A stretch of 64,000 nt of DNA from Selaginella moellendorffii (taxonomy: Eukaryota; Plantae; Lycopodiophyta). Each line of letters starts with the position of its first letter. Position 1 is the first letter of the stretch. The stretch is taken from positions 124,001-188,000 of the forward strand of contig NW_003314383.1 of assembly GCF_000143415.4 (NCBI RefSeq). The letters run 5' to 3'. The position numbers were made by a program, and so were the translations under genes. The notes under the pieces are model-generated. The model was not told where the DNA came from and did no database searches. It saw nothing but the letters and a program-made list of their open reading frames with translations. This document shows positions 1 to 64,000 of the stretch, piece after piece.

Positions 1-43
1 CCGTAATTCAATCCGGAGCTAGAATAGAGCTACTCTTTCTTAC

Positions 44-154
44 CTCCCGGGAGACACGATCGAGCTTCTTGGGCACCGTCTCCTTGGGCGCCCGGACGCG
101 CTTGTCGCCCACAGGCCCTCCCTTGGGCAGCCCAAGGATGTCCTTGGCGTCCAT
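44..154 (-). CDS. SWC4: First exon of SWR1-complex protein 4 / DMAP1 homolog (gene continues off the window edge)
   Basis: Minus strand reads MDAKDILGLPKGGPVGDKRVRAPKETVPKKLDRVSRE followed by a GTAAG donor at 43. This matches the conserved plant SWC4 N-terminus (DAKDILGLPK...PDGISREV). Confidence 0.85.
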
Positions 155-218
155 TTCCCCCCTGCCCTAAAATCCTCTAGAGATTCTCTTGGTAATGTGA
201 TGGAATCTTTTTTAAATT

Positions 219-2255
219 TCAAAAACGCTTCCTCTTGCTCGCAAAGAGCTGCTCTCTGCGAAACCAGACGTAGAGGCCGATTCCAGCGATGGCCAAAACG
301 AAGACAAGCCAGCTCCAGGGGAAAGGCGCGTCCTTGAAACATACTATCGCTGCCTCGAGGTGTGAGGAAGCCTCGAAGGCGAGATGGTGAGCGCCGTAGA
401 GGTCGTGCTCGGCGGATTTGAGGAAGAAGAGAGCCAAATTGAAATCGAAGTGAGACATGGCCGATGTTGCCTTGTTGAGCTTGTAGAGTAGTAAGTTCCA
501 TCTCTGGTTCATCTCGGTCCCCTGTCTGCTCTTGAGCACAGCCTTCTCGCCTCCCAGTCCCTTCAACGTTTCCAGCATCTCAATGGCTCCCCACACCGTC
601 GTGTTGAGCATCGTGTGCAGGACGTTGCGAGGAGCTGCGTCTCTCTGCGCGAATGACAGCGACGAGAGCTTCGAAAACGGACCAAACGGCGTGTTCCCCA
701 GGCTCCAAGTGTAGTCTAGAAACGTCGAGTTGTGCTCGCTGCTCCAGGTGAGGTACGTCGGTGTCACGCCCCACAGAGTTTGAAGCAGCGACGCGACGAG
801 TGGACGCTCGAGCCTTCTCGTCTCCACCATCATGGGACGATGGTTGCAATTGAACTCGGACACCGTCTGGTATCCTTTGCTCCGGATGGCGATTATCATG
901 TCCCTGAAAGCCATCGACTGATGGTCGCGGTCCAGCATGACGATCCTGTCGCTCTTGAGATCAAAGACGTAGACTGGAACTATCCGAGCCATGAAGTTGT
1001 TCGAGCTGCCGCTGGAACCGGCCATCTTCTCTAGCTCCACTTGGTTCTCAGCCAGCAAGTAGTGCAGCTGCTTCGAGTCTATGTAATCGTTGACAAAGAG
1101 GCTGTAGCGATCGATGAGAACTCGTGAGGTGTAGCTCTTGGTGGAGCGGGCGAGGAGCGCCGAACACAGAGCGCATTCGTCCATATCTATCGTAAACCTC
1201 TTGAAGACGAGAGACTGGCCGTGAAAGAGCAGACCCTCCGAGGCCTCCTTCTTGAACGTCTCCTCGATCTCCTCCCACTTTATCTGCTCCGAGTCGCCGC
1301 CATCGCCATGCTTGAAGTGAAAGAAATGCACCTCCAACTCACGATCGTAGTAGACTGGAATCCTCATCGCGGGAGCTAGCAGCATCTGCGAGGCACTCCA
1401 GACGAGCGCCGCTAGATCAGCCAGCAGCGCCTTTTGAGCCGGGCTCTCGTGAAAAGCCGCCGCGTATGGATAGAGCTCGCTGCGCAGCACCAGACCCTCT
1501 CCGGAGAGAGCCGGGCCATACTCGATCGGACCGGCAGCGAGATCGATCCACACGTAGCGCTCCCGGCCCATCCAAAGATTCCCCAGGCACTTGGTGAAGG
1601 CCGAGTGGAGCTCGTCGCCGTCTCCCGGCTGGTAGTCGTATCCGTACGACCGAGCCTGGCGCTTGAGGTTGAGGATGTAGATGACGTACGACGCCAGCGG
1701 CTTGGCGAGGTCCGCCCGTACCAGCTCGTCCACCACAGTGTACGGCACCGGGGTGTAATAGACGCTCGAGAGTGACGAGGGGCGATCGACAGTGCCTTGG
1801 ATCGCCCGAAACATGGAATCGGCGAGATTGCTGCTGCCACTGTCCCTCACCACATCGATCTCGATCTTGGATCTCACGTTTAGCCTGTGATTGCTAGTCC
1901 CACCCGTGCCGATCACATGGACGTGCTCGTTCTTGTTGAGGATCTCCAGGTAGCGCCCCAGCTGCTGCTCCAGCTGATGCTTCTGATCGCTCGAGAAACC
2001 CACCAGCTTCACCGTCACTGACGTTGTGGACTGGAGCGAGAGGATTGAGTGGAGCTTGTAGTCCAGGTCGTGGCGCGGGGTGGAGAGGAAGTGCTTGAGG
2101 CCGGGGCGCAGGAGCTCGAATGTGTCGTTGCCGGCCAGGGGATCCGCCTTGAATTCCTGCGCCAAGACCGTGTCGAGCCCGTAGGATGACGCGTCGGAGC
2201 CGGTGGCAGCGATCGACGCAAGCAGCAGCGCAAGAATGCCGGCGAATCCATCCAT
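219..2255 (-). CDS. Conserved uncharacterised plant type-I membrane protein (signal peptide, large lumenal domain, C-terminal TM and basic tail), intronless
   Basis: 678-aa ORF with a hydrophobic N-terminus (MDGFAGILALLLASIAA), the motif WMGRERYVWIDLAAGPIEYGP, and a C-terminal TM followed by RREQLFASKRKRF. Confidence 0.85.
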   Translation of the reverse strand: MDGFAGILALLLASIAATGSDASSYGLDTVLAQEFKADPLAGNDTFELLRPGLKHFLSTPRHDLDYKLHSILSLQSTTSVTVKLVGFSSDQKHQLEQQLGRYLEILNKNEHVHVIGTGGTSNHRLNVRSKIEIDVVRDSGSSNLADSMFRAIQGTVDRPSSLSSVYYTPVPYTVVDELVRADLAKPLASYVIYILNLKRQARSYGYDYQPGDGDELHSAFTKCLGNLWMGRERYVWIDLAAGPIEYGPALSGEGLVLRSELYPYAAAFHESPAQKALLADLAALVWSASQMLLAPAMRIPVYYDRELEVHFFHFKHGDGGDSEQIKWEEIEETFKKEASEGLLFHGQSLVFKRFTIDMDECALCSALLARSTKSYTSRVLIDRYSLFVNDYIDSKQLHYLLAENQVELEKMAGSSGSSNNFMARIVPVYVFDLKSDRIVMLDRDHQSMAFRDMIIAIRSKGYQTVSEFNCNHRPMMVETRRLERPLVASLLQTLWGVTPTYLTWSSEHNSTFLDYTWSLGNTPFGPFSKLSSLSFAQRDAAPRNVLHTMLNTTVWGAIEMLETLKGLGGEKAVLKSRQGTEMNQRWNLLLYKLNKATSAMSHFDFNLALFFLKSAEHDLYGAHHLAFEASSHLEAAIVCFKDAPFPWSWLVFVLAIAGIGLYVWFRREQLFASKRKRF

Positions 2256-2409
2256 ATTTCCTGTTCTTACCCGGAATCAAGCTAAAGCCCTAGACGCCAT
2301 AGCTGCCAGTTCTAGAACCCTAGAACTAGTCCGTTTTATGCCCGTTTGATCGATCAGGTAAGGCTCGTCGCCATGGTAAGCTTCTCCGTACGACCGGGCC
2401 TCTCTTCGC

Positions 2410-3090
2410 TCAAGACTCACTACCGGCATGCTCCGCCGTTTCCAAGTCATGGAAGAGTCCATCCTCTCCTTTCGCCGCCGCTGGCCAAAACCGTGGCGAC
2501 AAGGAATGCTTGCGGGTTATGACAAGCTCCCTCTTGCTCGGCGACCGCTGCCTCGCTGGGGATCTATCACGGCCGAACCACCAGGAGTTTGCGTTGCCTT
2601 ACACCGAAACCGTTTAGCGCTCTCCCCGAGCTCCCGTTCTCGCCAGCCTACGTCAAGACGAGGAAGCAGCGGAATTTATAGCTTACGAACAAAGCTTTCC
2701 TCCTCGAGCTGTATTTCCAGACTTGGACGGCTACTTCTACGATCTCACCATCCTGGGATTTTACGACTTCGGCCGTGCCAGGTGGAGTCCCTGTGCGGCC
2801 CCCGCAGCCTGAAGATCAAGGTTGAACAAGGTGGAGAGAGCCTGCGCTGCGTTTTGCCGCGCCAGGGTGACAAGGGTGACTTAGTTACAGTCTCCGCAGG
2901 GCTTCATAACGCCATACTTGAGGAAGTGTACCCTGGGCAGCCGGATTTCCGACACATTTTTTGTTGCAATACCGCTGGACACCTTTTCGGAGTCAGGGAT
3001 CGTGTTTGTTTACAACTTCAGCACAGGGCAGTGGGGTGGAGTGGATGGAAACAGATGAGTTAGCTAAGGCAGTCTTTATCGGCCGTCCTC
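2410..3090 (+). pseudogene. Deleted and frameshifted tandem copy of the F-box gene at 3334-4569
   Basis: Collinear near-identical blocks, e.g. gctccgccgtttccaagtcatggaag vs 3433, cctcgagctgtatttccagacttggacg vs 4006, cacagggcagtggggtggagtgga vs 4485. The blocks are separated by large deletions and frameshifts. Confidence 0.85.
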
Positions 3091-3333
3091 TGGATTCAGA
3101 GAACGTTTCGCGGTCGCAGCGATCTACAGCCAAACAAAACGTGGAGAAGCTTACAATCGCATATTGCGCTGTGCAAGAAGAGCGGCGAGATCTGTGGGGG
3201 GATTACTTCCCATCACTTCACGGTGCTTTGCTTGTGCAGTTTGCCAAAGGTTTAAGGAACATCCCATTCTTGATTCTCGCCTTTCTTCCCTTTGCAGCAA
3301 TATAAGGCGCAGCACTTTTAGGCATTCCTCGGA

Positions 3334-4569
3334 ATGAAGCAGGCCAAGCAGACGCCTGTATCGGTTCTGCTCGCTCAAGATGACATTTTGGAGTTGGTTC
3401 TCAGCTCTGTGGACCTGGCCTCACTGCCGGCACGCTCCGCCGTTTGCAAGTCATGGAAGTCCATCCTCGGCAATCCCTCTTTCCGCCGCCGCTGGTGCCA
3501 AAACAGTGGCGACAAGGAATCCTTGCGGGTTATGACTAGCTCCTTCTGCAGCCACCGTTGCCTCGCCTGGGATCCATCACAGCCGAACCACGAGGAGTTG
3601 GCGTTGCCCTACTCACCACAACCCTTTCCTCATACGCTAGTCGTTGCTTCCGCGGGTGGCCTGGTATTCATCTTGAGGTCGCCCAAACCCGACCTGGATC
3701 CCACTAGCGATTTGTTTCACCTGGTGGTGGGCAATCCCGTCACCCAAGAGTGGATGGAACTGTCACCGCTCCACTGGAAGGACAGAGAAAGACACACTCA
3801 TGTGGGAGCGCTCGACTTTGCCATGTTTGTCTACAATAATGGCTTCAAAGTCGGCCTGTACTACACCGCCCCCAACACCTCGGGCCACTGGTGCTGCATC
3901 TACGACTCGGCAACACGCGCGTCTTCTCTCCCCAAGCTCCCGTTCTCCCGATCCTACGTCAAGGCGAGGGAGCAGCGGAATGTAGCTTACGAACAAAGCT
4001 TTCGTCCTCGAGCTGTATTTCCAGACTTGGACGAGTACTTCTATGACCTCACCATCCTGGGATTTTACGACTTCGGCCGCGCCAGGTGGAGCACCGGTGC
4101 GGCCGTCCGCAGCCTGAGGATCACAACGGGCCACGAAGACAAGGTTGAAGAAGGTGGAGCGAGTCTGCGCTGCGTTTTGCCGCTCCCAGGTACATGCACG
4201 ACGAGGCTGTGGGAGCACAATGGCCAGCGCTACTTTGCAAGCGGTTGGATGTATGCGGGAGGTGACCGGGAGGAAGGGGACTGCGGAGTTGATGGCTATG
4301 GCGTGTGGAAAGTCGATGAGAATGGTGGCTTGGTTCCAGTGTCTGCAGTTCTCCATGACGCAATACTTGAAGAAGTGTATCCTGGGCGGCGGAATCTTGG
4401 ATACATTTTCCGTTGCAAGACCGCTGCAGAGGGGAACCTCGTCACTTTTTCGGAGACAGGGATCGTATTTGTTTACTACTTGAGCACAGGGCAGTGGGGT
4501 GGAGTGGACCGAAACCCAGAGGATTTAGCCAAGGCAGTGCTTTATCGGCCGTCGCTTAGGACACTTTAG
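3334..4569 (+). CDS. F-box protein (lineage-expanded, F-box plus beta-propeller-like C-terminus)
   Basis: 411-aa intronless ORF with an F-box signature (LAQDDILELVLSSVDLASLPARSAVCKSWKSIL) and VVGNPVTQEW. Confidence 0.85.
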   Translation: MKQAKQTPVSVLLAQDDILELVLSSVDLASLPARSAVCKSWKSILGNPSFRRRWCQNSGDKESLRVMTSSFCSHRCLAWDPSQPNHEELALPYSPQPFPHTLVVASAGGLVFILRSPKPDLDPTSDLFHLVVGNPVTQEWMELSPLHWKDRERHTHVGALDFAMFVYNNGFKVGLYYTAPNTSGHWCCIYDSATRASSLPKLPFSRSYVKAREQRNVAYEQSFRPRAVFPDLDEYFYDLTILGFYDFGRARWSTGAAVRSLRITTGHEDKVEEGGASLRCVLPLPGTCTTRLWEHNGQRYFASGWMYAGGDREEGDCGVDGYGVWKVDENGGLVPVSAVLHDAILEEVYPGRRNLGYIFRCKTAAEGNLVTFSETGIVFVYYLSTGQWGGVDRNPEDLAKAVLYRPSLRTL

Positions 4570-4637
4570 TTTTTAAACAACACGAGTTACTCAACTTTAC
4601 ATCAATGTTACTTCTAAAAGCCCTATAGAACCCTAGA

Positions 4638-5090
4638 ATGGCGACGATGCTCAAGGTCCGTGATCTCCGCCCCTCGGTGGGAAACAACATCAACACGACC
4701 TTCATCATCCTGGAGAAGTACAACGCCTCGCGCAGCGACGGCGGCATTCTCATGTGCATCGCGCTCGTCGCCGATTCCACCGCCAGCGTCCACCTCCAGA
4801 TGTGGGGCGCCGAGTGCGACGCCTTCCAGCCCAGCGACATCGTCCGCCTCACCAACGGCATCTTCTCCTTCCACAAGGCCAATCTGGTGCTCCGCGCCGG
4901 GAAGAAGGGCCTGCTCGAAAAGATTGGCGAGTTCTCCATGGTCTTCGTGGAGATCCCAAACATGAGCACCATGCAATGGGTCCAAGACCCCACCAATCCC
5001 AAAGGCTGGATTCCTCTCACTCACTCTTCGCCGGCGCCCACCGGACCGATGCTCGCTGGTGCCGCTTCCTCAAATCCGGGAAGACACTAG
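4638..5090 (+). CDS. SOSS complex subunit B homolog (OB-fold ssDNA-binding protein, NABP/hSSB-like)
   Basis: VRDLRPSVGNNINTTFIILEK...VADSTASVHLQMWGAECDAFQPSDIVRLTNG...KIGEFSMVFVEIPNMS is the SOSS-B pattern. Confidence 0.9.
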   Translation: MATMLKVRDLRPSVGNNINTTFIILEKYNASRSDGGILMCIALVADSTASVHLQMWGAECDAFQPSDIVRLTNGIFSFHKANLVLRAGKKGLLEKIGEFSMVFVEIPNMSTMQWVQDPTNPKGWIPLTHSSPAPTGPMLAGAASSNPGRH

Positions 5091-5173
5091 ATAGAACTTT
5101 AGATGCTAGAACCAAAGAAAAAAGGTAGAAGAAAAAAGAAAGAACAAGGTGTTCTCTGGATCCAGACGAAGAA

Positions 5174-7015
5174 TTAAATGTAGCTCAAGTCTGGACTGAC
5201 CTCTATTGCCTCCACTTCTTCAATCATCTGCACGACTTGGATCATCTTGGGCCTCTCCTCGGCTGCTCGAGTTACGCAGGCCATGGCGACTTTGAGCAGC
5301 CCGTTCATCTGTTCTTGCTTGGAAACCTCGATGGCGTTGTCAAACACTGCCGACGTCCACTCGTCGTTCACGGTTGCTATCGCCCAGCTCGGAAGATCCA
5401 TCTTCGATGAGTTCCCAGCCTGGTCTCCACCGCTAGATTCTTCTTCCGCCGGGAGCTTTCCAGTGAGCAGCTCTAGCAGGATGACCCCGAAGCTGAAGAC
5501 GTCTGCCTTTCTTGATATGTCCGAGGCAGTCTGGCACTCGGGAGCTCTGTAGCCGTTCTTCTCCAGCGCTTGATCGCTAGGAACGAAGGGTAACAGGCCA
5601 AAGTCGGAAACTCGAGCCTCGTACCTCTCGGTGAGAAGAACATTGGACGACTTGATGTTGCCATGCGGGAGCTTGCACTGGTGGTGCAGGAACTTTAAAC
5701 ATCTTGCAACGCCTAGAGAGATCTTGAGGCGTTTGGACCACGAAAGCCTGGACGGAGTTCCCGGACTGTTACCTGGTAACAATGTCACTTGGCTTTAGAA
5801 AGATACTTGCGAGATTCACTTACCATGCAAGACGTTGTGCAAGCTTCTCTTTGGCATGTAGTCGTATACCAGCAGCTTCTCGATCCTGGCATAAAAATAA
5901 AAAGCTCTCAGCCGCAGGAGATTCGTATGCGTCATTCGGCCGACAATTCCCATTCTCCTCTCGAACACCTTCTTGCTGCATCCCGTCCGGTCCACTAGCC
6001 TCTTCACTGCTACGAAGCCTCCAGTACAGAGGGCTTTGTAAGTGCTCCCGAGGCTTCCCTTGCCAAGCAGCTCTGCAGAAGCTTGGAGGAGGTCCGCGAG
6101 CTGAAACTTGCCAGCATCCCTTGTGACAAAGACAATGTCGCCGGATGCCATCTCTTTCTTCTCGGTTCCTGTTGTTGCTGTGTCGGACTTATCAACGTCT
6201 TTGGACGATGCACGGAGGTATCTGTAGCCGAAAAATAAGGCCGAAAAACTGAGGACAAACGCACCGATGACCGCAACGGCAATGATGACAATAATCTGCT
6301 GAGAAGGTTTTTGCGTCCTGGACTTTGGAGGACAAGGAGCGAAGCTCGGGGGTCCACAGAGAGCTGAGTTCCCAACGTATGCTGTCGGATATCTACTTGC
6401 CATAGCGCTGGGAACAGGACCGCTCAAGTTGTTCCAGGAAACATTGAAGTCTGTCAAGTTTGGTATGTTGGACACGTCGGGAACTCCGCCAGTCAGGGAA
6501 TTCATCTCTAGACGCAATGTGAGCAGCTTCCGCAAACCACCTATCGCTGCTGGGATAGATCCACTCAGATGATTGTTGGAGACGTCCACCCTGTCGAGAT
6601 CTTGCAGCGTGAGAAGAGCTTCCGGAATCGATCCTTCAAGTCGATTGGAGTTGAGATACAGCTTCTGTAATCTCCTACACCTGGATAAGTCCGATGGAAT
6701 TCTGCCCGTCAAGTTATTTCCCTTCAAGCTTAGAACTTTCAACTCCGTCAACTGGCCTAAACCGTTCTCTAAAACACCTGGAAACCTGCGGTTCTCAAGC
6801 CTGAGTTTAACTACGCGATTATCTGAGTTGCAGATTACACCATCCCAGTTGTCAGTACAGGGATTATTGCCCGTCCAACTCGATCCGAGAGTCTGCTTTA
6901 AATCTGCCTTCTCTTTAAAACTCAAAAGAGCCTCCCTATCCGAGTCTAGATCAGAGCATCCCATAGAGACCAGAAGGAACACTACCACCGCTATTAACTC
7001 TTCGTTTAGGCCCAT
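5174..7015 (-). CDS. LRR receptor-like kinase, LRR-III class (atypical HGN kinase); 2 exons, intron 5773-5823
   Basis: Signal peptide, LRRNT (WTGNNPCTDNWDGVIC), 5 LRRs, TM, FQLADLLQASAELLGKGSLGSTYKA, HGNIKSSNV, DVFSFGVILLELLTGK. A 51-nt GT-AG intron joins the two ORFs in frame. Confidence 0.95.
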
Positions 7016-7403
7016 CCTCTTCCGCCTCTACCAGGCCAAACCTCCTCCGACCAGGTCTAGCAGATAAAGAAGCCTTGATTAATGCTTCATTGCCTTGGGC
7101 GCTCCATGGACGTGGTTGGCACCAGGGATAGCGACTAAATTTGCAGCTGGACATAGGAAGCTGGACATAAGAAGTATCACTTGGTTTGCCAGGAATCTGT
7201 AGAACAAAGTAGGATTAAACGCGTCAAAATAAAAGCATAAGTGATCACCTGAACAAAGCAATTCTTTGAGCTCAATCTGCAAGCCCCTGACCTGCAATGG
7301 GAGAGAAGGAAAGCACGTCAAAAACCAAGAAAACATAACGGAGACTAAAAACGCTAAGCGGAAGCCAGAAGAAAAGAAAGGGATACCATCTAGCTTCAGA
7401 CAC

Positions 7404-8723
7404 TCATTCCCTCGGATGGTAAAACCGTTGCTGAGAAAAATAGACTGCAAAAGCTACACCGGTCACCAGAAAACCAGCGGCGACAGCAACCTTGAGCCAG
7501 TCCGGAATTGTGTCCGGAAGTTCATATCGACTACTATGCTCCTGCCAATACTTGAGCAACTTGATAGATAAACGTACCTTTTCACTGATGCTGTCCAAGC
7601 CGTTCGGAAAGAGTTCATCCTCCGGTCGTGTCAATTCAGCAACCTCCTTCTCGACCTCTGGGGGTGATTGTTCCTGGATCTGGCTAAAGCTCATCTTTCG
7701 TAATGCGTCAGCAACCACAAGCTGGGGGAGACTCGGCCTCGACATGAGCTTCATCTTGTCGGATTCCTGTTGATCGATAGACCCTGTAAAAGTTCCTAAG
7801 CGCCTGTGGCAGCTCTCATACGCCCCCATCACTGTCTCCATCTGTGAACTAAATACTGTTATTTCTGTCTCACTGTCTTTAAACGAAAGCTGGCTCGGCA
7901 GCGATGCGTCCTGGACCTGGTGCTTCATCAGCTCACTAGTCTCGTCGCTCTTCTTTTCCGCCAGAGGGGAGCTGCCAATGGCTTTTTCCTCGTGCCAACA
8001 GTGAGGAACAGTGTCCCAAGAGTCCGAGAAGGACGCATCACTGTCGACGTCTAGCCGAGAGTAAATCTTGCTAGCACGTAAATGGTGCCATCTTTCCAAA
8101 AGGTCCTGTTGCAGGAACCCAGAACAGAGACTGCTGTCCCCAGAAGATCCGTCACAAGTGCCGCTGATATCTGTAGTCGACTCACTGTCTGGATCGTCAG
8201 ATATCCATTCCAGTGAAGCTCGTCCCGGCCTTGGTACTTTCTTCTCCTTGTGCAAAATGGTAGCAACCTTTGGTAAGGCTTCGACTGTCAAGAGCGCTCG
8301 GGGCTTCGACTTGCGGCGGTCTTTCACGTCTCCCTTGACAGTGGGTCCGATTCCAAAACATCCATCCAAGTCGCGAGAGGCTTTCTTCCGGAGAATATCG
8401 GGGGAACAAGACGGCTGTGCTGGAGGAGCGATGTGATTCCCAGCAGTGCCGCTCGACCTGGGAGGAGAAACCTGGACTGGATCTGGCTGCTTCGCTGCTG
8501 CTGCGATCACCCGAGATTGAGCCACGGTAGCCTCGAGCCACTTGAGACACGGCGCCACATCCACGGCAGTGCCCGCATTGTCAGCTCCTGATCTGGGAGA
8601 TTTGTTGCAAGGCTTGCGCTCTCCGAGAGGACGGCGGAGGAGATTCGAGGAGCAGTGCCGAAGCTGGAGATTAGTACCTGGAGGACGCCGATTCTCCTTT
8701 GCGGGCTCGCCGTGCCGACGCAT
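7404..8723 (-). CDS. Uncharacterised low-complexity protein with N-terminal KEN/D-box-like motifs and a C-terminal TM segment
   Basis: Long ORF with first ATG at 8723 (MRRHGEPAKENRRPP), a Ser-rich body and a hydrophobic tail (WLKVAVAAGFLVTGVAFAVYF). The 3' exon structure is uncertain. Confidence 0.6.
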   Translation of the reverse strand: MRRHGEPAKENRRPPGTNLQLRHCSSNLLRRPLGERKPCNKSPRSGADNAGTAVDVAPCLKWLEATVAQSRVIAAAAKQPDPVQVSPPRSSGTAGNHIAPPAQPSCSPDILRKKASRDLDGCFGIGPTVKGDVKDRRKSKPRALLTVEALPKVATILHKEKKVPRPGRASLEWISDDPDSESTTDISGTCDGSSGDSSLCSGFLQQDLLERWHHLRASKIYSRLDVDSDASFSDSWDTVPHCWHEEKAIGSSPLAEKKSDETSELMKHQVQDASLPSQLSFKDSETEITVFSSQMETVMGAYESCHRRLGTFTGSIDQQESDKMKLMSRPSLPQLVVADALRKMSFSQIQEQSPPEVEKEVAELTRPEDELFPNGLDSISEKVRLSIKLLKYWQEHSSRYELPDTIPDWLKVAVAAGFLVTGVAFAVYFSQQRFYHPRE

Positions 8724-8849
8724 CTTCTCCAGCTCCAAAAACCCTAGCGCTTGGTCTGACTCCAAAATCTAGAGCTTGGAGGGAAAAATACAAACCTCAC
8801 GGAAGATGCGTTGCTCACGGAAGATGCTGACGACACCGGAATATTCTCC

Positions 8850-10895
8850 TCAAGAACAAGCTTGCAAGTTGGAGAGGAGAATGTAGGACGACGCCCACTG
8901 CCCGCCCTTTTGGAGCGCTCTCTCCGCCACTCTCTCCGCCGCATCGACGCCGCCATGGCTCTTGCAAGCGCCCAACAACGCCGTCCACGCGATTCCATCC
9001 GGCGCCACTGGCATCCTCTCCACGAATTCCTCGGCGCTCTCGAGAATTCCGGCTCGGCTGAGCAGATCGATCATGCAGGCGTAGTGCTCGGCCGCGGGTG
9101 CGATTCCATAGCTCTCACTCATCGCCGTGAAGTGATGCGTCCCCAGCTCCACGAGCCCCATATGGCTGCAAGCGCTGAGCGCCGCGATGTAGGTCACGGC
9201 CGTCGGGATTGTTCCATCTTGCTCCATCGCATGGAGTAGATCCAGCGCCTCCCTCACAAATCCGGCCTGGGAGTAGCAAGAGATCATCGTGTTCCACAGC
9301 GCGGAGCTCCGCCTGGCGCCCCCGCGATCGAATAGCCGCCTTGCTTCTTGGAGATTTCCACACTTGCCATACATCCCGACCAGCGAATTCGCGACCGTGG
9401 AGCTGGAATCGTAGCCAGCAGCGTCAATCTCAGCGTGGAGGAACCGGCCGCGAGCTAGATCCGATGCAGCGCCACACGAATCGATCGCCACCAAGAAGGC
9501 CATCTCGTCGGGTTTGATTCCATCAAGATCCATGAGCAAGAAATATTTCATCGCCGATCGAGCGTCGCCGCTCTGGAGGAAGCCGGTGACGATCGCGCTC
9601 CAGGAGATCACGTCCCTGGCAGGAATCGCCAAGAACAGCGCCAGCGCCTCGTCCATCACAGCGTTGAGGCACAATCCCGTGAGCATCGCGTTGCAAGCCG
9701 AGGTGTTCTTCGCTGGAAGATCGCGGAAGACGGCCAGGGCGGATTGGATCCGGCCGCCTTGGCAGTAGCCGATGATCAATCCAATCCACGACGAAATGCT
9801 CCACTTCGGCATCCTCGCGAAGGAATCCTCGGCGCCTTCCACGCTCGCGGTGTGACCATAGGCGGAGACGAGTGTGTTCCAAGAGATGAGATTCCTTTGC
9901 GGCATCGCCAGGAAGAGCGCTATGGCGGAGGACATATCGCCGGTGTAAGCGTAGCCAAGCATCGCGGCGGTGGAGGAGACGATGTCGTGCTGCGGCATCT
10001 TGCCAAGAACAGCTCTCGCGAGCTCGGGCTCGGCATTCTTGGCGTGCGCGGTGATCAAAGAATTCCAAGAAACGATGTTTCTTTCTCCCATCCTCTCGAA
10101 GAGATTCTTGGCGCCGAAGTGGTCTCGATTCTGTGCGAATGCCGCGATCATCACATTGCACGCTGATAGATCTGGAGCAGCCAGCTGCTCGAATGCCGCT
10201 CTAGCCCGCGAGAGATTTCCCTCGCTAGCGTGCGCCATGACGAGGATGCTAGAGATTGCGGCACTCTTGAATCCAAATCGATCTTTCATGCTCGTCGCGA
10301 GATCCAAGTGGCCCTGCGTCGCGAGCGCGTGGATTACGAGCGTCCAGGAAGCCTCGCTCCATCCCGGCATCCGATCGAAGACGTTCTTGGCCGCGAATGA
10401 ATGCCCGCTATGGGCAAATGCTGCGATCATCGCGTTCCAGGAGATCTCATCCAGCTCCGGCATCCAGTGGAAGATCACGGACGATTGTTCTGGCGATCCA
10501 ATGCGCGAGTAGGCCGTGAGAATCGAATTGAACGACACGAGTCCCCACTGTGGCATTCGATCGAAGACTTCCCTGGCAAGAACAATATCCCCATTCCTGA
10601 CATATGCCCCCAAGAGGATGTTCCAGGAGAATGTGTTGGATCTCTGGATCTGCGAGAAGGCCAGATGCGCCTCATCCATGGATCCACAGCTGGAATACAT
10701 CTGAATGAGGAGATTTCCAAGGAGAGTGTCGTGATCCTGGCGAGAGGCGACGATGTGAGCGTGAAGACGCTTGCCCTCCCGCAGGGATTTGCAAGCGATG
10801 CACTGGCGGAGGAGATTGGCGTAGGCCGCGCGCTCGATGTGGAAGGCGTCGCCGAATCGATCGACATTGTAGACAAACTCGGCCAAGCTTCTCAT
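8850..10895 (-). CDS. PLS-class pentatricopeptide repeat protein with E domain, no DYW
   Basis: Repeated FDRMP...D/N..SWN..I.A motifs and the E motif ALSACSHMGLV...EHYACMIDLLSRAG...WTALLGAC. Probable start is MRSLAEF at 10895; the ORF extension to 11084 is antisense to the Clot gene. Confidence 0.92.
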   Translation of the reverse strand: MRSLAEFVYNVDRFGDAFHIERAAYANLLRQCIACKSLREGKRLHAHIVASRQDHDTLLGNLLIQMYSSCGSMDEAHLAFSQIQRSNTFSWNILLGAYVRNGDIVLAREVFDRMPQWGLVSFNSILTAYSRIGSPEQSSVIFHWMPELDEISWNAMIAAFAHSGHSFAAKNVFDRMPGWSEASWTLVIHALATQGHLDLATSMKDRFGFKSAAISSILVMAHASEGNLSRARAAFEQLAAPDLSACNVMIAAFAQNRDHFGAKNLFERMGERNIVSWNSLITAHAKNAEPELARAVLGKMPQHDIVSSTAAMLGYAYTGDMSSAIALFLAMPQRNLISWNTLVSAYGHTASVEGAEDSFARMPKWSISSWIGLIIGYCQGGRIQSALAVFRDLPAKNTSACNAMLTGLCLNAVMDEALALFLAIPARDVISWSAIVTGFLQSGDARSAMKYFLLMDLDGIKPDEMAFLVAIDSCGAASDLARGRFLHAEIDAAGYDSSSTVANSLVGMYGKCGNLQEARRLFDRGGARRSSALWNTMISCYSQAGFVREALDLLHAMEQDGTIPTAVTYIAALSACSHMGLVELGTHHFTAMSESYGIAPAAEHYACMIDLLSRAGILESAEEFVERMPVAPDGIAWTALLGACKSHGGVDAAERVAERALQKGGQWASSYILLSNLQACS

Positions 10896-10928
10896 GCCAT
10901 TGCCGCCATTGCCGAGCAAACCTAGGGC

Positions 10929-11398
10929 ATGGCGGCCGCGATTGTGGACTCCAGCGTCGGCGATTTGGATGGCGTGCTCGAGGCCGCCGAGAAGCAAGGC
11001 GGTGGCGCCGTGCTGCTGCTCTTCCTGGGCGATCGAATCCCTTCCATCGGCCGGAGCTGGTGCCCAGGTGAGCAATCTAGACAAGTAACTTCTCCCTTTG
11101 ATCTTCTCTCTCTTTTTTCCTGCTAGATTGCGTGAGAGCTGAGCCAGTGATCTACAAAGAAGTGGAGAGCGCTGGGCACAAAGTCACGCTTGTGAGAGTG
11201 AATGTGGGCGACAAGCCGACTTGGCGAGACCCTGCTCATCCTTTGAGGATTGATCCACGCTTCCGGCTCACGGGCGTTCCCACGCTAATCCGCTGGAGCT
11301 CTGGCACAATTGTCGATCGCCTGGAAGATCACGAGGCTCATCTCGCGGACAAAGTTCGCAGGCTTGTCAACACCCCCGACAAGATCGTCAATCCTTGA
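10929..11398 (+). CDS. CLOT: Thioredoxin-like protein Clot / TXNDC17 (TRP14); intron 11068-11126
   Basis: Splicing GT(11068)-AG(11126) reconstitutes RSWCPDCVRAEPVIY...VGDKPTWRD...FRLTGVPTLIRW, with the WCPDC active site. Confidence 0.93.
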
Positions 11399-11478
11399 AT
11401 GTTTAGAAAGTTAGACATCAACTATATCTACGTCTACAGTGTTCTTCTTTTTACCATCTATTGTCCCTCAACAAGTCT

Positions 11479-12969
11479 CTAGTTTAACATTTCACAAGCG
11501 CTTCCTCCGGAACACTCCCGGTAGTGGCGCGCATGAGAGAAGCCAAGCTTGGTCAGTGCGGCTTCAACATCCCGCTCATCTGGAAAAGAGAACTGTTCAA
11601 ACTCTCTGCTTGATCGATCGAGGCTTACGTACCAGTGGAACCAATCTTGCAGCCGATCAATCTAAGATGCCTGGCTGCGTTCTCCGCACGCCTATCGAAT
11701 GTTGAGCTGATACCAGGCCACACTCCTCGCATTTCCCTGTGGAAACAACGTTCTCTAGTTTTGCTACGCCAAGTAGAACTCGTTTGAAAGGTACCTAAGG
11801 AACAAGCGTATGCTGCTCTGGCTCAGTCCGAACAAGCCACTTAGCTGCCTGTTTAGTTCGGAGGGATCGCTGATAGTCTTGAACGAGCATACGGCACCAG
11901 CGTGTTCAGTTTTCAGCTGTAGTGCCAGCCTTTGCAGTCGAGCAGCAGTTCTGCAACATTCAAAGAAAGGGAAGTTTGTCCAGACGAAACCCAGACTCCG
12001 GAACGCACCTCTCTGGGTAGCTCGTGTAGCCGGCCCTCTCTAGCACCTTGGCGTTCTCTTCCAGGTCAGCCTTGAGAACATCAGTGAGCTTTGTGATCCC
12101 TGAAGTAACGATGTTCTGATGACAAAGACGTTACCGGAAACTCAAGAAAGATCGGATTTTTACCATAGTACCTTGAACGTGCCGCTGCAAACATCTAGCG
12201 CCGTGCTGCGGTTGAACAAGGCCACAGCAAGAAACCACTTTTCGACTTCGTCGTCTCCTTTGTCTACATCGATACCAAGGGCCTTGGATGTTCTCCCACC
12301 GAACTTGTTCACCAGTTTCGAAAAGACCTGTGCAAAAACGAAAATAGTCAGTCACACAACTGCCAAGAGAATTCTTAAGAGAAAGAAAAAAGTAGAAGGG
12401 ATAAGCGTACCTCTTTGGCCTCCTCATCATCGAGGAAGCCGCCGTCCTCACTCCTAGCATGCTGGTCGCTGCTTTCAAGCGTTGAAGTATCCTCTGTCTC
12501 CGTGTCCTCGTTCATGGACGACAAATTCTCGATGTTAACCCTCGACGCGAACTTCTCGCGACCGTCAGGAGTAGCAACGCCGTTCACATTATGGCCGAGA
12601 GTTTGCTGAGGCAACTGTTGGCTCTTCTTGGCGTGACTGCTATCGTCAGGCATGTGAGAGAGCCTGGCTTCCCGAGCATTCCTAATAACCCGCATCTTTT
12701 TCCTCCTCTGGAACTCTGCATTTTATCACAAGAACTCTTGGGTCAACATTTTGAACAAACCAAACAAGAAAAGATCAAGCACCTTTCCTTAAGGCAGACT
12801 CAGCCGAAGTCGCAGTTACTGCTGGAGAGAGAAGCGCCCCATACATATAAGAGTCCGCCGTCAAGAATTTCCAAAGCCCCTGGAGTCCAGCCGACTTGAG
12901 GGTCTTCTTGAGACATTTTCTTCCCCTCTCCTTGAACCTGGCGCCACTGCCTTCACCTGCCTTGACCAT
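11479..12969 (-). CDS. 7-exon gene (~371 aa): plant-type N-terminus plus a C-terminal domain resembling a prokaryotic HhH-GPD-like protein family
   Basis: Exons 12969-12783, 12715-12411, 12327-12172, 12115-12009, 11950-11795, 11736-11633, 11579-11479. All introns are GT-AG, phases are consistent, and the total is 1116 nt. The product contains ALGIDVDKGDDEVEKWFLAVALF...LERAGYTSYPERTAARLQRLA...IRLFLREMRGVWPG...VEAALTKLG. Confidence 0.8.
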
Positions 12970-13136
12970 CGCTACTCTAAAATCCCCAACTCCACCAGTA
13001 ACCCAGCCTAAACTTCGCAACGGTGCCAACAAGCGAACTTGGTGAAAACGTGGCACTCCCTACAACTGCCACGTAAACAAACACGCGTCATCACCACCTC
13101 GAGGTACCCAGGCATGCCAACTTACAAGAGCTCCTC

Positions 13137-16100
13137 TCAGATGAGAGCGAAGACGAGATCTTCTGCGCTGACGATGGAGTCCATGGGCGGATTCGTGAAG
13201 ACGTATGGACACGGACTGCCATGCGTTCCCTTTGCTCGGTAGAGACCCAAGGCGAGCATGCCTCTCTCTGCCAGGAGCTCCGAGAACATATCACCGTAGG
13301 AACGATTCACGTACTTTTGTGGAGCTTCGAACTGCTCCAAAACTCGAGCATGCTTGCTGTCGTCAACGCTGCCCTCCACAAGCTGCTCTACGATTGAGCT
13401 GGTATTCTTGTTGTAGAACGAGGAGCGCCTGCGAGTAAACACACTCAATATCAAAAAAAGAAAAAAACGAATAGAACACTTATGTGCTTACATGAGAAAG
13501 CTGAGCATGCTTGGGGAGACCGCTCGTCCTTCCATGTATGCGGGTGCAAAGTGAGCAACAGCGTCAGGATTGCGTTTGTAAGCGTCCGCAGGTATAGAGC
13601 CACTTGGGATCTGGCTATACGGCCACAGGTAGTGCAAGCCAATCGCATGCTGCATCTCAATCACGACTTTGGTGAGATCACCGTGAAGCAAGCGCTCGAT
13701 GTTGGCCAGAATTATAATGCCGTCTACGTCACTGGTGTAAGCCCCTGGATTCTTCCGGGTATCAGCAGTTTGCTGAACACCTTTCCCACTGGCATCAATC
13801 GGACACCCAGGATACGCAAGCACAATGACTTTGTCTAAATCATAGCAATCAAAGGTTAAAAAACTTCATAGAAAAACCTTGAAAAACATACCTGCATGAA
13901 TGACTCCAGCACGCATTAAATCAAGCTCGTGAATCGGCGAGCCCTTCACGAAAAATACGTCTTTGAAAACGCCGACTGATCCCCACTGATAGAAATCGGG
14001 TTGGGATGGATGTAGAATCACCACCGGATGATTCGGAAACGTTGGCTTTCGGAGCTCGACTAGAAAGTAAAACAGATTGGCCGGCCATTTGCCTTGACAG
14101 CAAACCAGTATGTGTGCCTTCTTCAAGCTAACGATTGTGATGCTCCTTCTTTGGAGGTCTTGCAAAATTTTCTGCTCGTTCCTTTCGAGCAAAACAGCGT
14201 GCGGTCGACCATAAATGTCTGCTGAAGGCCATGCAAGCGTCCAGTCCATGGACGCTTCCAATGCTGCAGATGGTTCTCCTTCCAAGTAATTACTGGTCGA
14301 TGCGTCGATCTCCGTAGAGTCGCTGAAGCCATTGCCGCTGAGCAATGCAGCGTGATTCTTTTCGACAGCGTCTCTGAGACTAACGATCAGCTTGTGATGT
14401 CCCACAGGACTCGAAGGCACGGGAACCGGTTGGCTGCCATCTAAATATGAGTCTATACCAGGTATCTCCTGTCTTTTAAAAGAGGCCACTGAACCCAGCT
14501 TCTTCCACCGAGAGCTCACAGACTCCAAGAGCTTACGCTCGCGACTTTGAGGATTTGAGCAAGTCCCTTCGAACTTAGATATGCTGTAGACGGTATTGAG
14601 GCTCGTTGCCATCACAAGACCAATGTCATTTGAGGAGATACTATGTCCTTTTGGGTGCAGCAAAACCGTTCCACTTGTGTCTAACGCAAAGAGTGTTATA
14701 TTGAACGAAGAGTATATAAATTCCGTAACCTGCATACAAAAACAACATGATTCAGTATAAGGATGGAAAAAGAAAAATACTTGCCTCTTCAAAAAGCAGA
14801 CCGTGAAAAGCGCTTGGAAAAATCAATGGATACACTTCGTTGTCAAAACTGTGATTATACTCAACTATGTGACGCATCGAAGGTATATTATGTAGCTGAA
14901 TTTCGGACGTAAACAAATTTGTAATAAAAGTATAGAGACCCTTGATCGTACAACTGCAACCAAGAAAGAACGATATAGTCGAATTGACACATAAAAAATG
15001 TGAATTGAACTGGACCTGCGAGCTAGTAGCTTGTTATGCAGCTTTGTCTGGCAAATAACCTCAATCCCCTGCCCATAAGCATTATCCCAAACGCTACATC
15101 TCAGAGCATCAGGGTCTAGTACTTCAACAACTATCCGAACTCGACCTTTGCAATAACGGCTTACAGCCAAAGCTCTAAAAATTTGAGTATGATCTTCTGT
15201 TCTTGGATCCTGCAAAGCCACTTGAGATAGCAATTTTGTTACCGAATATAAAATCAAGTTACCAATGTCTCCTTGTCCGCCAAAAGGAAAAAAGCTGACG
15301 CTTTGTCTGCGCTAATACGATCCAGGTCTGATGTCTGTGACGGGCACCCTTCGTAGAACTCCACTTGATTATTGTAAAGGGACAGCAACTGCTGCAACTC
15401 GAATCTACAAAAATGGAACAGCTAAGTATGACAAGTTTGAAAACGTAGCTCTTACGATGGAGTAAATGGCGCGAGAATAATAACGTGCATAGGATAGATT
15501 TCTAGATCTGAGAATCATCCGAGCTGTAAGTCCGAATATTAACAGCTGCGCGACTAAAGCATTCTCTCACCTTCAGCATGGGTAGGATTATAAAGTTCTG
15601 CAAGAAAAATCTGAATCACGCGCAGCTCTATGCTGCCGCCTATAATCAGAAATCGTGACCCGAGCACCTTTCTTGAGTTGAAAGTACCACCATAAGGTCT
15701 GGGACGGGCTGCCCCGTAAGAAAGAAGAGAAGATAAAACACAAACATTGTACCTATTGTATGCAAGTGTACTGATCCTGCTCACTTGTATGGGAAGAATG
15801 GCTACGGCAATCATAATTGTGATGATGATAGCAGCCTGGCCTTGAATTGTTACGGGAACAACATCTCCGTATCCAACAGTCGCAATCTATTAAAAAGAAA
15901 GACGTTTCTTGAAGTTCAAAACAAGTGTGCAACATACCGTAACAATGACGAAATAGAATGCGTCCCAGAAAGACATGCACCCTTCTCGGGGACACATCCG
16001 TTTGGTTTTTTCAGAAGCACCATGATACTCCAGCCATTGAATAATACCAGCAACAAGAACGACTGTATAGAAACAGATTAAGTATCAATAAATTCAAGTT

Positions 16101-17081
16101 GATTTAAAACCTGCGCCAGCAGTGGAGAAGATTAATAGAATAATCTGTTGGGTTAACGTGCTTCCAGCCATTCCTAGCTTCGTAATGCAAGATGATATTC
16201 TGTAACAACCGAAAAACTTATCGAACTGCCATAATTACCAATCGCATAAGAGTACCTTACAATGCGAAGAAACTGAAGCAAGTTATAAACATCACCGCCG
16301 GCTTTGCGATACCTGAGTTGATTCGCAATCATAGTTCATCCGTTGAAAAACATCTCAAACAGTTTACCTGAAAACGTTGAAAATGGGAATAGCGCTCAAA
16401 AGATCCACTAGACCCGACAAGGAGAAAATGTAGAAAATCCGAGCAGGCTCACTGCACTGGCAGCAACATCAGCAAAAACACACTTTTAAGTTTGGAAACG
16501 AGCTTGTGGGTTTACCTATAAATTCTCAAAACATAGTCGGCAAGGAAAGCAACACTGATGGCATTTTGTAAGTGTGTGACCCAAGAACCAGCAGTCCCGT
16601 AGCTATTGACACGAAAAATTTAGCATAAACTCCAATGCCATCTACGTTCATCAACCTGTGCATTGTTTGTTCAATCTACACTGCTTTACGTACGTCGAGT
16701 AGACATAGAGAACACCGGAGAGAACCGCAAGAATGAACTCCGTCTGTGCAAAACACGCAAAAGATGAAAAGAAACTGAGAAATCCCCAAGCAAATGATTT
16801 ACCAGATATAAAATATAGCCAAGAGCACCGCCCCGGAGAAAGATCCTCAGCCTCACCGAGCGAGGCACGCTCCCAAAGAGAAACGAATCGTGATACGTCT
16901 CTAGCACACTTGCCTTGACATTGATGTGCTTGAGGTTGTGCTGCCACGCCGATGACGAGAATGTCTTGGTCAGCGTCTCCAAAATGCTGGATCGCCTGCG
17001 ATCGCTGCCGCTTAGGATGCCGAAATTCGTTTGCTGCTGCTGATCCACGGCATTCCCCGCCTCGGCATCCAGCGGCGCCAT
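13137..17081 (-). CDS. Slo/BK-type potassium channel alpha subunit (6TM, pore, two RCK domains), multi-exon
   Basis: Pore FWDAFYFVIVT|IATVGYGDVVP (~15855-15980); RCK1 FYEGCPSQTSDLDRISADKASAFFLLAD; RCK2 FVKGSPIHELDLMRAG; C-terminal YGDMFSELLAERGMLALGLYR...PYVFTNPP. Confidence 0.9.
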
Positions 17082-17407
17082 CGATCGATCGAGCGAGCGA
17101 GCGAAATAAAAATTCTAGGGCTCCAAGAACACAAGTAACTTCACGCTGGAAGAGACTCGAACCCAAAACGTCTTTGTTCTTCCTCACGTTCTTAGAAAAG
17201 AGAATAGAAAAAACAAGAATGAGAGAGGCCTCTGTTGTGTTTTCCTTTCCTTCCTTTCTTCTTCCTTGTGGCATGGCACCTCCTAAAAAGAAACCGGTCC
17301 GAGGAGTCGTGAATTAGTTTGATGGTGCTACTAATACAGAGAGGGGTGGAAGTCGTCGTCGTGAATTTTTCTCGTTGCTTCGTCGTCTCGTCCGTGAGAA
17401 AAGCTCG

Positions 17408-19579
17408 CTATGACGTCAAGAATCTGAAAACATCCCGCAAAGAAATAATGCCTTCGACATGTCGGCTGCCAGCTTCAACGCAAATCACTCGCCGGACGCC
17501 TGAGAAACAGCGAGACAATGCTTAGAAAAGAAAAACGAAAGCAAAAACTGGAAGAATGATCCACTTCACCTGGCGTTGCGAGCCGCTCAATCACGTCTCG
17601 GAGCGTGTGTGAGCGTAGGCACATATGACACCGAGTCCCAACGGATGATCCTCCGGTCCTGTTGTTATCCTGGCCCATTTGCAAAGCCTGGACGAAATCA
17701 AAACGTGTGAAGTGGAGCGAAAGCTGAGAAACACTCTTACTTGTCCGACTGTTATCTCGTGAAGATGAACAGTTGCATACGCTCTGTCTCTTGCTAACGA
17801 CGTAATGTCGCTGTTCGATCATGTCACAAACAAAAAACGTAAATCTCCACACCACCATCGCTGCAAAGGCATACCTTCTAGTGTAGACGTCAATAAGTGA
17901 ACCATTGTCGTCAAGTATTGGTAGCGCGCTCACATTGGCTGCCAAAGTTTCCAGCAACTATTTTAAGGCAAAGACGACTCTTTTTTTCCGATTTACCTTG
18001 CAGGAGAAGCGAAAACGCGGCGCTGAGAGGTGCGCTCGCCCGGAGCATTGCCAAAGGTCGGCAATTTGCACCGCCGACTTCGGGACTCCATGTTCCCAGT
18101 GGCAGTGCATACAAAGGCTGCAGCAGGAGAGGCAGCCACGAAGGAACATGCCGGAAATGCCTCAGCATACCTGCATATAACAGCAAGCATTCAAGTCAGA
18201 AAAATCTTATCGGATTGAAAAAAAACGCTGCCATCGTACATTTTAGAATGTCTGAGAGTGTCGCGAGATGTAACACCTGTGGGACGAATCCATCCTGTGC
18301 TGCGTGAGTTAGCACTGGGAGCGTGGCGACCTCGTTCATCAGTAGCTTGTCCGTGAGTTGTCTCAAGGAATCATCAGGGCCAACCTGGAATACGGATTGT
18401 GAAATAGATCAGGAAGTCCGTCAAAACTACTCAAGGCATATCAGCTTACAGAAATAAGGTGTCTTTGTCGACGAACTCTGAAGAAAGTGGACTTCTCGTC
18501 TTTCCACACAGCGATGGTATGAGTATCAAGCTCCTCCTCGGATAGCATAGATCCTAAGTTTCCAAGCTGTCTTAAAATGATAATGAAGTCAGATGCGCTA
18601 AGCATGCCAACGAATTGCTGCCTTTCAGAATCCCATAAAGGAGCTACGGTCAAACCCTGGACAGACATAAAAACGATCAGACTTTTAAGATTAAACAGTG
18701 TATCATACCTGCTCATAAAGAATATGAAACGCTTGTTTTACAGGCAGCATGACGTCCAAGACAATCACCTGACAACCAAAGAAGAAAAGGAGTGAGTTGA
18801 ATGCACAGAGATTAACCATCAGAGTAAAGCCACCTTGCCGGACTCAGGAATTAATTCGTAGGCAGTATGATTGAGCAAAAATTCCGCAAGCCTCTGCTTG
18901 GAGGTTTCAACCTCACCAGCGGAGATGGCTTGCGGTCGTGGCTGCTGATGGCCATCTTGCAAATCTATCTGAAACACAAAAGGAGAGGAGAGCAACATGT
19001 TAGAACCAATCTACAAACACAAACTTGCGTTCTTTTTACCATGTGGTGGCCGGAGTTTTGATCAACGTCCATGTTCGATCCTGACGTTCCACCGTCCCCG
19101 TTTGGGGACGATGCAAGCTCTGGAATCTTCACAGTAACACAGTTATTTACATTTCCGTGCAGATCGTGTGCCACGGGCCCTTGATGATCCCATCTCCACT
19201 GTCCATCCACAATAAACTTGTACTGGAATCGAAACACGAGAGATCCATCAAAAACAAAGGAGAGACGAAGCAGCACGATCTACCTCATGGTAGCCAACAG
19301 GCAAGTTGAAGGTCCCTTGGAACACGGTTGGACAGTTCTCGAGAGGAGTCATTGGTAGCGTTGTGAGCCAGCTGCAAAAACAAAGAATTCATCAGGAATG
19401 CTCATCACCCCGAGAAGCAGTGTTGCTCAATCCCGAGAACGAAAGGAAAAGAAAGGAAAAAAATCACACCTTGTGAAGGATCCGCAGAGAAGGACCTGTG
19501 CGCCCCCATGAGGCCAGATGAAAGTCGTGGGTACCAGCGCCAAGTTCCTGCTTTTACATGCAATACCCTCCCGGGACAT
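17408..19579 (-). CDS. SNF4: SnRK1 beta-gamma subunit (CBM48 plus four CBS domains), multi-exon
   Basis: [36 protein letters not shown]; [12 protein letters not shown]; [11 protein letters not shown]; [21 protein letters not shown]; ends [30 protein letters not shown]. Confidence 0.93.
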
Positions 19580-19891
19580 TTGTCACAATGCTCTCCTCTC
19601 TGCGACGGCCGCCTCGCGCTAAACCCCCGAATGCCAAGCTTCCATCCCCCTTGTAACCGAAACATAAATCCTCGTCGTCGCGAAATCGCAGCTCCCCAAG
19701 CACACCACTGTCGCTGGCGCTGCTCAATGGCCGTGGATCCGCAGCCAGCTAGGTCTTGATGATTTTACCAGCCGGGGACGATCCATACCTGGAGCCGCCG
19801 TCGCCATCGCCATCGCCAAAAACCCTAGTTCTCTCCGAGCTACACCATCACTGGGGGGAGCTCTTTCGCCTTACTACCTAGTGTAAGTAAG

Positions 19892-19910
19892 AGTGTGTGT
19901 GTGTGTGTGT
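19892..19910. repeat. (GT)n microsatellite
   Basis: gtgtgtgtgtgtgtgtgt seen directly. Confidence 0.9.
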
Positions 19911-20169
19911 AGCACTTTTTTTACGTCTTCTGTATGCGTGGTAAACTCTTCCCTGCAAAATTTTTTAACCATGGAGGTAAAAAACAAAAAATTCCGAGCG
20001 TCATCTTGCCCCCTCTCTCCGGGCATTCCAATAATTACGTTATTAGAGGGGGGATCCTCGCATCTGGGCCGCACGCTCGCCTCTCCATCTCCGTACAACT
20101 CCCACGAAGAAATGGATCATCTTACGGAAGAACAGTTCTTCCGCTCTCTCTTTTTCTCGCCTTCTTTGC

Positions 20170-21912
20170 TTAAAGGAAGAATCTCCTGCGACTCGTGTCC
20201 ATGTCTGGCTGGAAACATGAAAAAGAAAGGGAAAAAAAAAAAAAAAACCATTTAGTACCTCGTCAGTTACTCATTCGCGATGAATTAATAAAGAGCAATC
20301 TCCTGTTGTTCAGGAATATAAATTCGATCACTCACCTTGTGTACCCATTCGTACTCGCCATGCTTTGTATCAAAGGTGCCGTGCTGCAAGCTTAGCAACT
20401 TGAGTGTGAAGCGTGGGCCACATTCCTGCGTAAAAACAAAAGACTGTGAGACAACACAGCCCACGACAAAAAAAGCAAACATTTTCGCAAGGAGGGCCGC
20501 GGACTGTGCACCCCACTCACCTGGAGCCGAGCAATCACAGCAGTTTTCTTCTTTTTCTCTCCCTTCTGCTTCGTCTCCTTTGGCTCGAACACGTACCTGG
20601 AAAAATGCACGCGCAACTTGGCCTCTTAGACCTCTGAATACAGACGCAAGGAGATAAATTAATGGTCGCACCTGTGATGCCGGAAAAATATGTAGTCGCG
20701 CTGGTTGTGAAAAGTGACTACACGGCGGCCGCGAAAGTTGGGATCTTGATAGAACAAGGATGCGAACATCCTGCCACAGAAACAAACACATTAGTAAACA
20801 GCATAAACACAAAGGCAAATCTAGGAAGAGAAGTGTCAAACAAATATAAACACCACCTTCCAATTCGATGGCCCAGGCTGGTTGTGAAGTTGTTAAGAAT
20901 AAGCTCTGGGAGATGACTCGTTGGCCGTCCATGATTCTGTCAGGTCACACACTACACTGAATCAATCAATCCAAACACTTACAATGAAAAAAGAAGGGGA
21001 GTCAGATTCACGTGCCTTAATCTCCTTTCTTAGTACAAGATTCGAGAGCCTGAAATGGGCCGTAGGTCCTTCGGGTAAATTAACAATCACCATTCCATCT
21101 GAAAAGTCGAGCGAAACAATAAATAAATCCACGAAGTAAAGCAGAAAATGACTGAAATTTTGATACCGGGCTCTCTGCGGTTCTCATGAATCACAACTAT
21201 CGCTGTAAAGTCTTGTTCAGTAGCATCCTTCACAAGCTGTACAGCGGAGAGTCAGGGAGATGAAATACAAACATAACTTCACACCTGTTTAAGGCTGCGT
21301 TTATTCCGCTTGTAGTACTCCGTGTTTGGAATGACACTTTGGAGCTCCAATATCAGCTTGAAAGTTCTCTGGAAAAAAAGAAAAAAAAGAATCGCAACCT
21401 CAAGTTAAAACAGCAATGCGTGTAGAGTTTTCGATGTTTACCTTTGAGCACTTCCTGCAAGTTGTTATCAGGAGCTTCGGAGATTTGTCCCGGTTAAAAT
21501 GCTCCGCGAATTCATCCGTCGCGATGTCCGCAAGCAGCTACACAAGAAGAATAGCAGGACTAACACAAAAAGCAAGGAGTGAGTTTTTCCACCTCATCGT
21601 CATCGGGTCGGACAATCGTCTCATCCGGTTCGCGAGTATTCTCAATCGTTCGTGGCGTTTTTCTCGGAGGAGGCTGCCAAGAAAACAATTCAGAGAGATT
21701 CCCCAGAGATTCATCCTACTTACAGCTTCTCCGAGCTCAATGCATTCCTTTTCCCGCGCATCCCGAGCCTTGATTCGCAGCTTCTTCTCCTTCTTCTTCT
21801 CGCGCTTGAGCTGCGCGAACGCCTCCGATCGGCGCTCCTTGTTCCTAATCAGGGACGGCTTCTTGCCCTCTTTGCCCTCGCCATCGTCTTCCCTCAGCCG
21901 CTTCGTCCCCAT
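20170..21912 (-). CDS. RPF1: Ribosome production factor 1 (Brix domain), multi-exon
   Basis: [22 protein letters not shown]; [23 protein letters not shown]; [31 protein letters not shown]; ends [12 protein letters not shown]. Confidence 0.93.
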
Positions 21913-23781
<1,869 letters not shown>

Positions 23782-23850
23782 AGCTGGAAAGCTTGCGAGG
23801 AACGAGGAAAAGAATTGGTGAGCTTGTGTTATTTTGACAGTGTTGATTCT

Positions 23851-24935
23851 TCAAGTTCTGTGGCACTCTTTTCTTACCACCCCGTTCGTCTCGTTCTTCA
23901 CACCGACGTTTCCGAGCTTGTCCATGGAAGCCGCAAAGACTTCGTAGAAGAGATCCTGGCTGCTGGCAAATGCGTCCACGACGCTGCGAGTTCTTGCGTT
24001 TGTAAGGAGCTCCTGGTCGGAGGTGAGAAGGCCCAGACCTCTCTGCATGCTCCGGTAGTAGGAGTTGTCGAACTGGAAGGGTGTTGCTGCGTCCATGCTT
24101 GCTACCACATCGGGATTTCCATTTCGCGGAGGGCAAGCTCGTCGTAGTTCGCCGAGGAAGCCCGGGTTCATGCTTGGATCGCCGGCTCTGGTGCCGTTAA
24201 AGTTGTAGATCCTGTTCGTGAATTCCGTGCAGTGTGCAAAGCCGATTGTATGAGCACCTGGAAGAAGAACGAGGGATTAGCGAGCAGCTTAAAAAGCACT
24301 GAGAGAGTGCTTACCAGAGAGCGCTATCAGATCGATTTCATTGAGGCCCTTGGAAGCGAACAGCCTGGTTAATTCGTTGATAGATGCTGTGGAAGTCGGG
24401 AGATTGCGGCCAACCCGGGAAGCCATAGACAACCTTCCATCTTTACGGCCTTTCCTGACTTCCCAGAAAGGACCACCAACTAGCTGAACCAAATCCCTCG
24501 TGATGATAGCCAGAACATCAGCGCAAGAGACCACACCGGGACAAATCTTTTCCACTGCTGCTTTAGCTCGATGAACTGCATCAAAGGCATCTCCCGCTAA
24601 TGAATGATTTATCTCCTCGTCTCTTTCAGCCTTGTTGCCAGGAGTTGACGAAACGAGGACCGAAGCATCACATCCCTGGCCTCAAAAACAAATAAGAAAA
24701 CTCAAGAACCTCAGGAGAAAGGACAACTTACGTCAACGAAGCAGTCATGAAAAAAGAGCCGCAGTGTTGCTCCAGCTGTTGTTGGTGCTTCCCTTATCTT
24801 TTGAACCATCACCTGTCTGAGAATGCTCTCGGCATGCGGGCAAGTCCGCTTGTAGTAGTCCACTGTCAGCTCTGAAGTTACAAGCATGAGCAGAAGTAAC
24901 ACGGTTAAGCTGAAACACAGGCCAGATGAAACCAT
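23851..24935 (-). CDS. Class III secretory peroxidase, 3 exons
   Basis: Signal peptide, YYKRTCP, TLRLFFHDCFV, CPGVVSCADVLA, GRKDG, IALSG|AHTIG, TPFQFDNSYY, GLLTSDQ. Confidence 0.95.
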
Positions 24936-25093
24936 ACTTCGGACATGTTTCTCTCCCTTCCTCGAATTCTTGTAAGAGGAGAAACCTCGTATGCTCGGCA
25001 GCTGGAAGACCAAGCACTGGAATGCATGGGATGTGAAAGAAATGCCAGACACATGGTAAGCATGCAATAACGGAAACTACGTTACCGCGTTGA

Positions 25094-28000
25094 CTAGAAA
25101 AGCTTGGATGTCTGCCCAACATTGATCCTCACATCCCTGGTGTATATGTTACTTAGCCCAAAGAGTAGTAACACGAAGACAACTTGCGCGCTCATGATAC
25201 CGAAGTGGCTTATGCTGTTGCCAATCTCCATCCAGCTTCCCGTGTTCCGGACCTTACGAGCAACAGAAAATTGTATGCCGTCAGAAAGGCACCAACACCA
25301 TCAGAAACTTACAAGGAAAAAGAAACGGATCGTCATAATGTCCGAGAGAATTAAAACCATGAAGTAACAACCAAGACGAGGTAGGCTCATGATCTTCACG
25401 ACAATGCTGAATGCGCATCTGCAATCACAACCACGTCAGAACGCATAACTGAGAGTCAGCAAAAGAGCGTACGTTACAAGGATGAACGGTATGAAGAGCT
25501 TGAAAAGGAGAAGAGCTGTCATGATAAATGGCTGGAAAACCCCGTAGTTAGTCGTATCACAACCACTTCAGTAAGCAATATCCTTACATCAAAAACGGTG
25601 ATGAATCTGTACACAGAGGAGATTTCGAAGCTCGCGATGCTTGCGACGTTTCCAGTTCCAAAAAACGCCACATTGATCAAAATAAGCTGCAGTTAAAACA
25701 TCGTAAGTCCATGAAGGATAATGATTGCTAGGCTTACAAAACACAGCGCTACATGCACGTCGGTGAGTTTCAAAGACCTCCAGGAAACATGTCGTTCGCC
25801 TTTGGCAAATGCAGTCCATTGGATGAGCCGTTCACTGGCCGAAAACTCGTTGGTAAAGGAATTCCGTCCAAAAGACGAGAAAGTGATAGCGGACTCCACC
25901 AGAATCCAGGAGAACAATACGCTAGCCAAACCACTATAGAAAAGTGCCTCGTAGCTGAAGACGAAACACTGTTAGTGTTGCCTTAACCGTAAGGAAAAGT
26001 TTACCCGATTGAGAGAAGTAGAAATGGAGGTGCAAATCCAAGAAAAATTGCACAAACTCTGGCAATTATTGTTGGCGGAGATCTTAGAGGGAGAAGAATT
26101 GCTACCCCTGAAGACAAGTAGGTAGATTACATCCAAACAAACAAGCCGAGGAATTTGAAGTACCTGCAAGGGACCAGTTGACGACCTGGAATGTCAAAGG
26201 TAGCTGTCTCCTATGGGTTCTGTAAGAAGTCGTGACCCATACCATGAATGATGAAAAACAAACAAGAATTATCTGCAGAAAAGAGTGTCAGGAAACAACT
26301 GTTGTAGATAAGACGCTACCTGGACAACAAAAAGTACATCTCGTTCAGCGGAGAGATTTTTATCACGCACTAGTTGTCGTAGAATAGGTTCTTTGGGAAC
26401 AATTTTGTCAATCCACCAAGCAGCGAATGCAAGTGCTACTACCAGGAAAGCACTTCCGACACTGTAAACATTTTGCAGGTGGATCATCAACCTTACAAGA
26501 AAGAAAATCTGAAACTTACACCAGTGAAACGTGTTCAGGAATTTGTGGAGGCATCAGTGTGAACCCTGAAAGAAACCAGCAAGATGCCCAGACGAAGGCT
26601 GGGATCATTGAAAGTCCAGGAAGGTTCATGGAGATTGTTACAGCTCCTACCACACCAGCAGCAAAGAAAAAGCCTGTGTACACTTCTCTTCTGAAAAAAC
26701 TTGAAACCTGCAGAAAGATCAACAAAATTTCTAAACGTAGACGAGCATTACCAAAAGCTGAACAATAACGGAAGAGAGCATGCTTGCGAATAGAATTTGG
26801 AACTTTGAAACCTTTCCTGTTCTTACTGCGATCCAAATGCGTGTAAAATCATTCGGACTGGCGAGTACACGCTGCCAGAGGAAGATTCCAGTACCGATAT
26901 AGAGAAAGTATAGTATAGGTGACTTTTCGAACATCAGCACCATAAACAGCGCTGCCGACAAGGTTCCCATGGCAAAATTACCCTGAAAGGAACTGATTAC
27001 AGAAATGATAACCAAAGGAAGTTTGCATACCAGAGAACTTTTCCTTTGTTTACGTTGGAACAGCGGCGAACTGGCATAATGCCTCAACAAGTGTAGGATT
27101 ACGTACAGCATCCATCCTACGTAGCCAAACGTAATGGTTCCCATCAAAAACCACCAGTCGTAAGTTTGAAAATAATGCAGGCCATCCAAAGATAAACTGA
27201 TCAATTTCTGTGTGGAGTCCAACGCAGCCTGGTATTGCTGTAGACCAATAAGCTGTTGTATACGGCTCGTAAGTTCCTCGTAATTTTTCAGAGAGGAAAA
27301 TGGCCTGAAAAAGAGCGACGTTTCCTGCTTGATATCTTATAGATCCGTTAAGGAGAGCTCCTGGACTTCACCAAAATTTCTTAGGATACGTGATTTTCGC
27401 AAGAATTGGTTGAGTAATTGCTTTGCATTCGCGAAAGCGGCCTCGGCTTCGTCAGCCTGAAAAACGATGCAAGGGTTTGACAAAGCACAAAAGCAAGCTT
27501 CATATCACCTTATTTAAAAGCAAGTAGCCTCTTGGCAGCACACCAACAGAGTTTAAAGGACATGGAAGTCCAAGAAGTACCGACTGAAAGAAACATTCAG
27601 CGTAAAAGCGTGAGAGCAGAAAAAATTGTCTTTACCATAAGCGGTGCAATGTCCCCTTGGTTGACATCAACGCGTTCGAGATTTTGAAGTCCCCAACTGT
27701 GAGGCGTCACCATGTGGTGTGTGTGCTGATCGACAAACTTAAAACCATCGTCTTCGTCGTCTTCAGGTTTTGCAGGACTGGGACCTCGGATGCCCGCACC
27801 CCAAGCAACAAGTGGTGTTTCCGTGTTTTCTGGTTCTCCATCTCCATGACTACCTAGCAAGAAAAGTCAGTATTGAATAGGCAAGAAAGCATCGACGAGA
27901 CAGACCTTTATCACTCATCCCGTGGTCGGCTGTAAAAACGTATGCAGTTCGTCCATCAGAGTACTTCTCTTCCATAAGCTTGAACACCCGTTCTATTCCG

Positions 28001-28876
28001 CGATCAACGACCTCCACATTGTTCAAGTATATCGGAGAATATGGACGATGTGCGTGGCCGTTGGTGTCACATCCCAATAGATGCAAGAAAACAACAAGCT
28101 CTCCACTTTGTAGAGTCTCTTCGACCACAGAATCTCTTTTGGAACTATTTATCAGTTGTTCAAAACGATCAAAAACCCAAGTATCAAGGAAAGACGCATC
28201 TGCAAACAGAAAAAACCATACATTCTTCTAGAATCGAACAAACGAGGCGAACCTGTTGCAAAATCTTCATACTCGTGCGGGTATGCGGAGAACTTTGCCT
28301 GTGGAATGTTGCCACAAAAAATGGGAACAATGTCTGGGCTTCCAAAAGCGACCACTTTCTTACTCCTGTTAAAGACGGAATCGAACTCCACAGGATTTGC
28401 CTTCCATCCTGAAATCTCCAGACGTGAAGAACGTTAGGCTACAAACAGTCAAAAGGTAAAAGTTACCTTTGGTTACAGCACTTGGATCTTCATACAAACC
28501 AGCGATTATAGCAACGTGCCCGGGACGAGACTCGGTTGGAGGGCGAGCATGAGACACGCCCCATTTGCCCTTCTCGTGCATCACATTGTGCAGAAAAGGA
28601 GCTCTTGGCGATCCATCCGGCTTGAGCTCGAAGAATTTGTCAGCTCGCAAGCCATCAGCTAATAGATCTTACATTTCAATCACTGAATCCGTGAAAATCT
28701 AGAAGGGGATTACCGACAAACAGCACAAGGCGCTTGGCAGGCGCTTGGATCCGAGGCGCGACGGGATCAATCCCATGAACGATCGGCGACTTGAAGTAGA
28801 TGTCGAAGATGCTGAGCATGAAGAGCGCATGGACCGCCACTCCCAGGATGATGATCTTCACCTCTCGGCTCTCCAT
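25094..28876 (-). CDS. PIGN: GPI ethanolamine phosphate transferase 1 (PIG-N/MCD4), multi-exon
   Basis: [83 protein letters not shown]; ends [11 protein letters not shown]...GQTSKLF*. Confidence 0.95.
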
Positions 28877-29004
28877 TCCCCCGGCATAAACCCTAAACCT
28901 GATTTCGAAATACTTTTTTAAAATTCCGTGCAGCTTTTCCGTTTTGACCGGCAGTAGCCGGTGGGTCTTCTCTTCTGGACGTTATTTTCCCATTTTCTGG
29001 GACT

Positions 29005-30170
29005 ATTTAGCAGGGGTAATAGAGCATAAATTTTTTGTTGGATGCTTAAACAAGCACGCTAGTCAGAGAGAAATTGAAAGAGTTTATCGTTGTCTCTGGC
29101 TTTCAACCGCAGGCTCTTAGTCCGTACGGAAAAGATACGAGCTCAAACAGAGCAGAGGTAAAGCGCTTGCATTTTAGAGAGTACTTCAACGTTTGTTTGC
29201 AGGTTGTGCTAAGGGATATAGCACAGGCAGCCATTGCTGCTCGTAACGCTATGTACATTATATGTGCGTAAGTCACTCTGATTTTCGCTTTTCCTTTTTG
29301 TCTTAAGTTCGTGTCCCTTCTTTTTTGTTATGTTGTACAAGCTCAACGGCATCATGTAGCTGGACTTCCAGCCGAGGTTCTTTCGATCCCTTTTTTGTTT
29401 ACTTTTGCCAATGTGTTTAAGTCTTTGCAGGAGATTATCCAAACGGCATTGCAGCGTGCTGGACAAAATCTTGCTAGACAACAAGCTGTGCATCAGTATG
29501 TGCAACTACTCCAGCAGCAACAGCAGCAGCAGCAGCAACAGTCGCAACCATCGCAACAATCACAATTTTCACAGCTGACGAAACCCATAGCATCAGTAAA
29601 CCAACCGTCACTCATCTTACGCAAGCATCAAGCTCTTCACTTGCAAAACATTCCGCAGCAACAACAGCGTCCACCGGTACGCTGTCCTTTTGCATTTTGT
29701 GCTTCATGTCTCAATTGGATTTCACTACAGGTATTCCATCCAGGGAGCATTGCACAACAGGTATTTCTTTCTTCTGAACTTTCTTTTCTCTAAAAAAGCT
29801 TTCTCGTTCTCTTAGCCGGCACCTACAAAGCTTGTGCAATCTTTGGTTCCAACCCCAGTATTGCCTCCTGCTGTAGCAACAACATCTAACTCGACGGAGC
29901 ACGTCTCGCCTGAAGGATATAAATACTATTACAACAGTATCACATCCGAAAAAGCAAGGTAACAACGTTAAGATTTAGATGTGAAGCGCATTCAAGTTTC
30001 TCTCTACAGTGGGAAAAGCCGGACGAGCTTTTGAGCGCAGAGCCACAAGTTGCTCCAACGCTACCGCCACCCCTATCTTTATGTTCCCTTGTTTTTATCT
30101 TACAGTCCAACGTAGGAGGTGAACTTCCCTCAGTTCCAGCCATCAAATGCTTACTTGGAACAGCATACTG
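29005..30170 (+). pseudogene. Truncated, deleted duplicate of the FCA gene at 32996-36160
   Basis: Near-identical to 34430-36130 including intron sequence (RRM2 start, polyQ exon, WW exon), but lacks the 5' exons and carries deletions and frameshifts. Confidence 0.9.
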
Positions 30171-30247
30171 ATTTACAGATATACCAACTTGAGCGAAAGG
30201 TCCATTTTCTTGTTTCTCTTGCTGATCTTGAGTCCAACAGGGAGATT

Positions 30248-31398
30248 TATGGCCGTGCTGCTAAGCTTGGAACAAACTGGCGCGAATGGTGGCCGGACAG
30301 CCTTTGGACCAGTCGAGGTTAGCATAGAGTGCGAGTTCCTGTTCCGAAAGGCCCAACTCCCATTGTTTGTGGATCAGATGGAAAGCAAGTGGAGGTCAGG
30401 TGCAGCTGGAGAGCACTATCACGTCGCCTGCGAGATGTGCCACCCACTCGTCACACTCATAGTCGTCTTCAATCACTATATCCCGCACCCGACCCTTGAA
30501 CAAGGGGAGCCAACGTTTTTGCTCGCCGTCCTTCTCCAGCACACTGAGTGCAACGTGACGGTCGCCATGGATCGTCCCTTGCCTGTGGACCACCAGGATC
30601 CTCCGGCCGCGGTACAAAAATCCCCGGATGGGCCAATTCATGCAAGTCGTCTAGCTCACAAATGCTGGAGTCGTCAAAATCCATTGGATTCTCTTCTGAG
30701 AGCTCAGTCGTCCATTTCAGCGCGTCCAGGTTGTAGAAACCGTCGTCATCTTCGTCTCCAATGTTGTAACCAGGATTGCATTTCCCCCTAGCAGGGATGA
30801 TGTAGTCTCCTGCCACCCAGCGTCCAGTGCCAGAGTTGTACTGGAGAATGCCGCCAACATCAATGCGGCCAACATCTTCTGAATTGATACGCTTGTTGTT
30901 GAGCACTGCAATGTGATATATTCCCGTCTCAGGATCCAAATCCATCGCCTCGATCGCCTGGACCTTCTCGGTACACCGGAGAACCTTCCAAGTGTTCGTA
31001 AGAGGATTGCCTACTGTGAGAGACCGTGAGCAAGGACTGTTGGGACGGTGTATTACAGCAAGCGTGCCACACACTAGACCATTGGACGAGCAATGCCCTA
31101 CAAAGACGGAGCTCTTTCCAGGCGGGTCAATGGGCAGAGAAATGCGCTTGAGCTTGAGAGCCTCGCCAGAGAAAGGGCGCCATAGGGCTGTGGATTTGGA
31201 TCCGCGGCGCACAATCGTCCGGACCACCCATGGGATGGGATGCTTCAATCCGAAATCTCGAGCAAAAGATCCAGAGTGGAAAATGTGGTACCAAGATCGG
31301 CACACCCTACACATTAGGGCCACTCTTTCGATGTCCAACCTCGCAAGGATTTCCATCAGCAAATCCTCCCCCAGCCGATTGAAGATGGAGTCCTCCAT
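30248..31398 (-). pseudogene. F-box gene with intact N-terminus, a frameshift near 30650 and a premature stop at 30396
   Basis: MEDSIFNRLGEDLLMEILARLDIERVALMCRVCRSW F-box. The C-terminal part homologous to 36250-36660 lies in another frame (ORF 30396-30641). Confidence 0.75.
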
Positions 31399-32094
31399 CC
31401 TGGCCCGAGAAGCTGCAACATGACAAGGCGGGAAATTTTAAATGGCTATTCGTTTTAACTTGAAAAACCTTAATTATTTTAAACATAACACTGCCCGTAA
31501 AGCTATTTATTGAAAATTAGGTTACTATCCTTTCTTAAAAGGGCCATGGGTTGTGATGGAAAGCGCGAACGTGAAGCAATTCACCCCTTGGCCGCCCGGG
31601 GCTGTGGAACGCTAAACGTAGCAACGACAAAGGAATTGCAGCAAATCTCGAGAAGCCAAGCAAGAAAGGAAGATGGAGCAGAGCAGAGTCGATGGCCTTG
31701 ATACGCCTCAAGCAACATGAATTCTCGTTGAGCCAAGGAAGAAAGGAAGGAGATGCTCGATGAGATTGTGGACAAGATGGATGGCCGAAGTCTTAGCAGC
31801 TGCCGGCTTACTTGGAATGATCTCTGCATCATGCACCACCAGTTAAAGTATTACTTAACGCTTCACCCTGCAATCAATTTCCCAGTCACGGAAGAAGAGC
31901 GTATCCGTCCCTGGCTAAGATGGATGAAGACATGTATTGAGCACTCATACACCAGTAGATGGGTACGTTTCCAGTGCCATTGCAAGCTCCGGAAATTACT
32001 GAGAAGAGTCCCGACATTGATTAGCATCAAGAAAATAAGTTTAATTGTTTTTAAGTATTGTTATTCTAATTTAACCCAAAACTGGAAGGGTACC

Positions 32095-32450
32095 ATGTCG
32101 GGATTTCCATTTCGCGGAGGACAAGCTCGTCACTGGCTAGTTGGCGGTCCTTTCCGGGAAGTCAGCACTTACAAAGCATCTATCAACGAGGCTGTTTTCC
32201 TCAATTAAATCGCTGATGGCACTATCTGGTAATCCTCGCAGTGCTTTCTACATCCTTCTTTCTCCACGTGATGATAGCGAGAATATCAGCGCAGGCGCCA
32301 CACCGGCTCGATGAACTGCATCAAAGGCGTCTCCGGCTAATGAATGATTCATCTCATCGTCTCTTTCAGCCTTGTTGCCAGGAGTTGACGAAACGAGGAC
32401 CGAAGCATCACATCCCTGGCCGCAAAAACAAATGAGAAAACTCAAGAACA
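32095..32450 (-). pseudogene. Remnant of the duplicated class III peroxidase
   Basis: Matches 24110-24145 and 24495-24710, including intron sequence. Confidence 0.88.
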
Positions 32451-32770
32451 CGCCCCATTTTCCCTCCTGGTGCATCACATTGTGTAGAAAAGGAGCTCCT
32501 GGGATCAGCTAATAGATCAATCAATCCGTGAAAATCTAGCAGGGAAGGGAATTACCGACAAACAGCACGGCAGGCGCTTGGATCCGAGGCGCGACGGGAT
32601 CAATCCCAGAACGATCGGCGACTTGAAGTAGATGTCGAAGATGCTGAGCATGAAGAGCGCATGTACCGCCACGCCGAATCTTCAACTCCTAAACGGAGAT
32701 TCATCCGAAAACCATAAAAGTCATAAAATTAAACGGCATAAATCCTAAACCTAATTCGAAATACTTTTTT
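32450..32770 (-). pseudogene. Remnant of the duplicated PIG-N 5' end and promoter
   Basis: Matches 28556-28930 (gatcggcgacttgaagtagatgtcgaagatgctgagcatgaagagcgcatg) with deletions. Confidence 0.88.
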
Positions 32771-32995
32771 TAAAATCCCGTACAAGGCGGGATGTGGCGT
32801 TCGTACTTATCGGTTTTGACCGGCAGTAGCCGGTGGGAAGGTGGAGTTCCAACTCTAGGGTTTGTGCGTGTGTCGTGTGTGATTTCGCGTTCCTGGGGAC
32901 AATGCGCGGTGGAGGAGGAATGGCCGGCTGCTACATTGCATTGTGAGCGCCAAGATCAAGCAGAGCAGTAGCAGCGCCAGCGGCGGAGCAGTGGG

Positions 32996-35900
32996 ATGGT
33001 CTCGGAGAGGAAGAAAATGCCTCATCACGGAGATCCCAGCAGCAGTTCTTGGCGCGTTGCTGGCCACAAGCGCGAGCGCGACAATTCTGGTGAGTGATTT
33101 CTTCTCTTCCCCTCGTATTGCCGCATTTCAATTCATTCGTACTATGAATCGTAATATTCTTCTTGTCCAGATTCTAGTGAAGGAGGACAACACACTTATG
33201 TGAAACTCTTTGTGGGCTCGGTTCCCAGGACAATTACTGAACAACAAGTGCGTTCTCAGTCTGCAAATTCTTGCTTTTTTTTTTTAACTCGTTTCGTTCG
33301 CTTCCCTCTGCGCATTCTTTTTCTTGTCAGGTAAGATCAATGTTTGAGGAATATGGAGAAGTTCTTGAGGTTGCGATTATAAAGGATAGGAGAACGGGGC
33401 ACCAACAAGGCATGTTTTGTTGTATCTTCTCTTTTTCCCATAATCGAATCTTTGTTGGGTTTACTGTTGGCTTGCTTTCCTCCTAGGTGGTGTGTTGCGG
33501 TGGTCCAAAGCTTTGGATAGATTGTGCTGCACGGTTGGAATGTCTGGATTTATTTTTCCTGGTTCGATCGAGGACAGAGTTTTTTGTTCTTTGTTTGCTT
33601 GCATTGCATCGTTAGGATCATCGTTCCGTTTTTTATTCTCTCTTTTCCATATGGTAATTTAACTCTGGCTTAGGTGAATGTTCCAGCAAGAAAACGTATG
33701 ACATCATGTGAATGGATTTTTGAGTGGATATATGGATATCAGACACTACAGCATTGCCCGTCCGTTGATGATCCGCGACAAACAGATATGCTCCACCGGG
33801 AATTAGTTCATGATACTCTTTCTTGGAAACTGGTGGCAACTATCCAATCGATGGCCACTACTCGTTCTTAGTGATGACTGGATCCAAACGTGAAACTCGG
33901 AACAACTTTGGAGATGAATGCTGTGGGTTAAGTTCCCACTTACAGGGATCAACAAAAACTCTGGTTGTGACTCTGACATGGACTGGGGACCGAGGATGAA
34001 TGGCTTGAGAACGAAAACCAAAATGGTGGCGGACTAGTTTTGATGGTGGATGCAATCTGTTCCGCAGTATATCCGGGCGGGCACGATGCTTGTGTTGTTT
34101 TTTTTTTTGTTTTCATTCTCTGTTTTAGTTTTTTCTCGATTATAGTCGCTAATTTGTGTTTCTGTTCTACTTTTTATGCCGTATAGGTTGTTGTTTCGTC
34201 AAGTACTCCTCGAGGGACGAAGCTGACCGAGCTATACGTTGCTTAAACAACCAGCGGACTTTACCAGGAGTAAGAATTTGGCCGTTTTTCTAGTTGATGG
34301 TTTGACTGTTTACGCTGGACAGGGAGCTTCGCCTGTACAAGTTAGATACGCAGATGGTGAAAGAGAGCGCTTAGGTGAGGACGTTTTTTATCTCCTTCAT
34401 TTATCTCAACTTCCATTTTCTTTATATTTTTTAGCAGGGGCAATAGAGCATAAATTGTTTGTAGGATGCTTAAACAAGCACGCTAGTGAGAGAGAAATTG
34501 AAGAGGTAAAATTGTTTATCGTTGTCTCTGGTGTCGTATTGATGGCTTTCAAGTGCAGGTTTTTAGTCCATACGGAAGAGTTGACGATATATACGTCATG
34601 AGAGACGAGCACAAACAAAGCAGAGGTAAAGCGCCTGCATTGCAGAGAGTACTTCAAGTGACGTTTGTTTGCAGGTTGTGCTTTCATAAAGTACCCGTCA
34701 AGGGACATGGCACAAGCAGCCATTGCCGCTCTTAACGATGTGTACATTATGCGCGTGAGTGACTCTGATTTTCGCTTTTCCTTTTTTCTTAACTTGTTCC
34801 TTCATTTTTGTATGACAGGGTTGTGATCAGCCTTTGGCTGTGAGATTTGCTGACCCAAAACGGCCTAAAACTGGTGACTCGAGGTCTTCTTTTCTTTTAC
34901 TTGATATATTTTCTGCAAGATAACCTCAACCGCGAGAGTGTTTTACAGGAACAGTTTTAGTCCCCGCCATCACGGATCCGGCTCTAACAACAGGTGATCC
35001 TATTGAGATTACCAGCGCTACTGACATGTTTGCTGTCAGATCTAGTGGCCACAGTGGACGTGCTTCTCCAGTTAGCTGGAGGCAAGCAAATGCATTGAGT
35101 TTGCGGCAACTGCATCAGACTGGACAACCTCCATTTCCTCCAGCAGTAATTCCCTGTCTAAGCCCTTCACAAACAGTATGTTCCTGCTCTTTGGTTATTC
35201 TTTTATATTGACACGGTCAATTTCTTCCAGGCATCTCCTAACCACTCGCAAGGCCCATACGTTGTACAGCCTCAACGGCATCATGCAGCTGGACTTCCGA
35301 CCGAGGTTCTTTCCACCTCTTTGTTTACTTTTGCCAATGTTTTTTTAAATCTTGGCAGGAGATTATCCAAACGGCATTGCAGCGTGCTGGACAAAATTTT
35401 GCTGGACAACAAGCTGTGCATCAGTATGTGCAACTACTCCAGCAGCAGCAGCAGCAGCAGCAGCTTCATCTCCAACCTCAGCAGTTTAATCCACAACCAT
35501 CGCAACAATCACAATTTTTACAGCTGACGCAACCCCTGGCATCCATAAACCAACCGTCACTCATCTTACACAACCATCAAGCTCTCCACTTGCAAAATAT
35601 TCCGCAGCAACAACAGCATCCACCGGTACGCTGTTATGCATTTTGTGCTTCATGTCTGGATTGGATTTTGTTACAGGTGTTCCAGCCAGGGAGCATTGCA
35701 CAACAGGTATTTCGTGCTTCTGAATTTTTTTCTCTTAAAAATTCTTCCTTTCTCATTTTACTTAGCCGCCTTCTTGGTTGTTGTCGGCGCCTACACAGCT
35801 TGTGCAATCTTTGCTTCCAACCCCGGCATTGCCTCCTGCTGTAGTAGCGCCAACTACATCTAACTGGACGGAACACGTCTCGCCAGATGGATATAAATAC

Positions 35901-36160
35901 TATTACAACAGTATCACATCCGAAAGCAAGGTAACAACGTTAAGATTTAGATTTAGGCGCAGTTTAATATCTCTCTACAGTGGGAAAAGCCGGACGAGCT
36001 TGAGCAACAAGTTGCTCCAACGCTGCCGCCAGCCTCTGTTGTAAGTTCTTTATTTGTTGGTTTTATCTTACAGTCCAACGCAGGACGCGAACATCCCTCA
36101 GTTCCAGCCATCAAATGCTTACTTGGAACAGCTAAGACACCAGATCTGGATATGAACTAA
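32996..36160 (+). CDS. FCA: FCA-like RNA-binding protein (RRM-RRM-Gln-rich-WW), multi-exon with an unusually long intron 3
   Basis: Spliced product: [50 protein letters not shown]...VQVRYADGERERLGAIEHKLFVGCLNK...GCDQPLAVRFADPKRP...[28 protein letters not shown]. Confidence 0.92.
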
Positions 36161-36249
36161 CAGGAGCCTGATTTACAGATATACCAACTTGAGCGAAAGG
36201 TACATTTTCTTGTTTCTTCTCTTGCTGATCTTGAGTCCAACAGGGAGAT

Positions 36250-37240
36250 TTATGGCCGTGCTGCTAAGCTTGGAACAAACGTGTAGCTGGCGCGAATGGT
36301 GGCCGGACAGCCTTTGGACCAGTCGAGGTTAGCATAGAGTGCGAGTTCCTGTTCCGAAAAGCCCAATTCCCTTTGCTCGTCGATCAGATGAAACGCAAGT
36401 GTAGGCCAAGTGCAGTTGGAGAGCACTGTCACGTCGCCTGCGAGATGTGCCACCCAGTGATCACACTCAAAGCCTTCAATCGCCGGCCATCCTTCCCCGA
36501 CTATATCCCGCACACGACGCTTGAACAAGGGGAGCCAACGTTTTTGCTCGTCGTCCTTCTCCAGCACACTGAGTGCAATGTGAAGGTCGTCATGGATCGT
36601 TCCCACCAGGATCCTCCGGCCGCGGTACAAAAATCCCCAGATAGGCCAATTCATGCAAGTCTCGTCGTCGATCTCACGAATGCTGGGATTCTCTTCTGTG
36701 AACTCAGTCCATTTGAGTGTATCCAGGTTGTAGAAACCATCGTCACCGTTACCTCGGTTGTAGCCAGGGTTGCACTGTATCAGATCACTTGTTATGACGT
36801 CCCGTCCAGTGCCAGAGTTGTACTGGAGACTTTCGCCAACGTATTTTGAATCGATACGCTTGTTGTTGAGCACTGCAATTCGATAGATTCCCGTCTCAGG
36901 ATCCAAATCCATTGTCTCGGTCATCTCGACCCACTCGGTACACCGGAGCACCTTCCAAGTGTTCGTAAGAGGATTGCCCACACTGAGAGACCGTGAGCAA
37001 GGACTGGTGGGACGGTGTATTACAGCAAGCGTGCCACACACTAGACCATTGGACGAGCAATGCCCTACAAAGACGGAGCTCTTTCCAGGCGGGCCAATGG
37101 GCAGAGAAATGTGCTTGAGCTTGAGAGCCTCGCCGGAGAAAGGGCGCCACAGCTGTGGATTTGGATCCACGGCACACAATCAGTGTCTAGCCGCGTAAGG
37201 ATTTCCATCAGCAAGTCCTCCCCGAGCCGATCGAAGATAT
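36250..37240 (-). pseudogene. F-box paralog with intact C-terminal domain but deleted and frameshifted F-box and no ATG
   Basis: Highly similar to 30248-31398. The 5' end IFDRLGEDLLMEILTRLD is out of frame with the long ORF after an internal deletion. Confidence 0.8.
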
Positions 37241-38254
37241 CTTAGCCCTAGGCCCTAAAAATGCAATGTTAAACCCTAAAGCGCGGGAAAATTTCTTTGT
37301 TTTAATAAACCATGATGTTTAATAATAATTTGCTATGCATTGCATGTAATAACGCTTGGTTTGCTTAATAGTAGTGTTATTCCGATTTATTAATTCAATT
37401 AATCAAATAAAGTTTATAATTTATATGCATGTTTGTAATTTATAAACACAAAATTAATCTTATTGTATATAATAGAATAAAAAAGAATATATTAGAAAGG
37501 GTTTATGAAAGTTTATAAATTATAAACATGTTTATAATTATAAATACAAAATTAATCTAAATGAATAACAACTGTTAAATGGTAGAATATCCTAAAATAT
37601 TCAAGCATATTTTAGGTATATTCACTATCATCCTAGTTTTGCTTAAAAACTACTTGTAAGCTATTTATTGAAATTAAGTTACTATCCTTTCTATGAATTG
37701 ACATGAAGAAATTGCTGCAAAACTCAAAAAGCCAAGCAAGAAAGGAAGATGCAACAGAGTAGAGTCATCTTCATGTTGAGTATAGCCAAGAGAAGACTAA
37801 AGGATGGAACAACTGGAGCATCATGAGACATCATGCCAAGGGACACGTGAGAGTTGAAGATACTTTTATTCTGCCTAAATTTTTCAAAATCTTGCTCATA
37901 CTGATCATCAGGCTGTTGTGTAATCTCCCCAAACACGACCTCTCAGACCTTGCAAGCTTAGCAATCATCTCATTTTCCTATCGTTGAAGAAAACTAAGCA
38001 AACGAAATTCCATAAGAAAGACGCTCCAATACAAAGAAAAGAGCAGCTTGAGTCCAAAGCCAAGCTCATGATGCTGAAAGGAATGGCAAATCAACCTTTC
38101 ACATAAATTGTTTTGCTTTTTAATTGTTGATTTGTTTCCACTTTTCTTGCCTACAACTTCGGATAGCAAACAAACGACCGAAGAATCATCATCTTCCAAA
38201 CCCAGACATACCGTCATAGCTTTATTGAGAAGATTAACTACAAGAAAGTGTGCT

Positions 38255-38635
38255 TTAGCAGCCAGTGACATAATCCGCCTTGAACTTGCAGCCGTCATTG
38301 TAAGTCTTGATACCACACTTGGCGCAGTTGCGAGCACGGAGTTCGTTGAAGGCAGTGATCATCTCGTTGCCAGTGAGGTCGCAGTTGGAGCCGGAGACAA
38401 AGAGCCCACAGTGGCCGGAGCAGACGCCTGTGGAGCCTTTGTTGCCGCCAGTGAAGTAGCGGTTGCTAGGCTGAATCTGGCGGCGAGCAGCATCACAGTC
38501 GCTCTGTGCGAGGCCACTGCACCGTGTAGAGCCAGCACACGAGTAGGAGTCCTGAGCATGAGAGCCCCGCAACAACACGAGATTCACAACAAGCAAAACA
38601 TATGTGAGAGCTAGTGCCATGTTCATCGACTTCAT
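38255..38635 (-). CDS. Small secreted cysteine-rich protein, KP4 killer toxin-like
   Basis: Signal peptide ending GSHA, then a ~99-aa mature chain with 10 Cys. The pattern C-x-GS-x2-C ... G-x-E ... L-x4-C-x2-CG ... YV-x2-C* parallels KP4. TATA-like ccatataaata lies ~25 nt upstream. Confidence 0.8.
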   Translation of the reverse strand: MKSMNMALALTYVLLVVNLVLLRGSHAQDSYSCAGSTRCSGLAQSDCDAARRQIQPSNRYFTGGNKGSTGVCSGHCGLFVSGSNCDLTGNEMITAFNELRARNCAKCGIKTYNDGCKFKADYVTGC

Positions 38636-38742
38636 GGTTGCTTAGATATCGAACCCCTTATTTATATGGGAAGGCACAGAAGCGTGTCTAACTTTGCTCC
38701 CAGCCTGACTTCCAACACAAACTTAAGCGGTCAAGAAGGAAG

Positions 38743-39050
38743 AACCCAAACTTAGGTGGTCAAGGAGAACTGCTGTATTGACACAATATTAAGCCCCCCA
38801 TTTTGATCGTGATCCTACCCAGAGAAACGTGTCTAGCTTTGCTCCACTGGTCACCTGTCCAGACAGTGACTGTCACGACTTAATTGTCGCAATACCAACC
38901 CAAACTTAGGTGGTCAAGGAGAACTGCTGTATTGACACAATATTAAGCCCCCCATTTGATCGTGATCCTACCCAGAGAAACGTGTCTAGCTTTGCTCCAC
39001 TGGTCACCTGTCCAGACAGTGACTGTCACGACTTAATTGTCGCAATACCA
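38743..39050. repeat. Near-perfect 154-bp direct tandem duplication upstream of the KP4-like gene
   Basis: aacccaaacttaggtggtcaaggag...ttaattgtcgcaatacca occurs at 38743 and 38897. Confidence 0.95.
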
Positions 39051-40299
39051 ACATGATCCCCCATTAATATTATATATCCATGTGTGAGGTCCACATCTAT
39101 TATTAACATAACTATAATAGTAAAATAAATTAAATTGGGTGCCACATGGCATGATCTGGCTCATCCAGAAAACATGTGGCAGCTTTGGTAATATAGCTAC
39201 CACCACTGTTCTTTTATGCATGTGTACTAGTGACCCAAGTTACAAGTTGTGTCCAACATCAACCATAGTGCATATCAAGTGTTTGTGTGGGCAATATTCT
39301 CTTCACACCATCAAGTTGTACAATAACGTTTTGCTCCCGGTTCATAAGGATTTGCCTTGCAGTTACGATCTCGAGCCCATTATTTATATGGTGTGGGCGG
39401 GCACAGAAGCGGGTCTATAGCTTTGCTCCCAGCAAGACTTCCAAAACTTAGGCGGTCAAGGAGGAACCCATTTATAATTGCATGGCCCTGCCCAGAGAAG
39501 CGTGTCTAACCTTGCTTTACAGGTCACAACTTGTTTAGACGGCGACTTGTTCGCATAGATGGACACGTAGAAGAAAGATCCCGCCATGTATATAGAAGGC
39601 TTCAGCTGTATTTTATTAAAAGTCCATTTTTCTTTGTTAAACTTTGCTCTTTGGTTGTTAACATATATCAGCTTGATCGACATGGCCCAATTGACCGAGT
39701 GTGAAACCTGAGCCATTGCGTCCATCAGGCCGATGGCCCAATCTCATTTTGATCATAATATTTGGTTGGAGCAGAGCACAGGTTCGGCATGTTCTAGCTG
39801 GCTGTCGACCCAGATGTCACTCAATGATTGTCACTCTTTTCCTTTCTCATGTCTTAGTTGTTGACTTATTAAGGCGGTGAGATGAATTTTTAAAAGTACA
39901 TTTATGTAAAACTGTTTTGTTTAAGATGCTTCTAATATATTTTATCTAACGGTTGATATATATTTAGATAAACTTGTATTTTTGACTTATAAACAAGTTT
40001 ATAATTTATACCCAAATTATTCTTGTACTGTTGTGTCTATTGATCAATTGGAAGTTTCTTGGCACGATCATGGAATCCGTGCCGGGGATTATGAAGAACA
40101 AGATCAAAAGAATGAATGAAGAGCTCCTGAGCTTTTTTTTGCTCCATCTCCAACAATGTGGAAAATCTCCCAGGCCAAGAGCTCTAGATCGACTCATGTT
40201 GCGCAGGTCTTGAACGATGGCAGCAAAAGGCTGCTCCACAGCTCTGGAGTGGTCTCTCGTCAGCCAAAATTCCAGGCAAGATCAGAAACCACTTCAAGC

Positions 40300-40945
40300 A
40301 CAATGATCCCGATGGCTACGTTGATCTCGCCGGTCTCGAGCGCGTCGCTCCTCCGCGCCATCGTCTACTGCCAATCCGGCCTCACAAACGGCTTCACCAG
40401 GAGCTTCACCAAGGGCTTTGCAGGGCGGCAGCAAAGCAACAGCCGCCCTCTCCACCGCCTCCAGGGATTCCAGCACTAACTGCATCAATCCAAAGTCGAC
40501 CATCAACCACGACTTCCTGGTGATTGTGCTGATCGTCGGGGGCGTGGAGCAATTCTTCCTTTTCGAGAAGTGTGGCCCTGGCGGTGACTGCGGGATCAAC
40601 ATCACCCCCGTTCTCAGCCTGGGCGATTTTACCAATGCCAAGCTGCTGAATTTCGATTGCGAGGATACGCCGCTGGAACTGCGCGAGCTCATGAGGATCA
40701 CGACCCGCAGTATAGCCTTCACGACAAGAACTGCTGGGAGTATGCGATGAGCACCGCTAAGAAGCTGCTGATGGAGTGCCACCGGAGGAGTGGAAAGGCC
40801 CAGTTTCGAGAGCGGGCCCAGGTGGTCGGGGGTGAGATCACTATAGAACACGCCCGAGGTATCAGCAGTCGATATTTCATGGTGCTTGCGCGAGTGGCAA
40901 CGATTGCCATGTACGCTGGCTCCCCAATAATACTTCCTAGTTGAC
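40300..40945 (+). pseudogene. Frameshifted gene of a probable permuted papain-like (PPPDE/LRAT-like) family
   Basis: Fragments across frames: HDFLVIVLIVGGVEQFFLFEK ... DHDPQYSLHDKNCWEYA (His before a Y-x-L-x3-NC motif). A homologous decayed copy lies at 54440-54650. Confidence 0.5.
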
Positions 40946-41017
40946 GACCACGTTTGCAATCGTTGACTAGCCTCAAGTTGGCACGTGATTTATCGTCTAC
41001 TTTCCATTTTTCTAGTT

Positions 41018-43561
41018 TCAAAAGAAGAAGTCACTGTGGAATCCATAAGGTACTCGCTGGGGGAGACCAATTCTTGCTACAGCTTGATCCTGAAACTTTT
41101 GTGCATCAAATATGTACACCTGCAAGTACAAATTTTACACTTGCCAACTCTCTTACAGTATGCACTCACTTCGGATTTGTTTGTCTCCTCGTCATGCACA
41201 TAGCTCACAATCCACCCGTCGTCTTCATCTGTTGAGTGGGGTCTCGCCACAAACAAAGGCTCCGATCCGTATCGGTTGGCTCCCAGATCGTGGTACTTCA
41301 CATCAATTTCATCCTACAGAGATATAACAATTAGCTGATTGATAACTCGCAATGGCGTACTTCACAAGATTCCGGAAGTTTTACTTTCATGAACTTGCCA
41401 TACTTTGGCATGCCTGTAAACAGCAAATCTTAAGTACATGAGCAAAAAAACGCATTGAAACTTACCTACAACTTTGCTAGCCTCCACATCCACCACCTGG
41501 GCATAGGCAAATTGGTTCTTCCTTCCTGTAAATTTCTTGTTGATTTTTGGCATTTCGATTCCACAAGTTTCCAACGATGTCAAGTTCCTTTCCACCACCG
41601 TCCCTGCTCAGCAAACTCATAAACCAAAACTCAGTTCACTCTATAGAAACAAACGAAACCTTTGTCAAGATTGAATCTCCATTCCCGCAAATTGGCCAAG
41701 AGGGCACCATCAACTTGAGGGTCTCTGGCATTTCTTGGATCAGTCGGTGTTATGCCCCGAGCAAACCACTCGCGTCTGTCCACACCATTTGGCGTGGGAA
41801 AGAATGGAATCTTCGAAAACAAAGCATGCAACACAATCTGTTTATCACATGATAATATTTAGTTAGCAAAACAATTTTTTGAAATTTCTTTTTAGCTGAA
41901 GTTTACTTACTTCATCACTGTCTTCAAAGGCATTTACAGCGTGGAAGCTGTATCCAGGCTCTACTTCGAACCACCTTACTGACTTAGAATCGCCATAACG
42001 AGGCATAACTCCTATTCTGGAAGAAGAGTTGTTCTCAAACTCGACCAGCCTGAGACATGGGCTCAGATTAAAAGCCTTAAAACACAACATGACAACTACC
42101 TTCCTGATCCTTTCAGCAATCGGTTCATGTTGATCGTGAGTGGAAAATCAGGAATCAAGGTGTAACTGGAAAAGAACTCACACGAGAATCCAGAACTCGA
42201 TTCATGAATGAAATGCTACTTACTTTTTCGTTATTGAAATCTCGTGAATAAAGCATGCACGATCAAGCTCCAGATCTGTCTTTTGTATCAAGTCTCCATC
42301 CTCTGGATGAAAAGAGTGAGCAGAAGTTTGTGTTTTGATACAGTCACTTACTGGAAACGATTCCAATTTGCAAGTATGGCGACTTTGCATTGAAACCAAA
42401 GATAACGAGCTCTTGCTTTTCCAGATCAAACTTAAAGTAGAAGAACACAATTCAATAATAGGGTCACTTTGTGATCAACCATACCTTGGAGTGAGATGTG
42501 AACGGTCCTTTCCATTTACCACTAAAATCAAGAGTGCCAAGAGTGTTGAGGCTTGATAAATCTATTTCATGAGGAATATCTGCTTCTGCGACTGCATACA
42601 ACTTCCCAGCAAGCTTGAAAACGTGCGTATTGCATGTTGGCCCATTAACTTTCCCAAAACGTAGCTGCACATTGTAGCTAAGGAAAATAAAACAAAATAA
42701 ATGCAATTGCCTTACGAAGTTTAGAAGATAACTTGCTGAGATAGCCAAAGAATCTCCCTCCACAGCTCTTAGGAATGAGGTTTTCTTCGTGTTCTTTTCG
42801 ATTTTGTGTGCCATAGTATCAACATATTTGTTCTTATATGTGATGAACTTGCCACCTTGATCAAACCTGGTCGCATGAAGCATTCCATCACCTTCAAACC
42901 AGTGACAATACAGTTTCCCAAAAGGACTTATGAGAATACTTTCATCAAGGAGGTAAGGGTTTGGACCTGATTTAAAGGTAGAAAAAAGAAAATTAATAGA
43001 ACCAATGAATTCAGAACACACAATCATGAGCAAAACCACTGCCAAAACACCATTTCTTTAAACGCACCGTTTCTTATGTAAGTTCCTGCTGGGAAATCCT
43101 GAGGTATTTCTCCATCAATAACTTGAACTGGTGTCCAAGATCCCACCTCTTCCACGGGTGAAAAGTTTTCCTAGAAGGAATTTATTCAGAAAATATCTGC
43201 GAAAGTTTTCAGTATCTTACCTGGTAATAAATATTCCGTTCCTTATCTGGTTTGTATAGAGCATCCACAAGCACATCAAGAAACTTGTTTCTACTAGTGT
43301 GGAACAAGCTTTTGAGAAAAGGGGGAACCTTGATCAAAAGCGAAGATTTACGAACTGCTAAGAGTCATACATCACACCTTTCGTGTAGCAAGTGCTCCAT
43401 TTCCAGTAACTGGCACAGGTCCATATGACGATGATGCTGCAGCTATGTTGAGCTACAATTCCATGATTGAGTATGCAATTCATACCTTGACATGCCTTTG
43501 TTGCTACAGGGGAGAGATTTGGAGTAGCCTGATGAAAAGTTCCAGCCACAATGCTGGCCAT
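41018..43561 (-). CDS. Carotenoid cleavage dioxygenase-like protein (RPE65 family), multi-exon
   Basis: NFSPVEE...GEIPQDFPAGTYIRNG|PNP; HWFEGDGMLHA; FTSHSK; CFIHEISIT; IGVMPRYGDSKSVRWFEV...FHAVNAFE; EDDGWIVSYVHDE; RVPYGFHS. Confidence 0.9.
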
Positions 43562-43697
43562 TGCTATGCGACTCGCCCAAACCGAATCTTTCGTATTTAA
43601 ATGGTCTCCCGGTTTGTCTTTCTTGCCACATTTGATCCTTCCTCTCATGTGCTTGTGGACTTTCTCTAATAACTATTTCTTTGCCGCTTATGTGAAT

Positions 43698-43700
<3 letters not shown>

Positions 43701-43740
<40 letters not shown>
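43701..43740. repeat. (GA)n microsatellite
   Basis: Seen directly. Confidence 0.9.
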
Positions 43741-43994
43741 ATCCGATGTGTTATACTTTTACTTGTTAGATTTTAATGTGGGGATTGGGTTTATGTGCTA
43801 TTAAATGTGAAATTTTCAAAATTGTTCTGTAGGAAAATAACTAATATCAATATTAGTTTGTTACTTGCATTAATGACTCACATTTGCTCTTTTTGCCTTG
43901 CATCTCCTCCCTTAGATCTCTTATATCCAAACCAGGGGCTGAGCTTTATGTTAGCTACTCGTGCAAATTGGAGATACATAGTAACTTAGTAACC

Positions 43995-44378
43995 ATGAAG
44001 TCGATGAACATGGCGCTAGCTCTCAATGTCTTACTTGTGAATGTCATGATCATCATGTTGTTGCGGGGCTGTCATGCTCAGGACTCCTACTCGTGCGCTG
44101 GCTCTACACTGTGCAGGGACCTCGCACAGAGCGACTGTGATGCTGCTTGCCGCCAGATTCAGCCTAGCAACCGCTACTTCATCGGCAGCAACAAAGGCTC
44201 CAGCAGCGTCTACTCCGGCCACTGTGGCCTCTTTGTCTCTGGCTCCAACTGCGACCTCAATGGCTCCGAGATGATCACTGCCTTTGACGAACTCCGTGCT
44301 CGCAACTGTGCCAAGTGTGGTATCAAGACTTACAATGACGGCTGCCAGTTCAAGGCGGATTATGTCACTGGTTGCTAA
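43995..44378 (+). CDS. Second KP4 killer toxin-like secreted protein (inverted paralog of 38255-38635)
   Basis: MKSMNMALAL...HAQDSYSCAGSTLC...NCAKCGIKTYNDGCQFKADYVTGC*. The 3' flanks are also homologous in inverted orientation. Confidence 0.8.
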   Translation: MKSMNMALALNVLLVNVMIIMLLRGCHAQDSYSCAGSTLCRDLAQSDCDAACRQIQPSNRYFIGSNKGSSSVYSGHCGLFVSGSNCDLNGSEMITAFDELRARNCAKCGIKTYNDGCQFKADYVTGC

Positions 44379-45069
44379 GCGCACTTTAAATCTTCTCAAG
44401 AAAAACTAGAAATATATATATAGGACGGTATGTCTGAGCTTGGAAGACAAACTATTCTTCGGTCGTTTCTTTGCTATCCGAGGTTCTAGACTCCCATGCG
44501 TGTATCAGGAAATAAAAACAGCAACAATTTGTTGAGAACCAAAGTGGAAAGAGCAATCAAGTAAGCGCTGGGAATCTTGCGCTCTTAGTTTACAGTTTCT
44601 TTGCTCTGTCAGTGAGACTCCCAACCAGGTCGAGCCTACAATAAGATGAACAAACGAGGGATGCAGCTCCATATAGGATGCGCAAGCTCGCAGATCTGGA
44701 CAGCAAGAACAGCAACCGTATAAACACAACTCACAGAGTAAAAGTTCCAGCTTATCACAACAAACATCTAAGATCCAATCAAAGCTCAGAATGATGAGGT
44801 CGATGAAAGTGATAAGGAAGTGCATGCGCTGCCATCAGCCCATGTATAAACACAGCAGGTGTCCATGAAGCTACATGTGTCACCTGTTGGTGTTCAAGGC
44901 AGTGCTATCTGGCGAGGACGACATCTTCTTCGCGATCGCCTTCTAATCCACATCACTGCCCGAGTCACTATCGTCCGTAGAATGACGTGGCAGCGTCAAC
45001 GTGATTTGTGCCCCAAAAGTCGAGTGATCGAACCAACAGGGCCGTATTCTGTTGTCAGCTATATTAGAT

Positions 45070-45870
45070 AGATAACTTGATGAAGCAGGCGTACCAGGAA
45101 TTGTTCATGAGCATCTTCCTGCGACTCGATGTGGATGCGAGTGGTGGCGCCGCTCCTGGTACTGCATTCTTTTGTATGTTCTCTGGGACCGTTCGAGCCC
45201 ACTTCTCTGCCTCTCGCCCGCCTGTCTACAATGTTTGCGAGCCATTTCACGGCAAATGGATGGGTGGCCGGAATGGAGAAGTGCTCGCTCACGGTCTCTG
45301 GCTGTGGGCAATCCGCTCACAAACAGTTTGGAAGATGCTCTGTTGAGGAAGTTGATAGCATTGAGACGATATGTGGATCCTGAGACAGGGATTTATCGGA
45401 TTGCCGTGCTCAACACCAAGACAGTGATGGTAGGGAGTGTTTCGGGAGTTTGTTGTCTACCTTCTCCGGTACAATTCTGGCTCCGGAAGCTGGGGGAATC
45501 CACGACTTGTCCAATCCTGGCTACAGTGAGGGAGAGGATCGCTTCTATGATCTGAACACCATGCAATGGAGTCGGCAAGTGGTGAGCCAGGATCCATTCG
45601 CCTACTGGGAAGTATTGTGTGAGGATTTTACTGGTACAAGCGTGCTGGCTAGAGACGGATGAGGATGGCTCACACTCAGCCATGGTCGCATCCGGGAAAT
45701 ACGAGTGGCCACCTCGTGATATCAACATGGGAGGTGAAGAATGGATGGCTCATCTTGTGGATGATGTGATCGTTGTCTCCAGCTGTATGGGTAATTTTGT
45801 GTTCTAATCTGGTGGAGAAGAAATGGGAGTATTGTGGTCATTCGGAAGAAGAGTCTGCATCCAACCTCAA
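45070..45870 (+). pseudogene. Decayed F-box gene of the same family as 30248-31398
   Basis: ELFMSIFLRLDV; SRSLAVGNPLTNS; DPETGIYRIAVLN; NPGYSEGEDRFYDL; WMAHLVDDVIVVSSC, spread across shifted frames. Confidence 0.8.
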
Positions 45871-46855
45871 AATTGGAGAATCAAATTTACAAACTTTATG
45901 TTATTAGTTTTTTGTTTGCTTAACTAAACTTATTATGGTAATATATTTAAAATATTTTAAAATATTCTAACATTTTTTAGTCATTTTAGATTAATCTAGG
46001 CATCTTTATGACATAATTAGGTGGCTCTGCTTTTCAAGTATGGCAAGTCATATGTTCTTAAGAATGAATATGGAATAAAAACATTTAGTCAAATCTCCTA
46101 TATTTATTTCCTCTTACCAATAGGGCCTGTAGAAGGTGCATATGTGAATAAGTATATAATTAGTATATTAGAAAAATATATTTTTAATTTAACATTTGAC
46201 TATAGGAGTGAGTTCTTGTGTAAAAACATGGTTTACAAAATTTTAGAAAGATGTGAAAGATGAATGAAGTGAGTTTGATTGTTAATGTTTGAGGACAAGA
46301 ATAAAAAATCATAAGCCAAACTTAACACAAATCCCAGATGTTGATTGAAAGGAAAGCATGGAGGCAAGTTTTATTTATAGTCACGAGTCTTAATTAATAG
46401 TGGTCTTAAAGGATTATAAATAAACAAACTTAAAAATGGGATGTATTATTTATTGCAATGACTTTAATAGACTGTAGTGGAAGTCTTTTGCTTTGGTTTA
46501 AAGTTATCACTTAAAAGTTGGTTTGAATATTTTGTAATTGCATACAGAGTTGTAAATGGTTCATCAAGATTTTATAATTGACTAATGTTTATATCATAAC
46601 TTTAGACTTCTTTTAGTTATGGTTGTCAATAACTACATTAGTAATTTTGTGGGAACTTCAAGTTTTTGTAACACAACAAAAATAATATGCTAATTACAGT
46701 ATTATAGTAAACCATTCATTTGGGACAGAATCTAGTCCATTCATTCTTATGTATAAAGCCTAATTAATATACCTATTCCCATATCCATATAAATATATTA
46801 TAATTTTTAAATACAAAATTAATCTTATTACATATCAATAGAATAAATTTCAAAA

Positions 46856-47031
46856 TGTGAGTGTTTGGAATATGGAAAGAGAATACAGAAAATGTGCATA
46901 TCAATTAGCCCAAAAACCCTAACTTATATACAGGAGCGAGTGGTCCAGATTGAAACCAATCCGACGGCTACCAAAATCACACTATGCTAATATTAGTATA
47001 TGGCATCGTAGCCATACACTTGGCCCTTACA
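46856..47031 (-). repeat. 3' LTR (176 bp) of the gypsy element
   Basis: tgtgagtgtttggaatatgg...cacttggcccttaca, homologous to 53441-53917 minus its insertion. Confidence 0.93.
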
Positions 47032-49749
47032 TCAACCCCTCCTCTCGGAATAATGGAAGACCATAAGGGTTTTCTTGTATATGGGCCGGGATCTGGAGGA
47101 ATGTCAGGAGGAGGCATCGGCGGATCTGTAGGTGGTATTAACTGCTCCTGATCCCTTTGTAAGAAGCGTTTCAACCGCTGCACATGCACAATCTTTGGAG
47201 GATCAACCTGCTGGATGTCATGCCGAACTTCATAAACTTGTGGTCCAACTTGCCATAACACACGATACGGTCCTTTCCACTGCGCAAGGAGCCCCTTAGA
47301 TAAACCACGTACTGTAAGATGGGGAAAATAGACTAACACCAAATTATCCACTTTGCACTCTGCAGGTGGACAATGATGGGAGTTGTAGCACCGTTGTTGT
47401 CCCACTTGTATGAGGCCTAAGTGTTCGGCAAACTCTGCTCGGACAAGTGGAAAAATGCTCGTCAAATATTGATCCCACGACCTAGCATCGGCAACTCGTG
47501 GCAATCGCAAAGGTAAACACAGTTTTGTTGGTAATATTGGATCATGACCATATAGGAGTTTATATGGTGAAGCACCAATAGAACTCTGCACCCCTGTGAC
47601 ATACACATACCGAAGAGACGACAAATAACCATCCCAATCTGAATACTGAAAGTTCACATACTTCGCAATCATCCCTTTGAATGTCCGAACGAGCCATTCT
47701 ACCAGACTGTCTGATTGTGGATGATAAGCACTCATGAAGGTGTGGCATATCCCCAACCGAGACATCAAAACATGAAATGCCTCAACCATAAATGCGGGAC
47801 CATTATCCAAAAGAATCCGCTCTAGACAAGAATGCTGGAACACCACTCGATTGAGGAGGAAGTATCCAATAGTGTTGTAGAGGCACTAACAAGAGCACCA
47901 ATTTGCACCCAACGAGTCAACTAGTCAGAAGAAATAATAACATACTCATTGCCAGCAGTCGACCGTGGAAAAGGTCCTATAAGATCAAACACCACCAACT
48001 CAAATAGATGGGAAACTGCAATTAACTCCAACTGTCCTTCCATAACCCGAGGGGGAGTATTATGAGCTTGGCACTAAACACAGCTACGCACATACCGAAT
48101 AATATCACGTCGCATCTCCGGCCAATAGAAATACCTGTGCAGCTTCTCGATTACACAATGATGTCCCATATGCCCACCTAGAATAGGAGAATCATGGTAG
48201 GCATGGAGAAACCGCGGAATAAAGATAGAAAGCACCACCAGCCATAAATGATCATCAGGATTCATCCCCACAAAATAAAGAAGGCCGTTTTCAAGGCGAT
48301 ATTGAGAATGTAAATACCGGAAAGGCAAATTATTAGCAAGTGATGTAGGATTCTCAAACCCATCTCGAAGCCTTCAAATCCACGGCTCAATCTTTTAAGC
48401 TTCGCGAACCTCATCAAGAGAAGGTAGATCTTGCTCTACACCTTGTGGACATTGAACGTCAAGTATAGCAACTGCTGATGGCACAGAATCCTTGTTTAGA
48501 AAATCCATAGAGGCTAGAACAACAGGCTCGTCAGAAACATGAGAAGAGAGTGGAGAAGGAAGAGGAGCTCGAGAAAGGGCATCAGCATCAGCCATAAAAC
48601 TCCCTGGGCAATGAACAACATCAAAATCATATATCTTAAACTTCAAAGCCCATCAAGCAGTACGACCAACCAGGTTTTTTCGCTTCAATAATGAAGTAAT
48701 AGCAGCATGATCACCTTCAAGTAACGTCTGAGAACCATATAGATATGCATGAAGTTTCTCGAAACCCCAGACTGCTACTAAACATTCCTTCTCTATCGTG
48801 GAGTAGTTCATCTCCGTTGGTTGTAATGTACGACTTATATACACAATGGGATGGCACTGACCAGGCACACTCGAGCTTTCTTGCATCAACGCACCTCCAA
48901 GACCAATGTCAGAAGCATCCATGCGCAAAATAAAAGGTCGAGTGTAGTCAAGATATGCCAAAACCGGAGGAGTCCTTAATAGCTCTTTGAGATCCACGAA
49001 CGCCCGCTCACAATCCGGAGACTAGATGAAAGATGATGTTATGACTTCAGCAATGCTCGCAATGGTGCAGTGCGATCAGAAAGATGATCCACAAAATGAT
49101 CGAGATATTGCACCTTGCCCAAGAAGTGCTGCACATCATTCACACACTTCAGAGTAGGAAACTTTAGAACAGCCACAAGTTTTTCATGATCAACTTACAA
49201 ACCCTCACGAGAAATACGGTACCTAAGATAAGTTGTGTCCTTAGACCCAAACACGCACTTTGATCGCTTCAACTTTAAATTAACGTCGCGTAGTTGATCC
49301 AACACTTTACAAACATCATGAACGTGCTCCTCCCACATCCCCTTCGAGTGGATTAAGACATCATCAATGAAGTCAGCAGTGACCTCTGGCATATCGCAAA
49401 GGACCTCGTCCATCATCCGCTGGAAAGTTGCTGAAGCATTATTCAAACTAAACGGCAAGAACTCATACAAACCAAACGGTGTACGAAAAGCAGTCTTAGG
49501 AATATCTTCTTCGGCCATAGGTATTTGCTAGTACCTAGAAGCAAGATCTAGCTTGGTGAACTAACGACTTCGCCCCAGACAATCCAAGAGATCAACAGTG
49601 TGAGGAAGAGGGTACATATCTGAGATCGTCACTTCGTTTAACGGATGATAGTTGATGCAGAAACGAATACTCCCATCAGGCTTCATCACAAGATGAGGTT
49701 CACATGCCCAAGGACTCCATGACTTCCGAATAACACCCTTCTCCAACAT

Positions 49750-51500
49750 TGTAAGCGACTAATTTTTCCATTCTACTTTAGTCACTTAACCACACCTTCG
49801 ACCACTTGGAGGAGTCTCACTCACAACCTCCTTAAGTCCAATTCAGGACTTGGACTTGCTAGCCCCAAGAATGGCATCCATGCCACTCAACACTTGCACC
49901 TGGTCCAAGTGCTCCACGTGTCCGGTCCCAAGACCGACACCCAAAGGTACCACTGACATCTCGGCCCGTTACGCTAAGGCCATGCCCATTCACCTTTGCT
50001 GCACTAGTGGTCCAATACCACTTGCATCACCATCCCGTCTCTCCAAGACTGGGCCATCGGTCCACGAGTGGTCATCCTAGATCCACTCCTTAGCATCCTT
50101 AGGATGCCCACAGACCTGGGGAATCGCCTTCCCCAAAGTCCCTTTGTCAATTCCTACCAAGTCCCTTTTTGCCCCTGGCCGTGTTTGCCAACACTGCCAC
50201 TGGATCGAGGCCCATAGGCCCGACCACTAAGTCCCATGGTCCTCTGGGACTTCCTCACCACACGACTGTGTCCTTGGTCACTACCCCAGAGGACTGCTCC
50301 TCTTCCTTTCCACAGTCTAGGCCTTTGGGACAACATTTCGGAACACCGTGGCCTTACGCGAGCCACCTGGGTACTCTCCCCGCCTTTCGCCTTTAGGTGC
50401 TCTAGCCATGGGCTTAGAGCGAGGTTCCGTTGAGCCACACCTGGTATCCAAGTAGGTAGTGCCACCCACACTTGGACTGGGAGCATCGGCTAGTCGATCT
50501 CCCGGGGGAACTAGAGCCGGCTCTTGAACACTTCACCAAGCTACCCCGCTTGTCGGTCCGTGTTCACTCTAGTCTTGGACTTCCCAGTGGGCAGCTCATC
50601 ACCCAACACTGGGTCCGGCCTTCCTGGGCCAAACTGGCCTTTCCTGGCCAAACTGGCTCCACTGCAGTCCTCCCCCTACTATACTTTTGGGGCTCACCAA
50701 ACCCCCCAGGGTCTGGGAGACGAACGCTTTGGGCTTTCACCCTCTCAGGCTCCGGACTTGGACTTGGACTCGGACTCGGACTCGGACTCGGACTCGGACT
50801 CGGATTCGGACTCGGACTCGGGCTCGGGCTCGGTCTCGGCCTCGGCCTCGGTCTCGGTCTCGGTCCCGATCTCGGTCTCGGTCTCGGTCTCGGTCCCGGT
50901 CTCGGTCTCGACTTCGGACTCCATCTCGGACTCCATCTCGGACTCCATCTCGGGTCCATCTCGGACTCCATTTCGGACTCCATTTCGGGTCCATCTCGGG
51001 TCCACCTCGGACTCCATCTCGGACTCCATCTCGGACTCCATCTCGGACTCCACTTTGGACTCTAACTCGGGTCCATCTCGGGTCCACCTCGGACTCCACT
51101 TCGGACTCCAACTCGGGTCCATCTCGGACTCCACTTCGGACTCCAACTCGAGTCCATCTCGGACTCCACTTCGGACTCCAACTCGAGTCCATCTCGGACT
51201 CCACTTCGGACTCCAACTCGAGTCCATCTCGGACTCCACTTCGGACTCCAACTCGAGTCCATTTCGGACACTCCCACGTGTCATGTGTTGGTCCTTTTGG
51301 GTCCCTTTTTGGAGCCTTGCCTTTTGCTCGCTTCGTGCTCGTTCCTCGAGCACTTCGTTGGGAGTTCCACTCCCGCTCTTGACTTTTCAAGTCGGAGCTT
51401 TTGGTCCAAACGTGTTACGCTCGTTTGGCTCTCGCTTCGGCCACTACCATGTGGCGCCCTTCCGGCTCCACTTTGGGGCCTAGGGATTTTGTGTCTCACA
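49750..51500 (-). mobile_element. 1.75-kb solo LTR inserted just upstream of the RT core; contains a tandem-repeat array
   Basis: TGTAAG...CTCACA termini with an exact 5-bp TSD AACAT (49745-49749 and 51501-51505). Removing it restores the host frame HADVKEM|LEKGVIRKS. Confidence 0.9.
50750..51270. repeat. Hierarchical tandem array: (GGACTC)n, (GGTCTC)n, 12-mer GGACTCCATCTC, 36-mer higher-order unit
   Basis: Seen directly; explains the low-complexity ORFs in all six frames. Confidence 0.95.
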
Positions 51501-53440
51501 AACATCTCCTTGACGTCAGCATGTAAAATCTTGATTTCCTTGGGTGACCGACGACGAACAAAAACCTTGATTGGATGAGCATCCCCGGTTGGAATCGAAT
51601 GACGTGTGGCAATCTTGGCCCCAAACAATAGGTCAAATTCAAAGAGATCAAAATACTCCTTCATGAGCCGGTCAACCGCTGCAACACAAAGACTGTCGGA
51701 GGGATCGAAAAAGGGAAGAGCAGAACAAGACGGAAACATAGAAGGAAATAGTGGGGGAACAAAAGTAATGGAAGTAGAGGTAAAAGTAGAGGGATGAAGA
51801 GGTATCGAAGTGAGAGGAATGGATGAAACATAAGGAAGTATGAGATAAAGGGGAGAAGCATTAAAGTCACACTTGGCATAATTGTGCTGCAACTAATCCA
51901 TACCAAGAATGAGGTCAAAAGCTTGACTCGGCACCACCCGTAATGATTGCAACTCAAGCTCGAGATCGCCTACACGCACAACCAGGTCTGTGTCATCCCG
52001 TGCACATGCATGTGTACGGCCGTTGCCATAAAGAATGAAAACTAATTCTGCCGCACGATGCAAGTGTAGATGGCAACGTGTCGCAACAAGTTGAGCAATA
52101 GAAGATAAACTTGAACTTGTATCAACCAATATGGAGAGAATAATAGGACACCTCTTGTTATATAAACGAGTTTGGAAAGTAAACATTGGATGAACCGGTG
52201 CTAAGTGAACCCCTTGATGATACTCCCGAAAGAAAGATGGAGGGGTCACTAACTTATTCGCGCAAGGTCCCTCCGTTACTTGCGCGACTCCTCATTTCCC
52301 AAATGCATCTCAGTGTTCAAACCTTCCACTGCAACAGCACCAACAGGACGTTGCTAACGCCAAGGTCCCCACCAAAGAAATGGAGGTTGCCAATCCGGAA
52401 AATGCCGACAGCACCGATAAGTATGACCAACTTCATCACATGCCTAGCAGCAAACATCACGGCCATGACCACGTCCTCGCCCTTGTCCTTGGACTCGAGC
52501 AGCAGTAGCATCAACCTCCATTGAAACAGAACCATCACCCACAGGAAGGGGAGCTGAAGGACGGGCAGCAAGAAGTGGAAGAGGCGACATCTCATAATGT
52601 TGTGTCAAGCAAAGAGCATCGTCAAGGGTGGCGGGAGCAAGTGCATGCACAAGTTCAACAAGATCTTGATGAAGTGCTAGCCACAACATTCCTAACTTGA
52701 TCCGCTTCGACATATTTGGCTTTGCACAAAACAAAAGACTTCGGAAACAAATGCCAAATTGCATCACCGACTCAAATGGCCTTTGGCGAAGACAATGCAA
52801 TTGTTGGAAGGCATCATTATAGTCGTCGGCATGTCCGAAGGCGTGTTTGAAGACATCCAGGAGAACACTCCAATCCCCATGAGTGACTGTGCTCAGACCA
52901 TTGTACCATTGCAACGCCGTCCCTTGGAGACACGTGGGAAACTCATGCAAACGTCGAACATCATCCCAAGAATGATATGTGGCAATTACCTTGAAGTGAT
53001 CGAACCAATGGTACACATCATCGCCAGGATTCCCGCGAAAGAACTCCGGCTGAACGCGAGGATTAGCACCAAGAGCAGGAGGAATTGTACCATGTGCCAT
53101 GAACACCGCCATCAACTAAGTTTGGTTAGTCAATTGCAAGCACATAGCATCAAGCAATTGTACCAATTGCTGCTCCAAAGTCAAAGGAGGAGATTGCGGA
53201 TTTGCCATGAAGACGGACGAAGAAAGAGCAAAAGAAGAGAAACGACAAAAAGTGAGAAGGAAATGGGAGATCTAGACAATGCAAAAAGCTAGATCTAAAC
53301 TAAAATCCTAAAAGGGAAGAACAAAAAAAAAAAGAAATGGAAAAAGCTAAATCTAAACAATGCAAAAGCTAGATCTAAACAAAAATCCCAAATTCAAGCA
53401 CTCTTCAAGGATAATCAAAGGTGCCCCTCATCTCCACCAA

Positions 53441-53917
53441 TGTGAGTGTTTGGAATATGGAAAGGGAATATAAAAAATGTGCATATCAATTAGATGTAAG
53501 TAACCAAAGGAAACGACTTGAAAGACGATCCATTGGGGTTTAAATATAAAGGGAAAGGGCCCATGAACAAGAGTGCACCCCCCTTTCCAATCGGTTAAGG
53601 GTCTTGGGATATTTGGGGTTAAGCGTACTTGAGAGACGATCTATTAGGGTTCAAATATAGAGGGAAAGGGCCCATGAACAAGAGTGCACCCCTTTTTCCA
53701 AGTCTTGGGATATTTAGGGTTAAGTGTCCTTGGGTTTGAATAGTACTGAGCTGGGTGACTTCCTGGGAAATCTAAACTTAGGACATTACATTAGCCCAAA
53801 AACCCTAGCTTATATACAGGAGCGAGTGGTCCAAATTGAAACCAATCCGATAGTTACCAAAATCCCATTATGCTAATATTAATATATGGTATCGTAACCG
53901 TACACTTGGCCCTCACA
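53441..53917 (-). repeat. 5' LTR of the gypsy element, interrupted by a 296-bp insertion
   Basis: Matches 46856-47031 on both sides of 53495-53790. Confidence 0.92.
53495..53790 (+). mobile_element. Solo LTR carrying a 5S rRNA-derived segment (Cassandra-like)
   Basis: TGTAA...TTACA termini, TSD TTAGA/TTAGC, and an internal ~110-bp duplication. Segment 53719-53772 matches the plant 5S internal control region at 43/54 positions against the sequence as I recall it. Confidence 0.8.
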
Positions 53918-54439
53918 AAAAGTGTTTATAAAATAATTTAATTAAATTAGATGGTATCTGTTTAAGATATTTGTATTTTCAGAACTTCTAAAAGATAAGA
54001 AAAACTTAGGCATTAAATATTTGTAATGTATTCTCATATGGACCCTGCAAGAAAGGAGGAACTTGTACCAATGTTGCTGTACATGGAGGATTCCTGTGCT
54101 CATGTACAATTACTTCAGTTCAGCACCCTGAACGTTATCTCCCACTTTCTAGAGAATGGGTGTCTACTTGCTTCCATATGGATCAAGATATTTTTGAGGC
54201 AATGCATTGATTGTATGAGTTGCAATGCAGCATCCAGCACTGTGGAAAATTTCTATAATAATTATTTATTATTCAATTCTTTCATGTTGGAAGGTTAGCT
54301 CATACTTTGCTGAGTCAAGTTTCAAGACGAAAGGACGTTGTACAATTATTGCCTGCCAACTTGAAGAACCATGAGGCTAATCAGCAAGTAATACAGAACA
54401 ACCACCAAGAGCAGAAATGGCAACTTTGGCAACCACCAT

Positions 54440-54730
54440 TGTGGCCACTCGCAACCATCTTGAAATGCTCTATAGTGATCACAACCACGACCACCTCATT
54501 AGCAGCTTCTTGGTGTTCATCACATACTTCGAGCAGTTCTTCTCGTGGAAGCTGTATTACGGATCGTGATCCTCGAGACCAGGAGCTCGCTGGAGTATCC
54601 TCGCAATTGAAACTCAGCAGCTTAGCATTCTCAAAGTCGCCCATGCTGGGAAGATCATACATGGAAGACAGTCTAGTTGCAAGGTAATAGTAATCGCAAA
54701 GCGTTGAACTGCGGGATCAACATAACCCTC
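54440..54730 (-). pseudogene. Second decayed copy of the putative permuted papain-like gene family
   Basis: GDFENAKLLSFNCEDTP and DHDP*YSFHEKNCSKY parallel 40620-40745. Confidence 0.6.
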
Positions 54731-54919
54731 AGTGCAATTAGACCGCTGATGCCGTGAGCTTGACAGTGAAAGAAACCTTTGATTAGTCTCTCTATCAGAT
54801 ATTAGAATTGTTTTCTCGCCAATTGCTCACAAAACAAACGCGATTGCTTCCGGCATTGCTTAAATTAATCGCAAGTGAGCCCCTCGAAGAAAAAAAGAGA
54901 TAGTGTCGATACGGAGCTT

Positions 54920-56253
54920 TCAACTTGAGCTCTCTAACAACGCACGATGTGACGACAGTCGTGGCGCTTCCTCCAGTACTGTGCTGCCCAGCCTCGTTGG
55001 CGGCCAGTATCTTAGCACCGATCTTCCTATGATGTTTTTAACCGGGAGAGGTCCCCTGAAAGAGCGAGCGAGTCTCAAGATCGAGAAAACGCTGAAATGA
55101 AAGAGATTTACCAGATATGAGAATCGTAGCTATTGTTTCTGTTATCGCCCATGACAAAAACGTAGCCTTCGGGAACGGTCTGCAGTTTGGCAAGCAAACG
55201 TAAGCGAGGATTTTAGCTTTAGAATACAAGGGATGCTTACGACTGGAGGCATGTCATAATCGGGTGGCTCGGCAATGAAACTCTCCATTCTTTCCACTCC
55301 GTTCAAGACAAGCCTTCCATTGCGAACCTGTCACGAAAGAAAACAAATGTTTTAGCACTTCTTGCGCAGTAGCGTTTGATTACCTCTACAACATCTCCTT
55401 CTTTAGCCACGACTCTTTTGATGAAAACGTCTCCAGCACTGTAGCCCCTGGCCTGTGGAAAACAAAAAGCGAAACCCGCCTCAGCACAAACAATATCTCC
55501 CATCGACACACTCACTTGGAGAACATCCGGAGCTTTGAAGATGACAATGTCGTTTACGTCTGGACTTCTAAAGTAGTACGAGACCTGCAACAAGAGAGGA
55601 GTCACGCACGAAAGAAAACAAAGGGGGGGAAAAAATGCCTGTACCTTTTCAGCGACCACTCTATCTCCAACCTCAAAAGTAGGATACATCGACAACGATG
55701 GAATAAGCCTCGGCTCCGCAACATACCACCGAAACAGCATCGACGCTAGAAACGCAATCACGATCGTCTTGGCATCGTCTTTTGTAAGGTTGAGCCACTC
55801 AGGCATCCAGCGAAACTTGGATGACTCCTCCTCCTCCTTCCTCCCTCCCTCCCCACCACGACCACTGCTAGAAACTTCTCCTCCTTCCTCTACAACTTTC
55901 CTGCTGGAAGAGCTAGAACTTAAGCCATCACTCTCACCATCTTCAGAGACGGCCTTGGAATCGTCACTGGAGACGGCCTTGGAGCTGCAAGTTAACAAGT
56001 AGTCCGCGTCGAGACGATTCAATGGAGTCCGAGGGAGCCACTTCGATGACCAATGGAGTAGCGGAAGCGGATTCGTCGTCGATAGCACCGGCTTCCTGCC
56101 ATATCCCAACCCGAAATGCACTGCCCCGGGCCCTCTAATCTGCTCTATGCTAGAAGACTTGCTGCTAGAACAGCGATGAGCGTTGCTCCCTGCCTTTCTA
56201 TCAGCCTGCTCTACTGCTAGTTTTGCATTGGCGCTAACTAAGCTCTTCGCCAT
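54920..56253 (-). CDS. Thylakoidal processing peptidase / signal peptidase I (S26A), multi-exon
   Basis: Ser-rich transit peptide; [25 protein letters not shown]; FIKRVVA; [14 protein letters not shown]|[19 protein letters not shown]. Confidence 0.93.
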
Positions 56254-56668
56254 AGCTACTGCTGCTATAATGGATTAAATATTTACCTCGAGCGTTGGAA
56301 CCGCCATCGCCAACGCTCGCAAGTGTGAGCAGCAAGCCGGAAGTGAGTGGATCCCTAGGTTCGTAAGATAGAGAGCATCTGAGCCGTCAGCTTTTGGTCC
56401 ATATGGCGTGATCACCGCCGTTCAGAACGTTCGCACGAAGAACGTGCTAGAAAGAAAAAGAGACCAAACTACCTTTATGAAGATCGAGACTTGAGTTCTT
56501 GCGGAAAAGAACACTTTCATGGACCACGAATATGAATGTACACTTCCTCGTCAGAAACGAAATTGTCTCGACTAGCTCTAACTCTGTACAGCAAAATCGA
56601 TCGAAAGTATCAACAAAGCAGAAAACCAAAAGAGTACCGGGCCTTCGGCGAGAGATGGTGGAAGCACT

Positions 56669-58216
56669 CTATGCGGACTGGCGGCGGAGCATGTAGGCCG
56701 GCGGAGCTGGAGTCTCAGGCTGGTGGATCTTCGGTGCTGTCTCTGGGAGCACACGATCGAGAGCGCTGTGATTCGCTGGTCCCGGTCCCACTGGCACAAG
56801 CTGCGACTTTGGCCAAGCACGGATGAAGGCACTCAATTTCTCGAATTCAAGTCCCTCGAGGCTTGCCGGAGCGTCGTCCTCACGTATCATCTTCGGCACT
56901 TTGCCAGCCGATCGCAGCATGTCCTAGTAAAAGCAACGTAATAGTGAGAAAAACACTTGAAGCAGAATTTACAAGCTTACCATGCTTTCGACCGGATCAT
57001 GGCACACGGGGCAAAACATCCCCCGGGTCTGACCACACTTGTCGAGGCACTTCTTGCAGGAGTCACAGAGCACAAGATGCCTGCACGGAATGCCGGACCA
57101 CAGCGCTTCCTCCTTGCAAATGTTGCACAGTACACCGGTGCTCGGTGGTAGAGTGTTGTGCTCGACGTTGTCAAAGACGTTGCGCATCGTACCGGTGCTG
57201 GGTGGTGGTGGTGGGACGTTCTCCACGTTGTGCAGATCCTGAAGCACGTTGCGGCGGAGTGTCGGGATGTTCTCGTTGTACAGATCCTGGAGCACGTTGC
57301 GGCTGAGTAACGATCCCTGGACAACGTCGCTTGGTGGAGCTTGAGGTGGCTGTGACGGCCCCGGGTCTGGCTGCTGGATCACAGTCTCGGTAGCTGGCAA
57401 CACACTCTCACTGCGTGTCTGTGGTCCCAATCCCAAAGTCGGCTCCCGCTGCTGGATCTCTGTTGCTGTGTCTGGCATCACTCGCTCGAGAACAATGTGT
57501 GTCGCTGGGCCCGATCCCACTGGCACAAGCTTCGGCTCACAGATTTCTGGCCACGCACGGATGAAGTCTCTCAGTTTCTCGAAACCAAGTGACGCGTGAT
57601 CCATCTCCAGCCCACAAGTTGCCCGGAAGTCGCCTTTCAGCGAGCAAAGAGGATAAGCTTCGCCTTTCGCCAGACGCTTGGAAACCTCGGCTAGAAAACC
57701 CGGCAGCCAGTCCCGGAACCTCTGAGCCCAGGGAGGAAGCGAAGGAGAATGCATGAGGCTTGCCGGAGGAGCGTCTTCTCCAAACTGTCTCTTGGAATTC
57801 TCGTCAGCTGGTGGCAGCAAGTCCCTGGAAACGCGAGCCTCCACGATGTCGATCATCGCCTGGCAGGCATGGAAAAGGAATCAAGATTGCTCTAGACATA
57901 TTTCACTCGACTGCGTACCTTCTTCCCAAAGATGTAGCCGCTCTTCATCCGGATAGCTTCGAGGAACGCGTTCTTGTTCTTGAATGTGACGACGCCAAAT
58001 CTTCCTCGCTGGCCATCGGCGGAATGGAATGGGAGCACGACAGCATCCAAGACCGGGCCGAAATTCTGCTCGAAGAAGCAAAACAGGCCCTCTGCGAGCA
58101 TAGACGCGAGATTTTTGAGGCGATCGATCGAAATATCCGTGCGGAAGAGATCGCTAGCGCGAGGACTTACCCGAATCGAGAAAGTCGGGCAAGCCGGAGA
58201 CGAGAACCTTCTTCAT
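56669..58216 (-). CDS. RRM plus LOTUS/OST-HTH plus RING-HC plus partial second LOTUS protein, about 4 exons
   Basis: MKKVLVSGLPDFLDS|EGLFCFFEQNFGPV...GRFGVVTF (RRM); YPLCSLKGDFRATCGLEMDHASLGFEKLRDFIR (LOTUS); CNIC..PCRHLVLCDSC..CPVC (RING); LEFEKLSAFIRAWP repeat. Confidence 0.75.
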
Positions 58217-58684
58217 TCTGCGAGAATCGGAGCTCGCCAGCGTCCATTCGTTCGAGGTGGATCCCAACCGCGGCAGCTGCTGCTGGATGGAGGAATCCTT
58301 GCCGCATTGGAACCGATCGCCGGAGCGCCTAAAACCTAGCATCGCTCTGTTCTTAGGGTTTTAGGCTCCACTCCCTCCATTCTTATAAGCAAATCCATTA
58401 TAAGTCATCTAACGGCTCTCATTGAGAGTCTTTAATCTAATGGTTATGAATGACATTTAAAACAGTTTCGTAAACCGTAATACGTTTTAATGCTTGTTCA
58501 TGTGAGGTCCCACATTCATAATTTTTTTTCCATGATTTTTGATTCAACAAACTTTGTGATTAGTTTCGGCATATGATGGATAAATATTGAATAATCACGA
58601 TTTTACTAAAGATAACTCTAGGCCATCTGGAATAAATACATATTTTCATGTTAAAATCAGTAACTTACCGGTGACTGTTTTTCG

Positions 58685-59146
58685 TTACCATGTCCAAGGA
58701 CCACACCATTTGAGGTATCCATCCACATTCTTTACATGGGAGTCCACATCAAATTGGGACCAAGTTGGTGTTCCATGAAAATCTTTGCAATAGCCTCCAA
58801 TTCCCACCCGATTGAGATCAGAAGATTCTGTGTGGAATCTAATGATTCGCAGCTGGCTACATGTCCTTGAAAACTCCGAGCCCCCAGGTTTGAGCTCTCC
58901 ATTCACATTCTCTACATACTCGTTCAGAACAATAAACCAATGTTTTGTGTAAGCGCGATCTTCTTTATAGCAAGTAGCCCAGAAGTAACCAAGTTTTGAG
59001 ATTCTATAGTTTTGACATGTCCTCGAAAAGAAGCCACATTCCTGAAAAAAACAAAAGAATTTAGAGTAAGTCCTTTTGTGTTCTAAGCAAGAAACCTGTG
59101 CTGTCACAAATCGATTTAGGAGTAGGAAAAGTAGAAGAATTTCCAT
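58685..59146 (-). CDS. Secreted cyanovirin-N homolog (CVNH lectin); 54-nt intron 59042-59095
   Basis: Signal peptide exon, then two ~50-aa repeats: FSRTC...ATC...LNEYVENVNGEL and FSRTC...GYC...VDSHVKNVDGYL. Confidence 0.85.
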   Translation of the reverse strand: MEILLLFLLLNRFVTAQVSCLEHKRTYSKFFCFFQECGFFSRTCQNYRISKLGYFWATCYKEDRAYTKHWFIVLNEYVENVNGELKPGGSEFSRTCSQLRIIRFHTESSDLNRVGIGGYCKDFHGTPTWSQFDVDSHVKNVDGYLKWCGPWTW

Positions 59147-59339
59147 AGAAAGTTTGATTAGAAAGAAGACAAGGTTGCATTCTTCAATTTAGAATGTTAA
59201 ATTGATTAAGTACTTTTGAGGTGGAGATTCGGAATATTTTTGAAAAATTTTATTTTTGAATATTTTTGAATATTTTTGAGGAGGCTCCTTTAGCAATAAG
59301 GTAATGAAAAGAAATAAACAAAAGAGGGCATAAGCTAGC

Positions 59340-59730
59340 ATGGCGATCGGCTCTGCCTTTCGGCTTTGTGAGGAGGAGATGCTCGTGGGCATCCTCCTGC
59401 GACTCGGTTTCCACAGCGTCGCTCGGACCGTCCTGGTACCGCGGACGAATGCGGGCTCACGGTATTTGGCCGTGGGGAATCCTCTCACAAACACTTGGAA
59501 GATGATCCAGTGCCCTGAAGAGGATAGAGGCGATGGATGTGGACCCCGACACAGGGATCTACCGGATTGCAGTGCTTAACAACAAGACAGTGAATCACCG
59601 ACACTAGCTTCATTCTCCAATACAATTCTGGCTCGGGAAATTGGGTTTCCATAGACAGCGGGATAATGCGATGCAATCCTGGCTACAACCAAAAAGCAAA
59701 AAGATGGCTTCTACGATCTTGACATGACAT
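59340..59730 (+). pseudogene. F-box remnant
   Basis: FRLCEEEMLVGILLRL; SRYLAVGNPLTNTWK; DPDTGIYRIAVLNNK; CNPGYN. Confidence 0.75.
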
Positions 59731-59949
59731 GAGTCATTACAACAACAAAAATCCATTAAATTACTGATGTGTTTCTACTCCCCACATTCCATGTAATAAA
59801 CATCAGAAATGATCATTGACATAAAAAAGTACAAATCACTCCTTACAATTAGTTTTATGAGGTTTTTCTCCTGAAACTAAGCCATGCAAAAAAAAGTGTG
59901 TATTCTTCCATAACTTCATTTTCATTAGTGACCCAAACTTTCTTAGCAA

Positions 59950-60280
59950 TAGCCCATGATTTGGAATCTAATTCTGTAATCCTCAACACAATCTCCTCTT
60001 CCACTCACTGGGTTCATGGCCTCCAACACAATGTCCTCTTCCATATAGGCATGGATGCCTGGGCAGCATTTGGGCCAGTGGAGTGCAAACTCTACAAGCT
60101 CCTGATCCATGTGGCCGCAACACTCCCACTTCTTCTCTGCCAAATGAAATGCCAATAGAGGAACAATCTCTTGGATGCAGCTCTGGTATAGCACGAGCTA
60201 CTTCCCCTCCTTGTCCTTCTCAAGCATGCTAAGAGAAACTTTGCGAACATCATTTTTGTTTCCTTCTTTGTGGACAATTA
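59950..60280 (-). pseudogene. F-box family C-terminal remnant
   Basis: PLLAFHLAEKKWECCGHMDQEL...LHWPKCCPGIHA resembles the C-terminus of the 36250 family. Confidence 0.5.
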
Positions 60281-61569
60281 GAATTCTCTAGCCTTGATAC
60301 AAGAATCCCCAGACAAGCCAGTTTAAAGGGCCATCATCTAGCATTGAAATGCTAGCAGAATCTTATAGTGATTTAAATTTCTATGAATGAATGATAAGAC
60401 TTTCCATGAATTTCTTGAGGTTCATATGAGAAGAACCTCCAAGAGATCAATCTTTCCTAACGAGGCAAAGTGTCGTAAATGTGATTGTGGGTATTGAAAG
60501 TTTGCATCCTTCTAACAAAGCCATTGTTATAAAGGAAATATAAAAGAGTAAGTATACTTTTTTTAAGAGGTGATGAATATTTTATTTCATTTTTGTGCTT
60601 TTTAATGAGGGAGTCCCTTATAAGAGATAAACAAAATGGTTGTTTTGTGGGAGGGTGATTCATATACAATCTTAGCAAATTTGTTCTTTTTGCTAAAATA
60701 CATTGAGTGCTTAGAAATCCAAATCATTGTGGTTGCAAAAGTACTATTTACAAATATTGGTCTGGTAGAAGTGGTTTTCAGCTTTTAAATTAATTATTAA
60801 AGAGTAACCATAAAGTAAAATTTAACTCAACAGAGCGGGATATATGGGCAATTGCAAAACATTTGAACTAACTTAAAAACCACCACTTTTAATCAAAGTA
60901 AAGAACATTAAGAGTTATTATAATCCACAAAACACCGCTAGATCAAATGAAAAATTCTATTTCTACATCTTTAATTTAGAAAATCTTGTTTCAACCATCT
61001 TCCTTTTGGCTATTGTTTAAAATTTGCTTTATGTTGGACTTACAATCCTCTTCCTTATTCAACATTAGATGTAAGAGATTTTCCATATTTTTTTTATCCC
61101 CTCCTCAAAATAAAAAAAGTTCTAAGACAATAGTTTTATTTAAACTAATTATAATTGTCCTCATCTTTGTCCTCACTTTATTATCATATCTACTTGATGT
61201 CACATCATCAATGTTCTATAATTTATAACTTGTTATACTTATCCTCACTCCATAATTTATATTTTTTGTCTTCACTTTAATACCACTATAACTCATATTC
61301 ACTCCATCATCATGGCTATACTCCTATTTTTCCATTTACACCCTCCTTTGAAGAAAAAAAGTTTAGAGTATTAGCGAAAAGAGGAAAAAATAAATAAAAT
61401 TAAGGGAGAAAGGAATGTGGGAAAAGAAAAAATGGATAAAGTACTAGAAGAGGAAATTCACTATTTTTAAGGAGGAAATATAAAAATAAAAGGAATTAAA
61501 TATGCATGAATCTTAATAAATAAAGGACCTCATGTTATAAAAGATCCTAAAAACTAGATAATAAAGAAG

Positions 61570-61770
61570 TATAAATAGCCAAAAGAAACAATTTAAAAGA
61601 TGGTCCATTAAAATTCAATTATAAAAGGAAAACCTTATAAACAAAAGTGTACCTTTTTTTCTATTCAGTTAAAAGTCTTAAACTACATGGAGTTATATAT
61701 CCTTTGGTTTTAGTAGTATTGGGATGGATGACCTTCTAAGAAACCCAAATTCAAAAAATTAGATTTGTTA
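61570..61770 (+). mobile_element. Old, AT-eroded copy of the 5S-bearing LTR family
   Basis: tataaatagccaaaagaaacaatttaaaagatggtccatt parallels 53495ff. The 5S-like segment agtagtattgggatggatgaccttctaagaaacc lies at ~61712-61745. Confidence 0.7.
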
Positions 61771-61947
61771 TTAAGGAAGTATTAAGTTTGACTCTATTAG
61801 TTGGGTAAAGAAATCACACCATATGTTGAGATTAACATCTAATAAATTATCTTACTCAAAATGTAGCAAAAAACTTTCTTTATATTTCTAGTATTCCATA
61901 TGTAAAATTAACATTTTAAATTAAATATATTTCACTAATTATAAGTG

Positions 61948-63140
61948 TGTAAAATATAAATCCATTATATCCAAAGTTGAGCAAAAAGTATGCCATACAG
62001 CAATGGTCAAAGTGGCCAATGAGCATAACAATTTAGATCAAAAACTTTAATTTGGAAAGTTGAGAGTGGGAGTGGAACTCCCAAAGAAGTGTTTGAGAAA
62101 CAAGTGCAAAATTATCAATAATGAGTCTTTAAAAAAAGATATAAAAAGGACTAATGTCATAACACATAGAAGCATTAAGACCGAGTTTGAGACTAAATTT
62201 AAGACTGAGTTTAAGGTTGAGTTTGAAACTGTGTTCGAGACCAAGTCCGAGATGGAGTTTGAGGCTGAGTCTGAGAATAGGCCAAGATGGAGTCCAATTT
62301 TGAGATTGAAACTAAGCATGAGACCAAAATTGAGACCATAACTGGTTCATATTCAATTTTGAGACTAAGATAAAAAAAAAAGGGCAAACTGACTTGGTCA
62401 AGGTGACTAAGTGGGAAGGACACCCAAGTGAAATGATATATAACAATATAATAATATTGTGAGTCCAAGAAAATAATCTCCAAGAAAGAAAGAACCTATA
62501 AAAGGGTTGTAAAATTGGGCCATAAATAGTGTAAACAATAGAAATGTTATAGAAACTTACTAAAGGTGAACACCCTTTGGATTTGAGTGTTTGTTATGAA
62601 GCAAAAAGGATATCTCAAGGAGGAAGTAACAATCTTGGGTTGTTTGGTGTAATAATTGAAAGATAAGAGTAAAAGATTAGTGAGAAAAAATGGGCCTTAA
62701 AAATTATTGAAGGGGATCTAAATGATAACTTTTGCTAATGGATTGTGGGAAAAGTAATAGGTTTCTAAGGTATGGGATTTCAAATGCTCCAATTTAACAA
62801 AAGGTAAAAGCTATAGAAAGCTAGCAACAATATAGTCAAATGATAAGGCCAAAAATAACCCTAATACAAATTATAGATAAGTGGAATTTAATGCTTAAAT
62901 TAGCATGAAATAAAATAGATGATGGTGATATCCTCAAGTAAAGAACTCTTTAGGATGGAAAAGTGGAATTTGCATTACATGTGCAATGGAAAGTGTTATA
63001 AATATCTAAAAAATCAATATGAGAAGTCAAAAGTTATAAGTTATATTGATATGGTTTGACACTCCAGAATGAGTAGTAAAATTAAGATAAAGAAGGTGTC
63101 TTTAAAGGGTTTAGTAGGATCTAAACCAACAAAGTGAGAG
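61948..63140 (+). mobile_element. Decayed LTR of the same family as 49750-51500 (opposite orientation)
   Basis: ggaaagttgagagtgggagtggaactccc matches the reverse complement of 51360-51390, with an eroded GAGTCC-type array at 62180-62340. The right boundary is approximate. Confidence 0.7.
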
Positions 63141-63164
63141 AACCATTATAAGTGATTTATTGAG

Positions 63165-63453
63165 ATGCTTTATTTCGTTAAAGTGGGACTTATTCAGTAA
63201 AGTGGGACATTAATTAGCATGTGTCCACATGCCATTTCCTAGTACTTAATTAATATTTATTAATATTTCTATCAGTTTTTTAATTTTTTTTTTTTATATT
63301 TCACAATATTATAACACAAAATCATATGAAAAGTTTTTAATTTATAAATTATAAAGTTAAAACTTCAATTTTTTATTGTTGTTATAAAAATGGCATGTGG
63401 CCACACACCATAAGTGGGATAATGAAAAGTCCCACTTTAACGAAATAAAGCAT
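63165..63453. mobile_element. 289-bp MITE with perfect 27-bp terminal inverted repeats
   Basis: ATGCTTTATTTCGTTAAAGTGGGACTT ... AAGTCCCACTTTAACGAAATAAAGCAT, flanked by direct TGAG. It has subterminal IRs (ccacatgccattt/aaatggcatgtgg) and an AT-rich core. Confidence 0.9.
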
Positions 63454-63641
63454 TGAGTCTTTAAGTTGGAGGGTCTATCCTTTTTAAAAGATGTGGAAGG
63501 CATGATGAACATTCAATGATAAACTATTGATGAATAGTAGTTTGGTGCAAAAGATAAAAATGGTAATTCATAATGAGGTTACTTTAAAAAATAACTTATC
63601 ATTTGATAAAGATATTGAACTTTGTTTATAGGTGGTAGAGT

Positions 63642-64000
63642 TGTAAGACACAATTCCTTAAATCCTAAAGTAGAGCTAAAAGCATGCTATATAGCAATGA
63701 CTGAAACAAAAATCCAACAAGCATAACATGTTTAGACAACTTGGAAAGTCAAGAACAAGAGTGGAACTCTCAAACAAGCACGAGGCAATTGATAGTCAGG
63801 TGATCGAAAGGGAGACAAGAAGGATTGACACATGGAAGTGTCGAGACCAAGTTTGAGACCAAGTCCAAAGCCAAGTCTAAATCTGAGGCCAAGTTCGAGA
63901 TGGAGGCTGAGACTAAATCTGAGATGGAGTTTGAGTTTGAGACCAAGACTAAAACTAGGTTCAAGACTGACACTTAGACCAACTCCAAATCTAAGTTCAA
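63642..64000 (+). mobile_element. Start of another decayed LTR of the 49750-51500 family (runs off the window)
   Basis: tgtaagacacaattcc parallels the reverse complement of 51500 (tgtgagacacaaaatcc). It is preceded by purine-rich aggtggtagag and has an eroded array from 63845. Confidence 0.75.

Follow-up and report, generated by a model that had tools for sequence, protein, structure and literature searches.

An expressed MU117-family gene with a predicted KP4 fold and its inverted duplicate in Selaginella moellendorffii

The stretch of Selaginella moellendorffii DNA analyzed here (64 kb, referred to as the window) carries two small intronless genes in opposite orientation. Copy 1 lies on the minus strand at positions 38255..38635 and encodes 126 aa plus the stop codon, as delimited by its ORF and by RNA coverage, while copy 2 lies on the plus strand at 43995..44378 and encodes 127 aa plus the stop codon, its length being measured from an ATG within a longer ORF that begins with TTG. 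The two proteins are 82% identical. A repeat search identified the pair as an inverted duplication with a left arm at 38255..38648 and a partner arm at 43982-44378, which are 91% complementary and comprise the CDS and 13 nt upstream only. Searching the 64-kb window by tblastn yielded no further family copy, and S. moellendorffii holds three diverged paralogous loci of this family. Located between the two copies is a carotenoid-cleavage-dioxygenase (CCD)-type gene (40033..43500, minus strand), which belongs to the genomic context rather than to the family and was delimited by spliced contigs, reads and Pfam RPE65 matches on four of its exonic ORFs. It contains about 14 short GT-AG introns, which the reads show as 47-101-nt CT..AC joints, and since this spliced gene sits between both copies, the locus can be considered ordinary plant nuclear DNA. 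The scaffold carrying both copies and the spliced plant gene (GL377687.1 of assembly GCA_000143415.2) spans 459 kb, and subtracting 124000 from its record positions gives those of the window.

An earlier note made from the letters of this DNA had described two paralogs with a signal peptide and a mature chain containing ten Cys, and both ORFs were recovered with these features. The N-terminus is hydrophobic in both copies (mean Kyte-Doolittle value of 2.6 over residues 8-22) and, judged from sequence features, comprises the n-, h- and c-regions and the small -3/-1 site of a signal peptide, with S-H-A in copy 1 and C-H-A in copy 2 as the small-residue site ahead of QDSYSC. The Pfam domain begins at residue 31, and the mature chain consists of 99 aa with exactly 10 Cys in both copies, the positions of which differ between them. 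In copy 1, a signal peptide of about 27 aa is followed by a basic 10-Cys domain (99 aa, pI 8.4) of the MU117/KP4-fold type with Cys at the positions of the family pattern (6, 12, 20, 45, 49, 58, 77, 80, 89 and 99). The ORF of copy 2 is likewise intact, its mature chain has a pI of 5.6, Cys45 is replaced by Tyr and a new Cys is found at mature position 24.

Transcripts of copy 1 were present in the RNA sets of several studies, and RNA contigs as well as raw reads spanned its CDS without a joint, so that the intronless structure described earlier holds for this copy. A TATAAATA box (38659..38666, minus strand), assigned from the sequence as the TATA box of copy 1, is located 31 nt ahead of the ATG, and the same TATAAATA box is found upstream of the paralog SELMODRAFT_431177. 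The RNA 5' ends cluster at 38625-38636 (read ends at 38625, 38630 and 38636), and upstream of 38655 a read depth of 491 gives way to 1.2. This position of the 5' ends implies a very short leader, and either Met4 or Met6 may be the true start of the protein. At the other end, transcript contigs from three studies reach 156-157 nt past the stop codon and define a 3' UTR of about 156 nt (38099..38254, minus strand). Expression of copy 1 was about 70x that of the neighbour gene, and this ratio differed about 100-fold between samples. Copy 1 is a real, functional and very highly expressed nuclear gene, ranking among the strongly expressed genes of Selaginella.

Both proteins matched Pfam MU117 (PF15474), which takes its name from the meiotically up-regulated gene 117 of S. 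pombe, with 66.2 bits for copy 1 and 64.6 bits (E 1.7e-17) for copy 2 at a gathering cut-off of 30.4 bits, and both covered the profile end to end (positions 1-105 of 105). Membership in Pfam Kp4 (PF09044), the family that the earlier note had named for a profile search, had to be dropped, as neither of the two proteins matched this profile with E<=1. Weak matches to Pfam Kp4 were observed for 10 of 27 relatives (best 8.8e-6), and these show that MU117 and Kp4 are related families. Among the 27 plant and fungal members, eight Cys are invariant and two are nearly invariant; copy 1 has all ten, and copy 2 is devoid of the nearly invariant Cys45 and carries the extra Cys24. Judged by these profile matches, the window proteins are members of Pfam MU117, which is found mainly in fungi and is the sister of Pfam Kp4 inside the KP4 structural superfamily.

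The predicted structure is an alpha/beta sandwich that superposes as a single domain on 1KPT, and the best structure match in the Atlas was an MU117 member with a TM of 0.73. The structural models therefore support the proposal that the window proteins are folded like the KP4 killer toxin of Ustilago. At the sequence level this relation is remote: single-sequence phmmer against the PDB sequences returned no match, and a PDB match to KP4 emerged only with the family profile, in an alignment that includes the motifs named in the earlier note and in which 7 of the 10 Cys stand opposite a Cys of KP4. Lys42 of KP4 is said, after Gage et al. 2002, to be needed for channel block; in the HMM alignment, which is of low confidence in this loop, a Gly (…T-G-V-C) stands opposite this residue.

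Liverworts, mosses, a fern and five or more genera of angiosperms have close homologs with 60-90% identity, which removes the appearance of a lycophyte oddity that the pair had at first. Homologs were located on plant chromosomes of 18-304 Mb, and Marchantia polymorpha has one or few orthologs (MPTK1_3g24560). The mature chain is about 90% identical between liverwort, lycophyte and angiosperm. Across the plant clade (liverworts, mosses, Selaginella, a fern and a few angiosperms, about 450 My) omega was 0.05-0.1, the tree was near star-like and the plant branches were very short, a pattern that shows very strong purifying selection. In the tree of 59 sequences, the root of which is not fixed, the plants form one side of a branch with moderate support (80/84) that includes sequences without taxon. 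Together with Onygenales, this branch belongs to a clade supported at 99/93 that is itself placed within further layers of Basidio- and Ascomycota, and the gene tree of fungal MU117 is incongruent with the species tree. The proteins without taxon, originating from Logan, JGI and ENA, are P0004, P0005, P0008-10, P0022, P0026-28, P0030, P0032 and P0036, of which P0028 and P0032 are classed as fungal-type solely by their pro-region. Word-seeded protein searches returned plants, fungi and metagenome or transcriptome proteins, with no algal or other non-fungal homologs among the matches. The fungal affinity proposed earlier was thereby borne out: the plant clade, placed by its sequences within fungal MU117, fits an old fungus-to-plant transfer. 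The simplest history would be a single such event, of presumed direction and age, followed by mainly vertical descent. The pro-region and the intron of the fungal genes are lost in the plant members. Host integration and expression are evident from the position of the genes on either side of a spliced plant gene and from the high RNA depth.

Several other accounts of this locus have to be weighed. That the copies stem from contaminating fungal DNA or faulty assembly, or are members of a known cysteine-rich family of plants such as DUF26/ginkbilobin, is extremely improbable. The spliced and expressed RPE65/CCD neighbour with its typical short Selaginella introns, the identity of the 459-kb scaffold and the transcripts from several studies led us to reject contamination, while DUF26 and other plant CRP families were rejected on the lack of a match to Pfam Stress-antifung (PF01657) and a structural score for KP4 twice that for DUF26; the fold and family results that would have spoken against the KP4 proposal did not materialize. 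We also regard it as very unlikely that the family originated in plants or early eukaryotes and was acquired from plants by Onygenales and the sources of P0028 and P0032, or that the Selaginella copies arrived recently from another plant. The closest fungal sequences do form a small, taxonomically odd group, there are signs that copies in angiosperms spread horizontally, and Selaginella is separated from Artemisia or Ranunculus by a dS of about 0.65, a low value for over 400 My that makes later plant-to-plant movement possible. Against these accounts, the plants are several nodes deep within diverse Asco- and Basidiomycota MU117, no algal or other non-fungal homologs came up in the word-seeded searches, dS reaches saturation (about 1.5) for Selaginella against Riccia, and S. 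moellendorffii maintains its three diverged loci. For the pair itself, the earlier view of fungus-derived genes retained and duplicated in a lycophyte stands as far as the duplication is concerned, but not in its assumption that both genes work, as only copy 1 looks functional by RNA, TATA box and dN/dS. A function of copy 2 in an unsampled tissue, stage or stress, with the Cys shift as a neofunctionalised disulfide pattern, seems unlikely to us, even though its intact ORF and count of 10 Cys are retained and a dS of just 0.08 to the nearest paralog left little time for changes to build up. In four RNA data sets, taken from as many studies, read depth was zero over 43855-44254, whereas copy 1 was covered hundreds-fold, and neither a TATA box nor promoter homology was found upstream of copy 2. 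Its dN/dS of 0.67-1.3 against the nearest paralog (NG86 and LWL85) shows relaxed selection, and its mature chain has accumulated eight derived changes, several of them, including that of Cys45, at positions conserved in at least 90% of the family. Given the missing TATA box, the lack of detectable RNA, the relaxed constraint and the loss of a conserved Cys, copy 2 is most likely a young, non-functional inverted duplicate that retained the CDS only. The inverted pair provides a clean case of a duplicate that took its CDS without the promoter and is now decaying.

Regarding function, we consider it probable that the overall explanation is correct, namely that copy 1 is an expressed KP4-fold MU117 gene of old fungal origin with a putative apoplastic, Ca2+-related role, accompanied by a decaying copy 2. 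At about 10.5 kDa, the secreted product of copy 1 has 10 Cys and the KP4 alpha/beta-sandwich fold, and its signal peptide would direct it to the apoplast. There, the disulfide-locked basic domain may bind a conserved membrane target and alter Ca2+ influx, as UmV KP4 and moss PpKP4 reportedly do. Its most likely putative role is that of a constitutive antifungal barrier protein, and the main alternative would be that it acts on tip-growing cells of the plant itself. With identity and origin unchanged, an endogenous function, in which the apoplastic protein would regulate Ca2+ gradients of the plant itself and tip growth in rhizoids, root hairs and protonema, as reported for moss PpKP4, is a possibility of some substance, if clearly the less probable one. 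It draws on the low omega and the short-branched, star-like tree, which suggest a conserved partner that does not co-evolve, on the large differences in relative copy 1 expression among samples, and on PpKP4 knock-outs, in which protonemal cells and Ca2+ are affected (Guan et al. 2023, as cited in PMC12382754 and PMC11228847). PpKP4, however, is a member of Pfam Kp4 and not of MU117, and the loss of the MU117 gene from most seed plants speaks against its being essential for development in those plants. Conservation this extreme is not usual in a defence or antimicrobial protein engaged in an arms race, and an endogenous target fits it at least as well; for a small secreted Cys-rich protein, the 80-90% identity kept between liverworts and some angiosperms suggests a fixed molecular target. 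A bolder version, which we hold to be rather improbable, is that plant MU117 goes back to a fungal toxin which the first land plants co-opted as a conserved apoplastic ligand of a Ca2+-permeable channel, either of plants or universally conserved in fungi, and that it persists in angiosperms only by moving horizontally among distantly related lineages, including parasitic plants, as an entire unit from promoter to polyA. The plant MU117 family offers a tractable entry into the roles of the KP4 fold outside fungi.

Comparison with known systems places these proteins closest to secreted fungal MU117 proteins (Podospora, Xylaria, Mycena, Onygenales and others), with which they share the 10-Cys pattern and a full-length profile match, identity to the closest fungal-type members being up to 58-66%. 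Differences are apparent in the intron and the pro-region (about 30-40 aa) of fungal members, both of which are missing from the plant members, in the location of the latter in plant chromosomes, and in end branches of 0.03-0.1 in plants versus 0.1-1 in fungi, indicating far slower change in plants. KP4 of the Ustilago maydis virus (PDB 1KPT, PF09044) is only 19% identical, with 3 of 10 Cys placed differently and Lys42 at the position of the Selaginella Gly, and is derived from a dsRNA virus, while the Selaginella proteins are plant-nuclear. Zt-KP4-1 of Zymoseptoria tritici (PDB 8ACX, Hce2/ECP2 group), a fungal effector of Group 2, shares 8-12% identity. The DUF26/ginkbilobin-2/PDLP ectodomains (PF01657) have neither a sequence nor a Pfam match to the Selaginella proteins, differ in Cys motif (C-x8-C-x2-C versus C-x2-C-x8-C in Selaginella) and score far below KP4 in structure. 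Moss PpKP4-1/2 of Physcomitrium are likewise secreted land-plant proteins of the KP4 superfamily and are ascribed to fungus-to-plant transfer (Brown 2011, Yue 2012, Guan 2023). Their domain is that of Pfam Kp4, and they group with Fusarium KP4L in structural Group 1, with MU117 forming Group 3 (PMC12382754), while the plant MU117 clade extends from bryophytes to angiosperms and shows much stronger conservation. We found no description of this clade in the literature searched on plant KP4 and PF15474/MU117, and the three transfers of Guan et al. 2023 may include moss genes of the MU117 type. KP4-type killer proteins of mosses, already known and a textbook case of fungus-to-plant transfer, are thus joined by a second branch of the fold, MU117, which the present locus shows in a vascular plant.

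Two putatively secreted proteins of the KP4 fold are encoded in inverted orientation, copy 1 on the minus strand (38255-38635; ORF of 126 aa) and copy 2 on the plus strand (43995-44378; 127 aa counted from an ATG within a longer TTG-ORF). They share 82% protein identity, and the inverted repeat they form (91% nucleotide identity) is confined to the CDS and a 13-nt leader; no third copy was detected within the 64-kb window. The window corresponds to bases 124001-188000 of scaffold GL377687.1 (S. moellendorffii assembly GCA_000143415.2), from which a 4.4-kb stretch retrieved through protein identity reads exactly as the reverse complement of window 36255-40635. In agreement with the signal peptide and ten-Cys mature chain of the earlier note, both ORFs possess a hydrophobic, signal-type N-terminus, which ends in a small-residue cleavage-type site immediately ahead of QDSYSC, and a mature chain of 99 aa with ten Cys. 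In copy 2 this count includes a new Cys at mature position 24, while the family-conserved Cys at position 45 is replaced by Tyr. The mature domain of copy 1 is compact and basic (pI 8.4).

Both proteins matched the whole profile of Pfam MU117 (PF15474; 66 bits for copy 1, 65 bits for copy 2, cut-off 30.4), and the HMM search for Pfam Kp4 matched neither of them even at E<=1. Searching the PDB directly with the window sequences gave no match; when a profile built from 27 mature domains was used, 1KPT was the top PDB sequence match, end to end (E 0.0097), in an alignment that pairs the motifs originally named for these proteins. Pfam Kp4 was matched by 10 of these 27 relatives. The proposed KP4-like identity thus holds at the superfamily level, with MU117 taking the place of Pfam Kp4 as the family, and neither an unrelated fold nor an established plant CRP family emerged when these were looked for.

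Word-seeded searches of a 5.8-billion-protein collection returned 67 proteins, some of them already tagged PF15474 or "Killer toxin Kp4 domain-containing" in databases; no algal homologs were among those with a named taxon. Named plant members came from a lycophyte (the third S. moellendorffii paralog SELMODRAFT_431177, 85% identity), bryophytes (two species each of Riccia, Marchantia and Sphagnum, two copies in Ceratodon), a fern (Adiantum, two copies) and angiosperms (Artemisia annua, Apium graveolens with two copies, Ranunculus cassubicifolius, Orobanche gracilis with two copies, O. hederae and Cuscuta campestris). Relative to the mature chain of copy 1, identity is 80-91% for members from liverworts, the fern and angiosperms and 69-74% for those from mosses. 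Fungal members include the Onygenales Microsporum, Uncinocarpus and Helicocarpus (50-60% identity) as well as Mycena, Favolaschia, Auricularia, Podospora, Cercophora, Xylaria, Coniosporium and Pseudogymnoascus.

A maximum likelihood tree was built from 59 domains. Every named plant sequence falls to one side of a single branch (support 80/84) within a 99/93 clade shared with Onygenales and fungal-type unknowns, which is itself enclosed by successive layers of Basidiomycota and Ascomycota. This topology supports the fungal derivation claimed earlier and, probably, one main transfer into plants, since the plant sequences stay nested for any root position among the fungal sequences. End branches measure 0.03-0.1 in plants versus 0.1-1 in fungi. 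Among the fungi the topology departs from the species tree and so points to no particular donor. The fungal-type sequences nearest to the plant clade are two Logan proteins, P0028 and P0032 (gene of the latter at L002:636-1094, Logan SRR23143851 contig), which carry the fungal pro-region (L-x-N-G...K-R) and have 65-66% identity with the mature chain of the plant proteins.

Codon comparisons of the mature domain (98 codons, large errors) between copy 1 and Riccia (dN 0.07, dS 1.5, omega 0.05), Orobanche (dN 0.05, dS 1.1, omega 0.05) and Artemisia (dN 0.05, dS 0.66, omega 0.08) showed strong purifying selection on the plant clade. The liverwort dS is saturated and matches the expectation for an old split under such selection, while the Selaginella-angiosperm dS is below our expectation for more than 400 My. 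This shortfall may reflect deflation by a moderately high GC3 (0.56-0.81), or it may point to later gene movement among vascular plants. Among the angiosperms, the copies of Artemisia annua (L003:5895-6662, 8414-8918), Apium graveolens (L010:9917-10542) and Ranunculus cassubicifolius (L006:5931-6624) are about 86% identical in their flanks, extending beyond the CDS for ~85 nt 5', including a common TTTGGCTATAAATAAGGGA TATA box, and for 70-160 nt 3'. The two campanulids, Apium and Artemisia, are no closer to each other than either is to Ranunculus (Ranunculales), and dS is 0.23 between Artemisia and Ranunculus versus 1.0-1.3 to Orobanche and Cuscuta, relationships that conflict with the species tree. 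Plant-to-plant transfer of a promoter-to-polyA unit could account for this pattern, and the presence of the gene in two Orobanche species and Cuscuta speaks for it; an unusually slow clock could also explain the closeness.

Apium AgCh_040245 (P0012; L010:10001-11974) is a 190-aa model in which the last residues are swapped for a spurious spliced extension, and the underlying DNA holds an intact 126-aa-type ORF with the family C-terminus. The tandem second copy of Artemisia (L003:8527-8915) occupied two frames in tblastn, is apparently frame-shifted and has an assembly gap immediately past its stop, and a truncated copy (P0029) lies on another contig.

A carotenoid-cleavage-dioxygenase-type gene (40033-43500, minus strand; Pfam RPE65 in four exonic ORFs) is located between the two copies. 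RNA-derived contigs and raw RNA reads revealed that ~14 introns, each 47-101 nt long and bounded by GT..AG, are spliced out, and a fungal contaminant was ruled out because this spliced gene lies between the copies. The intron at 41116-41167 was retained in one run's contig and 5' introns differed in another, differences that may point to alternatively spliced or intron-retaining transcripts.

Copy 1 is intronless, as proposed, because RNA covers it without any joint. Its expression is very high and variable: depth reached ~490 in raw stranded reads, with RNA from the minus strand, and 2555, 133 and 534 for the transcript contigs from three further studies, compared to about 7, 28, 147 and 15 for the neighbouring gene in the same order, contig-derived depth being a rough expression measure only. 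The 5' ends of reads cluster at 38625-38636, and a TATAAATA box identified in the sequence (38659-38666) precedes them by ~30 nt, so the leader is extremely short, and the start codon in use may be Met4 or Met6. About 10-15% of the reads of one raw RNA set (X21) over copy 1 (38265-38625) hold a set of eight variants that matches both copy 2 and SELMODRAFT_431177 incompletely, which suggests an additional expressed paralog or a divergent allele in the sampled plant.

S. moellendorffii contains at least three paralogous loci, and SELMODRAFT_431177 (scaffold GL377712.1) has flanking homology with both window loci. Values of dS and dN/dS were 0.08 and 0.67-1.3 for copy 2 and SELMODRAFT_431177, 0.13-0.15 and about 0.5 for copy 1 and copy 2, and 0.17-0.19 and 0.27-0.31 for copy 1 and SELMODRAFT_431177. 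With the latter as reference, eight derived substitutions, the Cys-to-Tyr change among them, are private to copy 2 within the mature chain, and several of them hit columns whose conservation in the family is 90% or more. The TATAAATA box lies 30-50 nt ahead of the ATG in both copy 1 and SELMODRAFT_431177. Upstream of copy 2 no TATA box is present, paralog homology begins just 13-24 nt before the ATG, and RNA depth was zero across 43855-44254 in all four data sets. These observations mark copy 2 as a drifting duplicate that has lost its promoter while its frame is still open; alternatively, it may be expressed only under particular conditions, four RNA sets having been sampled. All three paralogs are followed, at a distance of ~0.9-1.4 kb, by a short dispersed repeat (36859-37005, 45280-45420, 30897-30954, 59333-59581; L001:9011-9336 at the SELMODRAFT_431177 locus) that also occurs at two other window sites; it is either a leftover of the segment that was duplicated or else a small mobile element.

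Copy 1 combines secretion signals with a ten-Cys, basic KP4-fold domain; the protein would be exported to the apoplast and could there act on a membrane target governing Ca2+ entry. As PMC12382754 summarises, UmV KP4 inhibits L-type channels and the uptake of Ca2+ by fungi and disturbs Ca2+ gradients of plant root hairs; in moss, PpKP4 affects protonemal Ca2+. We rank a putative constitutive antifungal role first, narrowly ahead of a putative role in tip-growing cells of the plant itself: conservation of the family is extreme and argues for the latter, but most seed plants lost the gene, which favours the antifungal role.

No literature description of an MU117-type clade in vascular plants was found by a search whose reach did not extend to Guan 2023, which reportedly covers moss KP4-type genes and their fungal origin. 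Moss KP4-type genes of fungal origin have been published (Yue 2012; PMC3493653). For this locus, the present analysis adds how the copies contrast in expression, how copy 2 is decaying and codon-level estimates of selection, as well as the fungal nesting and the unusual pattern among angiosperm copies.

In fungal MU117 proteins a pro-region of 30-40 aa separates the signal peptide from the domain, and the Microsporum gene contains intron sequence, whereas none of the plant genes examined has an intron, and in each the domain begins straight after the signal peptide. Compared to UmV KP4, seven of the ten Cys coincide in the profile alignment and three do not, and Gly stands opposite KP4 Lys42, a residue we take to be functionally important. 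In a structural survey of the KP4 superfamily, PF15474, the family of the window proteins, constitutes Group 3, distinct from Group 1, in which UmV KP4 is placed together with Fusarium KP4L and the moss PpKP4 proteins (PMC12382754).
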